NCBI GenBank assembly: GCA_020137815.1
Contig: CM035356.1
Coordinates: 3,286,001-3,350,000, forward strand
Length of the DNA: 64,000 nucleotides
Direction: 5' to 3'
Source: Hormiphora californensis
Lineage: Eukaryota > Animalia > Ctenophora
The notes below the pieces were generated by a model. That model had not been told where the DNA came from, made no database searches, and saw nothing but the letters and a program-made list of their open reading frames with translations. Within the stretch, counting starts at the first letter, position 1. Each line of letters opens with the position of its first letter. Below are positions 1-64,000 of this stretch, piece after piece. Both the position numbers and the translations under genes were made by a program.

Positions 1-1294
1 AGCACACTTAATAAATAAGCTCTCTTTAGAGTTACACAAGGAAAAATTTTCAGACTTGTCTCGAGAGGGGTGTCGTCGAACGCTTTCCAAAACCTCACTT
101 TAGGTCCTTGGTGTGAACCACGTGTATACCACGTGAAGCCCCGGATCACCCCTCGTGTATGGGTGTAGAAAACCAATCAGGAGATCGAAACTGGACACGT
201 GATAGGATTTCCATTACATGGGTTTACACAGGCGTCAATTTGGTCACGTGTAGGGTTCACCAGCCAATAGTGTTAGCGAGATATCACACCAGATTGGGGG
301 TGAAGAAGAAGTTTGACTTCCATTTCTCAAGATTCAAGAAATTTCAAATCTTCAAAACTCTGTGTACTCTTACAGTAGCTGGCAATGAATGTTATAGCGG
401 ACAAATAGAGATCTAACATTGATTGTTCATTATGAAAAATCAATAAACCTATACACTAATAACTTGCAATATTATTTAGGCCAGATGAGATGAATAGATA
501 GGCTGCTAGATGAAGAGATAAACAGTGAAAGTATAGTAGTAGTTCACTGTTCATCTTGTCCTGCCAGAAGGAAAACAACTGAATTCATCCACATCTTATC
601 TGACTGTGAGAGTCTAATACAGATGGTGTATGCAGTATGGGCTTGGCTGAAACCCCAAACTAGTGCCTCAATATTGTGGTTGAGTAGAGATAGCTAACTG
701 GGGGACAAGGAGTGCCATTTTATCTTTTTTCTACATGCGAGAAGCAAAATATACACTGTTTTGTAGCATGTTTTACTTGCCAGCGCTGTCTTGTCTACCA
801 TTAAGTCTCCTCTGGAGGAGACTTAACAAACCTCACTTTTCTCGATATTTGAGTGAGATATTGCGTGAACTATGACGTCATTGTCGCTTCAATTTGGCCC
901 AAATCACGTGATTTTACCACGTGATTAGGGGGTTACGCAAGGTTTGGAGAGCTTGTGTAAAACTTCACTTACTACCCCTCAATTTTCACTAAGCAAGATT
1001 TCTAAAAAGTTTCGTCGACGCAAACCATGCTTAAGGGGTGTGAAAATCAATTAGAAGGTGTGAAAGGAGAGTTACGCAACGTTTTTAAGTGTGTTTAAAG
1101 TTTCGTCGAAGAGCCCCTGGTAACCTACTAACAATTCCAACCCTGGGTTACCATAGCAACACCCCAATACAAAGATTATTACTCGATATATGCTAAAGCT
1201 CAAAGCGATTGATATACACATGGCGATGAAGTGGACAATGTTGATTGCTTGGAAAAAGCAAGCGGAAGAATCACAGAGAAAAAAGGAGCATGGC

Positions 1295-1298
<4 letters not shown>

Positions 1299-1388
<90 letters not shown>

Positions 1389-1404
1389 GAGAGAGAGAGA
1401 GAGG

Positions 1405-1447
<43 letters not shown>

Positions 1448-1475
1448 AGAAAGAGAGAGAGAGAGAGAGGGAGAG
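1299..1475. repeat. (GA)n microsatellite, representative of many similar GA/CT tracts (e.g. 2770-2865, 3007-3107, 9030-9265, 13780-13850, 16705-16798, 30100-30260, 35545-35600, 36015-36105, 36340-36410, 36758-36830, 37720-37810, 44622-44690, 52455-52512)
   Basis: Direct dinucleotide tracts; they explain the ER/SL low-complexity ORFs in the track. Confidence 0.97.
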
Positions 1476-1795
1476 AAAAGATCGGATAGGACAAACAAAG
1501 GGCACGAGGCAATTGACGTGCTTATGTCGAGCACAGCCACCGCCGCTATTTCTTGGGACTTTTCTTTAGCCTTTCAATCGTTATTGATATCGAATAAACT
1601 TTCTCACAACTTTCTCTCTCGCTCTCTTTTCAGCAGAAGGACTACAGAAATACAAAAAAGTTTTAGCACATACATAAACTCCTGATGCACTAAAGTCAAG
1701 TACATTACGGGATGGTAGCTGGCTTGAATCTGGCCCGCAAAAACAACAACAAGAAGGGTTGAGATAGGGATCGATACAGAGAGATAGAGATAAAA

Positions 1796-1827
<32 letters not shown>

Positions 1828-2777
1828 AGATGGAGGGAGAGAACCAATCCAGGAGCACCGTATAAACGTTACAGTCCACGTGTAATGTTCTCTATCTTCC
1901 TCAACAACTCTATCCTGAGAAACTTGCAGAATCGGAACTGCATATTCAAAAACAACTGTTGACTCAAAACATCAAGTAATATTTTGTAGAGGTTCATATA
2001 CTGTAGAGATTTGAGAAAATATCTCTCTAAAAAGGGAACGGAAGCATACAAACGTACACATGATGCACGGGCAGCTTGTACTCACATTGTATAGTGGATA
2101 ATGGTTTCCTGTTTAGACTTGCTGAGTAAGGGGAGAGAGGGAGGGAGAGAGAGTTTAGACCAGCTGTAAAGAGGTCAGGGTACTAGGGAGATAATTACAG
2201 TGTAGCTGGTGGAGCTTGGTGTAATGACGGGTAATGTTAACATTCTGTTGTTCAGTGGATAACTTACTTATTTACTTACTTACTTAAAGTGGGGTGAAAA
2301 CGGGAAAGAAATATCAACGAAGTTCAGTGAGGTGAATAGAGAAATTATAGCCACGTGGAGGTGCAAAAAAAAGTTCATTGAGATTCATTGGTTACGTCAC
2401 CATCATGATTCGTCAGGAAGTGGAAGAGTCAATGCCACTCCGGAAATCCATCATTCATAATCAGCAATCTCGCATTCTCGAGTGAATACGTGTATGTAAG
2501 GAAAATTAGTCGAGTAATTAGGGTACTTTAAAAGAATCTAATATTCGAGAACAAACTGTAAGGAAAGATTCAATTTTTGATCTTCTTTAATTTTGCCGTT
2601 CATCCGGGATTTTTTCAAAAGTTTTGCCCCATTCTTGAAGTGGTAATGAATATCGCGATTCATCATTATAGTCCCGAGTATTTGGTCATTCTACGTGCAT
2701 TTATATATTTTATGTGTGAGAGAGAGGCCCAGGGAGAGAGAGGGGGAAAGAAAGAGATAGAGATAGGAAGAGAGAGA

Positions 2778-2870
<93 letters not shown>

Positions 2871-3006
2871 GAGTGTTAAGTGAAAGAAAGATATTGTTCG
2901 AAAAGGTTAGTTCCTGTGTGCGTGTGAGAGAAAGGAAGGTCCACTTAGACCGAGTAGCTTACTGCACTCAGGAGTTTGTGACACTTCACACCTTCATACT
3001 GTAACA

Positions 3007-3108
<102 letters not shown>

Positions 3109-4290
3109 CTCAACTGCAAGTTCGATGAACCGTATAACTACAACTGTTATATGGGAGGGTGTGATTTACTTCGCATTACTACTTACCGAACCCCGTCTTT
3201 TTACATCTGTTTTAGGCTCAGAGGACAGATTAACCTCATTTTGAGATTGTGGCCTGGTCTACTGGATGTAATTGTTTCGTGACATGATTTAAGTGTAAAT
3301 CTCTTATAGTACATAGCAAAATGACTAATTAAGTAGAGCACATCATGTATGTTCTAGAACACATATTATATTCATTTGAATTCTACAGCTGATTTCTGCC
3401 AGTACAATGTATCTGTAGTAGAAATCAACTAGTATTATAATGACCAGGAGAAATGGATTAGCGAAATCCTGGACTTGGTAGATAGGTAGAGAGATGACAT
3501 GATGGAAGACTCCATCAGATAGAAAGATAAAAAGATAGAAAGATAGACAACGTTGACAGGACGTTGTGCCCGCTAAAAGTGCAATGAGCTTTTTATAGGC
3601 CTTTTATTTATCCAACTCGAAACTATCCGACCAGTTTCTAGGTTTATCCCTTTTTATAGAAAGCCTTGAGAGATAGAGATAGAGAGATAGAGAGAGAGGG
3701 AGAGAGATCTATTAACGGATGATAGAGGTGTTATTTTGTTTCGTCCTGTCATCACACATCCGTTCATTGCCAGCCATGCTTTATCGTAGTAGTAGCACAT
3801 TATGTAAAGACTGTGAAGAAGTCCATTCTTCTTCTTCTTCTTCTGAAGTCCATCCTGTACTCTGCGGGTCTCTCATTCATATATGACAACATGAAACAAT
3901 ACTAGGTTGAAATGTTTTCTTTCTTGTTTCTGTATTGGCAGCCATGCCATTTGCCAAGGCCGCCGGAGACTTTGTTACACGCTACGTACAGGTGATTGCG
4001 CAATGTGCCCAATGCATAGATGGACTTGTGTTCCATCAATGCATTGGGCACATGTGGGGATACCCATCTGCAGTTTTTAGTAACGCTTGGTGTTGGCTTG
4101 GTGATCCAACTTAGTTCTCAAAATGGTTTAAACTTCTTTGTACTTTGAATTTAAGTTGCTCTTAAGAAGATTTTGTCTTGCTCCACACTGTCTCACCGCT
4201 CCACGCGAAAATGAAAGGGGGTTGAAAAATAAAGCTATTCATGTGCTTGTACCTTGAGGTACTATTATCATAAAGTTGCTAAAACGTCAC

Positions 4291-4359
4291 GGAATACCGC
4301 AGCCGCTTTAATACCGAGTAGAGGACCTCTACTCGGTATTATAGCGGCTGCGGTATTCC
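4291..4359. repeat. Near-perfect palindrome (34-bp arms, 1-nt spacer) 80 bp upstream of the GPCR ATG
   Basis: ggaataccgcagccgctttaataccgagtagagg-a-cctctactcggtattatagcggctgcggtattcc, one mismatch. Confidence 0.9.
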
Positions 4360-4438
4360 TCTACTAGAGGTGGCAGAGCATTTTCGAAGTGTCGCTTCTT
4401 TTTTGTCTCCTTTGGTGTCTTTGCATTGAGTCTCGGTT

Positions 4439-7400
4439 ATGGATCTCTTTTACCATGTGCTGTTCATTTCCATCGCTGCAGGGGTGTCTTCTGGTGGTGG
4501 TCAATGTCCAATAGCGATCGATGATGGATTTCTGGTAAGATCTTGCGGGTTCCACTGGATACTTACAGAAAGCATCAAAATGACCTGTCTAAACTCAACC
4601 GCTACGTATTATAAAGTTTTTATATATGATCCGTATATAAGGTCCTCAAAAGCCTATGTAACATCACTGTGTCCTAACGATACGATACAGTATCAGGCTT
4701 GTGGAAGTGTAGACACAATGTTCCAGGGCACGTCGAAACCAGACGTCACGACCGCAGAGCTCTTCGAAAGGCCCCCCATTTGTGGGAAATTGTGTTATAA
4801 TCATGACAAGGATCTGTACGGATTTCACAGGACATCGCAGACCTGCCTCAGTGCTCAAACCAGTGTAGGGTACAAGATACGTACTGTTGAGGGTGAGAGC
4901 ATAGAGATACGGATAAAGGAGGGAGGTTTGTGTGATGGTGTTTGTGATGAGGTGGAGCAGGTGGGGAGGATAAGGGCAAGGTTTTTAATATGTGTGGATG
5001 AACGGTCTTGTAATGGACATGATTATGGTGCTGTGGTTAAGCATGCCAGGGAGTATTGGTTTGTCCCCTTCAACATAGTTTTAAACCTTACTCACACCTT
5101 CCAAAAAAACTTTACAGATTCTCCGGTAGATGGTTGGTGTAAAAAGTTAAATCAAATAGAATTTCCACTTTATAATGCATCACGTTGCTTCCTTCCTCTA
5201 TTCGCTTACCCCAATCAATACACAAATATCTTTACACCGGACGAGTATTATTGTGATAACGGTTTAGACCAGACAAACTGTTCGGATCCAGCTAAGATTG
5301 CCGGTTCCTGTCTAATCGGGGGGTATCTCTCTACAGTGTCCATTTACATTGTCTGTCAGGACAAAGAATTGTGTGATGATGGCATGCACCAAAAGTGTCC
5401 CACCATAAACCAGTATTGTACCATTCATAAGCATCAGTTATGCAATGGCCAAGATGACTGTGCTATGGGTGCGGATGAACGGCAGGAGACTTGTTTAAAG
5501 CTCACCCAACGATCGTGTGTTCGTAGTTTTAGCCAAACCCAAGGTCTTCTTAAGATTCCAGTTGACTGGGTCCAGGATGGAGACGTGGACTGTCTTAACG
5601 GGGAGGATGAAAAGAATGACTGGAAAACGTGCGGCAAAGGCATCAGAAGGACAATCCAATACTTGACTCATAAATGTGCCAATGTCTTCCTTTGCAAAAG
5701 TAATACATCAAACTTTTTAGAGGCCGCCCTATTATGCTCCTTCAAATCAAACTGTGACGAAGGAGTCTGTCTTTTAGCTACAAGTAGACCGCAAATAACC
5801 AGAAAATTGTTAAGCACGAAAACGTCGACAGGAAAAACCCTCAAAAGTTCAGTTTGTGCGAAAGGAATGGAAACGTTTCTTATTCTAACGAACCAAACGT
5901 GTCATACCAGCACTTTTAACCATCCATTTCATCGGTTCTTTGGGCAAAATTATTCAACAGACCTAGTTCTCCCAACTAAGAAGCATGATTGTATGTACTT
6001 GTACGGGGAAGCGTATGTCTTTTACAGCTGTTCAGGACTGTGCTTCAACACACCGTGTCCCTTGAAAAGGCCCGTCCTTCATAACACTTGTAGCAACCTC
6101 AAAAGTAAAATTTATTCTCTCAACCTACAGCTTGGCTCAATTACCATTGTGCAAAAGTCTCGCGAACGGTTCCACAATGACTTCTTTGTTTGTAAAAACA
6201 CGAAATGCATCCCGTTTGAGAAAGTGTGTGATCTTGTTGATGACTGTTTGGACAGGTCTGATGAAGAGGAATGTACGAACAGTTTTCAGTGTACCGATAA
6301 ATCTGGTTTTCTCGCTTTGAGCCAGAAATGCGATGGAAAGGTTGACTGCAAGGACCTATCTGATGAATGCAATGAGAGTTGTAAAAGAAAGGCCGTAAAG
6401 AGTTGCTATACTTTAGGAATTGCATTTGTCATGGGAGTTGCAGGTGTAGTCTTTGCGATTGGAAGTCTAATCAAAGGCTTATGGAACATACAAAAAGCAG
6501 AAAAGAGTGGCGAATTCATCAATCAGAGCATGGTCTTGATGATTTCCTTCGGAGATCTACTGACTTCTGTATATCTTCTTACCCTCACTACAATCCACTG
6601 GATCCATGGTTGTGGTTTCTGTGAACACCAAATTGAATGGCTTAGTGGAGTGCCCTGTACCATTATTGGGGTTTTGAATAGCACTGGATCATCCATTTCT
6701 TCTTTTGTAATGGCCTTGGTGAGCTGCTTCCGACTCCATAGTACAGTTATGGCCCTTCGATACCGCCGTTCAAAGAAGGTTACTCTGGAGCTGAAGGTGA
6801 AGTTAGCAGTCCTAATCGGAGGAGTTGTCTTACTATCTCTAGCAATGTCTACCCTCCCTCTGTTAGACACCCTGGATGATTGGTTTGTCAATGGACTTGT
6901 ATTTGATCAGGGTATCAAACTATTTGTCGGGGTAATGGACAAAATTCAGCTGATGAAGATTGTTCGGGGTTACCATGGTAGCCAAAAAATCGCGCAGTCT
7001 GGCAACGCTGTGTCTTGGAACACGTTCCAAGAAATGATCTCTGAGATGTTTTCCCATGATTACGATCCGGTTAGGGGCAAAAAGCTGTCATTTTACGGTA
7101 ACGACCCAGTGTGCATGTTCAAGGCTTTTGTCCTTCCAAATGATCCTCAAGTGTTTTACGTTTGGTTTTACCTAAGCCTCTATTTTATCTGCTTTGTATG
7201 TGTAGCGGTATGCCATGGGGCGATTGCAGTTCTCGCCAAAAAGTCTCAAGTCCAAAGAAACACGACGTCTAACTTGCTCAATCGCAAGGTCTCTTTGATC
7301 TGCCTAACTGATTTCTGCTGCTGGATGCCCTTCCTTATCTGTTGCGTCCTCCACACAGCTGAGATTATGGATATGTCACCGTGGTACCAAATCTTCTCCC

Positions 7401-7954
7401 TCAACATTCTCCCCCTCAACTCGATCCTGAATCCTGTTTTGTACAGTGATTTATTTGCCACGGTTTGGAATTGCATTAAAAAGCACCAGATTGTCATATT
7501 TGCTCCTGAAGGCACTCCTGAAGGCACTCCTGAAGCCGCTCCTGAGACCGCTTCTGGAGCCGCTCCTGAAGCCGCTCCGGAAGCCACTCCGGAAGCCGCT
7601 CCTGAAGCCGCTCCTGAAGCTACTCCTGAAGCCGCTCCTGAAGCTACTCCTGAAGCCGCTCCTGAAGCCGCTCCTGAAGCCACTCCTGAAGCCGCTCCTG
7701 AAGCCGCTCCTGAAGCCATTCCTGAAGCCGCTCCTGAAGCCGCTCCTGAAGCTACTCCTGAAGCCGCTCCTGGAGCTGCTTGTGAAGCTGCTCCCGAAAA
7801 TGCTCCTGATAATGTTACTGAATCTGTCCCAGCTCATAAAAACTCTCCTAAAATCGCTGTTGAAAACGGTCCTGAAGCCGCTCCTGATATTGCGCCAAAA
7901 ATTCCTGCTCAAAATACTCCTGAAGGTGAAGCCGCCCCTGATCCGGCTGGATAG
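4439..7954 (+). CDS. Intronless LDL-receptor class A repeat-containing class A GPCR (LGR/RXFP/GRL101-like 7TM, no leucine-rich repeats) with a PEAA/PEAT repeat tail
   Basis: 1171-aa ORF with a hydrophobic signal-like N-terminus and multiple LDLa modules (e.g. CKNTKCIPFEKVCDLVDDCLDRSDEEEC, CDGKVDCKDLSDE). Seven hydrophobic segments carry LGR-type motifs: SFGDLLTSVYL, CTIIGVL, YGNDPVC, LTDFCCWMPF, LPLNSILNPVLY. Confidence 0.9.
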   Translation: MDLFYHVLFISIAAGVSSGGGQCPIAIDDGFLVRSCGFHWILTESIKMTCLNSTATYYKVFIYDPYIRSSKAYVTSLCPNDTIQYQACGSVDTMFQGTSKPDVTTAELFERPPICGKLCYNHDKDLYGFHRTSQTCLSAQTSVGYKIRTVEGESIEIRIKEGGLCDGVCDEVEQVGRIRARFLICVDERSCNGHDYGAVVKHAREYWFVPFNIVLNLTHTFQKNFTDSPVDGWCKKLNQIEFPLYNASRCFLPLFAYPNQYTNIFTPDEYYCDNGLDQTNCSDPAKIAGSCLIGGYLSTVSIYIVCQDKELCDDGMHQKCPTINQYCTIHKHQLCNGQDDCAMGADERQETCLKLTQRSCVRSFSQTQGLLKIPVDWVQDGDVDCLNGEDEKNDWKTCGKGIRRTIQYLTHKCANVFLCKSNTSNFLEAALLCSFKSNCDEGVCLLATSRPQITRKLLSTKTSTGKTLKSSVCAKGMETFLILTNQTCHTSTFNHPFHRFFGQNYSTDLVLPTKKHDCMYLYGEAYVFYSCSGLCFNTPCPLKRPVLHNTCSNLKSKIYSLNLQLGSITIVQKSRERFHNDFFVCKNTKCIPFEKVCDLVDDCLDRSDEEECTNSFQCTDKSGFLALSQKCDGKVDCKDLSDECNESCKRKAVKSCYTLGIAFVMGVAGVVFAIGSLIKGLWNIQKAEKSGEFINQSMVLMISFGDLLTSVYLLTLTTIHWIHGCGFCEHQIEWLSGVPCTIIGVLNSTGSSISSFVMALVSCFRLHSTVMALRYRRSKKVTLELKVKLAVLIGGVVLLSLAMSTLPLLDTLDDWFVNGLVFDQGIKLFVGVMDKIQLMKIVRGYHGSQKIAQSGNAVSWNTFQEMISEMFSHDYDPVRGKKLSFYGNDPVCMFKAFVLPNDPQVFYVWFYLSLYFICFVCVAVCHGAIAVLAKKSQVQRNTTSNLLNRKVSLICLTDFCCWMPFLICCVLHTAEIMDMSPWYQIFSLNILPLNSILNPVLYSDLFATVWNCIKKHQIVIFAPEGTPEGTPEAAPETASGAAPEAAPEATPEAAPEAAPEATPEAAPEATPEAAPEAAPEATPEAAPEAAPEAIPEAAPEAAPEATPEAAPGAACEAAPENAPDNVTESVPAHKNSPKIAVENGPEAAPDIAPKIPAQNTPEGEAAPDPAG
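7503..7800 (+). repeat. Coding 12-bp minisatellite (cctgaagccgct and variants) encoding PEAA/PEAT/PEGT
   Basis: About 25 tandem 12-bp units are directly visible in the GPCR C-terminal tail. Confidence 0.95.
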
Positions 7955-8499
7955 CAAACTGACTTTGCGCTTTCAGTTTCAGATTTTTTAAAATCTCGAT
8001 TTCAATTTTCAATGATCCGAATCATTCCTTTTAATGAGCTTCTGTGATCACCTCTGAACTCTTACCACTATATCAATCTCATTACTCTGATACTCCCCGG
8101 ATCAAACGCTTGAAAACTATACGTGGGGCAGACTGTGAGTGTGACCAAACTGCTGTGTTTTGAGCTGAGTTTACTGTAATTACATGAACTGTAACTTTAT
8201 TTATTTCTCCAACTCGTAAAATAGTTGTTTTTTCAATAAAACGCAATAAAATTCCAAACGGCAATCATTCCAAAAAGTATTATCTTTCGGCCCGACCCAT
8301 TATCGATTGTTGTCTTTGGCTATTATCAGCTTACGACAAAGATAAGATATCTGAGATGTTTTCCCAGGATCCATGGTGAGCGGCAACAGACGGCCCATGG
8401 GTGAATATGTCCCTACTACAATATAGCACTGCAGTGTTGTAGTAGGGACATGGCTGTTTCGCTAGATTACTTTGTTCCTGAACTTTCTGAAGCACTATC

Positions 8500-8589
8500 T
8501 AAATACTGGTCCCTGATTGGCTGATAACCAGTCACGTGACCTAAATAACGAGTTCTGATTGGTTGATTACTCGTGTCAGTCGGTTCCTG
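8500..8589. mobile_element. Left-truncated copy of the 109-bp hAT-like MITE (family of 32082-32190)
   Basis: Shares aaatactggtccctgattggctgataaccagtcacgtgacctaaataacgagttctg and the right end tcggttcctg. Confidence 0.85.
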
Positions 8590-9150
8590 CTGTAGCACTA
8601 TCTAAATGTCACCAGCCCGCTATGTCGTCCTATATAGCCCTCCCTGGCTCGATCATCCACATCAACATGTCTTATTCTGCTAAAGCTCTATACCCCCTCT
8701 ATATTATTAGCATTGCATATTCAATGGGTCTTATCAAATATTCTGGAATCTCAAATGGTTCCTCTTTTATCTATCTTCTTTATTATGGGTAGATTGCTCC
8801 GAGCGTCTTTTTTGGCACACAATACATTGTCATTTGTCAAGCTTATTGCCAATATGTATCTCCAAACAACGACAGCTGTTTCATAAAATATATCCGGTAC
8901 CACTGTGGTGCTGTGATAGTACCACATACTGTGGGTGGTGCCGGATGAGTATAAAGAACTCATAAAGTTACTTTTGTGCTACCTGCATCTTTCTATCAGC
9001 TTCACACCGGAAACTGCAGTCAGATAAAGAAAAAGAGAGAGAAGAGAGAGAGAGAGGAGAGAGAAGAGAGAGAGATCGGAGAGAGGAGAGGAGGTATAGA
9101 GGAGGGCGAGAGGAGAGAGAGAAGAATGGAGGATGAGATAGACGAGAGAG

Positions 9151-9206
<56 letters not shown>

Positions 9207-9219
9207 GAGAGAAAGGGAC

Positions 9220-9266
<47 letters not shown>

Positions 9267-9427
9267 GCCGCTGTTCGTCCCTATATAGGAACTGTATGTT
9301 AGAGTCTCTATACGGTTGAACAATGAACAGTTCGGGGTTTCAGCTGTCGAAATGAACCTCCGATCTGGTGAACCTTCTTGTCTTTGTTGTTGATTCCTTG
9401 TTGTCCTACTATTGAGGTCATTGTATT

Positions 9428-10655
9428 GAATACCACAATGGTATGTCTTCTACTTCCGGCTACTTATGCTCTGATCATAGCCATGTATCCACCGTATTTA
9501 CTTAAATTGAGGGGTGACTTCATTAGGAGCAAATAACGCCAAATGGATTTTCGCAGCAAGTGTGATTTTCCTCTGCTGGAAATCCGTGCGTGTGATTTAC
9601 CCCGTCCCTATGATCCAGATTTTGAAAACAATTTACACTTGGCACTATTGCCTGTCAATTATGTACATTTTGACACAATTAACAGCTCAATTCGCACTTT
9701 GTCATTTCCTTGTTTGACACGTGTGGGAAGATGTGCAGCATGACACATGCAGTTGTAATCAGTCATGTTTAGTACACCTTGCCTTGTTCGACCCTCTTCG
9801 ACCAATTTTGAAATATCAATTGTGCTCGCTACCTGTCCCCTCACTCGTCGCCTGTCAGAGCATTGGGGGGAATTTGCTGACCCATTCCGTTTCGTCTCAA
9901 AAGAAGGGTTCTGCGCGAAAACTGTGGTCACGAAATTGGCTGACAAGCTCGTACTCGCCGCATGGGAAGCTTAGTTATTGGTTTAAAAGCAATCGCAATT
10001 CTCTCATCAGAATTGTGTGTCGCTAATGTGTAGACGTGAATACCACAATGTTATGTCTTCTACTTCCGGCTACTTATGTTCATGCAGCTCTGATCATAGC
10101 CATGTATCCACCGGGTATTTACTTAAATTGAGGGATGACTTCGTTAGGGGCAAATCACATTGGTTACGAAGTTACCCCTTGTCACACAGAGTGTGAGGTG
10201 TCTTCGATACCAACAAATCACGCCAAATGGATTTCCGGCAGCAAGTGTGATTTTCCTATGCCGGAAATCTGTGCGTGAAAATCAATTTGGTGTTATTCGC
10301 CCCTATGATTCAGATTTTAAAAACAATTTACACTTGGCACTATTGCCTGTCAATTATGTACATTTTGACACAGCATTATAGCTGTCACAATTAACAGTCA
10401 ATTCGCCTTTGTCATTCCGTGTTTGACACGTGTGGGAAGAAGATGTGCAGCATGACACATGCAGTGGTAATCAGTCATGTGTAGTACACCTTAAGCCTTG
10501 TTCGACCCTCTTCGACCACTTCTAAAATATCAATTGTGCTCGCTACCTGTCCCCTCGCTCGTCGCCGGCATGGGAAGCCGTTCTGTTATTTGGTTAAATT
10601 AGTTTAAAAGCAATCGCAACTCTTTCTCATCAGAATTGTGTCGCTAATGTGTAGA
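9428..10655. repeat. Tandem dimer of a ~610-bp unit (9428-10035 and 10038-10655)
   Basis: Both units start gaataccacaatg(g/t)tatgtcttctacttccggctacttatg and end cgctaatgtgtagac, with reciprocal internal indels. Confidence 0.9.
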
Positions 10656-11243
10656 CTAGCTCCCCAGAATAGATATAACACACCTTGGCTAGGAGTGAAG
10701 ATAGCTGAAAAGAAGATCTATGTAAGACGAGAGAGAGACGAGAGAAGAGAGGAAGCGTAGAAAATAGAGAGTCAAAAAGAAAAAGAGAGAGACGAGAGAG
10801 AGAGAGGAAGAGAAGAGAGATAGGACGAGGATGACAAAAGTAGGAGAGAGAGAGCAGTAGCAGAGAGGCGCGGAGTAGAGAGAGAGCGAGAGAGAGGGAG
10901 GGGGGGAGAAGGAAGGAGAGCGAAAAAGCAGATAGAGAGAGGAGCGAAGAAGAGAGTGCAGGGAAGAGAGAGAAGAGAAGAGAAGATGAAGATGAGCGTA
11001 AGAGAGAGAGGGCAGAGCTAGAAAGAGCACTAACAGAGACCGAGAAGATGGCAGAAGGAGCGAGAAGAGAGCAGCAGAGAGAGAGAGAGAGAGCGCTGAG
11101 AAGGCGAAGAGAAGAGAGAGAGCGGAGAGGAGAGAGAGAGAGAAAGGAGAGGAGAGGAGAGCGATCACAAGAAAGAGAGAGAGAGCGAGAGAGAGAGAGA
11201 GAGGAGAGAGACAGAGAGAGAGAGAAGAGCTCGAGAGAGCGAG

Positions 11244-11294
<51 letters not shown>

Positions 11295-11907
11295 CCCCCT
11301 CTTCTCTAATTCATCGTTTTCTTTTTTCCTTGTTCTTTTTTGTCTGCTCATTTTATACGAGCCACTTTTGTTTTCTGCAAAAACCTCACAGCAGACTGAA
11401 AAAAAAAGATATGGGAAGAGTAAAAGATCATTAAAGGGTCATTTCATTTTTGATAAAAATACTGGGGTTTTAAATGTCAAAAAAAACCAATTCAGGCATG
11501 ACCCCTTTCGGTTAAAACGGGTAGTTTCCCATACACATATGCCCAACGGATAGCCCCGGTTAGGAGAGGGCGGGACAATTTAAGAGAATTTTTTTTTTCC
11601 CAATAAACTTTCATTTTGGCCCTCCCCCGACTGGCCCCACGGTCTTCTTTCCAATTTCACCTTTTTTCCTTTTTTAACCTTTGTTAGGGCTGGGTTTTAC
11701 TCCCTTTTTTAGGGGGGAGTTATGATTTGGGCAATGGAGATCGTCCGAAAAATATGAGGGGGGGGAGAAAATGCAAGTTTTACACTAAAAAATTGCCGGC
11801 AGGGAAAATTGAAGTCTTTGTCTGTAAATCTTTGTATTGCATTGGGGGACGGTCATGATCTCTATCTTCTACCACTTTCCTGCTTTGTCTTTGAAAGGAC
11901 CCATTCA

Positions 11908-12100
11908 TACAGTCAGACCCCGATTTACCGGGCCCCGATTTACCGGAACCCCGATTTCCCCCGTACCGGGAAAATTTCCCCCCAAATAGGAAAAAACAGA
12001 TTTGGACCCCGAAAAACCGGGCCCCCGTTTTCCCCGGGAAAACCCCCCCCGAGCATCCCGGAATCGGGGTCCGCTGTTTTGAGAGGAATTTCCTGATGTT
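11908..12100. mobile_element. Degraded MITE-like interspersed repeat (tacagtcagaccccgatttaccggg...)
   Basis: ta|cagt start and internal ccccgatttaccgg repeats. It resembles an abundant ctenophore MITE from memory (not verified); the right end is unclear. Confidence 0.55.
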
Positions 12101-12195
12101 TTTGGTTTTTTTGGGGACTCAATATATTTATATTTATTTAGAGAAAAGTTGGAATTTGCCAAATGTTATTGTGTATTTTGTAGTATTGTTAAATA

Positions 12196-12748
12196 TGGGG
12201 GGGACTCTAGTGAACTCTAAGCTAAGAGGGACTCATTCTAAATTTGATTTGTAAAGAGTCCAAAAATTTTAAACTCGGAGGCTCTTTTTCAAAAAATTAC
12301 AAGGGCGGACTCTTTTCTAAAAGTCAAACAAAAGGGGCTCTATATCTACATAAAATCTAAATTGATTAGGTCCACCCTTTTTGCCGCAACTCGAGATTTC
12401 GGCCGTTAGGCCGGAAGAGGTTTGCCCCTACCCCATACTAATTTAGAAGTGTTAGGGGGGGGGCCGTATTTGGGTCCCGGGGTTAGGTTAGGGTAGGGTT
12501 AGGGTTAGGGTTTTTTTGGGTTGGGTTTGGATTTTAGAATGAGTCCGGGTTGGGGGGGTTTTTCGCCAAAAGACTAGAGGGCTCTGTATCTAAAAATCTA
12601 CACAGGGGGGCCCTTTTTCAAAATCTAACAGGGAGGCCTTTTCTAAACTTTTTTCAAAATCTAACTGTAGATAAAGAGTCCGTTTTTAGATATAGAGTCC
12701 GCCTTGAATTTAGATAAAGAGTCCGTTAGCACTAGAGTCCGCCCACCT
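12196..12748. mobile_element. MITE with terminal inverted repeats, subterminal gactc/gagtc repeats and an internal short TTAGGG-like tract
   Basis: Left end ggggactctagtg and right end cactagagtccgccc are complementary; gggttaggttagggtagggttagggttaggg at ~12479-12510. Confidence 0.6.
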
Positions 12749-13577
12749 ATAGTATTATTGTATAGTAGTATTGTGTCATGTAGTTGCTATTACAATTCTA
12801 CAATTGTAGTTGCTATAAGCTATTACAATTCTACTCTGATCATATAGTGATTGGAATTGCAGATATCGATCCATCCATTCGATCTGTACTGATTTGTCTC
12901 TATGCTTGTCGCTAATTTGCCTAGATCATCTGAACTCATCTATCTACTTTTTTGGTTGGGCCAGGCCGCTGTTAACGTTGTATAGCTGCTGGTCTCCATA
13001 AGACCCTGCGCTGGCTCAGATAGACGGACACGCCACGCACAAACAATTTGTACTGGTATCGGTATATTGAACCCAATATATCTGCTATCCCAAAGAATTG
13101 TCAACAATATCCCTGTCTTGTACAACCATATGGGCTGTGTACGTGTTTGTGATACCAACTAAACGAACACGTGTTTTTTGTTTGTTAAGCTCAGTGCGAA
13201 CTGTATCACTTTCAATATAGCTGGCAACTAAACAAATCTATCTCTCTTAATACCCCACGCGGTTCGTCTCCACATTTTTTCTGTTAAAACTCGCAGGGTT
13301 TTCAACCTGTCTCATCCTTCACTAGAATTGCAAAGACATGTCTCGTTGTATTCGATTGTTTTGGTTGTGTCTCTTAGTCATTCACTATTGAGCTATGTAG
13401 CTGTATCTCTATCAATCTTTTTTCTCGTATTTCCGTTGTTTTTGAAGTCAATGCATTCCTCATTACTGTTCTCTCTCTAACGATCTCTCTTTTCTCTTCC
13501 TCTCTCTTCTCTCCCTCTCATCTTATTAGTTATTCTCGGTCTTCTCTCGATATCTCTCGCTATCTCTCTCTCTATCG

Positions 13578-13622
<45 letters not shown>

Positions 13623-13784
13623 ATCTCTCTTGCCCCTAAATAGCCATCTCACTCTTCCTCTGATAGCTCGAGAGAAAAACAGTTGTTTATTTTTAAACGA
13701 TACACAGCTCAGCTCCTTCCGATAATCGTATTAACATCTTTTGAAGAGAGGGAGAGAAATAAAGAAAGAGAGAGGAAGGGAGAG

Positions 13785-13846
<62 letters not shown>

Positions 13847-13961
13847 AAGATAGAGAAAATGGGGTACAGAGAGAGACAGTTTTGACATTTGTCACACACA
13901 CACACACACATGTGAATTGATGAATTGTATCGCAGTGTTTGTAGGTGCATTATAGTTGGAT

Positions 13962-16706
13962 ATGTCCGGTCGTAGGGCGGATAACACGCGGAGTAAAGCT
14001 CCCCTTGCCAGCCGGAAAAGTATAGTCTACCTCCAGGCGGAGTCCAAAGTTCGGGATCTTAGGAGGACCTTCAGCGCTGGACAGCAAACAAACAAGTGAG
14101 TCACGTGAGATAGTTGCCATGTAAACAAACAAGTGAGTCACAATATGAGACATAATATGAGATAGTTGCCATGGAAACAAACAAGTGAGTCTTGAGAGTT
14201 GCCATGGTAAATTGTGATAGCATCGCCCCCAAGTTTTATAGCTCGAAGACAAAGTCGTCTTTTCGTATGACATCGCACGAGCTTTATAGAATTCGTTAAG
14301 GATTAGATGAAATCCTGAATCATTATTAGTGACACTGTAAAAAGATCAATGCCATTCATTCATGAATGCACCCCTGATAATGACGCAAAAGGATCTTTCT
14401 AATATTCCAGCTTTCGGGCGGCTCTAATTCCAATCCTAATTCGAAGTCTGAGCTGATACTAGCTGAAAATGACATGATTCTATAGTCACGCGTCAGTATA
14501 TCAATAGAGCATCTCAGACATTACGTAACTTACCAGTTTACCAAATACCGTTACGTGGTAATATGCCGTGGGTGACTAGCAGTGACTAGCTGCTGAGTCG
14601 AGACTGATCGAGTTATTATTAGTTGGAGATGTGGGGATTGGGTTAGTGCCAACTCTCTCTGGTTACTCAGTTACATCATGGTACTATTATAGGAAGGCTT
14701 CAACGGAATGAAGCCCCATATAACTTGAGTCTAGATAGTAATTTCCCTCCAAAAACATATAAAATATGAGACTTCCTCCCATAACCTGTATGGCGGCGCC
14801 ATACCCCATCCGACAGTGCGCTCAGATGGGGTCGCGGCGCCAGACAGCCCACATAACTATCCAGCTGACAATACTTCTTCATGACATGGGGTGGAGAATG
14901 GAGATCCACGTCTGGGTTAGTGGGGGTCATAGTTATGTCTAATATTCAATTACTAACATCCCCCTCTCTCTCCTGTCAGTAAGGAAGATACAGATGCAAC
15001 TCTGGTTGATGATCCACTCCTAACAAAACCGCTCAGTGCCAGTGACTCCCAGATCGAGGTATGGAATTCAGTCAGTATATCATTCTATGATACTCTACCT
15101 GATACTATCATGAAATTTCGATACTCCTTCATAAAATATCCGATGCTCCTTCACAAAATAAATCACTCAGCAAATTCCTCCCTGTCAGGTGATTGGACCA
15201 GCTGAGGTAGATGAAGGGATTGGTATGAAGAAGGAGGGGAAGAGGAAGGGTTTTACCATGAGAACCTACAAAAAACTGAAGGATGAGGTAAATCATTGAG
15301 CTAATAGTACCTAATTATAGTTAATTAATTAACTAATTATAGCTAATTATAGTAATATGCAGTTGATTGCCATGTTGCACTTTGGGAATTCTATAGAATT
15401 CTATCGAAGAATTCCTAAAGTGCAATACAGCAATCAGTGTTATATACAGGAATGTGTTGGATAAAAGTAACATATATTATGCGGCCAGCTCATTATCTTG
15501 TTACTATCAGTGCAGCTGGAATTTGCTACTTTCTCCCTCCTGCAGTAGGCTCCTATATGATTATAGGCCCTCGTAGGCTCCTAGGTCGGCTAGCAGGTCA
15601 AGTTTTTATTATTTCTGTGACGTCACCTTCGTTTTCCCGCCTGACCTTACTCAACATGACGCCTGACCCAGTGAGTCAGTGACCCGATCATTTTTGTCTC
15701 AATTCTCTGCTGAGTTAGGGGAGTCAGGAGAGAGAAAAAGAGGGAAATATATAGAATTGAAGAGGGAGAGAGGGATAGATATAATGTTGCAAGATGGGTA
15801 GGGAGAGCGAATTATAATAAGAAAGAGAGAGAGAGAGAGAATATGAGAGTCTCAGAAGAGAACAAGATAGCGTAGATCTGGGCCGTTTGGAGCACGTTTG
15901 TAATTACATTAACTGCGTCCCTCGAAAGAGAGATAGCGGCGTGGGTCCCCCCTCTCGTGATCAGCAGAGAGATCAATTTTATTTACCGTCCAAGTTGCAG
16001 GAGCTCAGTTGATATCCCCTTCTTTTTCGTCACTTCTCCGCATTCATATCTCTTGATATCCCTGTCTGCCGAATTGTTTTTCTCGGGATCAACTTTACAC
16101 AAATATGATTAGTAAAGTAGTGATGAAGGCCCCACCTAATGGGTTGTTCCCGGGGAGGAGAGGATCTGGCAAGGCTGGAGAGGAAGAGGAGAAGGGTGCG
16201 CTACTACAACTCGTTACACCTCTTATCTTGGTGTCATCTGCAGTCGTATCTAAACCTGCCGTCCAATACCATGTTAGTAATGAACCTGCCCCGTCCAATA
16301 CCATGTTAGTAATGAACCTGCCCCGTCAAATACCATGTTAGTAATATAGCTCCATGACTCGTTGGTACCATGTTAGATATTAGTACTTAGTATAACTTCT
16401 ATACCCGTGGGGCGCGGTGGGAGAGGGTCATCAGGGATGCACTTTTGCAGCTCCCAGGAACGATTCATGATCAATGTACCACTACTGCAGTTAGAGCATG
16501 ATCTCGCATGGTCCAATCAGTAGGTACTTGCACATGAGTTCATTGCATTAATATACAGAGTCATTCTTCATTCGTTCTGGACTAGATGCTGCATGCTACA
16601 GTCTACTTCTAGAGTTGCAGAATTAGTACATGTTGTACGACCTGCAACTGTCACGGAAATGACGGGAATATATCTGATGGTCCAATTAGTACAGGATCGA
16701 TCTTTA

Positions 16707-16790
<84 letters not shown>

Positions 16791-18261
16791 CTCTCTCTCG
16801 GCCTAGTTCCTGCAGACAGCCAGTCTATCTCTGGCTCTGTCCTTTGCATTGATCGTTACGACAGCTCTAGCTCTGTAATAATCGGTATCAAGACAGTTTA
16901 TTAAGGCCTTTGTGCTAATTCCGTTTCTAGTATAAATCTATCTCCTTCGAGACATTTCCTGCAACTTTGAAGAAGATAGAAATCTGAATTGCAGTTTCAA
17001 GAATGCAGACCTCCCTCCCCGTGATACTCATCTCGATTACATATACTGAGCTGAAAAAGAAAGTAAATTAATTCTCTAACACCTCCTGCGAGAGCAATGC
17101 CCTGTAATTTGAAATTACCCTTTTTTCTCGTGGATAATGGATTATCGGGACAGGCTGAGATATTAAATTCGTTATGTTACTAAAGTTTTAACAATCCTCC
17201 TAATTTGAGGCTTCGTATTGTTAGTAGGTTTTAACACTAGAACAATGCCAATATATAACGTCCAGTATTATTAACACTCTTGTACGGGGTCTTATTTACC
17301 TGAATATATCGGGGATATTTATAGAGTATCGTCCGAGCCGGACTCTGCATCCCTCTCTCCTCTCTGATCTCTCTGTCTCCCTCTCTCTCCATCAATATTT
17401 CCTCTCACCTTAGCTGTCCCCCATTCAAGGTTCTCACCTCCTCCCTCTCCCCTGCAGATCTGTCCCCCTCTCTCACCTCCTCCCTCTCCTCCAGGTGTTT
17501 ACCCCAGTTCTAGAGCGAGCAAGACGGGCCTCCAAATCCTTCAGCGGGAAGCACGACTGGAGTAGTGATGATGATAGTGATGATGATGAAGATGATGATG
17601 ACCCTCTAGCTCCGAGATCCCGGCCCAAACTGAAGGCATCCCATGATGATCTTGATGATATCTTTAGAAGGTTCATTATTACTTGCACACTGGCCACTGC
17701 ACAGCTTTATATTACAGATTGTTGCGGAGAGACTTCATACGTAATGCTAGTAATAGACCCCCCTCTCTTACTAAGGAACTATGTTTAAAAGTTACCAATT
17801 CCTAATTTACTACAGGGAGACGAGTCAAGATGATAGACTGAGAGCACGAAGGAAGAGTGCCGCGGGGTTCCTGGTCAGTTATGCCAGTAATAAGATCCGA
17901 ATGGCCACACACAGCTCTGAGACATACCAATCTAGCTGGAATCTCTTGCAGGTACTTAGGTGCAGTCAACTGGGCCGCGTCTAGCTGGCACGGGAGACTG
18001 CAGAGTCTAGGGGGACATAGTCTAGGGGACGGGGCACTATCATGGGAACTGGGTTTCAACTGGGTACCGTTCGTCTAGCCCGGTGAGGGGCGGAAGGGGG
18101 TTCTGGCTTCTGTAGGCTGATTTCATCAGTACCATGATACTACCACTGTCACATCAAATTATGTACTTCCTCTCTTCACTCTCTATCTCTTGCCCCAGCA
18201 ACTGATAAATAACTTACGCCATACTCGTGGAGGAAAATTTATGATAAATTTCCCTCCATGA
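13962..18261 (+). CDS. Spliced gene for an uncharacterised ~200-aa basic/acidic protein, or the 5' part of the RhoGAP gene. Exons 13962-14095, 14980-15058, 15189-15287, 17495-17670, 17816-17873 and a tentative terminal exon 18199-18261
   Basis: All junctions are GT-AG and join in frame: MSGRRADNTRSKAPLASRKS...KEDTDATLVDD...VIGPAEVDEG...VFTPVLERARRASKS...RETSQDDRLRARRKSAAGFL. The terminal exon overlaps a palindrome and is doubtful. Confidence 0.65.
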
Positions 18262-18519
18262 GCATGGCACTGATAACCAGCTGCGTCAGATAGCCCTTCA
18301 CGCCTTTTTCCCCCGCAGTATTGCACTTTGATTTCCATCTAAAATGAAAATACCCTTCTCGAGAGGTGGTGCAGTCACTATTATAGAGATCGTACTATAT
18401 TAATATGATAGATAAGAGTCAAAGCTCTCACCTCTTCCAATTCTAAAAATGACGCAAGTGATCTCTATAGTGACTGCACACCTTCTAATTTGCCCTTTTC
18501 TGTATGTTGGTGGTTTTTA
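17111..18519 (+). repeat. Segmental duplication, copy 1 (~1.4 kb; copy 2 at 32022-33460)
   Basis: Shared sequence runs from gaaattacccttt to tgtatgttggtggttttta. The exon translations are the same and intronic parts differ by indels. Confidence 0.93.
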
Positions 18520-18652
18520 TAGTTTGTAGAGATGGTATCTCCTTCCAGCTTGGTCAACAGGGACAAAATGAAATTACGGTGTTTTATTAAACGGAACAGT
18601 TTCGATGTCACAACATCTTCATCAGCCTATGTTCGGGCTTATTAGTCAGGAC

Positions 18653-19406
18653 CACTATTGGTGCGCGGTCGTGCCCACGGAAGGAGTGCTTGGATCATCT
18701 TGAAACCGGTTTTAAGTTCACTAATGCATACCCAAAAGTGTCCGTAGCCATTTGGGTGATGTTCTGACAATCCAATCACGAGTTATGACCGAAAAACAGT
18801 CAAAAAAGACGTTTAAAAGTGACAAAAAGGAGGATCTGAACACAGCCCTTATATGAAGGGCTGGGGCTTTGAAACTTCTTGTGTGGACAGAGAATCGTCC
18901 AAATTTGCAGTGTCAACTTTCAGATAGTTTCTATCTTTTGTAGTTATCTAATTAGAGTCGTTTAAACATGTGAGAAGTTGCTAAAGGGGCCTATAATACT
19001 GCTTGTGAAGTGATCACTTGACGAGATTTGCCCAATTAGAGAGCGGAAATTAAAGATAAACGGTAAAAGGGAACAAAATGGACGGGAAAAGAGACCCTAA
19101 TCACCCCGTTTTTTCAGGGTCTAAAGTCTAATTTTTTGAATGGCTCTAATTAGATAATCAAAAAAATAAAACACTAAAGTTGACACTGCAAATTTGGACG
19201 ATTCTCTTTCCCCCAAAAAAGAAGTTTCAAAGCCCCACCCCTTTATATAAGGGTGTGTTCAATCCCCCTTTTTTTTCACTTTTTTTAAAGTCTTTTTTTT
19301 TCTGTTTTTGGTCTAACTGTGATTGGTTGCAGAACATCACCCAAAAGGCCCCTTTTAAACGGAAAAAACCCTTTAGTGGCAGCCGTGCGATGGTCCCGGG
19401 TTAGTG
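18653..19406. mobile_element. Fold-back element with ~300-bp imperfect inverted arms and cacta...tagtg termini (CACTA-like non-autonomous element)
   Basis: agagaatcgtccaaatttgcagtgtcaacttt (~18890) is the reverse complement of aaagttgacactgcaaatttggacgattctct (~19176). The right arm shows homopolymer-type degradation. Confidence 0.65.
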
Positions 19407-19773
19407 GTACTGGTATCGGGGTTCTGGAGAAATTTGGTCGTGGATGAGCGGGCTCGTGTGTGAATAGGTTAATACGGTGTACTTGGGGTGAGTGAGTGAT
19501 GAATCTAGGTCCAAATTTTACATGGGCGTCCAGTGGATTGGGGAACTGTTCTACCCGATGGTTTTCCAGCCCCCTACCCGCTGGCCGGCTAGAAAGTTGG
19601 GTGGATAAGTGAGGGTGAATTCCAAACCCATGCCAGGGCAAATGTCAAAGAAAAACTCAGAGCTACACACAAAAAGTCTAAAAACAACGACTGAACCACT
19701 ACAACCAAGGAAGTAAGAACACTGGAAACTGAAGTAAATAAATTAAAAGACAGAGAGAAGTCCATAAGAACTA

Positions 19774-22700
19774 CTAAAGTCCAATCACTTTCAAGAATTG
19801 GGCCAGGGAGGCAGGTTTGCAGTCTGCGAGTTGCTGTACGGAAAGAACCGGGTATCCAAGGATGTTAGATCGATGTTTGAAAAGAGCTGGACAAGTTCCC
19901 AGGAGGTGTAGATTATCTTCCTCCTCTAACTTACATCTCTGGCAGGTAGTATCGATGCCGGTGTATGCGAGACCAACTCTAAGAGGTGCCCGATTGTTTA
20001 ACACAGCACCGACTTTGCACACGTTGACCCTGGTCAGGGAAGATGGGATCAGGCGCATTGTAAGTGCTATTGATCTTAGTTTGTTCTTGGAGGACGGCAG
20101 CTTCTCAAACAAATTCCCTACTCTGTTATATTCTGCGGACCGAAGTTGCTTTTTAACTTGTCCGGTTGTGATGGGGAGCTGAATCGGAACTGCCGAGGAA
20201 GCACAGGCCCACTCTCTGGCTGCTTGATCGGCGGCCTCATTCCCAATGCACCCTTGGTGGCCTCGGACCCAGTAAAGCCGAACTGGAACTTTTCTTGCTT
20301 CGCTTAGTTGGTTGAGAGCGCTGGCGGTGTCCGCTTCTAATCTAGTGTGTAGTAAGGGTTTTGTGAGCCCGTGCAGCGCGGCCTGGCTATCGGAGAATAT
20401 AACGATGGGTCTTCCAGCGTCAAGTGTAGGGGTCTGCACTGTGGAGTTAATTTCATGAAGGGCAGCTTCCTTAATCGCTACAAGTTCAGCCTGATAGATG
20501 GATGACCCTAGACTGAGCTTCGTACCTAGTGTCTGTTTGGATCCCTGGCCGTACCTTATCCACCCGCTGCCGGCTTCCCCTGATTCTGGAAAAACAGATC
20601 CATCAGTATAATACTCGACGGCTTCGATACCCCCTAAATGTTCCGCTGCTGAGATTTGCAATCCATCATCAACGTGGACAGTAAACCTTCGATCAAGGTT
20701 AGGCACATGAAGTTTCTTTGTTTCAAGGAAGGGGGAGGGTAGTAACTTTGTCGCTTCCATTTCTGCCCTGGTCTTGGCCACTTCGCTGAGTGGGTGGAGT
20801 CCAGCCAGGAGGGTAGTTTGCAGGTTTGGAGCTGTTCTCCCTCCTCCTAATGCAGCCTTAGCAGCGTTCGCTGATATTTGGTTAAGTTTTCTATCGAGGG
20901 ATTTGAGCTTATAGCTCCAGGCTATCGCCCCGTAAGTAGCCTTAGGAACAATAACACTCTTGTAAAGTCTCCTAATAATGTTAGGATGGCTACCCCACCG
21001 CCTGTGCCCTAACTTAATCAAATTATGTAGGAGGACTTGGGTCTCTCTAGTTACTTTCAGGATGTGAGGGCCCCACCTGAGTGATTCTTGTAGGATGACT
21101 CCCAGGTATCTGATTTCAGAAACTTGTTGAAGCTCCTTGTTGCCCACTCGGATCGAAATTCCAGGGGGGACGATCCTGTTTTTCCGGTGTTTTCTAGAAA
21201 AGAGGATCCATTTGGTTTTGTCAGGATTTAAGGCGACCCCACTTACTTCACTCCAGATTAGAAGCTCGTCGATGATGACCTGGGCCCTCCTGATACACTC
21301 CTCTATCGTGGCTGCCGTGATTAGAGAAACAAAATCATCGGCCCACGAAATGGTATACTCTATCGAATTCAGTTCCAGAACTAGCTCTCTGGTGGCTGCA
21401 TTCCAGCAGAAGGGTGAAGCCACTCCACCTGCTGGTGTACCATCAAGCCCTGTCCTGGTGATCTGGTGTCCACCTAATGAGAGGGTGACTTTCCTGTGGG
21501 AAAAGTAATAACCTAGTGAAGCAAGTATGTCTTCCGGCACTCCAAGTTGAGAGAGGGCGTCCAATATCAAGTTGGGAGCGACTGTGTCGAATGCTCGCGA
21601 AAAGTCTACAAACAGCCCTAGACAGTACATGTTCTTGTCTAACGCTTCTTCAACCTTCAACACTGTTTTGAGGATGGCTAAACTAGTGGATGTCCCTTTC
21701 CTGAACCCGAGTTGCTGGTCCGCCAGTTTTGACATAATTCCCAAATCATGCTCCATGTGCCAGAGGAGGAGTCTTTCATATAGTTTGTAGAGGCAAGGCA
21801 TGATACTAATGACCCTGTATCCTAGTTTGCTATCTCTCGGTTTTCCATTTTTGGGCAGCAGAATACCTCTAGTGTCAAGCCATGCGTCTGGGAGGCAACG
21901 AAGAACAAAGCAGTCAGTGAAAATCGATCTGACCGGGTCGGCTAACAGGTCCCATACCGCTGCAAGATCCCCATAACTAATCCCATCCGGTCCAGCCGTG
22001 GGTTTGTGTTTTACCAGGTTAATTACTTTCGTGATTCTAACTGCACTAAATATAGTAGTGGCCCTTCTGTAAGCGTCGACCATGTCCCTCGGGGTAGATG
22101 ATCGGGATGTGGGGTCCCTCGGGGTAGTTGAACTGGATGTGGGGTCAGTAGGGGGCTGGAGTCCATCCGTCTGAGTGCCACCAATTAGATGATCCGCTAG
22201 GACGGTCAAAGTCTCCTCCGTTGAAGGAATCACACAGCCACCTTCCTTGATTGCTGGGAGGGTTCTGGGGTCTCGTGGTACCCCCATTTTCTTCATTAAG
22301 TGGTACCCTCTTTTTTCATGTGCCTCTGAGCAAAACCGTTTTATTGAGTCCTCCCTTTGTACACATTTTTCCTCGTTATAGTCCATTCTGGCTGCTTTTA
22401 GAGTTGGAAGTAACCTTGGGTCATCATCTACTCTATTATGAAGGTTGACTATCCTTTTCCTTTTGCGATCAAGTGTTGCCCCAAACCATGGCTTGTTATC
22501 TACTCTCTCCCTGAAGATTACTTCCTTGGTTGCTCCCTCTTTGGTATCTTTGAAAATCTGGAGAAGGAGGTTGACTTTATTGTTAAGTTGAGCGCGTCCT
22601 ATCGCTGGCGTTGTGAGGGAGCTTTCCGCTGCAATGGCTGTTTGAAGCCTTCTACTCCACTTCTCCATTTCTATTGAACTGGATGTAGTCCTGCCCCCTC

Positions 22701-23433
22701 TGTGACTGGTTGTTGAGGGGAGTCTTACTGTGTAGGATATGGTTCCGTGATCTGATAATGGATTAGACTGAACCTTCCATCCTTCGATCAGGTGGAAACA
22801 AGAGAGTGATACGAAGGTAACATCGATGTGCGAGTATTGGTTTTGGGAGGGTCTGGTCCAGGTTGGGCCACTGTCTGGGTCATTAATTACCCCTAATTGG
22901 AAAGTTGAGATGAGGTCTACTAGTTTTTCTCCCCTCTTGGTGGTCTTTGATCCTCCCCAGAGAGGATGATGGGCATTCCAATCCCCGCCTACAAGTACTC
23001 CCAGTTTGTGTCTCTCGCACCATTCTAGAAGCGAGATAAGCAGAGGGGGCAAATCGGTGTTGTGTCCATGATTGGCCCAGTACACTGAGGCAATGACCAT
23101 ATTTCCGTATCGGACGGCAGCTAAGTCTTCATTGGTGAATGAGTCTAAGCGGGCACACTGTGAGCCAATCTCACTGGGAAGAAGAATGCACGCCCTCACT
23201 GGTTTTGAAGGAGTGAGAGATTGAATAAGAGCCCCCCTGTGTGGGATCGAAACTTTGTGCCGGGCACCACCAGTGGTAGGGGGTTCTTGTAACAGGAGTA
23301 TGGATTTAGAGTCTGTAACAGCAAAGTCGAGGGCAGAGTGACTAGTGTTGCAGTTTAGTTGAGTAACGTCAAGGTAATCCATTTCCTCCAAACAGGAGGT
23401 GCAGGGCCTAAGGGAAAGAACAAAGCTAGCCAC
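19774..23433 (-). CDS. Non-LTR retrotransposon pol-like ORF: APE endonuclease, reverse transcriptase, RNase H and C-terminal Cys/His motif (R1/LOA/Tad1/I-group type); likely ATG at 23382
   Basis: APE motifs QLNCN, LLQEP, GGDWNAHH, HIDVTF, SDH. RT motifs GPDGI, YRVISIM, QLGFRKG, VDFSRAFDTV, GTPAGG, WADD, IRYLGV. RNase H motifs YYTDGS, QAEL, FSDSQAAL, WVRGHQG, GNEAAD. C-terminal CQRC...HLLGTC. The ORF is uninterrupted. Confidence 0.95.
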   Translation of the reverse strand: MASFVLSLRPCTSCLEEMDYLDVTQLNCNTSHSALDFAVTDSKSILLLQEPPTTGGARHKVSIPHRGALIQSLTPSKPVRACILLPSEIGSQCARLDSFTNEDLAAVRYGNMVIASVYWANHGHNTDLPPLLISLLEWCERHKLGVLVGGDWNAHHPLWGGSKTTKRGEKLVDLISTFQLGVINDPDSGPTWTRPSQNQYSHIDVTFVSLSCFHLIEGWKVQSNPLSDHGTISYTVRLPSTTSHRGGRTTSSSIEMEKWSRRLQTAIAAESSLTTPAIGRAQLNNKVNLLLQIFKDTKEGATKEVIFRERVDNKPWFGATLDRKRKRIVNLHNRVDDDPRLLPTLKAARMDYNEEKCVQREDSIKRFCSEAHEKRGYHLMKKMGVPRDPRTLPAIKEGGCVIPSTEETLTVLADHLIGGTQTDGLQPPTDPTSSSTTPRDPTSRSSTPRDMVDAYRRATTIFSAVRITKVINLVKHKPTAGPDGISYGDLAAVWDLLADPVRSIFTDCFVLRCLPDAWLDTRGILLPKNGKPRDSKLGYRVISIMPCLYKLYERLLLWHMEHDLGIMSKLADQQLGFRKGTSTSLAILKTVLKVEEALDKNMYCLGLFVDFSRAFDTVAPNLILDALSQLGVPEDILASLGYYFSHRKVTLSLGGHQITRTGLDGTPAGGVASPFCWNAATRELVLELNSIEYTISWADDFVSLITAATIEECIRRAQVIIDELLIWSEVSGVALNPDKTKWILFSRKHRKNRIVPPGISIRVGNKELQQVSEIRYLGVILQESLRWGPHILKVTRETQVLLHNLIKLGHRRWGSHPNIIRRLYKSVIVPKATYGAIAWSYKLKSLDRKLNQISANAAKAALGGGRTAPNLQTTLLAGLHPLSEVAKTRAEMEATKLLPSPFLETKKLHVPNLDRRFTVHVDDGLQISAAEHLGGIEAVEYYTDGSVFPESGEAGSGWIRYGQGSKQTLGTKLSLGSSIYQAELVAIKEAALHEINSTVQTPTLDAGRPIVIFSDSQAALHGLTKPLLHTRLEADTASALNQLSEARKVPVRLYWVRGHQGCIGNEAADQAAREWACASSAVPIQLPITTGQVKKQLRSAEYNRVGNLFEKLPSSKNKLRSIALTMRLIPSSLTRVNVCKVGAVLNNRAPLRVGLAYTGIDTTCQRCKLEEEDNLHLLGTCPALFKHRSNILGYPVLSVQQLADCKPASLAQFLKVIGL

Positions 23434-23469
23434 AAAAAACGAAAACTAGGAGAGCAGGAAGCTAAGAAG

Positions 23470-26400
23470 GAGGTGAGGGTGATTAAGATAACAGGCTCAA
23501 GCAGTGAGTAGAGTGAGTGATAACTAGGATAACAGGAAACTGGGCAGTGAGTAGAGTGAGTGATAACAAGGAAAACAGGTAACTGAGTAGTAAGTAGAGA
23601 TAATGATGACTATGATAACAGGTAACTGAGCAGTAAGTAGAGTGAGTCGATAACTAGGATAACAGGTAACTGAGTAGAGAGGGTGATAACTAGGATAACA
23701 GGTAACTGGGCAGTGAGTAGAGTGAGTGATAACTAGGATAACAGGTGACTGAACAGTGAGTAGAGTGAATGATAACTAGGATAACAGGTAACTGAGTATT
23801 GAGTGGAGTGGGCCATAACTAGGATAACAGGTAACTGAGTAGAGTGGGTGATAACTAGGATAACAGGAAACTAGGCAGTGAGTAGAGTGAGTGATAACTA
23901 TGATAACAAGTAACTGAGTATTGAGTAGAGTGAGTGATAACTAGGATAACAGGTGACTGAGTAGAGTGAGTGATAACTAAGATAACAGGAAACTGAGTAG
24001 TGAGTAGAGTGAGTGATAACTAGGATAACAGGTAACTGAGTAGGGGTAGAGTGAGTGATAACTAGGATAACAGGTAACTGAGTAGTGAGTAGAGTGAGTG
24101 ATAACTATGATAACAAGTAACTGAGTATTGAGTAGAGTGAGCGATAACTAGGATAACAGGTGACTGAGTAGAGTGAGTGATAACTAAGATAACAGGAACT
24201 GAGCAGTAAGTAGAGTGAGTGATAACTAGGATAACAGGTAACTGAGTAGTGAGTAGAGTGAGTGATAACTAGGATAACAGGTAACTGGGCAGTGAGTAGA
24301 GTGTGTGATAACTAGGATAACAGGTAACTGAGTAGTGAGTAGAGTGAGTGATAACTAGGATAACAGGTAACTGAGTAGGGGTAGAGTGAGTGATAACTAG
24401 GATAACAGGTATCTGAGTAGAGTGGGTGATAACTAGGATAACAGGAAACTGAGTAGAGATAATGATAACTAGGATAACAGGTAACTGAGCAGTGAGTAGA
24501 GTGAGTGATAACTAGGATAACAGGTAACTGAGTAGTGAGTAGAGTGAGTGATAACTAGGATAACAGGTAACTGAACAGTGAGTAGAGTGAGTGATAACTA
24601 GGATAACAGGTAACTGAATAGTGAGTAGAGTGAGTGATAACTAGGATAACAGGTATCTGAGTAGAGTGGGTGATAACTAGGATAACAGGTAACTGAGTAG
24701 AGATAATGATAACTAGGATAACAGGTAACTGAGCAATGAGTATTGTGTGTGATAACTAGGATTACAGGAACTGAGCGGTGAGTAGATTGGGTGATATCTA
24801 GTATGACATGTAACTGAGCAGTGAGAAGTGTGAGTGATCGGACTATGATAGGAGAAAAATAGAAAGGAAAGATCAAAAGAGATGAGAAGTAAGAAGCACG
24901 ATCAGATAACTTACAGGAGATGTTGACTGGGACTAGTAGTCGTCTGGGTGATGCTGGACTTTTCTTGTCTTGTCTTTTGATACTAGCGGGGCAGAAAGGG
25001 GATAAGCTAGGCTGATAAGGGGGGCAACAAAAGGGATAGCCGAGAGCTAGAAGAAGTAAGCACAACTCGGGAAACAGGGAAGAGTGAAAACCCCGAAGAA
25101 GTAAATGAACAGGCCAGATGGGGTGAGAATGATAGACCGGATAACACCAGGGTACTGTGAGTGATAACTGATATAACAGGTAACTGAGCAGTGAGTAGAG
25201 TTGGTGATAACTAGGATAACAGGTAACTTAGCAGTGAGTAGAGTTGGTGATAACTAGGATAACAGGTAACTGAACAGTGAGTAGAGTGAGTGATAACTAG
25301 GATAACATGTAACTGGATAGTGAGTAGAGTGAGTGATAACTAGGATAACAGGCAACTGGGCAGTGAGTAGAGTGAGTGATAACTAGGATAACAGGTAACT
25401 GAGTAGAGTGGGTGATAACTAGGATAAAGGGTAACTGAGCAGTAAGCAGAGTGAGGGATAACTAGGATAAAGGGTAACTGAGCAGTAAGCAGAGTGAGTG
25501 ATAACTAGGATAACAGGTAACTAAGCAGTGAGTAGAGTGAGTAATAACTAGGATAACAGGTAACTGAACAGTGAGTAGAGTGAGTGATAACTAGGATAAC
25601 ATGTAACTGGATAGTGAGTAGAGTGAGTGATAACTAGGATAACAGGTAACTGAACAGTGAGTAGAGTGAGTGATTACTAGGATAACATGTAACTGAGTAG
25701 TAAGCAGAGTGAGTGATAACTAGGATAACAGGCAACTGGGCAGTGAGTAGAGTGAGTGATAACTAGGATAACAGGTAACTGAGTAGAGTGGGTGATAACT
25801 AGGATAACAGGTAACTGAGCAGTGAGTAGAGTGAGTGATAACTAGGATAACAGGTAACTTAGCAGCGAGTAGAGTGAGTGTTAACTAGGATAACATGTAA
25901 CTGAGTAGTAAGTAGAGTGAGTCGATAACTAGGATAACAGGTAACTGAGTAGAGTGGGTGATAACTAGGATAACAGGTAACTGAGCAGTGAGTAGAGTGA
26001 GTGATAACTAGGATAACAGGTAACTTAGCAGCGAGTAGAGTGAGTGTTAACTAGGATAACATGTAACTGAGTAGTGAGTAGAGTGAGTCGATAACTAGAA
26101 TAACATGTAACTGAGTAGTGAGTAGAGTGAGAGATAACTAGGATAACAGGTAACTGAGCAGTGAGTAGAGTGAGTGTTAACTAGGATAACATGTAACTGA
26201 GTAGTAAGTAGAGTGAGTCGATAACTAGGATAACAGGTAACTGAGTAGAGTGGGTGATAACTAGGATAACAGGTAACTGAGCAGTGAGTAGAGTGTGTGA
26301 TAACTAGGATAACAGGTAACTGAGTAGTGAGTAGTGTGAGTGATCGGACTATGATAGGAGAAAAATAGAAAGGAAAGATCAAAAGAGATGAGAAGTAAGA

Positions 26401-29400
26401 AGCACGATCAGATAACTTACAGGAGATGTTGACTGGGACTAGTAGTCGTCTGGGTGATGCTGGACTTTTCTTGTCTTGTCTTTTGATACTAGCGGGGCAG
26501 AAAGGGGATAAGCTAGGCTGATAAGGGGGGCAACAAAAGGGATAGCCGAGAGCTAGAAGAAGTAAGCACAACTCGGGAAACAGGGAAGAGTGAAAACCCC
26601 GAAGAAGTAAATGAACAGGCCAGATGGGGTGAGAATGATAGACCGGATAACACCAGGGTACTGTGAGTGATAACTGATATAACAGGTAACTGAGCAGTGA
26701 GTAGAGTGGGTGATACTAGGATAACAGGTAACTGAGTAGAGATAATGATAACTAGGATAACAGGTAACTGAGCAGTAAGCAGAGTGAGTGATAACTATGA
26801 TAACAGGTAACTGAGTAGTGAGTAGAGTGAGTGATAACTAGGATAACAGGTAACTGAACAGTGAGTAGAGTGAGTGATAACTAGGATAACAGGTAACTGA
26901 GCAGTGAGTAGAGTGAGTGATTACTAGGATAACAGGTAACTGAACAGTGAGTAGAGTGAGTGATAACTAGGATAACATGTAACTGAATAGTGAGTAGAGT
27001 GAGTGATAACTAGGATAACATGTAACTGGATAGTGAGTAGAGTGAGTGATAACTAGGATAACAGGTAACTGAGCAGTGAGTAGAGTGAGTGATAACTAGG
27101 ATAACATGTAACTGGATAGTGAGTAGAGTGAGTGATAACTAGGATAACAGGTAACTGAGCAGTGAGTAGAGTGAGTGATAACTATGATAACAAGTAACTG
27201 AACAGTGAGTAGAGTGAGTGATAACTAGGAATACAGGTAACTGAGCAGTGAGTAGAGTGAGTGATAACTAGGATAACATGTAACTGAATAGTGAGTAGAG
27301 TGAGTGATAACTAGGATAACAGGTAACTGGGCAGTGAGTAGAGTGAGTGTTAACTAGGAATACAGGTAACTGAACAGTGAGTAGAGTGAGTGATAACTAG
27401 GATAACATGTAACTGAATAGTGAGTAGAGTGAGTGATAACTAGGATAACAGGTAACTGAGTAGAGATAATGATAACTAGGATAACAGGTAACTGGGCAGT
27501 GAGTAGAGTGAGTCGATAACTAGGATAACAGGTAACTGAATAGTGAGTAGAGTGAGTGATAACTAGGATAACAGGTAACTGAGTAGTGAGTAGAGTGAGT
27601 GATAACTAGGATAACAGGTAACTGAGTAGTGAATAGAGTGAGTGATAACTAGGATAACAGGTAACTGAGTAGAGATAATGATAACTAGGATAACAGGTAA
27701 CTGAGCAGTGAGTAGAGTGAGAGATAACTAGGATAACATGTAACTGAGTATTGAGTAGAGTGAGTGATAACTAGGATAACAGGTAACTAAGCAGCGAGTA
27801 GAGTGAGTGATAACTAGGATAACAGGTAACTGAACAGTGAGTAGAGTGAGTGATAACTAGGATAACATGTAACTGAATAGTGAGTAGAGTGAGTGATAAC
27901 TAGGATAACAGGAACTGAGCAGTTTGTAGGGTGAGCGATAACTAGGATAACAGGTGACTGAGCAGTAAGTAGAGTGAGTGATAACTAGGATAACAGGTAT
28001 CTGAGTAGAGTGGGTGATAACTAGGATAACAGGAAACTGAGTAGAGATAATGATAACTAGGATAACAGGTAACTGAGCAGTGAGTAGAGTGAGTGATAAC
28101 TAGGATAACAGGTGACTGAACAGTGAGTAGGGTGAGTCGATAACTAGGATAACAGGTAACTGAGTAGAGTGGGTGATAACTAGGATAACAGGTAACTGAG
28201 CAGTAAGCAGAGTGAGTGATAACTAGGATAACAGGTAACTGAGTAGTGAGTAGTGTGAGTGATAACTAGGATAACAGGTATCTGAGTAGAGTGGGTGATA
28301 ACTAGGATAACAGGTAACTGAGTAGAGATAATGATAACTAGGATAACAGGTAACTGAGCAATGAGTATTGTGTGTGATAACTAGGATTACAGGAACTGAG
28401 CGGTGAGTAGATTGGGTGATATCTAGTATGACATGTAACTGAGCAGTGAGAAGTGTGAGTGATCGGACTATGATAGGAGAAAAATAGAAAGGAAAGATCA
28501 AAAGAGATGAGAAGTAAGAAGCACGATCAGATAACTTACAGGAGATGTTGACTGGGACTAGTAGTCGTCTGGGTGATGCTGGACTTTTCTTGTCTTGTCT
28601 TTTGATACTAGCGGGGCAGAAAGGGGATAAGCTAGGCTGATAAGGGGGGCAACAAAAGGGATAGCCGAGAGCTAGAAGAAGTAAGCACAACTCGGGAAAC
28701 AGGGAAGAGTGAAAACCCCGAAGAAGTAAATGAACAGGCCAGATGGGGTGAGAATGATAGACCGGATAACACCAGGGTACTGTGAGTGATAACTGATATA
28801 ACAGGTAACTGAGCAGTAAGTAGAGATAATGATAACTAGGATAACAGGTGACTGAGCAGTAAGCAGAGTGAGTGATTACTAGGATAACATGTAACTGAGT
28901 AGTAAGTAGAGTGAGTGATAACTAGGATAACAGGTAACTTAGCAGTGAGTAGAGTGAGTGATAACTAGGATAACATGTAACTGAGCAGTAAGTAGAGTGG
29001 GTGATAACTAGGATAACAGGTAACTGAGTAGTGAGTAGAGTGAGTGATAACTAGGATAACAGGAACTGAGCAGTAAGTAGAGTGAGTGATAATTAGGATA
29101 ACAGGTAACTGAGTAGAGATAATGATAACTAGAATAACATGTAACTGAGCAATGAGTAGAGTGAGTGTTAACTAGGAATACAGGTAACTGAGCAGTGAGT
29201 AGAGTGAGTGATAACTAGGATAACATGTAACTGAACAGTGAGTGGAGTGAGAGATAACTAGGATAACAGGTAACTGAGCAGTGAGTAGAGTGAGTCGATA
29301 ACTAGGATAACAGGTAACTGGGCAGTGAGTAGAGTGAGTCGATAACTAGGATAACAGGTAACTGAGTAGAGTGAGTGATAACTAAGATAACAGGTAACTG

Positions 29401-29960
29401 AGCAGTGAGTAGAGTGAGTGATAACTAGGATAACAGGTAACTTAGCAGCGAGTAGAGTGAGTGATAACTAGGATAACATGTAACTGAATAGTGAGTGGAG
29501 TGAGAGATAACTAGGATAACAGGAACTGAGCAGTGAGTAGAGTGAGTGTTAACTAGGAAACAGGTAACTGAGTAGTAAGTAGAGTGAGTGATAACTAGGA
29601 TAACAGGTAACTGAGCAGTGAGTAGAGTGAGTGATAACTAGGATAACAGGTAACTGAACAGTGAGTAGAGTGAGTGATAACTAGGATAACAGGTAACTGA
29701 ACAGTGAGTAGAGTGAGTGATAACTAGGATAACAGGTGACTGAGCAGTGAGTAGAGTGAGTAATAACTAGGATAACAGGTAACTGAATAGTGAGTAGAGT
29801 GAGTGATAACTAGGATAACATGTAACTGAATAGTGAGTAGAGTGAGTGATAACTAGGATAACAGGTATCTGAGTAGAGTGGGTGATAACTAGGATAATAG
29901 GGAACTGAGTAGGGGGTAGAGTGAGTGATAACTAGGATAACAGGTAACTGAGTAGTGAGC
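23470..29960. repeat. Higher-order minisatellite: ~130 units of 43 bp (gataactaggataacaggtaactgagcagtgagtagagtgagt) and 36-bp variants, interrupted by three near-identical ~330-bp blocks (~24835-25165, ~26340-26670, ~28460-28790)
   Basis: Units are directly visible. Each block starts gatcggactatgataggagaaaaatag and ends caccagggtactgtgagtgataactgatataac. The unit count is estimated from length. Confidence 0.95.
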
Positions 29961-30148
29961 AAAAGGCAAAACAGAAACTACCAAATGACAAAGACTATAA
30001 ACGACATGCAACTAACTGGAAAGACCCCAGTAGAGAATAACTAAGAAAGCTGGGGAACTAGAACACGCGGACTACTAGGAGAGTGAGGGAGAAGGGAGAA
30101 GAAGAGAGAAGAGGGAGAGAGAGAGAGAGGGAGAGAGAAGAGAGAGAA

Positions 30149-30232
<84 letters not shown>

Positions 30233-30413
30233 GAGAGATAGAGAGTGAGAGAGGGGAAAAGAGAGGAGAAAGAAGACAAACGGAGCCAAATAGCACTGCA
30301 ACAGAGTAGACAAAACAAAACTAGCGAACACTGCCAGAATGGATGAGGCTATAGGGACTGGGAAATCCCCGAGCTATGAGAGAAGAAATAGGGTGATGGT
30401 TCACCGGGAAGAA

Positions 30414-30954
30414 CCCCCATAGAAATTTCGCGCGGAGGAACCTGCATCCTCCAGCCTTTTCGTCACCCGAATGAAGGTGATTATCCAAGAAAAAACTAGC
30501 GAAAGTCCTGGAGAAAACAGGCATTAGTGCAGTCATTGTCAACTGCCGCGTTCCCCCTTTCAACTTTGTCTGGTGTATCTCAGAAAATATTTAACTTACA
30601 GACTCCCAAAAAACGGGAGGTAACATAATATTGTAGAAAATATAATACTATCTGGGTTTTATTTAGATTAATGCACAGATACATAGCTATAGTTAGTGAC
30701 GCTTGGTGTCATAATTTTCTCCCATTGTTGTAGGTATTCACTTGACAGCTACCCCCTCTTTCTCTCCCATTCTCGCCCCTCTCCAGCCAAACGCCCAAAC
30801 AGTGTTGACAGGGGGAACGCGGCAGTAGACAATGACTGCACGAATGCCTGTTTTCTCCAGGACTTTAGCTAGTTTTTTCTTGGATAATCACCTTCATTCG
30901 CGTGACGAAAAGGCTGGAGAATGCAGGTTCCTCCGCGCGAAATTCCTATGGGGG
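30414..30954. mobile_element. MITE with ~145-bp terminal inverted repeats (ccccc...ggggg) and a possible 2-bp TSD (aa); EnSpm/CMC-like
   Basis: 30414-30558 is the near-exact reverse complement of 30810-30954; the mirror ORFs 30321-30563(-) and 30832-31056(+) reflect this. Confidence 0.8.
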
Positions 30955-32021
30955 AATAGATCACGTCTCTGGATTCATCTGGTCTGGAGGACGAAGAAGC
31001 TGGAGGTCCCAATCAGCATGGGAGAGTCGAGTATTGCCCTGGAAAATGAGTTATGATATGTGCAGTTTTATTAGCCACTATTTCCTCTGAAAAATGGAGG
31101 AGGGGTGATGTATGAGCGAGTGAACTTACCGCTCCTTATCGGGAGCATGCCCTGCAAATGAACTCCCCTTGCAATAAGAGGGTGTTAAGATTTGTGATTG
31201 GTATCGGTTTTCTATTTCTTACCGTTAGTAGACCTGATTGGAATGGTATGGCTGGATTGTGTACCGTAACAGGACCTGGGCGAGAGAGAGGTGACAAAGA
31301 GTCAACCCCAGGCCTGCTCCAAAAATAAAGAAAATAAAGAAAAGGGAAAAAAAACCCCAATCCCCCTTCCCCCTAATTTGGGAGAAAGAAACCCCTGGCA
31401 GAGGGAAGCACAGAAAACCAAGAAAAAAGAGCGCCCTGAACACCCCCACCCTCCCCCCAAAGAGTCTCGCCAGGTCCTGAGATGAGTGCATGGACTTACC
31501 CCTCTTAGTTCTTTAAACTACAAAATGCCCTGAAACATGAAACCTATTGACTAAGGTTAGGAAACACACGACCAGGAGGCTAATAAAGCCGACACGGTCA
31601 TCCTCCAAACACTGACCCCGCTCAGTGCTCTACTTATAATAGTAAAAGAGTGTGCGAGCCGAGAGAAGGTAGACGGAATAATACGAGAAAAACTACCTAT
31701 AAAGAGAACTAAAATACTTGCTAAAATAAAATAGTTGGACAGAAAACAGGACGAAGCCTAGAGAGACACACAACACAATAATCAGACTGACAACAACGTG
31801 ACAAGTTTATCTGAATTGATGCGAGGTTGCTTGTTGCGAGGTTGCTTGTAGAACGATGTTGGATCCTGGCAGCACAGTTCCATTCCATAAGGTTGGATAC
31901 ACACACACACTATTCTCTCACACTATGTAATGTGTGATACTCTCTCAATGTAAACAAATTTCAATAAGGGAAGGGCAGAGGCCCTCCTCCCGAGCAACGT
32001 AACAATGAGTGGCAGTGAACA

Positions 32022-33460
32022 TGAAATTACCCTTTTTCTTGTGGATTTACCTTATTCGGGACAGGCTGAGATATTAAATTCCAGGAACCGACCGAATCAG
32101 GAAATACTGGTCCCTGATTGGCTGATAACCAGTCACGTGACCTAAATAACGAGTTCTGATTGATTGTTTACTTGTGTCGGTCGGTTCCTGTTAAATTCGT
32201 TATGTTACTAAATTTTTAACAATCCTCTTAATTTGAGGCTCCTAGTTATTGTAAGGTTTTAACACTAGAACAATGCCAATATATAACGTCCAGTATTATT
32301 AACACTCTTGTACGGGGTTTTATTTACCTGAATATATCGGGGATATCAATATTTCCTCTCACCCCTTCATGGTGCGAGCTGTCCCCCTTTCAAGGTCCTC
32401 CCTCGCTCTCCCCTCTCTGTCCCCCAGGTTCTCACCTCCTCCTTCTCCTGCAGGTGTTTACCCCAGTTCTAGAGCGAGCAAGACGGGCCTCCAAATCCTT
32501 CAGCGGGAAGCACGACTGGAGTAGTGATGATGATAGTGATGACGATGAAGATGATGATGACCCTCTAGCTCCGAGATCCCGGCCCAAACTGAAGGCATCC
32601 CATGATGATCTTGATGATATCTTTAGAAGGTTCATTATTACAGTACCTTGCACACAGCTTTATAGATTGTTGTGGAGAGACATCATACGTAATAATGCTA
32701 ATAAATAGACCCCTCTCTTACTAAGGAACTATGTTTAAAATTTACCAATTCCTAATTTACTACAGGGAGACGAGTCAAGATGATAGACTGAGAGCTCGGA
32801 GGAAGAGTGCCGCGGGGTTCCTGGTCAGCTATGCCAGTAATAAGATCCGAATGGCAACACACAGCTCTGAGACATATCAATCTAGCTGGAATCTCTTACA
32901 GGTACTTAGGTGCAGTCAACTGGGGCGGTGGACCAGAGTCTATTATAGTCACTATGGGGACGGGGGGCTATTATGGGAACTGGGCTTCAACCATTTATAG
33001 GTACCATTCGTCTAGCCTGGTGAGGGGTAAGGGGTTCTGGCTTCTATAGGCTGATTTGATCAGTACCATGATACTACCACTGTCACATCAAATTATGTAC
33101 TTCCTCTCTTCACTCTCTATCTCTTGCCCCACCGACTGATAAATAACTTACGCCATACTCGTGGAGGAAAATTTATGATAAATTTCCCTCCATGAGCATG
33201 GCACTGATAACCAGATGCGTCAGATAGCCCTTCACGCCTTTTCCCCCGCAGTATTGCACTTTTGATTTCCAGCTAAAATGAAAATACCCTTCGAAGGCCT
33301 TCTCGCGAGAGCTGCAGCAGTCACTATTATAGACATCACTATTATGATAGATCGAGTCAGAGCTCTGATCACCTCTTCCAATTCTAAAAATGACGCAAGT
33401 GATCTCTGTAGTGACTGCACACCTTCTAATTTGCCCTTTTCTGTATGTTGGTGGTTTTTA
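32022..33460 (+). repeat. Segmental duplication, copy 2, carrying intact duplicates of two exons (32454-~32629 and ~32766-32823)
   Basis: Same VFTPVLERARR...DIFRR and RETSQDD...AAGFL translations with intact splice sites. The acceptor of the tentative terminal exon is mutated (gccccag to gccccac). Confidence 0.9.
32082..32190. mobile_element. 109-bp hAT-like MITE with 14-bp TIR (caggaaccgaccga) and 8-bp TSD (ttaaattc)
   Basis: TSD at 32074-32081 and 32191-32198. The empty site gatattaaattcgttatg is present in duplication copy 1 (~17160). Confidence 0.93.
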
Positions 33461-34830
33461 TTTTCGGGCTTATGTATGTTCTTGGTATACTAACAGGGTG
33501 TCCTCCACGAAACTAAATTCAGTTTAGTGTTGAAATTTAGAAGTCAAGTTAGTGAGCGACTTTTATTTCGCTAAACTTTAGATACCCGTCCACGAACAAC
33601 ATGTTTTCGGTGCTTGGTCCGACCCACGTGATTATACTGAGGTCTTTGTTAAGAGCAGATGATGCACGCATCAATCGGTCTCTTTTTTACATCGTCACGT
33701 TCGTGACCACGCACCTCTGTATATGTACCTATATATGGTAAATAGTGCACTTTTTTGTACTTGCCTGGCGCTGCGAACCCATCTGAGAGCACTGTCGCCA
33801 GACAGTCTCTTGCTAGGAACATAGGAACTCCCCAGGTACTCCTGGAATGAGATTGCCCTGAGAATATAAGACACAGGACTTAAGAAATGTACCTAATGTG
33901 TTTTGGATATAATGTGGTTCTAATCTAAAGGCCCTATCCCCCTTTCTCTTTCTCTATCTCTCTTTCTCTCCACACTCTGCTGCTCCTACATCTACCGACC
34001 CTTATAGAACACCTGCCCATAAAAGACTCCATATTCTCTCTCTCTCTGTAGGTACAGTCTCCTTATTTCCTCACTCGACCTCCTTTCTCAGTAGTCAGTA
34101 CTCTACATACTACATAGTTCTGTCTCCCTAGTCTCTTCATTTCTAGATCTTTCCCGGAATTAAATTCTCAACTCTCTGTTGTTACTTCTGTTGTTACTCA
34201 ATAACTCTTCTGAGGCTGCTGTTGATTACTACCATTTTATAACTACTCTTGACCGCTTTTCTACTTTCTCGTCTCGCAATTTGTTTTGCTACCAGTTAAA
34301 TTATTTGAGCTCCTTCATCATTCTACCATTTGCAGCTTTGATTGTCCCCATGCAGTTCTAACAGTCTAGTGGATACAATGTAGACAGTCATTGTATAGAA
34401 CGAACTTGTTTGACATGCATTGCAAGTTGTTTGAAAATAACCGCCCTATACAGAGACCTAGTAGCAATTAGCGACTTGATTCACTTGGTAAGATAAAGAG
34501 GGGGCGGCACCTTAGCTATATCATAGCAGCTGTATCATGAGTGATGAAGTTTTTAAAACGAGCCGAGAGAGCTATGATGAAGAGGTAGTTTTCTCTTTTG
34601 AGAGCTGCTGCTGCCGTGATTATTATAATCTACTACGGCTCAGACTAGACTACTCAGACTACTAAAACATCTTAGTGAGGGATTTAAACGCTGTTTAGTA
34701 CGTTTAGTCTAACTTTAGGTTCAAGCTTCTAAAGACAAAATAAGCATACAGCTACCTACAGCTGCAGTATTTGTCTCATGTACGTCATATCGGAGCTCCC
34801 AAAATTTTGATACCTACTGTTACTGCAGTA

Positions 34831-34906
34831 GGAAGGCTGCAAACCTATACGCCTCTACACTCTATACTACTGTAGAGTGTAGAGGCATATAGGTTTGCAG
34901 CCTTCC
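34831..34906. repeat. Near-perfect hairpin (34-bp arms)
   Basis: ggaaggctgcaaacctatacgcctctacactcta ... tagagtgtagaggcatataggtttgcagccttcc. Confidence 0.9.
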
Positions 34907-35542
34907 CGCACCGGCAAGGTATAACCCCTTTTCTTTGATTCTGTCTCACTCCCAAATATCCGACATACACAAGTGTGACATTGAGAGTGTACTGTTGTAC
35001 TACTTCAATAAGGTGGTTACACATTCTAAAGTGTGTTACCATATTGTTACTTGTTCTATGGGTTCTTGCACCCCCTCCTCCCCTGCCCCACCTTGTGGCT
35101 TCTCTCACTCCCCCCTCATTATCTCTCTATCTCCCAGCTCCCTCACTATATATCTCTCATTATACCTTTCTATCTCTCTCCGCCACTCTCTCTCTCACTA
35201 TCATTTTGAAATTGGCTCGTTTCGTCGTCGGCACTTTGTCGGCGAGGTCGCTTGCAAAATTGCGTTGTAAGTTAGTCAGTGGCATTACCTTTTGCTACTA
35301 ACTATCTTCTCGAGTATACTCTTTTCGAGCAATTCAGTCAGAAAGAGATATATAGAGAGTGAGAGATATTTAGAGAGTGAGAGAAAGAGAAAAGGAGAGA
35401 GATATTTAGAGAGAAAGAGAGAGAGAGAGAAACACTGTAAGAACTGAGTACGTAGCTTGAATGGTAGATGGTCTGGCTTTCTCAATTTTGCCACATTTGA
35501 GATAAGGTTGCTGCCTGCAAATCATTAGCACACTTGCCACAC

Positions 35543-35601
<59 letters not shown>

Positions 35602-36015
35602 TCATCTCCCATCTACTAGATATTCGTGGCCACTGGTGAAATTGAATTTATGGAAAGTAGAGCACCAATTTGCATTTTACAGTGTGCTCTGTGTAACGTC
35701 ACAGTCCCTCTGTCAAAAAGGGGAACCTTATTATACCGAGATCGCATCACGCGTGTTTTTAATTGCATGAGCTTTAGAAATGTTGCCGTCAAATTGATCG
35801 GTATTCAATCTCTCCGTATGCATAATTTAATGTTGTACGAGATGCAAGATGGAGTAGAGGAGGTGCATGGAGAGGTATGTCGTACGATTAGTTAGAAGGT
35901 GGAGACTGGAGAGGGAGGTTGTACGATTAGATCTATCTGCAGCTTTAGTCCAGTCATTATCTTCCAACGCTCTATATAATTGCTGTGTTATGTTCTTCTT
36001 GCATGACCTTTTTTC

Positions 36016-36110
<95 letters not shown>

Positions 36111-36336
36111 TCTCTCGACGGGACTCCATTGGTTAGTCCACTGCTGCAACAGCTGTCTTCAAATAAGTCTTTAGCTGAAACAGTAGCTCTATATTTCGAA
36201 ATTAGAAGTAAACCACTACCCCCAGGGCCGGTCTCGTGTAGGGATAGAAATAGAGAACCTTATACTAACTAGAGGAAGAGAGAGAACCTTATACTAGATG
36301 AAGAGAGAGAAAGAGAGAACCTGGTACTAACTACTA

Positions 36337-36416
<80 letters not shown>

Positions 36417-36755
36417 TTCGATAGAAACTGGTACCCCAATCATAATGTACACCGACACGTGAGAAGAGATGTGCTCCCGCCCTTCTAGTCTTGAGCTCGT
36501 CTCGTGTTTTCACACATCACCTCCAACTGTCTGTGTATCTATCAGATGTTCTTTTGTTATGTCTCTATAAACTGTTCTTCTCTCTGTCTATCTCTGTTTT
36601 TCTTCTCTGTTATTCTGTTAAGTTACCTATAATGTCTCTGTTCTTCTATATCATTTCAGTTCAGTGTTCCCTCGCAGTGGTAATACGATCAAGGGATATT
36701 GTGACCCTCCTGAACCAGATGTGTATCACAGAGCCTATTGTCCTCACCATAGAAT

Positions 36756-36828
<73 letters not shown>

Positions 36829-37504
36829 GAGACTAGAGTCTAGAGAGGAGAGGGAGAGGAGGGAGAGAGGGAGGGTAGAAATAACAGGATAGGAATGCGA
36901 GCTATTCAACATCTTCTTCTGCTGCCGTTCGTTTTGTTCCCTGATCTCTGTTCTTTCTCTGTTCCCCTCTCTCTATCACTCTATCTCTCTCTATCTCTCT
37001 CTGCTCTGCTCTTTCTCTGGCTTTTGCTTTTTTACTCCCCCTCTCTCTCGTATCGATGGAGCCTATTGTTGTTGCGATTAGAGACCCATTCAGATACCTT
37101 TAGGCATCTCACACTTGTGAGGGGGGGGGGGGGGGCGGGGGGTAGGTGGGTACTACCCACTGGGTAGTGCTTTATCCTTGAGTTGTTCGGTAACTTAGGA
37201 ACGGAAGAGATTCATTCATTTCATTTGAAATAGAAAAAGTCAAGACTTGGGTAACAAAAGGAGTGCTTGATACGAACTGTAATTTGAGAGAGTTCTGGGA
37301 GGGGTTCTGGGTGGTGTAGACACCATAATAAGAAGGCTCTGTCTGGTAATTAGATAGGGTTCTAGTGAGAGTGTGTGCATTGTGAAATCGAACTCCTCTC
37401 TCTTCTCAGTAGCACACAGTTCACAGAGTCCAGCCACTCGAGATGGTCTGAACGCACGTGAGCTGCCAGCTGGGTAGTTGGGTGTATACCTATCTTTTCA
37501 TTAA

Positions 37505-37551
<47 letters not shown>

Positions 37552-37715
37552 TTTTTCACATTTATACCCTCTTTTTCTCCACATGCAGCTATGAAGACAC
37601 GCTAATTGTAGTCCAATCAGTTCGCCTTCTCCCGCGCTTTCTTCATACTGAGCTTATGTTGAATATGATATTCTCTTTTTCTCCATTCTCTCTTCCTGTT
37701 CCTCTCTCTATCTTC

Positions 37716-37786
<71 letters not shown>

Positions 37787-38911
37787 TCTCTCTCTCTCTC
37801 TTTCTCTCTCTCCCCTCCAAGCTGGAACATTCTACTACTCATTCAGTTTATTGCTTCTGAGTACATGTGCACCTTGTCGACTTCTAGAACCCTCTCACTG
37901 CTAGCTAGTTTATATGTAGTATACCACTCAATCAAATGATATACAGATTCTCTAATACTTCTAATAACCTCGACTACCCTGCTCCTCTATTGCTGTTCCA
38001 GTAGTGGTCTGTGTTATTGCAGATGGCAGAAAGACGTGTGTGTTATTGCAGTAACGTTATGTGTTCGTGACTTGAGCTGTGGAGAAAGGAAAGCGAGATT
38101 TGCTCTGTAGTTTGATAGGGAAGATCACACCTGTGCGCTCCATTTCTCCCTTTAGCTCTCTCTATAATACATCTCTCTTCCTCTCACTTTCTTTTTTTTA
38201 AGTTAATCTTTCTCTCTCTTTCTCTCTGCCTCGTATTCCTCCTGCAAATTTAATGACTGTGAACCTTATTAAATCTCTAATCGAGGTGCAATGGTAGCAG
38301 CTTTCACCAGATCTACAGCCTTCAATTTGTTTGTTATTTACAGCCAATATTAACAATGAACACCCCATTTTCAAGTTTTATACCATGTTGTGCCTCAAAT
38401 TGTTCAATTTCAGCCCCCAATTTCAAAGTCTGCTCAACCCCCCATTTTAAGGTGTGTGTGTGTGTGTGTGTGTGTATGAACTGAGACCCCGCCGGAAATC
38501 AAGTTAATTTGTTTATTACCACCTAACGTCCCAAACATCGCGCCGCCCTCTCTCTGCAGTAGCTGCAGTGGGCCGACTTTGCTCTGTTCAGATTTAGTGG
38601 CCTGTGCGCTGTGGTTAAACCTTTTGTTTACGTCTTATTACCCTCATCACGTACCTAGGCCATCTCTCTCTCTCTCTCTCTCTCTCTGTCTGTAGTAGCT
38701 ATGATGGGGTCGGCTTTGGCCTTTGCTCTGTTCTGTGGTTTGTGGTTAAGCTTTTTGTTCATGTCCAGTACGCTGATCACGTACACCACCTATGACCTAG
38801 GCCCGACATTATGCCGCCATCTTAACTAGATATAAAGTTAAAAAATTATGTCATTATTCATTTCATATTACCTCTTCCACTATGCAAGGACTTTGTAGCC
38901 GGGTATTTGAC

Positions 38912-40357
38912 ATGATCCAGATTGTACTGACCAATGAGTTATGTCGCATCGAACCAACCTCATCATCAAACCTTAAAGAAGTTTCCATTATACTCGAGGT
39001 ATATCAGACTATGTAGATTCTACACGTAACCATGGTAATGTATCCATGGTAACGGTCTTAGTAGGATGTTCATTTGTGGTGGTGGTGGTTAGCAGGGTGT
39101 GGGATATGTGGCTGAATGGTAGTTTCATATAGGGTCGGTGATGGTTGGTAGTATCTCAGACCTCAGTTTAAATACTCCATGATACCAACACCCCCCCCCC
39201 CCCTATCAGGAGGAAGATATTTGGGAACACCTTCGTCTGGGTGAGCGGTACACCCCCTCCGATGTCCACCTCTCCCGGATCCATCCCAGGGAACTGGACT
39301 ACCTCCGATCTAGATCTCTGGAGCTGTATAATGAGAAGAATACCGGTGTCACAGCTACACTACCAAAAGGTGAGAGAGATATGGTTGTGATATACACAGG
39401 ACTTGTTCACGTTCCACCAACAGTGCTCATATCAATCGGGATCCGGGAGTAACTTAAAGAGAAACAAGTTAGTTTCATTTTGTTGTAATGACCATGTTTC
39501 TCTTTATGGTTGTAATATTATAGCAGTAGTTTGGCCCCTCCATAGAGCTCCATGTTAGGAGAGGGGCACGTCTTGCCCAATCCAGTAGTCCCTATTATGG
39601 TAATACTATAGTTTTGGTTAAAATCGTACTATGGGAGTACGATTTTAACCAAAAAGTTAGCGAGTGACTCCGTAAGCTGTATAACCGTTTCTTGCTGCTC
39701 CTTCCTTCTAGAGTTTGTTCTCTCAACTCTACTATTCGAGTGCTATAACAAGCGATACAAAATGAGACTAATATTATTTATACCAAAGCTCACTTGTTAG
39801 CAAAAACTTTCTTGTATCTAGTTATAGCCATCATATTATCTCTTCTACTAAAAATCTGCAGTTTTCTTTCTGCAACGCACAGATGCACAGATCACACGTA
39901 CAACTCAAGCACGCCACACAATAAGCAGATTGTTGCGTAAAAGTGCTAGGAGCTTGATATTGCGTCACGATATCTTTCTCTTTTCAAAATATTGTATTTG
40001 TGTTTTTACGATCGTACACACGATTCAAGAAGGTACTTGTTTCTTGAGAGTGCTCCTCAGACATGAATCGCTCGCTATCATGGGCCTAATTGAAACGAAG
40101 CGTTGCTTCTAGTGCATGGCTTCACTCCAGATACACTTTCTCTCTCTCATTTTTCTTTTTCTAGCTTAAATAGCAGTGACTCAAGTACCTCCTCTTTATC
40201 TCATTCTGTCCTGGAACAGCTGCCTATATCTGCCTATATCGCAATTATATCTACCTATATATTATATTCCTTTCTCTCTCTTGTAATTTGCTTATAGATA
40301 GCCAAATTTGACGCTCCCTGGGTTATTTCGATTAGTTATATCTCGTCGGGAAAGTTA

Positions 40358-40400
<43 letters not shown>

Positions 40401-43400
40401 ACTTATGGCCAAAAATACCCTATGCTGGTAGCCAAAAATACTCAGCAATACAACATAACCTGAATACTGGGCTGCACTGTGTTGTTGTTGGCTGCAACCT
40501 AGCGGTGTCGTTGCTGCGTACGCCAAAAAATATAAATCAGATTCTGAGTTGTATGATTCACTCCAAATTATTGTAAGCTGTAGTTCTATAGTTTTTGCAC
40601 TATCTCATCAAGATGACCTATTTTAGGAACGAGGGGGTGCAGTAGAACTTTGTTGCTAACAGCTTGAACTTTTGATTTCATAGTTGTTCCTCTCTCTCAC
40701 TCTGTCTCTCTCACTTCCTCTCTCACTCTGTCTCTCTCACTTCCCCTCTCTCTCTCTCTCCTCTCTCTCTCTCACTCTCTCTCTCTCTCTCAATTCCTCT
40801 CTTCAAGATTGCTGCGATCCTTTGTTCATTTCTCCGCGATTGTTCATTTCTACAATCTCTCAGTTTCTACATTTCCTTGTTTGTTACAGCAACAACAACA
40901 ACATGTTCGATTATGAAGCCCTTCTCAGACATTTTAGTCTCAATAATGGTAGGTGGCATTCAGTAGCTTAGCTAATGGTAGGTTGCTTACAGCTAATTTT
41001 TATGTGTACACTGCATATATTACTAAGGTTACATCGGTTATCAATTGATAACCTTGGTAACCGGTGTAACCTTAAGGTTACACCGGTTACCAAGGTTACA
41101 CCGGTTACCAAGGTTACAAGGTTACGAGGTTTCCCCTATTCTCCATTGGTACTTGGTAGTTTCTAGCCGATAGAAACCATTACCAATACGTTATTATTAT
41201 TTGTTTCGTTACATTTTCTTCTGACCCCCTCTTCTAACCCCCTCTTTCTCCCCCTGCAGACCCAGGCCGGAAGTCTAAGAGGAACAACTCAATTAGGAGA
41301 AAAACTGAGAAGGAAAAACACAGTAAGTTAACTAATTGTTAACCAATATAGACTGCATATTCTTCGTAGAGACTAGAGGAGGCTTTATGCATGGAGCGTA
41401 GTTGATATAGCACATAGCTTACAACACAAGCATAGCATACATTACCACTTCCTGGTCGTTACTAGCATTCCTTTCTGTCAGCTATTCTCTCCCCTCTTGC
41501 TAGAAAACCCCAGAAGATTCCCTATTTTCCCGCTTAGTTTTAGATTCTTTCAAGTATTGGATGACGTCATTATCATACCTTAACTAACTTACTAAGTGAG
41601 AGGTACGGGTATACACCTAGTCCTAAATGGCCCCGTATAACCAAATTGCCTTCCCTCTGACTAACCATATAACCTAAATTGCCCCAGTCTACCTATGACT
41701 AACCTCCACCTCCACCTCAGAGTTACTAGGCAGGGTGGTATATTCCAAGTCCCTCTCCACGTTAGTCCTTACACATAGATGCCATTAATGGGAGTGGAGC
41801 TGACACTGTTATCAAGTGTATCCGGGACAAAAAGCGGAAGAATAAGACAGAGATCCCCATTGTGAGCAGTATACACTCCCAGGCTGATCAAAAGATTTGG
41901 ATCTCTAAAAGGTAATATTCGGACAGTGAGGGTTGCACACTACTACAGTGGAATATGCATATATATATGTCTAAATATAGCCCCATGCGAGAGGGGGACA
42001 ACATTGTAGTACTTGATTTGTTGTTTTCGGTTCTAATATATCATCTCATAGTGGACTATGTCTAGATATATTTCTGTAAGGAGGACATACATATTTCCAT
42101 ACCATATGGTACTTGATTTCAAGATGCTTGTAGTTTTCAGTTCTAAATATCATCGCCAACTCTCCTCAGCCCGATCGATAAGCCCGATTAACTTGGCCCC
42201 TAACTATGGATACCAATACGCTACAACGGATCACCTGAAAGTCCCCTCTGAGAGCCATCTTGGTGAGTTTTGTAATGGTAATTTGCAGATCAATTTACAG
42301 CTCAACCCAATGGTAATTTTCACTGTAAATGCCCATGGTCTCTTCTTATTCTCAAACTCCTAATATATCCCTCCCCTCTTCCCCTAGCAGTATCCCGGTC
42401 CCTATCGACCCCAGCGACACCCCTCGACTCAAGGAAGCTCCGGCCTGTTAGCTCGACATCTGAAATCGACAATGCCACAACACCCTTCTTTTCATTTCAT
42501 GAGCTATCCAACAAGTTGCAGCAGAGAGGTAATTTGGAGTTTTCAAACTTTTGGAGTTTCCAAACTTTTGGAGTTTTTTTTCGAGTGTATATTCAGTGTC
42601 ATTCAACCATTATACGTTTGTTCATATTCTAACCATCTAACCATCATTTAGGTACAAGCAGTGGCAGTAGTGGCAGTGTTAATAGCGAACAGGGTAGTGG
42701 TGGATCAGAAGGGACTATGGAGGTACCAAGAGTCATCCAGAACTGCTGCCAGTTCATTCTTCAACACGGTATGTACTCATTCATTCTCTCTCTCATTTCA
42801 ATCTTCGTTTATCACTTTGCAAGCATAAACAAAATTAGAGCAAAAACATTGTTATGTTCTAACCCTCCCTTTACATTTGTCATTCGCGTGCAGATACCAT
42901 GATACAGCCCAGAGACATGTATGAATGACCACAAATTTGTGTCCCCCCTCATGTTGTCTCGGGGTTGGCTCATGTTCTGTGTGTTTTCAGGCCATGATTT
43001 TGGACATTTGTCTTTTCAAATCATCACACCGTCTTAAGAGCTCCAGAATGAAATGAATTGGTCACGGGCCGGGGTCCTTTCATCTCCATCTTATCATCAT
43101 TCTGTAGCATGTTTCACTGCCACTCCCAATATCTCAAGCTCATTAAATTTACCATTACATTTACCACGTTTTCAATATGAGCAGGAAGGAATACTCCCCT
43201 TCTCACTCCCCCTAACCCCCTCTCCCTAGCCCTCTCCCCTTCTCTCTCCCCATCATAACCCCCTCTCCCCCTTCTCACTCCCCCTAAATACCCCCCCCTC
43301 TCCTCCTCTTCTACCAACGTCCAACATCATAACCCCCTGATCTCCCCCACACAGGTCTGGACCAGGAGGGAATATTCCGGAAGTGTGGCTCAATCAGGGA

Positions 43401-44618
43401 AGTCCGGACACTCCGGGCAGAGTTCAATACCACGAGTAACATGATAGTACGACCTGATACCAGTATACACGTAGTGGCAGGTCTAGTGAAGGAATTCCTG
43501 AAGGAACTACCGGAGGCACTGTTAACCCGCGCTCTCTATTACCCCTTCCTGCATTGCACAAGTGAGTTTTAGCAGGAACCGACCGAATCAGTAAATACTG
43601 GTCCCTGATTGGCTGATAACTAGTCACGTGACCTAAATAACGAGTTCTGCTGTTAATGAATGGGACTTTGGGTATGTTAGAGCTGGTAATATTTATGAAT
43701 GGTCGGTAAATTAGAGTGCTACCTCGGTGGGCAAGAGAGCTGAGAGAGGGTTCAATAGTAAGAGATATAATGGCCTGCACCTGGTGCCCACAGTGTACCA
43801 CATGGAGGAATGGAGAGGGAGAAAGAGGGGAGAGAGTTCATCATATACTCCCTAATTGCGACACAACACACGAAATGAGCCCTCACTTATCTCAGATAGC
43901 TTCGTTACCGAGCTATCATATTGTATAGCAAAGTTTTTAACAAAAGAGAATTCCTAGTCGGAGCTCTCCCCATCAGAAATATCCGCAGAGAAACCTGTTT
44001 TCACCAGGAGAATCGCTGCGCTAATGCAGGTGATTCACCAGGTGAAAACTGCTTTTTCAGCTGGTGAATTCAGAAACTAACCCCACCCTTTCTAGAGCTA
44101 GAAGATCTGGACACAAGACTGGAGGGATACAGAGAGCTCATCAGACTACTTCCTGCCGCTAACAGAGACACACTCCAGTACCTTCTTCAGTTCTTCAAAA
44201 TTGTCTCAGAGCACTCCCAGGATTCATCGGACGCAGATGGACTACCGGTCAGTAGATTTGTTTATCAGATTGTATGTGAATGTCTGTCGGACGCAGATGG
44301 ACTACCGGTCAGTAGATTTGTCTGTCTGTTTGTTTGTCAGTAGATTTGCCTCTGTCAGTCAGTCTGTTTGTCCGTCAGTAGATATGTCTGTCAGTTTTTT
44401 CAGTTTGTTTGTCTGCCAGATATACTACCGGTCAGTAGATTTGTCTGTCTGTTTGTTTGTTCGTCAGTAGGAATTATTTCTCAGAAAACTCTGTCGCTAC
44501 AATCACACAATTCCGTTTTTAGTAGTTCATGTGTGTGTTTTTACAGTGCTTCCTTTCGGCGTGAAATGGGTTGGGAGTCGCGCCTGGTTTTATTTTTGAA
44601 ACTGTTTAACAGGCGGGG

Positions 44619-44693
<75 letters not shown>

Positions 44694-47600
44694 CAGCTGT
44701 TTGGAAGATATTTTGGTTGTGGTGTTTGAATCGAATTACTCCAGCATGTATTCAGCCCGACTGGAGCCTACCTCCCATCTAATATCTCCACCACCCTAGT
44801 TATAGCTCCCCCTCCCACGAGTAGCAACATAATACATACCCCTTCACCCTGGTGTATCATTCGGACACTTGTCGAACACCCAACTGTCCCCAGCAATGTC
44901 ATATACTAGAGGTGTCACTAATTTGAATTGAAATCAGTGAGCTGTTTCACTGTTTCACTATCAAATGGGATCAAACTATGACATTATGTTACACAATTGG
45001 AATAACAATTGGAATCAAACAGGCCATGTGTAGTACGTGGTGTTTGACAAACAGGCCATATACTGTACGTGTGTTTTTAGTTTCCTGTTTAGTCATCTTC
45101 CTATCTATATCCATCCAGTTATATCACACACATGGCTGTCACACATCATGACATCACAGTGTCACACACATTCGGTCATCTTTTTGGCCCCTGCAGCCAT
45201 GTTGCAATGTAATTGAAGCAGTCACTATGTTCATCGTCCCTTCTCCCTCCCCAGTCACTAATACCATCTCCCTCCTATCTCCCTAGCCACTAACCTCTTT
45301 CTCCCCTCCCTCTGATCCCCAGCCACTAACCCCTCTCTCTCTCCTCAGTCACTAATACCATCTCCTTCCTGCAGATTGAAGGAAACAAGATGAATACTAG
45401 GAACCTAGCGACTGTGATAGGACCGAACATACTTCACAGGAGAAAGAGGGCCGGGGCAAGTGAGAGCAAGAGTAACCTCGCTAATGAGGCGTGGGAGGCT
45501 CCCCAGGCCATTGAAGTGGTGGAGGAACTGATCCTACATAATGATGATCTTTTTATGGTAGGTTATAACTACAACTGGTATAGTAACTACATACAACTCT
45601 TCTGCACTTGTTGGGCTAGGTTTAAAAATAGTTACTAAATTTTAGTAACTTCCTGATAATTAGGGTAAAAGGTTGGCTTATCGCGACACACCAATATCAT
45701 CACTATATTTCACATTGGCAGGTTGACAGTGATGTGCGGAAGGAGGTTTTGAAGATGATGCACAGCCTGAAACAGGACCACTTTGACAGCGTCCTCAACG
45801 AGTACAGTGGAATTGAGGATACCGATAAGGTGAGCAATAAAGTTCAGTGTTCAGATTTTCACCAGTCAACAACAATATCTGATCCAACATGTTACAGTAT
45901 ACCGACAAATGAAAATGATTACACTCCCCCTCAGGATCTGTCCTCCAAAAACACTGACCAACAACAACACGACTACTACTACGACATGATACACAAATAC
46001 AATGGTTGCCATAGTGACGACAATGATGACGTATTCAGTGCTCCTTCACAAACACATCCACCACCACCACGGCGACTATCCCACCAATACTTACTTGTAC
46101 TACCGACACCAGACACGATCTAACAGACAACAACACAGTAGTCTCGATCTGAGCAGGGGTCAATGTCCGGGCTAGTCCGTTCAGTAGTCTTGATCCTCAA
46201 TAGAACAACTAACTATTCTATGGGAAGGTCTAGTCCAGTTCAATAGTACGGGAAGGTCTAGTCCGTTAAATTATAGTAGCCACGGCTGCTACAGCTAGTA
46301 CCTCCTACAGCAGTTTACCCAGAGGCAGCCCTTTTGGGAGTCTAAGTAAAGGAAGCAGTTTGTATAGCGGAACTACTACTACCTCTAGCCCGTGCAACTC
46401 CTTACCAAGACGGGATAATAACCAAATAAAATTGGATCTGTCTGGAATTGTGAACATCGGATCCTCCTCCCCTCTACTCCTATAACACCTGTACTGTCAC
46501 CCGCAATGACACCTGTATCACCAACTACAGTGACAGAAGGGACAATAACATGTGGAACAACCAGATCAAATAAATCACGTACAAAAGACCTCATCTCACG
46601 TGTAACACGGACAATCCGAACATCCAAGTTCAGATCATCGAATCTCAAGAAGGGACGAGCTGTATCAGCTATATCATTGAGATTCGTAGAGGGGAGCCAG
46701 ACTGTAACGACCCGAGCACGTGCTGCACTCACCCGGTCTGTTAGCAGTTTAGTGGTTAGGATGACTAGGAGTGAAACGGGTTGAATTGAAAGACAGATAG
46801 GAACTACATTCAGACAGAGATAGAGACAAAATAAAGACTTTTAGGCTTTTTTAATATTTTCATTGTTCAAATTGTTTTGTTTATCCCTAATTGTTCATAC
46901 TGGCACTGCAGCATGTACAGTATACACATGGATACACTATTTATATTGTAGGACGACTTAAAATAAACCAAGTCAAACAAAAACAAACGATAGATTCAGT
47001 GGGTGTAGTCGATGATTTATTTCTAGGTATTTGTGGTTATATTATGGCACGTGATGTTGGTGTAAAGTAATAAAAACAAACAAAAAGTTGAATGTTTCAT
47101 ACAAATGACGGCATGTTATTTTGTTTCTATGAAAAACTAAGTAAAAACTGACGAAAACTGCTGCTCTAGCCGCCCGACCTCTCAACATGTTGACCAATAA
47201 CAAGTACAACTATTCTCTCAAAAGACTGCCCTCTCCGACATTACAGTCATGTTATATGAGGTATAAACTCTTGCCAGTGGCGCGTTATTTCAGATACCTT
47301 TCTCCCAGCGCGCCGCTGGGAGAAGGTAGCTGTAGTTTATCCGCCACTGGCGGATAAACTGGTTTAAATCACGACGACGATCCCGAGGCGTAGCCGAGGG
47401 AGAGGCGGAGGGGTTTAAACCTATAACGCGTCTGTGGCAAGAGTTTATAGGTTATATACCCTGCTTTAGTTGTTTGTTACAAGTATTACACACTAACAAG
47501 AGAGAGAACACTAATCAAAACACACAAAGAGAACTGAGAAACAGTCAAAAACATCTCTCAATTGAGTGTACATTGTTTGGTAACAGTTACTAAGGAGAGA

Positions 47601-49190
47601 GAGAAAGAAATAACAAGATATGGGGCATGCCAGACATAACACAGAGGAATTGAGATAGTGAAACAAAAGGGAAGATAAAGAGAGAGTAATTGGCGGAATG
47701 TGTTGTTTCTTTCTCTCCAATTTAGTGTGTAACTCTTCCAAACAGTGTTCCCTCTGTATTTCAGTAAGAACTGATCATTTACACACACTTTGAATGTAAC
47801 ATAGGAGTTAAAAATAAATAACCTGCCAGTGGGAAATAATCTGCCGCTGGACTGGCTGGTTATCGAGAGCGCGCTAGTGGGACTGGCGCATTATTTAAGT
47901 TAGCAGGGTATATAGTATGACAACTATTCCCTAATATAATTTGATCCGAGAATAAGGATCGGTTGATTGTTTATTAGCCGCATATCAGTGAGGAAGTTTT
48001 GTTTTCTCCTTCCGGCTGGACAAATGAGTAGACGTGGATTTTATTGTAGAATAACGCATAATAATAATAGCGTTATTCTACAATAAAATCCACGTCTACT
48101 CATTTGTCCAGCCGGAAGGAGAAAACAAAACTTCCTCAATAATTTGATCCCTTATATTATCCCTAATATGATCCCTAATATCTCAGAGAAAGCACGCTGG
48201 TAGCTCCTTTACCAACAGTGAAGAGTCCCTGCAACAGCACTCCGGGTACGGATCTAGAAATGATGTGGACGGGGTTCTACACTCACCCGTCGGAGGAGAG
48301 TTCTACCGAGTAGGATCACTGGTATGTTGCTCCTTAGAAAGCTTTAAAAACTAAGGCCGAAACTGTCAGGCCAATGCTCTGACCACAGTTTTCGCGAGCT
48401 CCTATTTGAAAGAAATGAGAATAAGGTCAGGCCAATGCTCTGACAGGGCCGAAAGGTTTTTGTAGTTGAAGCTTCCACTCATTGCGATTCCCCCACAGGG
48501 TGAGAGTTCTCTGTTCGCTAGTGATAGTTCTGGCGATTGGCACTCCCAGGAGAATGGCAGTTACGATCTTACCCCTCCTTGTGAGTTGAAACTGTAAAAA
48601 ACTGTGAAACTGTTGAAACTGTAAAAAACTGTAAAACTTTGTTGAGTAAGGAGTGACAACAAGTGAAACTAGGGATGAGCCCTTTCAGTCTGATTTATAA
48701 TAGACATCAATATCGATTATAAACGAGGCTGAAATGGTCAATTGACCGTACCTAACTGATGATATCTCTCTATCTCCCTCTCTTGTTTTGAAACCGTTTC
48801 TTTCCCCTCCAGCATCTCCAGGTCTTGAGGGACCCCGTGGGGGAAGGTTCCAGCAGAAACCCAAGAGGAGACAACTCACTGGGTATGGCACACAGATGTC
48901 AGCTGCAGAAACTTACTCTCACTTCCGACTGGTAGGTTATACAGAGAATGCCCAGGGTTGTAGATTCGTCTTTAAAGTTTTCAAAAGCTTACATTTCTAA
49001 CATCTCTAACATCTCTAACATCTCTAAAATCTCTAACCTCTCTTACATCTCTAACCACTAATATTATCTCTAACCTCCTACATCTCTAACATCTCAGGAC
49101 CGCACTGAACAACAGTTAATGAGTCCGAAAGTTGTGGAGAGCAGAAGACACGCGATGAAGAAGAGTAGGAGACGACAAACTGACGTTTAA
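38912..49190 (+). CDS. Rho GTPase-activating protein, ARHGAP6/36-like. Exons include 38912-38998 (tentative), 39210-39369, 41260-41322, small exons ~41.72-42.53 kb (boundaries uncertain), 42652-42768, 43355-43561, 44096-44247, 45375-45557, 45722-45829, 48186-48321, ~48500-48580, ~48813-48931, ~49098-49190
   Basis: The spliced RhoGAP domain reads EVPRVIQNCCQFILQHGLDQEGIFRKCGS...VAGLVKEFLKELPEALLT...LLPAANRDTLQYLLQF...DADGLPIEGNKMNTRNLATVIGPNILH...LFMV. The arginine finger (GIFR) is intact. The insert before GNKM, the IFQVPL motif and the upstream TLPKD...SIRRK segment match ARHGAP6 as I recall it. The true 5' end is uncertain. Confidence 0.85.
43573..43649. mobile_element. Right-truncated copy of the 109-bp hAT-like MITE, 11 nt inside a RhoGAP intron
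   Basis: caggaaccgaccgaatcagtaaatactggtccctgattggctgataactagtcacgtgacctaaataacgagttctg. Confidence 0.85.
47254..47913. mobile_element. Palindrome-rich MITE-like insertion(s) in a RhoGAP intron
   Basis: Nested inverted repeats: tataaactcttgcca/tggcaagagtttata, ttctcccagcg/cgctgggagaa, agtttatccgcca/tggcggataaact and tatataccctgct/agcagggtatata. Confidence 0.55.
47989..48138. repeat. Perfect 69-bp-arm hairpin with an (ata)4 loop, inside an insert flanked by the 12-bp direct repeat ataatttgatcc
   Basis: Arms at 47989-48057 and 48070-48138; direct repeats at 47936-47947 and 48139-48150. Confidence 0.93.
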
Positions 49191-49699
49191 ATAATTAATT
49201 TAGCTAATATTAGCTAGTTGATTAACTAGTTAATTTGCTAATTAGCTAGTTCATTTAACTAATTAGCTAGTTAATTTGCTAACTAACAGTAATTACATTT
49301 ACACCTGATTATTTCACCCCAATGAGAGAGATCCTAACCTCGAGTTGATCAAAAGACAATTTATTAAACCCTCCTTCCTCTCTCTCTCTTTATGATGACA
49401 TGACATTGTCATTGACAAAGTCTGAGATTCTGTTTTCCTAAATTATGGACAATTATAAAACTAACGGGTCAAATTGCAGCATTTTGACCTGCCTGTTTTT
49501 TCATGAGATTGAGATGAGCTGTTTTTTGATGGACAATTCGATTTGATAATTTTAAATTTAATGGGATTAGAGCTAAGGAGTAAACTTGAATAGTTCAAAC
49601 TTTTTGCCCAAGTTTTAATTGATTGTCTTCTGTGTATCAAGCAAAAGGAATGATCCATAATAATATGAATAACGATTCAATAATCGGTGCATTAAAAAA

Positions 49700-49932
49700 G
49701 ACCTTTGCGCTTGCCAGCGTAGTGATGTAACGCGCGGTAAAATATTTTCGTATGTGCGCGGCGTTAAGTTGCTTTTAAACACCGCGCGCTCAAAATAAAA
49801 TGAGAAAATGGAGATGAGAACTTTTTTACGCGCACATTTTTTAATTTTTTGGTCGTTTTCGTGTGTTTTTTTAAAGTTCGGGTCTCGGGACGCGGAAAAG
49901 AGAAACTGAAGGCTTCCTGGGCAAAACTTTAG
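49700..49932 (+). promoter_or_regulatory. Putative promoter of the XYLB/DTYMK/RFC2 cluster with CGCG/E2F-like motifs
   Basis: A local cluster of acgcgcgg, gtgcgcgg, ccgcgcgc, tttacgcgc and cgcggaaaa (49891) sits in AT-rich DNA between the RhoGAP stop and the XYLB ATG. Confidence 0.4.
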
Positions 49933-49940
49933 CCATTAAA

Positions 49941-52425
49941 ATGAGTACAGAAGGTCAATTGTTCCTGGGCTTTGATCTCAGTACTCAAAGTTTGAAATGT
50001 GTTGTCCTGGACGGGGCGTTATCCATCGCACACGAAGTATGTTTATCTCCTTTCCCCCTTTTCTGGCCGTCTTTCAGTATATAAACTATCCAATATGGCA
50101 GGAATCGGTTGTATACACTCGGGATTTACCCTCCTACCAAACTACTGATGGATTTCATAAGTCTGGAAACGTCGTTACGTCGCCCACTACCATGTGGATT
50201 GAGGCGCTCGATTTGCTGCTCGATCGACTTTCAAAAAGTGTGGCACTAAGCTCAGTAAGTTAATGTAATTGTCTTGTGTGTAGCACATGGCTTTAAAGCG
50301 TGGGATTTTTGTTGTCATTGAAGGTGCCGATGGGACAGGAAAATCAACGCAAGTTTTAAGACTGACGCAGAGGTTGATAGACGATGGATTTCCCTGTATT
50401 AGCATGAGGTAAGGTTTCATCATTTTCCTAGTAACTCTAAATTTGTTTAGGCTGATTCGTGCGACAAAGTTCACCCTAAATAAAACTCCCTAAATGAAAC
50501 TCCCTAAATGAAACTCCCTAAATAAAACTCCCCTAAATAAAACTCCCCTAAATAAAACTCCCTGAATAAGACTCCCTAAGTAAAACTCCCTAAATAAAAC
50601 TCCCTAAATAAAACTCCCTAAGTAAAACTCCCTAAATAAAACTCCCTAAATAAAACTCCCTTAATAAAAGTTCCTAAATAAACCCTTCTCCCAGGTTTCC
50701 AGATAGAAGCACACAGATAGGAGGAATGATTGATAGTTATCTAAAGTGCCAATCCGACATTAGCGATGAAAGTGTGCACCTTCTATTCTCTGCGAACAGG
50801 TGGGGGATTCAAATAATCAGTGTGTTTGTTGGGCAAAAATCTCAAATATATGTATATGGAAGGGAATTATTTATTCCAGCTGGACGATTTATCCCAGTCA
50901 AGACACATTATTCTCGCTCAGGTGGGAGTTGAAAAAGAAGCTACTAGACACACTGAACTCTGGAACCAGTGTAGTATGTGATAGGTATGCATTCTCTGGT
51001 GTTGCATATACCTCTGCTAAACAAGGATTCACCCTTCCATGGTGCATGAACCCTGATCGAGGTAAACAAACACGTTTCTATCTTGTGAAGTGACTTCCGT
51101 TCTAGTACTGTACAAGGGGGGGGGGGGCGCTATCTTGCTGCTATCTTACCCATCGTCTATCTTGATTCTTGTGCAGCTCCGGAACGAAAAAACTAAACAA
51201 TTCTTCGTTCATACAAAAAATATTTTGATTAACATTCCCTTGTTCGACCCTCTTTCTCTCTCTCTCCTCGCCCCGTGAATCCGAGTTAGTTAACTAAACA
51301 TCAAAAGGCTAAAATTTACTAACCTATTCCTCCGCAGGACTGCCACAACCAGATAGGGTTATCTACTTGACTGCCTCTGAAAAACTAGCCAAATCCAGAT
51401 CTGATTTTGGGACGGAGCGATATGAAAAAGCGGCCTTCCAAAAGCGTGTCTCAGAGCGGTTTGCGGAGATCTCTAAGAAGGACCCTAATTTAGATTGGGT
51501 TGAATATGAGGTGGAGAAGGACATTGAAGGTGTTACCGAGGATTTGAGGGGCTTGATAGACGTTCAGAATTTGTCACAGAGCGATATTGGACTGCTGTGG
51601 GATAAATGTTGATTTCAATTCGTGTGTTAATATTGAACAAATGTTGATTTGTTGATGCTTTGAATTAGTTAATGTTACATATAACTATTGTTTTAAGGAT
51701 CAATTAAATAATTGTGTTCTCTTATTACTCTCCCTCAATCCCCTACCTGACCTCATCCCTCTCTCCAGGTGATTGGTATTGGTGGATGTGCCCAGCAGCA
51801 TGGAACAGTCTACACCACCCACTCCTTCCTATCAACTCTATCCAACCTGGACGCCGCCCAACCCCTCCTACCTCAGTTGGGCAGTCTGTTTGCAGTGCCC
51901 AACTCTCCGATATGGATGGATGGAAGTACTGAGGAGCTTTGCAAGGTGATATATAATGGTGTACCAATGGTGTTGTGTGGCTCACACCGCATTTTTTCAC
52001 GCTACGTGACAGTCCCGTGTTCATGAACACGGTGAATTCACCAAACGACAATGCATTCGTTAAAATAGTAAGTAGTTTATCAACAGATGCCTATTATTTC
52101 AGGAGATGGAGATATCGGTGGGTGGAGCAGTCAAGTTAGCAGCTCTTACCGGCTCTAAGGCTCACTGTAGGTAATTGATTATAGCACTGGCAAATGTCCC
52201 GGGCCCTATGATTAATATTGTAATAAATAAAAATCTAGAATTCACCTCCAGGTTCTCAGGCCACCAAATCCACAAGGTGATCAAGGGTGGAATCTGGGAG
52301 AAATTAGAGAGGGTGATGTTAGTTAGCAACTTTCTATGTTCTCTCTTTACTGGTATCTACTCCTTCCCCGAACTCAGCGATGCTAGTGGTAAGAAGGCCC
52401 TACTTTTAGTTTTCTCTTTCACACA

Positions 52426-52498
<73 letters not shown>

Positions 52499-54302
52499 CC
52501 TCCCCTCTCTCTCAGGTATGAACCTGTTGAATATCAAGACGAGGGAATGGGATGAGCACCTCTGTACTCTCTCTGGGGTTGATGTTCGTAACAAACTAGG
52601 ATCACCAGCACCTGCCATTCCAGAGGTACTGTACCAAGGTTTTAAATCTAGACAAACATGACGAATATGATTCAAAATTGTACAAAATGGAACCAGAGTC
52701 CTGGGGTGATATGATTTCCCACCAGATCATTTCTCTCGCTATACTGAAAAGTAATTTCTATTGCAGGAGCCCATTCTAGTTAGCAGATACATGGTACAGA
52801 GGTATTCCTTTTCCCCCACCTGTGCGGTATCTAGATTTGTAGGGGATAATCCTTCAACCTTGATTGGTCTAAATCTGGGCAAATCAGACATCGCTCTGTC
52901 ACTGGGTGAGTTTAAATGGTTTAGTACTTGATTTGATTATGTTTTAATAATTCCTCTCTAGTTCCCCCTAGTTACTCCCTATTTACCCCCTATTTACCCC
53001 CTATTTACCCCCTAGTTACTCCCTAGTTACTCCCTAGTTACCCCTACTCCCTAGTAACTCCCTAGTAACACAGCCCCCCCCCCCTGTTAGGTACAAGTGA
53101 TGTAGTGGTGAGGTGTGGTGATGATTTGACACCCTCCCCTAACACCCACACCTTCTATCACCCCCTAGTTACCCCCTAGTTACCCCCTAGTAACCCCCTA
53201 GTAACACACCCCCTCCTCTAGGTACAAGTGATGTGGTGGTGAGGTGTGGTGATGATTTGACACCCTCCCCTGACACCCACACCTTCTGTCACCCCCTTCA
53301 CCCCCACACCAGCTACATGCAGATTCTCTGCTATAAGAATGCCAGTCTCACAAGGTAAGGGGGTCATAGACAAAACGAGTTGGAGATTAATTCAGTCTTC
53401 GCTCATAATCTTATCAGTGTGCTGAGCACACTGTGCTCATGTATCACATGTTGAAACAAAGAGTTCTCAAAAGCTGAACTGTCAATTTATTGATTTAGTA
53501 TCATTTATATATCGTTGTTAAAAAGCATGATTTTGATTGATAAATCTCTGTTTCCAGGGAAGAATTGAAAACAAAGTACTGCAAAACAGGCACATGGGAG
53601 GAGTACGGAAAGATAATTAGAGAGACTAATACACCTCTTGTTTCTGCTTACTTTCCACACCCTGAAATACTGCCATTCGGTGTTTCTGGGGCGTACACTT
53701 CGGGTTAGTTAATTTCAAGTTTTCGACCGGATAAAATGTCGAGTTCGAGTTACCGACTGTTCGTAATTTTGTCCCAAATCCAGTTAAAACTGCTCTAAAA
53801 AGTATATTAGACATTTTGAGGAATTTATAAATTATACATTCCTTGACCGCACAACATGTTACTTTTCATGTTAATTATTATGCTAATTATCATGTTTGTA
53901 CCTGTATAACCTAACACACAACATCACTGTGTAGGTGACGGAGACCTCTGGGAACACCCTTCTTCAGACATCATCACCTCCATCACCGAGGGACAATTCC
54001 TATCCCAATCCCTCCACACCTCACCTCCACCATCTCGACTAGTGGTAGTGGGAGGTGCTAGCTCTAATACCCCTCTACTGGAACTAATCAGTAACGCCTT
54101 CTCCTGTCCTGTGTACCGGAATGTAACAAGTAATGTGGCAGCACTGGGTGGTGCGTATCTTGGTGTTATTGCTGCAGGGAGGCAGGTTCCTTCTACTCAG
54201 GGGTGTTGGGAGCTTGTTGCTCAACCTGATGAGAGTAGGAAGGGAGAGTGGGATAGGAAGAGAGAGGAGTATCGAGGACTGGAGGCAACCTTTCGTGATT
54301 AG
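49941..54302 (+). CDS. XYLB: Xylulokinase (FGGY family), ~508 aa. Exons 49941-50036, 50102-50254, 51769-51945, 52103-52170, 52252-52388, 52516-52625, 52767-52905, 53222-53354, 53558-53703, 53935-54302
   Basis: Motifs [115 protein letters not shown]. The exons sum to an in-frame 1527 nt. Confidence 0.92.
50287..51612 (+). CDS. DTYMK: Thymidylate (dTMP) kinase, 213 aa, nested in XYLB intron 2 on the same strand. Exons 50287-50408, 50695-50799, 50922-51061, 51338-51612
   Basis: [23 protein letters not shown]-loop, [53 protein letters not shown]. All GT-AG, 642 nt in frame. Confidence 0.95.
50474..50682. repeat. 14-15-bp minisatellite (ctccctaaataaaa) in DTYMK intron 1
   Basis: About 14 tandem units ending just before the acceptor at 50694. 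Confidence 0.9.
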
Positions 54303-54518
54303 TAATGATTTAAACTGAATTTATGGTTTGTGTGTGTCTTACATTTTGGGATTTATAATGCATGTTTTCAAATGTGTATTACGTTACGATTATTGCCTCT
54401 TTATCTCTCGACTACTGCACCATACATGATCTCTATCCATGGTGTATCAAAGCAAAGTTAAGGTGTAGACAAAGTTTATTAACTATTGTAACGGCCCCTT
54501 CTCTAGCCCCAGTAGATC

Positions 54519-56605
54519 ATGACAATGGAGGTAGATGAAGTAGCCAAGGAGAATGTGAAACCAGTGAAGAAGATGAAACTAACGCAGGAACTACCTTGGA
54601 TCGAGAAACACAGGCCCAAGTAGGAGAATGTATAATAACCTATCATCTATGAGCACGTTATAATTTTGGTGATTTTCGTCACTGATCTGCCCAACCTACC
54701 ATAGCCATGTATCGTGCTGAGTCTGAGAATTACATGTACTAACATCAAACATGTACTAACATCTAATCCCCCCAGGTACCTGCCTCAAATTGTGGGCAAT
54801 GAAGACACGGTGAAGAGGTTGTCTGTATTTGCAGAAGAGGGAAACTTGCCTAACATCATTATCGCTGGTCCACCCGGTATTGGAAAGACAACCACTATAC
54901 TCTGCCTTGCTAGGGCGTTACTAGGTAACTGTTTTGGGCACGTCGCGCTATCCCCTGTACATCCCCGACGAAGTTGGCAGCTTCGCTGCCAAGTAACTGT
55001 TGCATGCTAGAGCGTTGCTAGGTAACTGTTGCTAGAGCGTTACTAGGTAACTCTTGCTAGGGCGTTACTAGGTAACTGTTGCTAGGGCGTTGCTAGGTAA
55101 TTGTTGCTAGGGTGTTGCTATGTAACTGTTGCTAGGGTGTTACTAACAACACTGTATCAGGTACCGCATTGAAAGAGGGAGTTCTGGAGTTGAATGCTTC
55201 AAACGAGAGAGGCATTGATGTGGTGAGAAACAGAATCAAGATGTTTGCTCAGAAGAAAGTGACTCTTCCCCCGGGTGAGTATTTTAGTGACGTGTGACGT
55301 CATCACCTGTGACGTCATTGTTTCAAATCACAAGATTCCAAGTACTAAGATTAACACACACACGTCATACTACCCATCCAATTAACATTAACATATTATT
55401 GTGTCTATCAGGTCGCCACAAGATATCTTAAGATATCCCATTAACATTGACATGTCTCCCCCAGGTCGCCACAAGATGGTTATTCTTGACGAGGCTGATT
55501 CCATGACCTCAGCAGCTCAGGAGGCACTCCGGCGAACGATGGAGATATACTCCAAAACTACACGGTTTGCTCTAGCATGCAATACCTCCGATAAGATAAT
55601 TGAACCGATACAGTCCCGGTGCACCATGCTGAGGTGAGTGAGGCTGCTGAATATATCAACCCGATAGAATATGTCCTTTATTGCTCATGTGGTAACCCCT
55701 CGTATCTAGGTATTTGTCACCATGGCAATCCCCCTTATCTAGGTATTCAAAAGTAACAGACGCCCAGATGTTGGGTCGTCTCCTGGAGATATGTGACGCG
55801 GAGAGTATCGTAAAGACAGATGACGGCCTGGAGGCTATCATCTTCACCGCACAGGGTGACATGAGGCAGGCGGTGAATAACCTTCAGGCAACATACCAGG
55901 TACAGACGGATAGGGTGTACCAAAAACACTTCTTCCATCACTCTCTTCCTCCTTATTTCCCCTTCCCCCACGACTAATCCTATCCCTTCCCCCGTCCACC
56001 TCCCTACCCCCTCCTTGTAAGTAAGTATGTTGATCCTTACTCAACAACAACTAACACCCCTCCCCCTCCTCAGGGTTACGGTATAGTGAATGGTGTGAAT
56101 GTGTTCAAGGTTTGCGATGAGCCCCACCCCCTGTTAGTCAGGGACATGTTGACTAAATGTCAGGAGGGGGATATTGATGGGGCCTACTCCATTCTTCACT
56201 CCCTCTGGAAGTTAGGATACTCCCCGGAGGATATCATCAATAACATCAGAAAGGTGAGTTTACAAATCAAAACACGAGTTTAAAGAAACCTACTGCGGAG
56301 AAATCCCATTTCTCTGTAGAGTTCTCCCTGAGGATCAATTCCATACACAATCACAGTGAAAGGTGAGTATTTGTTTAGTCAGCATTAGCCTGACAGCCTT
56401 TTTAGTTTTAAAATCCCCCCTCAACACTTCTTCTTCGTCCCAGGTGTGCCAGACGCAAGAGATGCCCGAATACCTAAAGCTACTCTATCTAAAAGAGGTC
56501 GGATATGCCCACCTGAGGATTAGTCAAGGCGTCAACTCCCTTCTTCAGCTTAGCGGACTGCTAGCTAAACTTTGCACAGTCACAACAGCCAAATCAATGT
56601 CGTGA
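54519..56605 (+). CDS. RFC2: Replication factor C small subunit 2 (40 kDa; yeast Rfc4 orthologue), ~343 aa. Exons 54519-54619, 54776-54924, 55161-55274, 55465-55633, 55743-55899, 56074-56253, 56444-56605
   Basis: [121 protein letters not shown]. The exons sum to 1032 nt. Confidence 0.96.
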
Positions 56606-56929
56606 TAGGAATGTCGTAATGAGGGATGGATTGAGAGACACGTTACACATAGAGTGGAAATGTAATGGACTGCTTTGTGACAAAGAAGCCTTTTTATTTG
56701 AATTGTATTTTTAAAACTGCGTTATAATAATTTTAGACAGCTTGTTTTTGTTATAACAATACAAAGATGAAACAGATAAAACACAATACATATTTCATTG
56801 TAACTCTCACACACAACAAGGCGATATACACATCAACCCCTAAAGTCAGCGGTGATTGACCCCCGTGCGTAAGGTCCCCATATGGGGTTCACGCCCATGA
56901 CAACCGCTCTAATCAAATCAAATGAACCC

Positions 56930-59900
56930 CTAAATATCCCGGACCCATATAATTTCGGGGTCTGATATACCCGATATATCACTATAATGAGCCGTTCCAG
57001 TTAGTGCAACTGCGATCAAAACCACACACAAAATCTCTCTTTCTCTCACCGTTTGCTCCTCCCATTGATAGATAACAGTGACCCTAAAGATCCAAGAGAG
57101 TTCATTCTACTACCATGAGGGGCAGCCATCCCCTTAGGAACAATGTTCACATCATAACTCTCATCTGTCTCATAATGAAGCATCTTCACAATAAACTTGT
57201 ACATTCCACTCTCCGCTACAGAGGGCCGTTTGATTTTGTATACAAAGTACCCCTTGCGGGTGAATTTAGGTTTTATATACAGTTGGGTATCATCTCGGTA
57301 CAATCTGATGTCCGTGTTTTTCTTGATATCCCCGTGCCGCAGTGCAAAGTTCTGCATTTGAGGTTTACACGCTAGGAGGAAACTCTTCCCAGCCTCCTGG
57401 TCACCCCTTGGGAACTTGGTTTTCAGGTACAGGTGTTCTGACGTGGTGAATCGTGTTGTGAGGTTCTTGCTGTCCAGAGTTTCATCACTTCTCAGTGTTG
57501 TATCATTATGGGGTGAAGTAGTAGTGTCTTCCTCATCATTATCAGCAGCTAGAGCGAGGAGAGTGTTGGCAACTATACTCTCTTCTGCTGTCAGATCATC
57601 GCTCCTCAGGGGTAGCACCTCACTCTTCTCAAATAGTGTGGAGGGAGGAGGGGTTGCTGAATCACTTCTTACAATCTCCCCACTCTTATCGGGACTTGTC
57701 TCTGATGTATCACCAGCTGATGTTTCACAAACAATGACAACAGGCACCTCAGGTGAACTGCCCCTTCGTTTAGTTGTTTCTGTCGAGGTATCCGACTCCC
57801 CCTCCTCCTCTTCATCTTGTACTGCCGTGCTGCTGGTCATCTTATCCAAGATATTCTTGATGGCGTCCGATTCACAGAATATCCCAGCCCCCTCTTCAAG
57901 ATCCTCATCCCCCTCACTACTACTTGTCTCCCCACCTTCTAACAGATCCGGGGTTTCTACCTGCAGTACTGTTGTTATCGACTTCTCATCCTCCTCTTCC
58001 TCCCCTTCTTCTTCTTTACCCATGATCTCTGTAACTTCTGTAAAGTCAGTTTTGGAGTCAGATGTACTAGAACCTGAGCTACTGCTGACAACACTCTCCA
58101 CTGTTGGGAGCTCCAGTGGTGTTACTTCCATTCCCACTTCGTTGTCGTGGTGATCTGATCCGGTACCGTGGTTGTCATGGTGATCTGCTCCGTGGTTGTC
58201 ATGGTGATCTGCTCCGTGGTTGTCATGGTGATCTGGTCCGTGGTTGTCATGGTGATCTGATCCGGAACCGTGGTTGTCATGGTGATCTGATCCGGCCCCG
58301 TGATCTGATCCCCCTCCACAGCAGACGTGGGGCAGTGGAAGTGGTTCGGGTGATGGGACCCTTATGGATCCCTCGCTAGATGATGAACTAAGTGACTCTG
58401 CTTCCTCAAGTGCTAGAATATTCTGAACACCATCTGACCCAGGTGAAGAAACAAAGGACGAACTACTGGAACTACTGGAATCTGATTCAACTCCTTGCAG
58501 GACAAAATCTGTCGGGAAAATTGGATTTATTTTTAACACCAGTTCGTCTTCTGAAGATGAGTTTTTGGGTGTTTCCACCCTCTCCTCTGTAATCTCGTTG
58601 TCCCGGGGAGGAGTGTCCAATTGGAGATGATCCTCAGAGGAAGATTTAATATTAGCAGGAACATCAATAACTACACTGGAGAAAGTATTCAGCTTATTCC
58701 CACTGCTGTCACAAGATTTAGAGGAGAATGTCGAGTGTTCACTGTCTGAAGTCCTCATCTGAACCATCATATTGTGATCTGATTCCTCCGAGCTTGAACT
58801 TGATACAGATGACTTCCTGAGTTCAGCACATGGCACCTGGATGTCTGGAAGATCGGCATACCCACAGGTTGTGTGCCCTGTAATTCTGATTGTTTCGCAT
58901 GCAGTGTCTATCTGATCTTGGACAAGTGATCGTGCCACTGCTAACTCTATCTGCTCTTCAACAAACTTCTCCACCTCCTTCTTGTTTACAGGTTCATCTA
59001 CAGTTACAGAACACACCGACTCCTCCTTGACTTCTCTGTAGTCGTCTTGCTCTGAATCATGTTCCTCTTTCTCAAACTCGATCTCAGAAAAGGTCGATCT
59101 GTCACTGATCCCTGCAGCTGTTTCAACTGCCAGTATTGGAGTCTCTACAACTAAATCTTCATCCTCGCTGTCTGTAAAGGACAACTGCGTTAGGATATTT
59201 GCTGCTCGTAACGTCTGGGATTTACCTCGCTCCCCTTTTTCGATATCAACTGTAGAAGTAGCCTCAACTACCTCAATTTGAGGTGTAGTTTCGTCAACTA
59301 AGGGTGTGGCAATCTCAATGAGCGGCTCGGTTTCCATAGCAACCTCAATGAGCGGCTCAGTTTCCATAGCAACCTCAATGAGCGGTTCAGGTTCCATAGC
59401 AACCTCAATGAGCGGTTCTGGTACCATAGCAACAGGAGATGCAGCAACCTCAATGAGCGGTTCAGGTTCCATAGCAACCTCAATGAGCGGTTCAGGTTCC
59501 ATAGCAACGGGAGATGTAGCAACCTCAATGAGCGGTTCAGGTTCCATAGTAACAGGAGATGCAGCAACCTCAATGAGCGGTTCAGGTTCCATAGCAACGG
59601 GAGATGCAGCAACCTCAATGAGCGGTTCCATAGCAACGGGAGATTTAGTAGCCTCAATGAGCGGCTCGGTTTCCATAGCAACCTCAATGAGCGGCTCGGT
59701 TTCCATAGCAACCTCAATGAGCGGCTCGGTTTCCATAGCAACCTCAATGAGCGGTTCAGGTTCCATAGCAACCTCAATGAGCGGTTCGGGTTCCATAGTA
59801 ACCTCAATGGGCGGTTCCATAGCAACGGGAGTTTTAATTTCCGGTTCTGGCTCGGCAGGTCGCTCAACATCTAGTTCTTCTTGGGGCTCTACTACAGGGA

Positions 59901-62303
59901 CTACAATCTCTGGTTCAATGGAATGCTCCATCTTCAGATCCATTTCAGCAAGTTCGATTTCATCTTTTGATTCTGTAGCTTTGGGATATTCCTGTATTTC
60001 TAGGTCCGATTGTCCAACATGTTTCACATCTGAGACTCCGTCGATAGTTTGATCTAGGACCACAGTAACCTCTTCATCACATAACTCCTCCAAGCTCCCC
60101 CTCCCATCATCCGTGACCTGAGAGGACAGCTCAACATGACCGTCTGGTGAAGTTTCCTTATAAGGCAATGATTGTGCTGCTGGAGACTCTACCTGGTAAC
60201 CAGTAGTCAACTCTGATTCAACCGTCTCGGTTATCTCAAAAGTGGTCTGAGCTAGAACACCAGTAATCATTGTCTGAGAGTCACCTGATTCAGAGGTGCT
60301 ACAGGAAGAAGATGCTGACTCACTGGAGGAATGGCGGGAGGTACTGTCAGCGGTGAGGTGTTGCAAATCATCACCTGTAGTAGGTGGCATGGATGGGTCT
60401 GTAGAACTGTGTATTTGGTCCCCCTCTGTACCAACCTCAGGGAGGTTGTTAGGGAGGTTGTCAGGGAGGTTGTCAGGGAGGTTGTCGGGGGTACCAGGAC
60501 ATACTATCAGCGATACCTCACACATCTCTGGTTCTTTTAAATCGACTACTTGCTCCGGGGTACCTTCACCTGTTAGTTTCTCCTCAGATGGCTCGCTGTG
60601 TCCTGAGCTCTCAATCTCAGTGGCTGGTACAATATCGAGGGGCTGCAACACGTCAACACTCATTTTCCTGATTCTCTGGAGACTAGCCCTCAGTTCCTCC
60701 TCGGAACAGATGGATGACACATCTGAGTGTTGCCGGGGTGTAATTGGGTGAACATGGAGGTCAGCTGCTGTCAGGTGATTGGACGGGTCATCATCATCTG
60801 AGGAAGATGAGGAGGAAGAGGAGGAGTGACGTGGTTTTACCAGGAATTTAATAGGTATCGTCAATGGAGGACTGGTACCATTCATTACATGACACTCTGC
60901 CTCCTCTTCTGAGTGATCCATTCCGTTTAGCGGTGACGTAGCATTAATTTCGACATCATCCCCAATCTCTCCCCCACCACACGTAATAGAAATAGTCTCT
61001 GGTACATCATCGTCTTCACAGGGCGGCTGAATAGAGGGTGGAAGATCAATTGTCGGAGGGGCTGATTCCAACTCCTCAGTTACCTCCATAACAACAATTG
61101 GAAAACTGGAATTGGAACTCCCTGACATCTCCTCACAAGTCTCACACCCCGTGGGATGTACCTCTTGATCATCCTCCTCGTCCAGAGACTCGCATTCCAG
61201 AACCATGCTGTCCTGTTTGTAGACATTGTCCTCCATTGTATAGACATCCCCGGACATCTCAAACCCTTCCTTCTCCTCTAACCCAGATAGTATGTTAGTT
61301 ATTGTGTTCATGGCATCTACCACTTTCTCACTCAGGGCACCGGATGACTGTCGTCTCAACTCTGCCAATATCTCTTCCCTCCCTCCCTCACTCCGATCGT
61401 GGTGAACCGTTTCAGGGGTGTCTGGAGGGGTTTCCGGCTGGAGGAAGGACTCGGAGCTGGAATCTTGAAGGTTTGTCTCTTGGGAAATGTGGACTAGTTC
61501 AACTAGTGTCTTAACGGGTAGGTCCAGATGGCCGAGGGGGAAGTTTTCCTCCTGTGGAGAATAGTCGAGGAGAACTTTGTCTGGGTCCAACATCGGGTTT
61601 ATCCTGAGAATGAGGGGAGGGGGTTATAGATTGAGGAGGTATTATGGAACTGGTATATTATGATATAGAGATCCTGAGAAGGGGGAGGTGTTATATAGAC
61701 TGGGGGAGTGAGGAGAGGAGGGTTATAGAGACTGGGGGAGTGAGGATTGAGGAGGGGAGGTGTTATAGAAACTGGGGGAATGAGGAGGTATCTCACATGT
61801 ATGGAGATCGAGGGAGTTAGAAAATAGAAAATAGAAATTATTCATTACCATAATTTATGTATGATCTGAGTAAGCTATATGACAGACAAGATGTATGCTA
61901 AGTTGCTAGAAAATAAAGATTATATATATGTCAAGTGAGTTCTAAGCAATGAGCAGCACCGGTGTGTATCAGAACTCATTTATCGGCCACTAACGGATCA
62001 GAGTTCTGAATATGGTCATATCGAGAGAAGAAGAAGAAGATCATGCGATTGAAAGTGTGAAATTTCGAGATGATAGAGAAAGGGGATGCGATGTGAAGTC
62101 CGAGACGGGTTACGAGAGAAAGCAAGAGGGGAGAGGGATTGAGGGAAAGAGAGAAGATATTTATAAGAGAGTGACTACATAAAAAGATCATCAACTTTTT
62201 AATTCACTTGACCTGTCAAGGATTATTCCAAGTTTGTCCGTCACTTTCTCAACCTCCTCCTCCAATTCTGATAACTCATCTTCCTCACTCATTGACTGCA
62301 CCT
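56930..62303 (-). CDS. Large acidic Ser/Glu/Pro-rich protein with internal repeats and a C-terminal Ig-like domain. Exons 62303-62213, 61603-57050 (4.55 kb), 56981-56930; 5' end not resolved
   Basis: The 1515-aa ORF is bounded by an acceptor (ttctcag, 61604) and a donor (cg|gtgag, 57049). The upstream exon EVQSMSEEDELSELEEEVEK...ILDR joins in phase. The C-terminal FLLACKP...IRLYRDD...YKIKRPSVAESGMYKFIV resembles an I-set Ig domain. Confidence 0.75.
58140..58312 (-). repeat. Coding His-rich repeat (DHHDNHG) x5-6
   Basis: Tandem ccgtggttgtcatggtgatctg units. Confidence 0.9.
59310..59830 (-). repeat. Coding 30/45-bp minisatellite encoding (EPLIEVAME[P/T]) and (EPLIEVAASPVAMEP)
   Basis: About 15 units containing aacctcaatgagcgg. 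Confidence 0.92.
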
Positions 62304-62321
62304 CTAAGAGAAAGAGAGATG

Positions 62322-63152
62322 GGGGGGGGGGGGGTGCCGGCCAATAATTAATGAGGATGAGGTCTTGTCCAGCGTTTTTCGAATTAATGAGGGCCCTCAA
62401 AAATCCTCAAAAATCCTCAATAATCATCAATAATCATCAACAATTATTTTATAGTTTTTACAAAAATTTTGACGATTACGCATACTATTGGGCATACACA
62501 TTCCTTAATAGGAGTAAAACAGTTAGACAATTTTCCCAGATACCCTGGTGATGGTCCTAAAAACATCCTCAGAAGTCCTCAAAATGAGGCGAAATCGTCA
62601 ATATAAATATGGGGTAAATTTGTGCTGCCTGTGCTGCCTCCACTCTGACACGTGAGGCCCGGGTTCGATTCCCGACCGGGCCCGGGTGGGGACACTTTTT
62701 TTTAAAACTTTTGAAAACTTTATAAATTATTTCTAAAAATTTTCTAGACATTTATCTTACTAGGCAGCAAAATCGTTGATTTTTGGGACAAAGTTGGCAG
62801 CATATTTGACTGAAAATCGTATTCGGTATTTATCTAAAATTTTGAAAATCTGGGCACCGGGGTCTTGTCAAGCATGTGAAGTTGATAACTTTGCTAAAAG
62901 AAAGCAGTGCTTCAAGTGTGGAAAGCCAAAGAGCACAGGCAAGAGCACTTGAATTGATAATCAGTGCATTTTATACCTCTAAAATAAAATATATTATTGT
63001 TTTTTATCAGGCATTTGCTGTGTTTATGTTTAAATAGAACGAAAAGTTTTTGAGGATTTTTGAGGATTTTTGAGGGCTTGTCCAGCAAATAATAAATGAG
63101 GATTTTTGAGGTGACCTCAAAAATCCTCATAAATTCCGGCCGGAACCCCCCC
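62322..63152. mobile_element. ~830-bp non-autonomous DNA transposon with G-rich TIR (ggggggt(g/t)ccggcc) and 8-bp TSD gagagatg (Merlin/MULE-like)
   Basis: TSD at 62314-62321 and 63153-63160; inverted subterminal aaaatcctca/tgaggatttt repeats. Confidence 0.8.
62630..62682 (+). other. tRNA-like 3' half (T-arm/B-box), probably a SINE or tRNA fragment inside the transposon
   Basis: ccggg-ttcgatt-cccg T-arm with B-box ggttcgattcc at 62662-62672. No convincing D-arm, A-box or acceptor stem. Confidence 0.4.
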
Positions 63153-64000
63153 GAGAGATGATTAGCAGGATAATTATAAATCCGGAGAGAAGGATGATCA
63201 GTTATCTGGTGTCACTTTCTAAGCTACTGAAAAGTGACAAGCCAGATGATGTAATCATGGAAAATGGTGGAGGGGCATCATGGAACTAAGTCACTATCAG
63301 AAAAAGGAGCAGAATGTGATCTATCTACAGCTGCAGTGAAAGCAATAGCCCCGCAGCACACTTTGAATGGTATATCAAGTTACCAATTGCTGACAGTGCT
63401 GTGTTTAAAGTGGACAAAACAGAGACCTGTGTGATTGGAATTCATCTGATCCAGCTGTTATTATGTGGTGAAATGATGAACTGTCTCTCTCTCGCTCTAG
63501 CTCGCTGGGAGCTCGCTCTTTCCCTCTCTCTCCCTCTATCTCTCTCTATCGCTTCAACATTAGTTACCTAGCTCGAGTTCTTGATCTCCAGAAACGTTGG
63601 TCATCATCTTGCAAACAATTCAGTCATGAAAATCTGTTACAAAGATTGAATGTTAGGCAAACGAATAATTTAAAGCAAATCATGATAGCGAGTAGAATAA
63701 TATCCAGTTATGTTAATAATAATTATTCGAGTAATTATTGAATATATTCAACATAACTGGATATGAAACACAAAGGTCAAAGGGCCCCAACATGGAGCCT
63801 TCGGTGACACTAAGGACGCTGAGAGGTCGCGAGAAAAAACACTGCTTTATCTAAGCTATCCAACATATTAGTTCTAGAGTAACCTCGTTACGCTTCTCTG
63901 CTAAAATGACAGTTCTGTAACATATTAGCAAATCATGCACTAGTCACGCAAAGTCGAGACGAATGTACTGAAGAAATAGGTAAAGGAGAGAGTGAGAGAG

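Follow-up and report, generated by a model that had tools for sequence, protein, structure and literature searches.

The thymidylate kinase gene described here begins almost directly behind an exon of its host gene, on the same strand, and the question is how it obtains an mRNA of its own. In a 64-kb window of Hormiphora californensis DNA, the whole stretch that was analysed, the genes XYLB, DTYMK and RFC2 follow one another in a compact locus of 6.7 kb, and the three genes may share one promoter. The unit is isolated, with about 3 kb upstream without recognisable coding sequence and a convergent gene downstream. Every coordinate of the preliminary description (end of XYLB exon 2, acceptor, DTYMK start and stop, resumption of XYLB at 51769 and start of RFC2) proved exact to the base. 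The features of the locus, with positions in the window and strand, are:

49701-49900, + strand: CpG-dense, CGCGC-rich patch directly 5' of the XYLB ATG, candidate shared promoter region
49941-50036, + strand: XYLB exon 1, 32 codons, end phase 0, donor GTATGT
50078-50085, + strand: TATATAAA (consensus TATA box) inside XYLB intron 1, possible internal core promoter
50102-50254, + strand: XYLB exon 2, 51 codons, end phase 0
50255-51768, + strand: host intron (XYLB intron 2), 1514 nt
50255-50283, + strand: 29-nt stretch from the GT of the host donor through the TAG acceptor
50287-51612, + strand: DTYMK (thymidylate kinase), 642 nt, 213 aa, 4 exons (50287-50408, 50695-50799, 50922-51061, 51338-51612)
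51511-51516, + strand: in-frame GTGGAG inside DTYMK exon 4, counterpart of the donor in a Pleurobrachia bachei gene model
51613-51768, + strand: DTYMK 3' flank, 156 nt, with ATTAAA at 51703-51708
51769-54302, + strand: XYLB exons 3-6 (51769-51945, 52103-52170, 52252-52388, 52516-52625) and 7-10 (52767-52905, 53222-53354, 53558-53703, 53935-54302), FGGY_C in the last exon
54303-54518, + strand: XYLB-RFC2 spacer, 216 nt
54491-54515, + strand: pyrimidine tract with three AGs 5' of the RFC2 ATG, candidate SL acceptor cluster
54519-56605, + strand: RFC2, 1032 nt, 343 aa, 7 exons, 1-4 (54519-54619, 54776-54924, 55161-55274, 55465-55633) and 5-7 (55743-55899, 56074-56253, 56444-56605), stop 56603-56605

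Identity of the genes and geometry of the nest

Homology searches with the spliced gene models were run exon by exon, and the 110.7 Mb assembly (45 contigs) was searched for further copies. XYLB has 10 exons, encodes 508 amino acids and is present in a single copy. GFDLSTQ, an N-terminal motif of the sugar-kinase fold, is encoded by exon 1. Exon 2 matched residues 37-83 of human xylulokinase (4bc2, E = 9e-8) and the last exon, which is also matched by the FGGY_C profile, residues 409-493. This was the only solved structure matched by the two exons, which lie on either side of the host intron. By protein similarity the host gene is a xylulokinase of the FGGY family, the orthologue of XYLB. Its stop codon (TAG, 54300-54302) is directly followed by an in-frame TAA and then TGA.

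DTYMK is the sole PF02223 locus found in the genome by profile search. The Thymidylate_kin profile is matched in colinear order, with profile positions 1-24, 31-64, 70-113 and 117-182 in exons 1-4, respectively. The motifs GADGTGKST and CDRYAFSG are present, and exon 4 matched human TMPK (1e2d) with E = 1e-10. The P-loop, DRY and lid motifs, together with the colinear profile, identify the nested gene as a thymidylate kinase by its sequence. RFC2, with its ATG at 54519, is also a single-copy gene. The best match was human RFC2 (6vvo_B, E = 2e-21) and the next was yeast RFC4 (3e-9), which is the orthologue of human RFC2; the Walker A, Walker B and SRC motifs are all present. On these matches the third gene is RFC2, the 40-kDa subunit of RFC, to which it is closer than to the other small RFC subunits. 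The summed exon lengths (XYLB 1527, DTYMK 642 and RFC2 1032 nt) are divisible by three, and all three genes have intact reading frames with the catalytic motifs in place.

The end of XYLB exon 2 at 50254 is followed by a consensus donor, GTAAGT (50255-50260), and XYLB resumes at 51769 behind ctctccAG, an acceptor with a score of 18.2 (100th percentile) and the best of the set. Because exons 1 and 2 encode residues 1-83, production of XYLB requires splicing across DTYMK. The DTYMK coding sequence (ATG 50287-50289, stop 51610-51612) lies wholly within XYLB intron 2, which makes it a nested intronic gene in the sense of Schultz et al. 2021. It is a functional single-copy gene that fills 88% of this intron on the same strand, with 156-157 nt from its end to the host acceptor. 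A GU/U-rich stretch comes after the ATTAAA in the 3' flank, and part of this flank doubles as branch and pyrimidine region for the host acceptor.

Between the end of XYLB exon 2 and the DTYMK ATG, which is at +33, lie just 32 nt. The host intron has no room for a DTYMK promoter, as the preliminary description had claimed; transcription of DTYMK must therefore start in or upstream of XYLB exons 1-2, and without use of a spliced leader (SL) the 5' end of DTYMK would have to overlap host exons. The last base of a ttgtgtgTAG acceptor is 50283, which puts it 29 nt past the host donor and 3 nt short of the ATG; a TTAAT branch-like motif and a one-codon ATG-TAA also lie in the interval 50255-50283. 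The cis introns of the three genes (n = 18) measure 65-316 nt, so that a cis intron running from the host donor to this acceptor is implausible.

Ctenophore DTYMK orthologues include P0153, P0159, P0161, P0280, P0281 and Mnemiopsis KAL5271721.1, whose locus tag is ACHWQZ_G000058. The full-length ones on record start with MALKRG, like DTYMK here; the exceptions are P0276 and P0280, longer open reading frames whose extra N-terminal residues are unlike XYLB. A XYLB-DTYMK fusion gene was considered and rejected. The frames agree, but the joining interval has 29 nt where even the shortest of the 18 introns has 65 nt, and neither the MALKRG starts nor the non-XYLB N-termini of P0276 and P0280 fit a fusion. 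An mRNA with two cistrons could also arise if XYLB exons 1-2 were kept together with the 5' part of an unspliced intron 2. In such an mRNA the XYLB frame would end 6 nt into the intron (TAA 50261-50263) and the DTYMK ATG would follow 24 nt later, within reach of reinitiation or leaky scanning. Reinitiation after an open reading frame of 85 codons, with several ATGs in between, is inefficient and not to be expected for an essential single-copy enzyme, which makes this arrangement very unlikely.

In gene model sb|3472963| of Pleurobrachia bachei, DTYMK exon 4 is joined to XYLB exon 3, and in an independent assembly of this species the two exons are immediate neighbours in that order. Misassembly, a case that the preliminary description had named as one that would overturn its reading, therefore does not account for the nest, which occurs in more than one member of the family. 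An artefact, whether a misassembled nest or a dead gene copy, is extremely improbable; there are three intact frames with catalytic motifs, the genome has a single copy of each gene, XYLB needs splicing across DTYMK, and P. bachei has the same adjacency. A search for a P. bachei model of the 5' side of the nest, with DTYMK exon 3 as the query, matched only unrelated protist-like proteins. In one other ctenophore (P0280) the DTYMK reading frame is intronless and is preceded by 50 in-frame residues (150 nt) without XYLB exon 2. As these residues are unlike XYLB exon 2, the tight 5' geometry is probably not phylum-wide. The nest in H. californensis is real and unusually tight, and the operon is a candidate.

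Acceptor sites and the spliced leader

The premise of SL trans-splicing in the preliminary description holds. The SL is carried by at least 56% of H. californensis Iso-Seq reads (PMC8527503), and the 3' part of the SL published for this species occurs 640 times in the genome, compared with 0 for the reversed control. The SL-bearing genomic copies belong mostly to repeated element families and were used qualitatively only; for the same reason their use for calibrating the distance from SL to ATG was dropped. No Rfam match to hammerhead ribozymes at the gathering score was found beside the SL copies at 12 loci. One small sequencing run, compared with 49500-55499, placed only a minisatellite fragment, and metagenome scans with the DTYMK exon 4 protein and with an exact 30-mer of DTYMK exon 1 were blank.

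An AG within about 10 nt upstream of all three ATGs had been put forward as a shared signal. The observation is literally correct, but it is at chance level: of the 995 ATG trinucleotides across the window, 53% are likewise preceded by an AG at a distance of up to 10 nt, and three out of three are expected 15% of the time. Acceptor strength differs between the three sites. Three AGs (54505-06, 54511-12 and 54514-15) lie 3-12 nt 5' of the RFC2 ATG, and the sites with first bases 54507 and 54513 are in the 97.6-98.8th percentile of all AGs in acceptor strength and in the 99th percentile among ATG-proximal sites. The AG before the XYLB ATG is at about the 53rd percentile of all AGs. The 50283 acceptor is at the 70-78th percentile, below all 18 cis acceptors, and is unlike the TTTCAG/CAG sites retained in the SL-bearing genomic copies. 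Among XYLB, DTYMK and RFC2, only RFC2 has a strong acceptor, which is unpaired and lies 6-12 nt ahead of its ATG. The acceptor of XYLB intron 9, ctgtgTAG, is similar to the 50283 site, and sites of this kind thus do work here.

ATGs are found 5' of the DTYMK start at 49941, 49997, 50039, 50095, 50148, 50192 and 50263. A 5' UTR from an upstream start carries these ATGs unless they are removed at 50283, which counts for addition of the SL at this site; six upstream ATGs would be stripped from the DTYMK mRNA in this way.

The 50283 acceptor could also be used in cis, without the SL, if it were paired with a donor further upstream. The donor might be that of XYLB exon 1 at 50037, giving an intron of 247 nt, or might belong to a non-coding first exon in the CpG patch, and a single gene-like unit with a shared leader exon would in that case yield DTYMK and XYLB by alternative splicing. 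The frames permit this, as neither XYLB exon 1 nor exon 2 splits a codon at its end (phase 0), the CAC-ATG at 50284 stays in frame without a stop, and the donor within DTYMK exon 4 is in frame with XYLB exon 3; each such agreement has a one-in-three chance of arising by itself. A 33-residue extension derived from XYLB would be placed before the P-loop, and it is without counterpart in the ctenophore orthologues. The acceptor of XYLB exon 2 (50101) is much stronger than that at 50283. Cis-splicing from a shared leader exon is therefore judged quite unlikely.

Promoter candidates and proposed routes of expression

The region 49701-49900 contains 20 CpG (observed/expected 2.35), is the densest 200-nt window in the 64 kb and holds 7 of the 28 CGCGC hits. 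It is the one outstanding CpG patch and the sole promoter-like composition, and there is none before RFC2. The E2F consensus TTTSSCGC had no match in the patch, and E2F sites were rejected as support for S-phase control. On the + strand of the XYLB-RFC2 spacer (54303-54518) neither AATAAA nor ATTAAA was found. The spacer also lacks a CpG patch and has a GU-rich stretch behind the XYLB stop.

The best explanation, which is held tentatively and at less than even confidence, and for which we infer all RNA steps, has transcripts that start in the CpG-dense patch at 49.70-49.90 kb, a start that XYLB would need too. Each transcript would take one of two mutually exclusive routes. On the first route the 50255 donor would be joined to the very strong 51768 acceptor, resulting in the XYLB mRNA. 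On the second, the SL would be added at the TAG acceptor (50281-50283), which is out of cis reach for the host donor 29 nt upstream, and cleavage after the ATTAAA at 51703 would give the DTYMK mRNA; this route predicts an SL-CACATGGC junction. RFC2 would most likely receive the SL at 54506 or 54512. The least certain step is that the RFC2 precursor would be XYLB read-through. The stricter form, in which a single-promoter precursor serves the whole locus, a donor and an SL acceptor spaced by 29 nt decide between XYLB and DTYMK in the manner of a binary switch, and RFC2 is produced by read-through, is unlikely.

Transcription of DTYMK may instead start at a separate internal promoter in the XYLB 5' region, so that the locus would consist of three overlapping independent units. 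This is credible, if on the unlikely side. The start could for example lie about 30 nt past the TATATAAA at 50078, inside XYLB exon 2, and RFC2 would start in the spacer or in the last XYLB exon; the SL could still be added at 50283 and 54512. The element is a perfect TATA box that lies within the 65-nt XYLB intron 1 and precedes the DTYMK ATG by 202 nt. The window contains 12 TATAWAAR matches on both strands, and about 0.02 are expected on the + strand per 250 nt. TATA-like words do arise by chance in AT-rich introns, and S-phase housekeeping genes are usually TATA-less, which counts against a separate promoter. Same-strand nested genes in other animals normally have promoters of their own, which counts for it, as does a second, CpG-richer patch in XYLB intron 9 (10 CpG in 53600-53799), about 800 nt before RFC2. 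Promoter elements for DTYMK would, however, fall in conserved XYLB coding sequence, and the XYLB promoter is just about 300 nt further 5', so that its transcripts cross the same acceptor regardless. A further point in favour of separate promoters is that no operons have been reported in ctenophores (PMC7986045).

Comparison with nested genes and operons

Of the 2357 nested genes in the H. californensis genome, many have the same orientation as the gene that hosts them (Schultz et al. 2021, PMC8527503). The novelty that the preliminary description saw in same-strand nesting is weakened by this statement and, as it stands, the locus is one well-annotated example of a class already described by the genome paper. 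DTYMK resembles the parallel nested genes of that study in being a complete gene in one intron and on the same strand. Two features go beyond that study, which has no locus-level account: a start 29 nt after the donor, without promoter space, and a third same-strand gene 216 nt downstream.

The locus shares with the SL operons of nematodes, tunicates, chaetognaths and Hydra the close spacing of unrelated genes on the same strand, the SL and the unpaired acceptors before the ATGs. It differs from these operons in that the second cistron is placed within an intron of the first and in that a transcript would yield either the host or the nested mRNA, instead of the two in succession. The 3' side of the nest is comparable with mammalian IPA isoforms, in which intronic polyadenylation competes with splicing, as a putative cleavage/polyadenylation site, the ATTAAA at 51703, precedes the host acceptor by about 65 nt and must be bypassed for the host mRNA. 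The product terminated in the intron would, unlike a mammalian IPA isoform, not be a truncated form of the host but would encode an unrelated protein and take its 5' end from the SL.

With donor and acceptor 29 nt apart, one transcript is predicted to yield either of two unrelated enzymes but not both. If the switch is true, the locus would be the first demonstrated operon in Ctenophora, with the second cistron in an intron of the first. If shared transcription is shown, the locus would be a clean test both of how a trans-splicing animal separates a host gene from a nested gene on the same strand and of whether ctenophores have operons.

Gene structures and geometry of the nest

XYLB (xylulokinase), DTYMK (thymidylate kinase) and RFC2 are each complete and lie on the + strand. 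Gene models were built from translation in three frames, GT-AG splice boundaries and exon-length arithmetic, with which the exon, donor, acceptor, ATG and stop coordinates of the preliminary description agree.

Exons of the three genes (evidence: translation, GT-AG)
49941-50036, 50102-50254, 51769-51945, 52103-52170, 52252-52388, + strand: XYLB exons 1-5
52516-52625, 52767-52905, 53222-53354, 53558-53703, 53935-54302, + strand: XYLB exons 6-10
50287-50408, 50695-50799, 50922-51061, 51338-51612, + strand: DTYMK exons 1-4
54519-54619, 54776-54924, 55161-55274, 55465-55633, + strand: RFC2 exons 1-4
55743-55899, 56074-56253, 56444-56605, + strand: RFC2 exons 5-7

XYLB totals 10 exons, 1527 nt and 508 aa, DTYMK 4 exons, 642 nt and 213 aa, and RFC2 7 exons, 1032 nt and 343 aa. 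Homology searches were run on individual exons, not joined into one sequence. All four DTYMK exons match Thymidylate_kin (Pfam) colinearly, the nearest matches of DTYMK and RFC2 are human TMPK and human RFC2, and each of the three genes has one copy genome-wide. Human xylulokinase 4bc2 is the sole match both of XYLB exon 2 (residues 37-83) and of the last XYLB exon (residues 409-493). Since the exons on either side of DTYMK are both xylulokinase, a functional XYLB requires splicing across DTYMK. XYLB ends in three consecutive in-frame stops of all three kinds (TAG TAA TGA, 54300-54308).

The host intron, XYLB intron 2 (50255-51768), has a length of 1514 nt, of which 1326 nt are taken up by DTYMK. 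Its donor is consensus and its acceptor scores highest of the set. Between XYLB exon 2 and the DTYMK ATG there are only 32 nt, which bears out the earlier claim that the intron has no room for a promoter; it is a firm result that a DTYMK promoter within the host intron is impossible. On the 3' side, 156 nt lie between the DTYMK stop and XYLB exon 3, with ATTAAA at 51703. The three genes stand apart from their neighbours: upstream, the end of a RhoGAP gene is approximately 3 kb away, with nothing recognisable between it and XYLB, and downstream, 444 nt separate RFC2 from the end of a large convergent gene.

DTYMK intron 1 consists mainly of a 14-nt minisatellite, CCCTAAATAAAACT (50474-50682, 14.8 units), which places ten AATAAA on the transcribed strand, within nested and host precursors alike. 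Four exon-junction duplications were found over XYLB and RFC2. The RFC2 exon 2/intron 2 donor junction GCTAGGGCGTTACTAG|GTAACTGTT (54899-54933) is copied inside intron 2 (55005-55145), where it forms 5.6 units of a 25-nt minisatellite, each with the donor-like CTAGGTAAC. The XYLB exon 8 acceptor and first 76 nt (53209-53297) are duplicated 131 nt upstream in intron 7 (53078-53166, 92% identity), without a donor and beside an 11-nt CCCTAGTTAC minisatellite. The acceptors and first exon bases of RFC2 exons 4 (55439-55477) and 5 (55723-55747) have decoy copies in the same introns, 53 nt (55386-55424) and 33 nt (55690-55714) upstream.

Start regions, acceptors and transcript models

The highest CpG density of any 200-nt window in the 64 kb is at 49701-49900 (20 CpG, observed/expected 2.35), where CGCGC words are clustered; no comparable patch is present before RFC2. 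The reading tentatively favoured is that XYLB and DTYMK transcripts would begin in a shared start region, with the spliced leader (SL) added at 50283, XYLB exons 1-2 thrown away as outron, and intronic polyadenylation for DTYMK competing with host-intron splicing for XYLB. As SL addition would discard XYLB exons 1-2, a single transcript would give XYLB or DTYMK, never both.

A perfect TATATAAA at 50078 in XYLB intron 1, 202 nt upstream of the DTYMK ATG, argues against a single start. TATAWAAR has just 12 matches in the window on both strands; no E2F consensus site was found. An internal start for DTYMK, for example at this TATA box, is a doubtful but appreciable alternative. A second acceptor-like site, ctttcAG, overlaps TATATAAA and ends at 50077, 24 nt upstream of the XYLB exon 2 acceptor (region 50072-50101); it is in frame and its use would add YINYPIWQ.

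Acceptors were scored with a position weight matrix from 18 cis acceptors against all 5208 AGs in the window. The site before DTYMK (50283) falls in the 70-78th percentile, lower than every true acceptor, and that before XYLB at approximately the 53rd. Two points count in favour of 50283: the XYLB intron 9 acceptor, ctgtgTAG, is similar, and any longer DTYMK 5' UTR would hold six or seven upstream ATGs. A dicistronic mRNA retaining the intron is very improbable. A 29-nt interval runs from the donor GTAAGT (50255) to the acceptor TAG (50281-50283); its cis-splicing, though in frame, is implausible because the 18 other introns in these genes measure 65-316 nt. Cis-splicing of an upstream exon to DTYMK is, as a whole, quite unlikely; an XYLB-like N-terminus occurs in none of the full-length ctenophore DTYMK proteins found by profile search, among them Mnemiopsis leidyi KAL5271721.1.

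The AG reported near all three ATGs is present, but is no signature beyond chance: 53% of all ATGs in the window have an AG within 10 nt upstream, so all three would have one by chance in 15% of cases. The RFC2 upstream acceptors (first exon bases 54507 and 54513) reach the 97.6-98.8th percentile, and RFC2 would very probably receive the SL. On the + strand, the 216-nt XYLB-RFC2 spacer lacks both AATAAA and ATTAAA, which says little because they are also missing from the RFC2 3' flank. Production of RFC2 by read-through from XYLB is possible, if somewhat doubtful, and a complete XYLB-DTYMK-RFC2 operon would be unlikely.

Spliced leader copies in the genome

The 26-nt 3' part of the SL published for Hormiphora californensis (Schultz et al. 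2021, PMC8527503) has 640 genomic copies with at most 2 mismatches, against 0 for the reversed control, in line with the SL system previously assumed; none lies within the 64-kb window. Among 68 copies sampled from contigs 1-2 of the whole genome assembly (loci L001-L006, L009-L068), GT directly follows in just 8. The other 60 continue directly into repeated-family sequence, often with an ATG 2-12 nt past the SL, and variants of the same family begin 3-6 nt apart (SL|GAAGATG and SL|CAGGAAGATG; SL|CAACATGG and SL|TTTCAGCAACATGG). Instead of SL RNA genes, the copies without GT look like retroelement copies made from RNA that had been trans-spliced to the SL; if true, this would alter the interpretation of the genome paper's 718 'leader loci'. 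In L005, L018, L051, L057 and L062 the SL is followed directly by CTGATGA, a short hairpin and GAAAC, resembling a hammerhead ribozyme core; 12 loci including the first four of these gave no match in Rfam at gathering score.

The nest in relatives

When DTYMK exon 4 was searched against the full library, it brought up a EukProt entry, Pleurobrachia bachei gene model sb|3472963|, which is computed and not RNA. It runs from DTYMK exon 4 (93% identical, to ...QYE) directly into XYLB exon 3 and then its intron, the junction corresponding to in-frame GAG|GTGGAG at window 51510/51511. As read from this model, the independent assembly of the sister genus does show the same-strand nest. This eases the doubt about misassembly for the DTYMK exon 4-XYLB exon 3 side, and an artefact is barely credible. 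Most ctenophore DTYMK proteins found start with MALKRG. A Mnemiopsis model (P0276) and an ORF (P0280) are longer, with added N-terminal residues unlike XYLB. P0280 holds another ctenophore's entire DTYMK CDS in one genomic ORF, and its 50 in-frame upstream residues resemble no frame of XYLB exon 2, so the tight 5' geometry is probably not phylum-wide. None of the sequencing runs listed contained the locus, and reads of one run matched nothing there but a minisatellite fragment. Metagenome scans with the DTYMK exon 4 protein and an exact 30-mer of DTYMK exon 1 gave no match.

Ctenophore operons have not been reported (PMC7986045). The novelty claimed for same-strand nesting is weakened, as Schultz et al. 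2021 (PMC8527503) described 2357 nested intronic genes in Hormiphora californensis, many parallel to their host, and published its SL as ubiquitous. Judged from its sequence, the XYLB-DTYMK-RFC2 locus is for this reason a further case of a known kind, chiefly notable for its extreme tightness.
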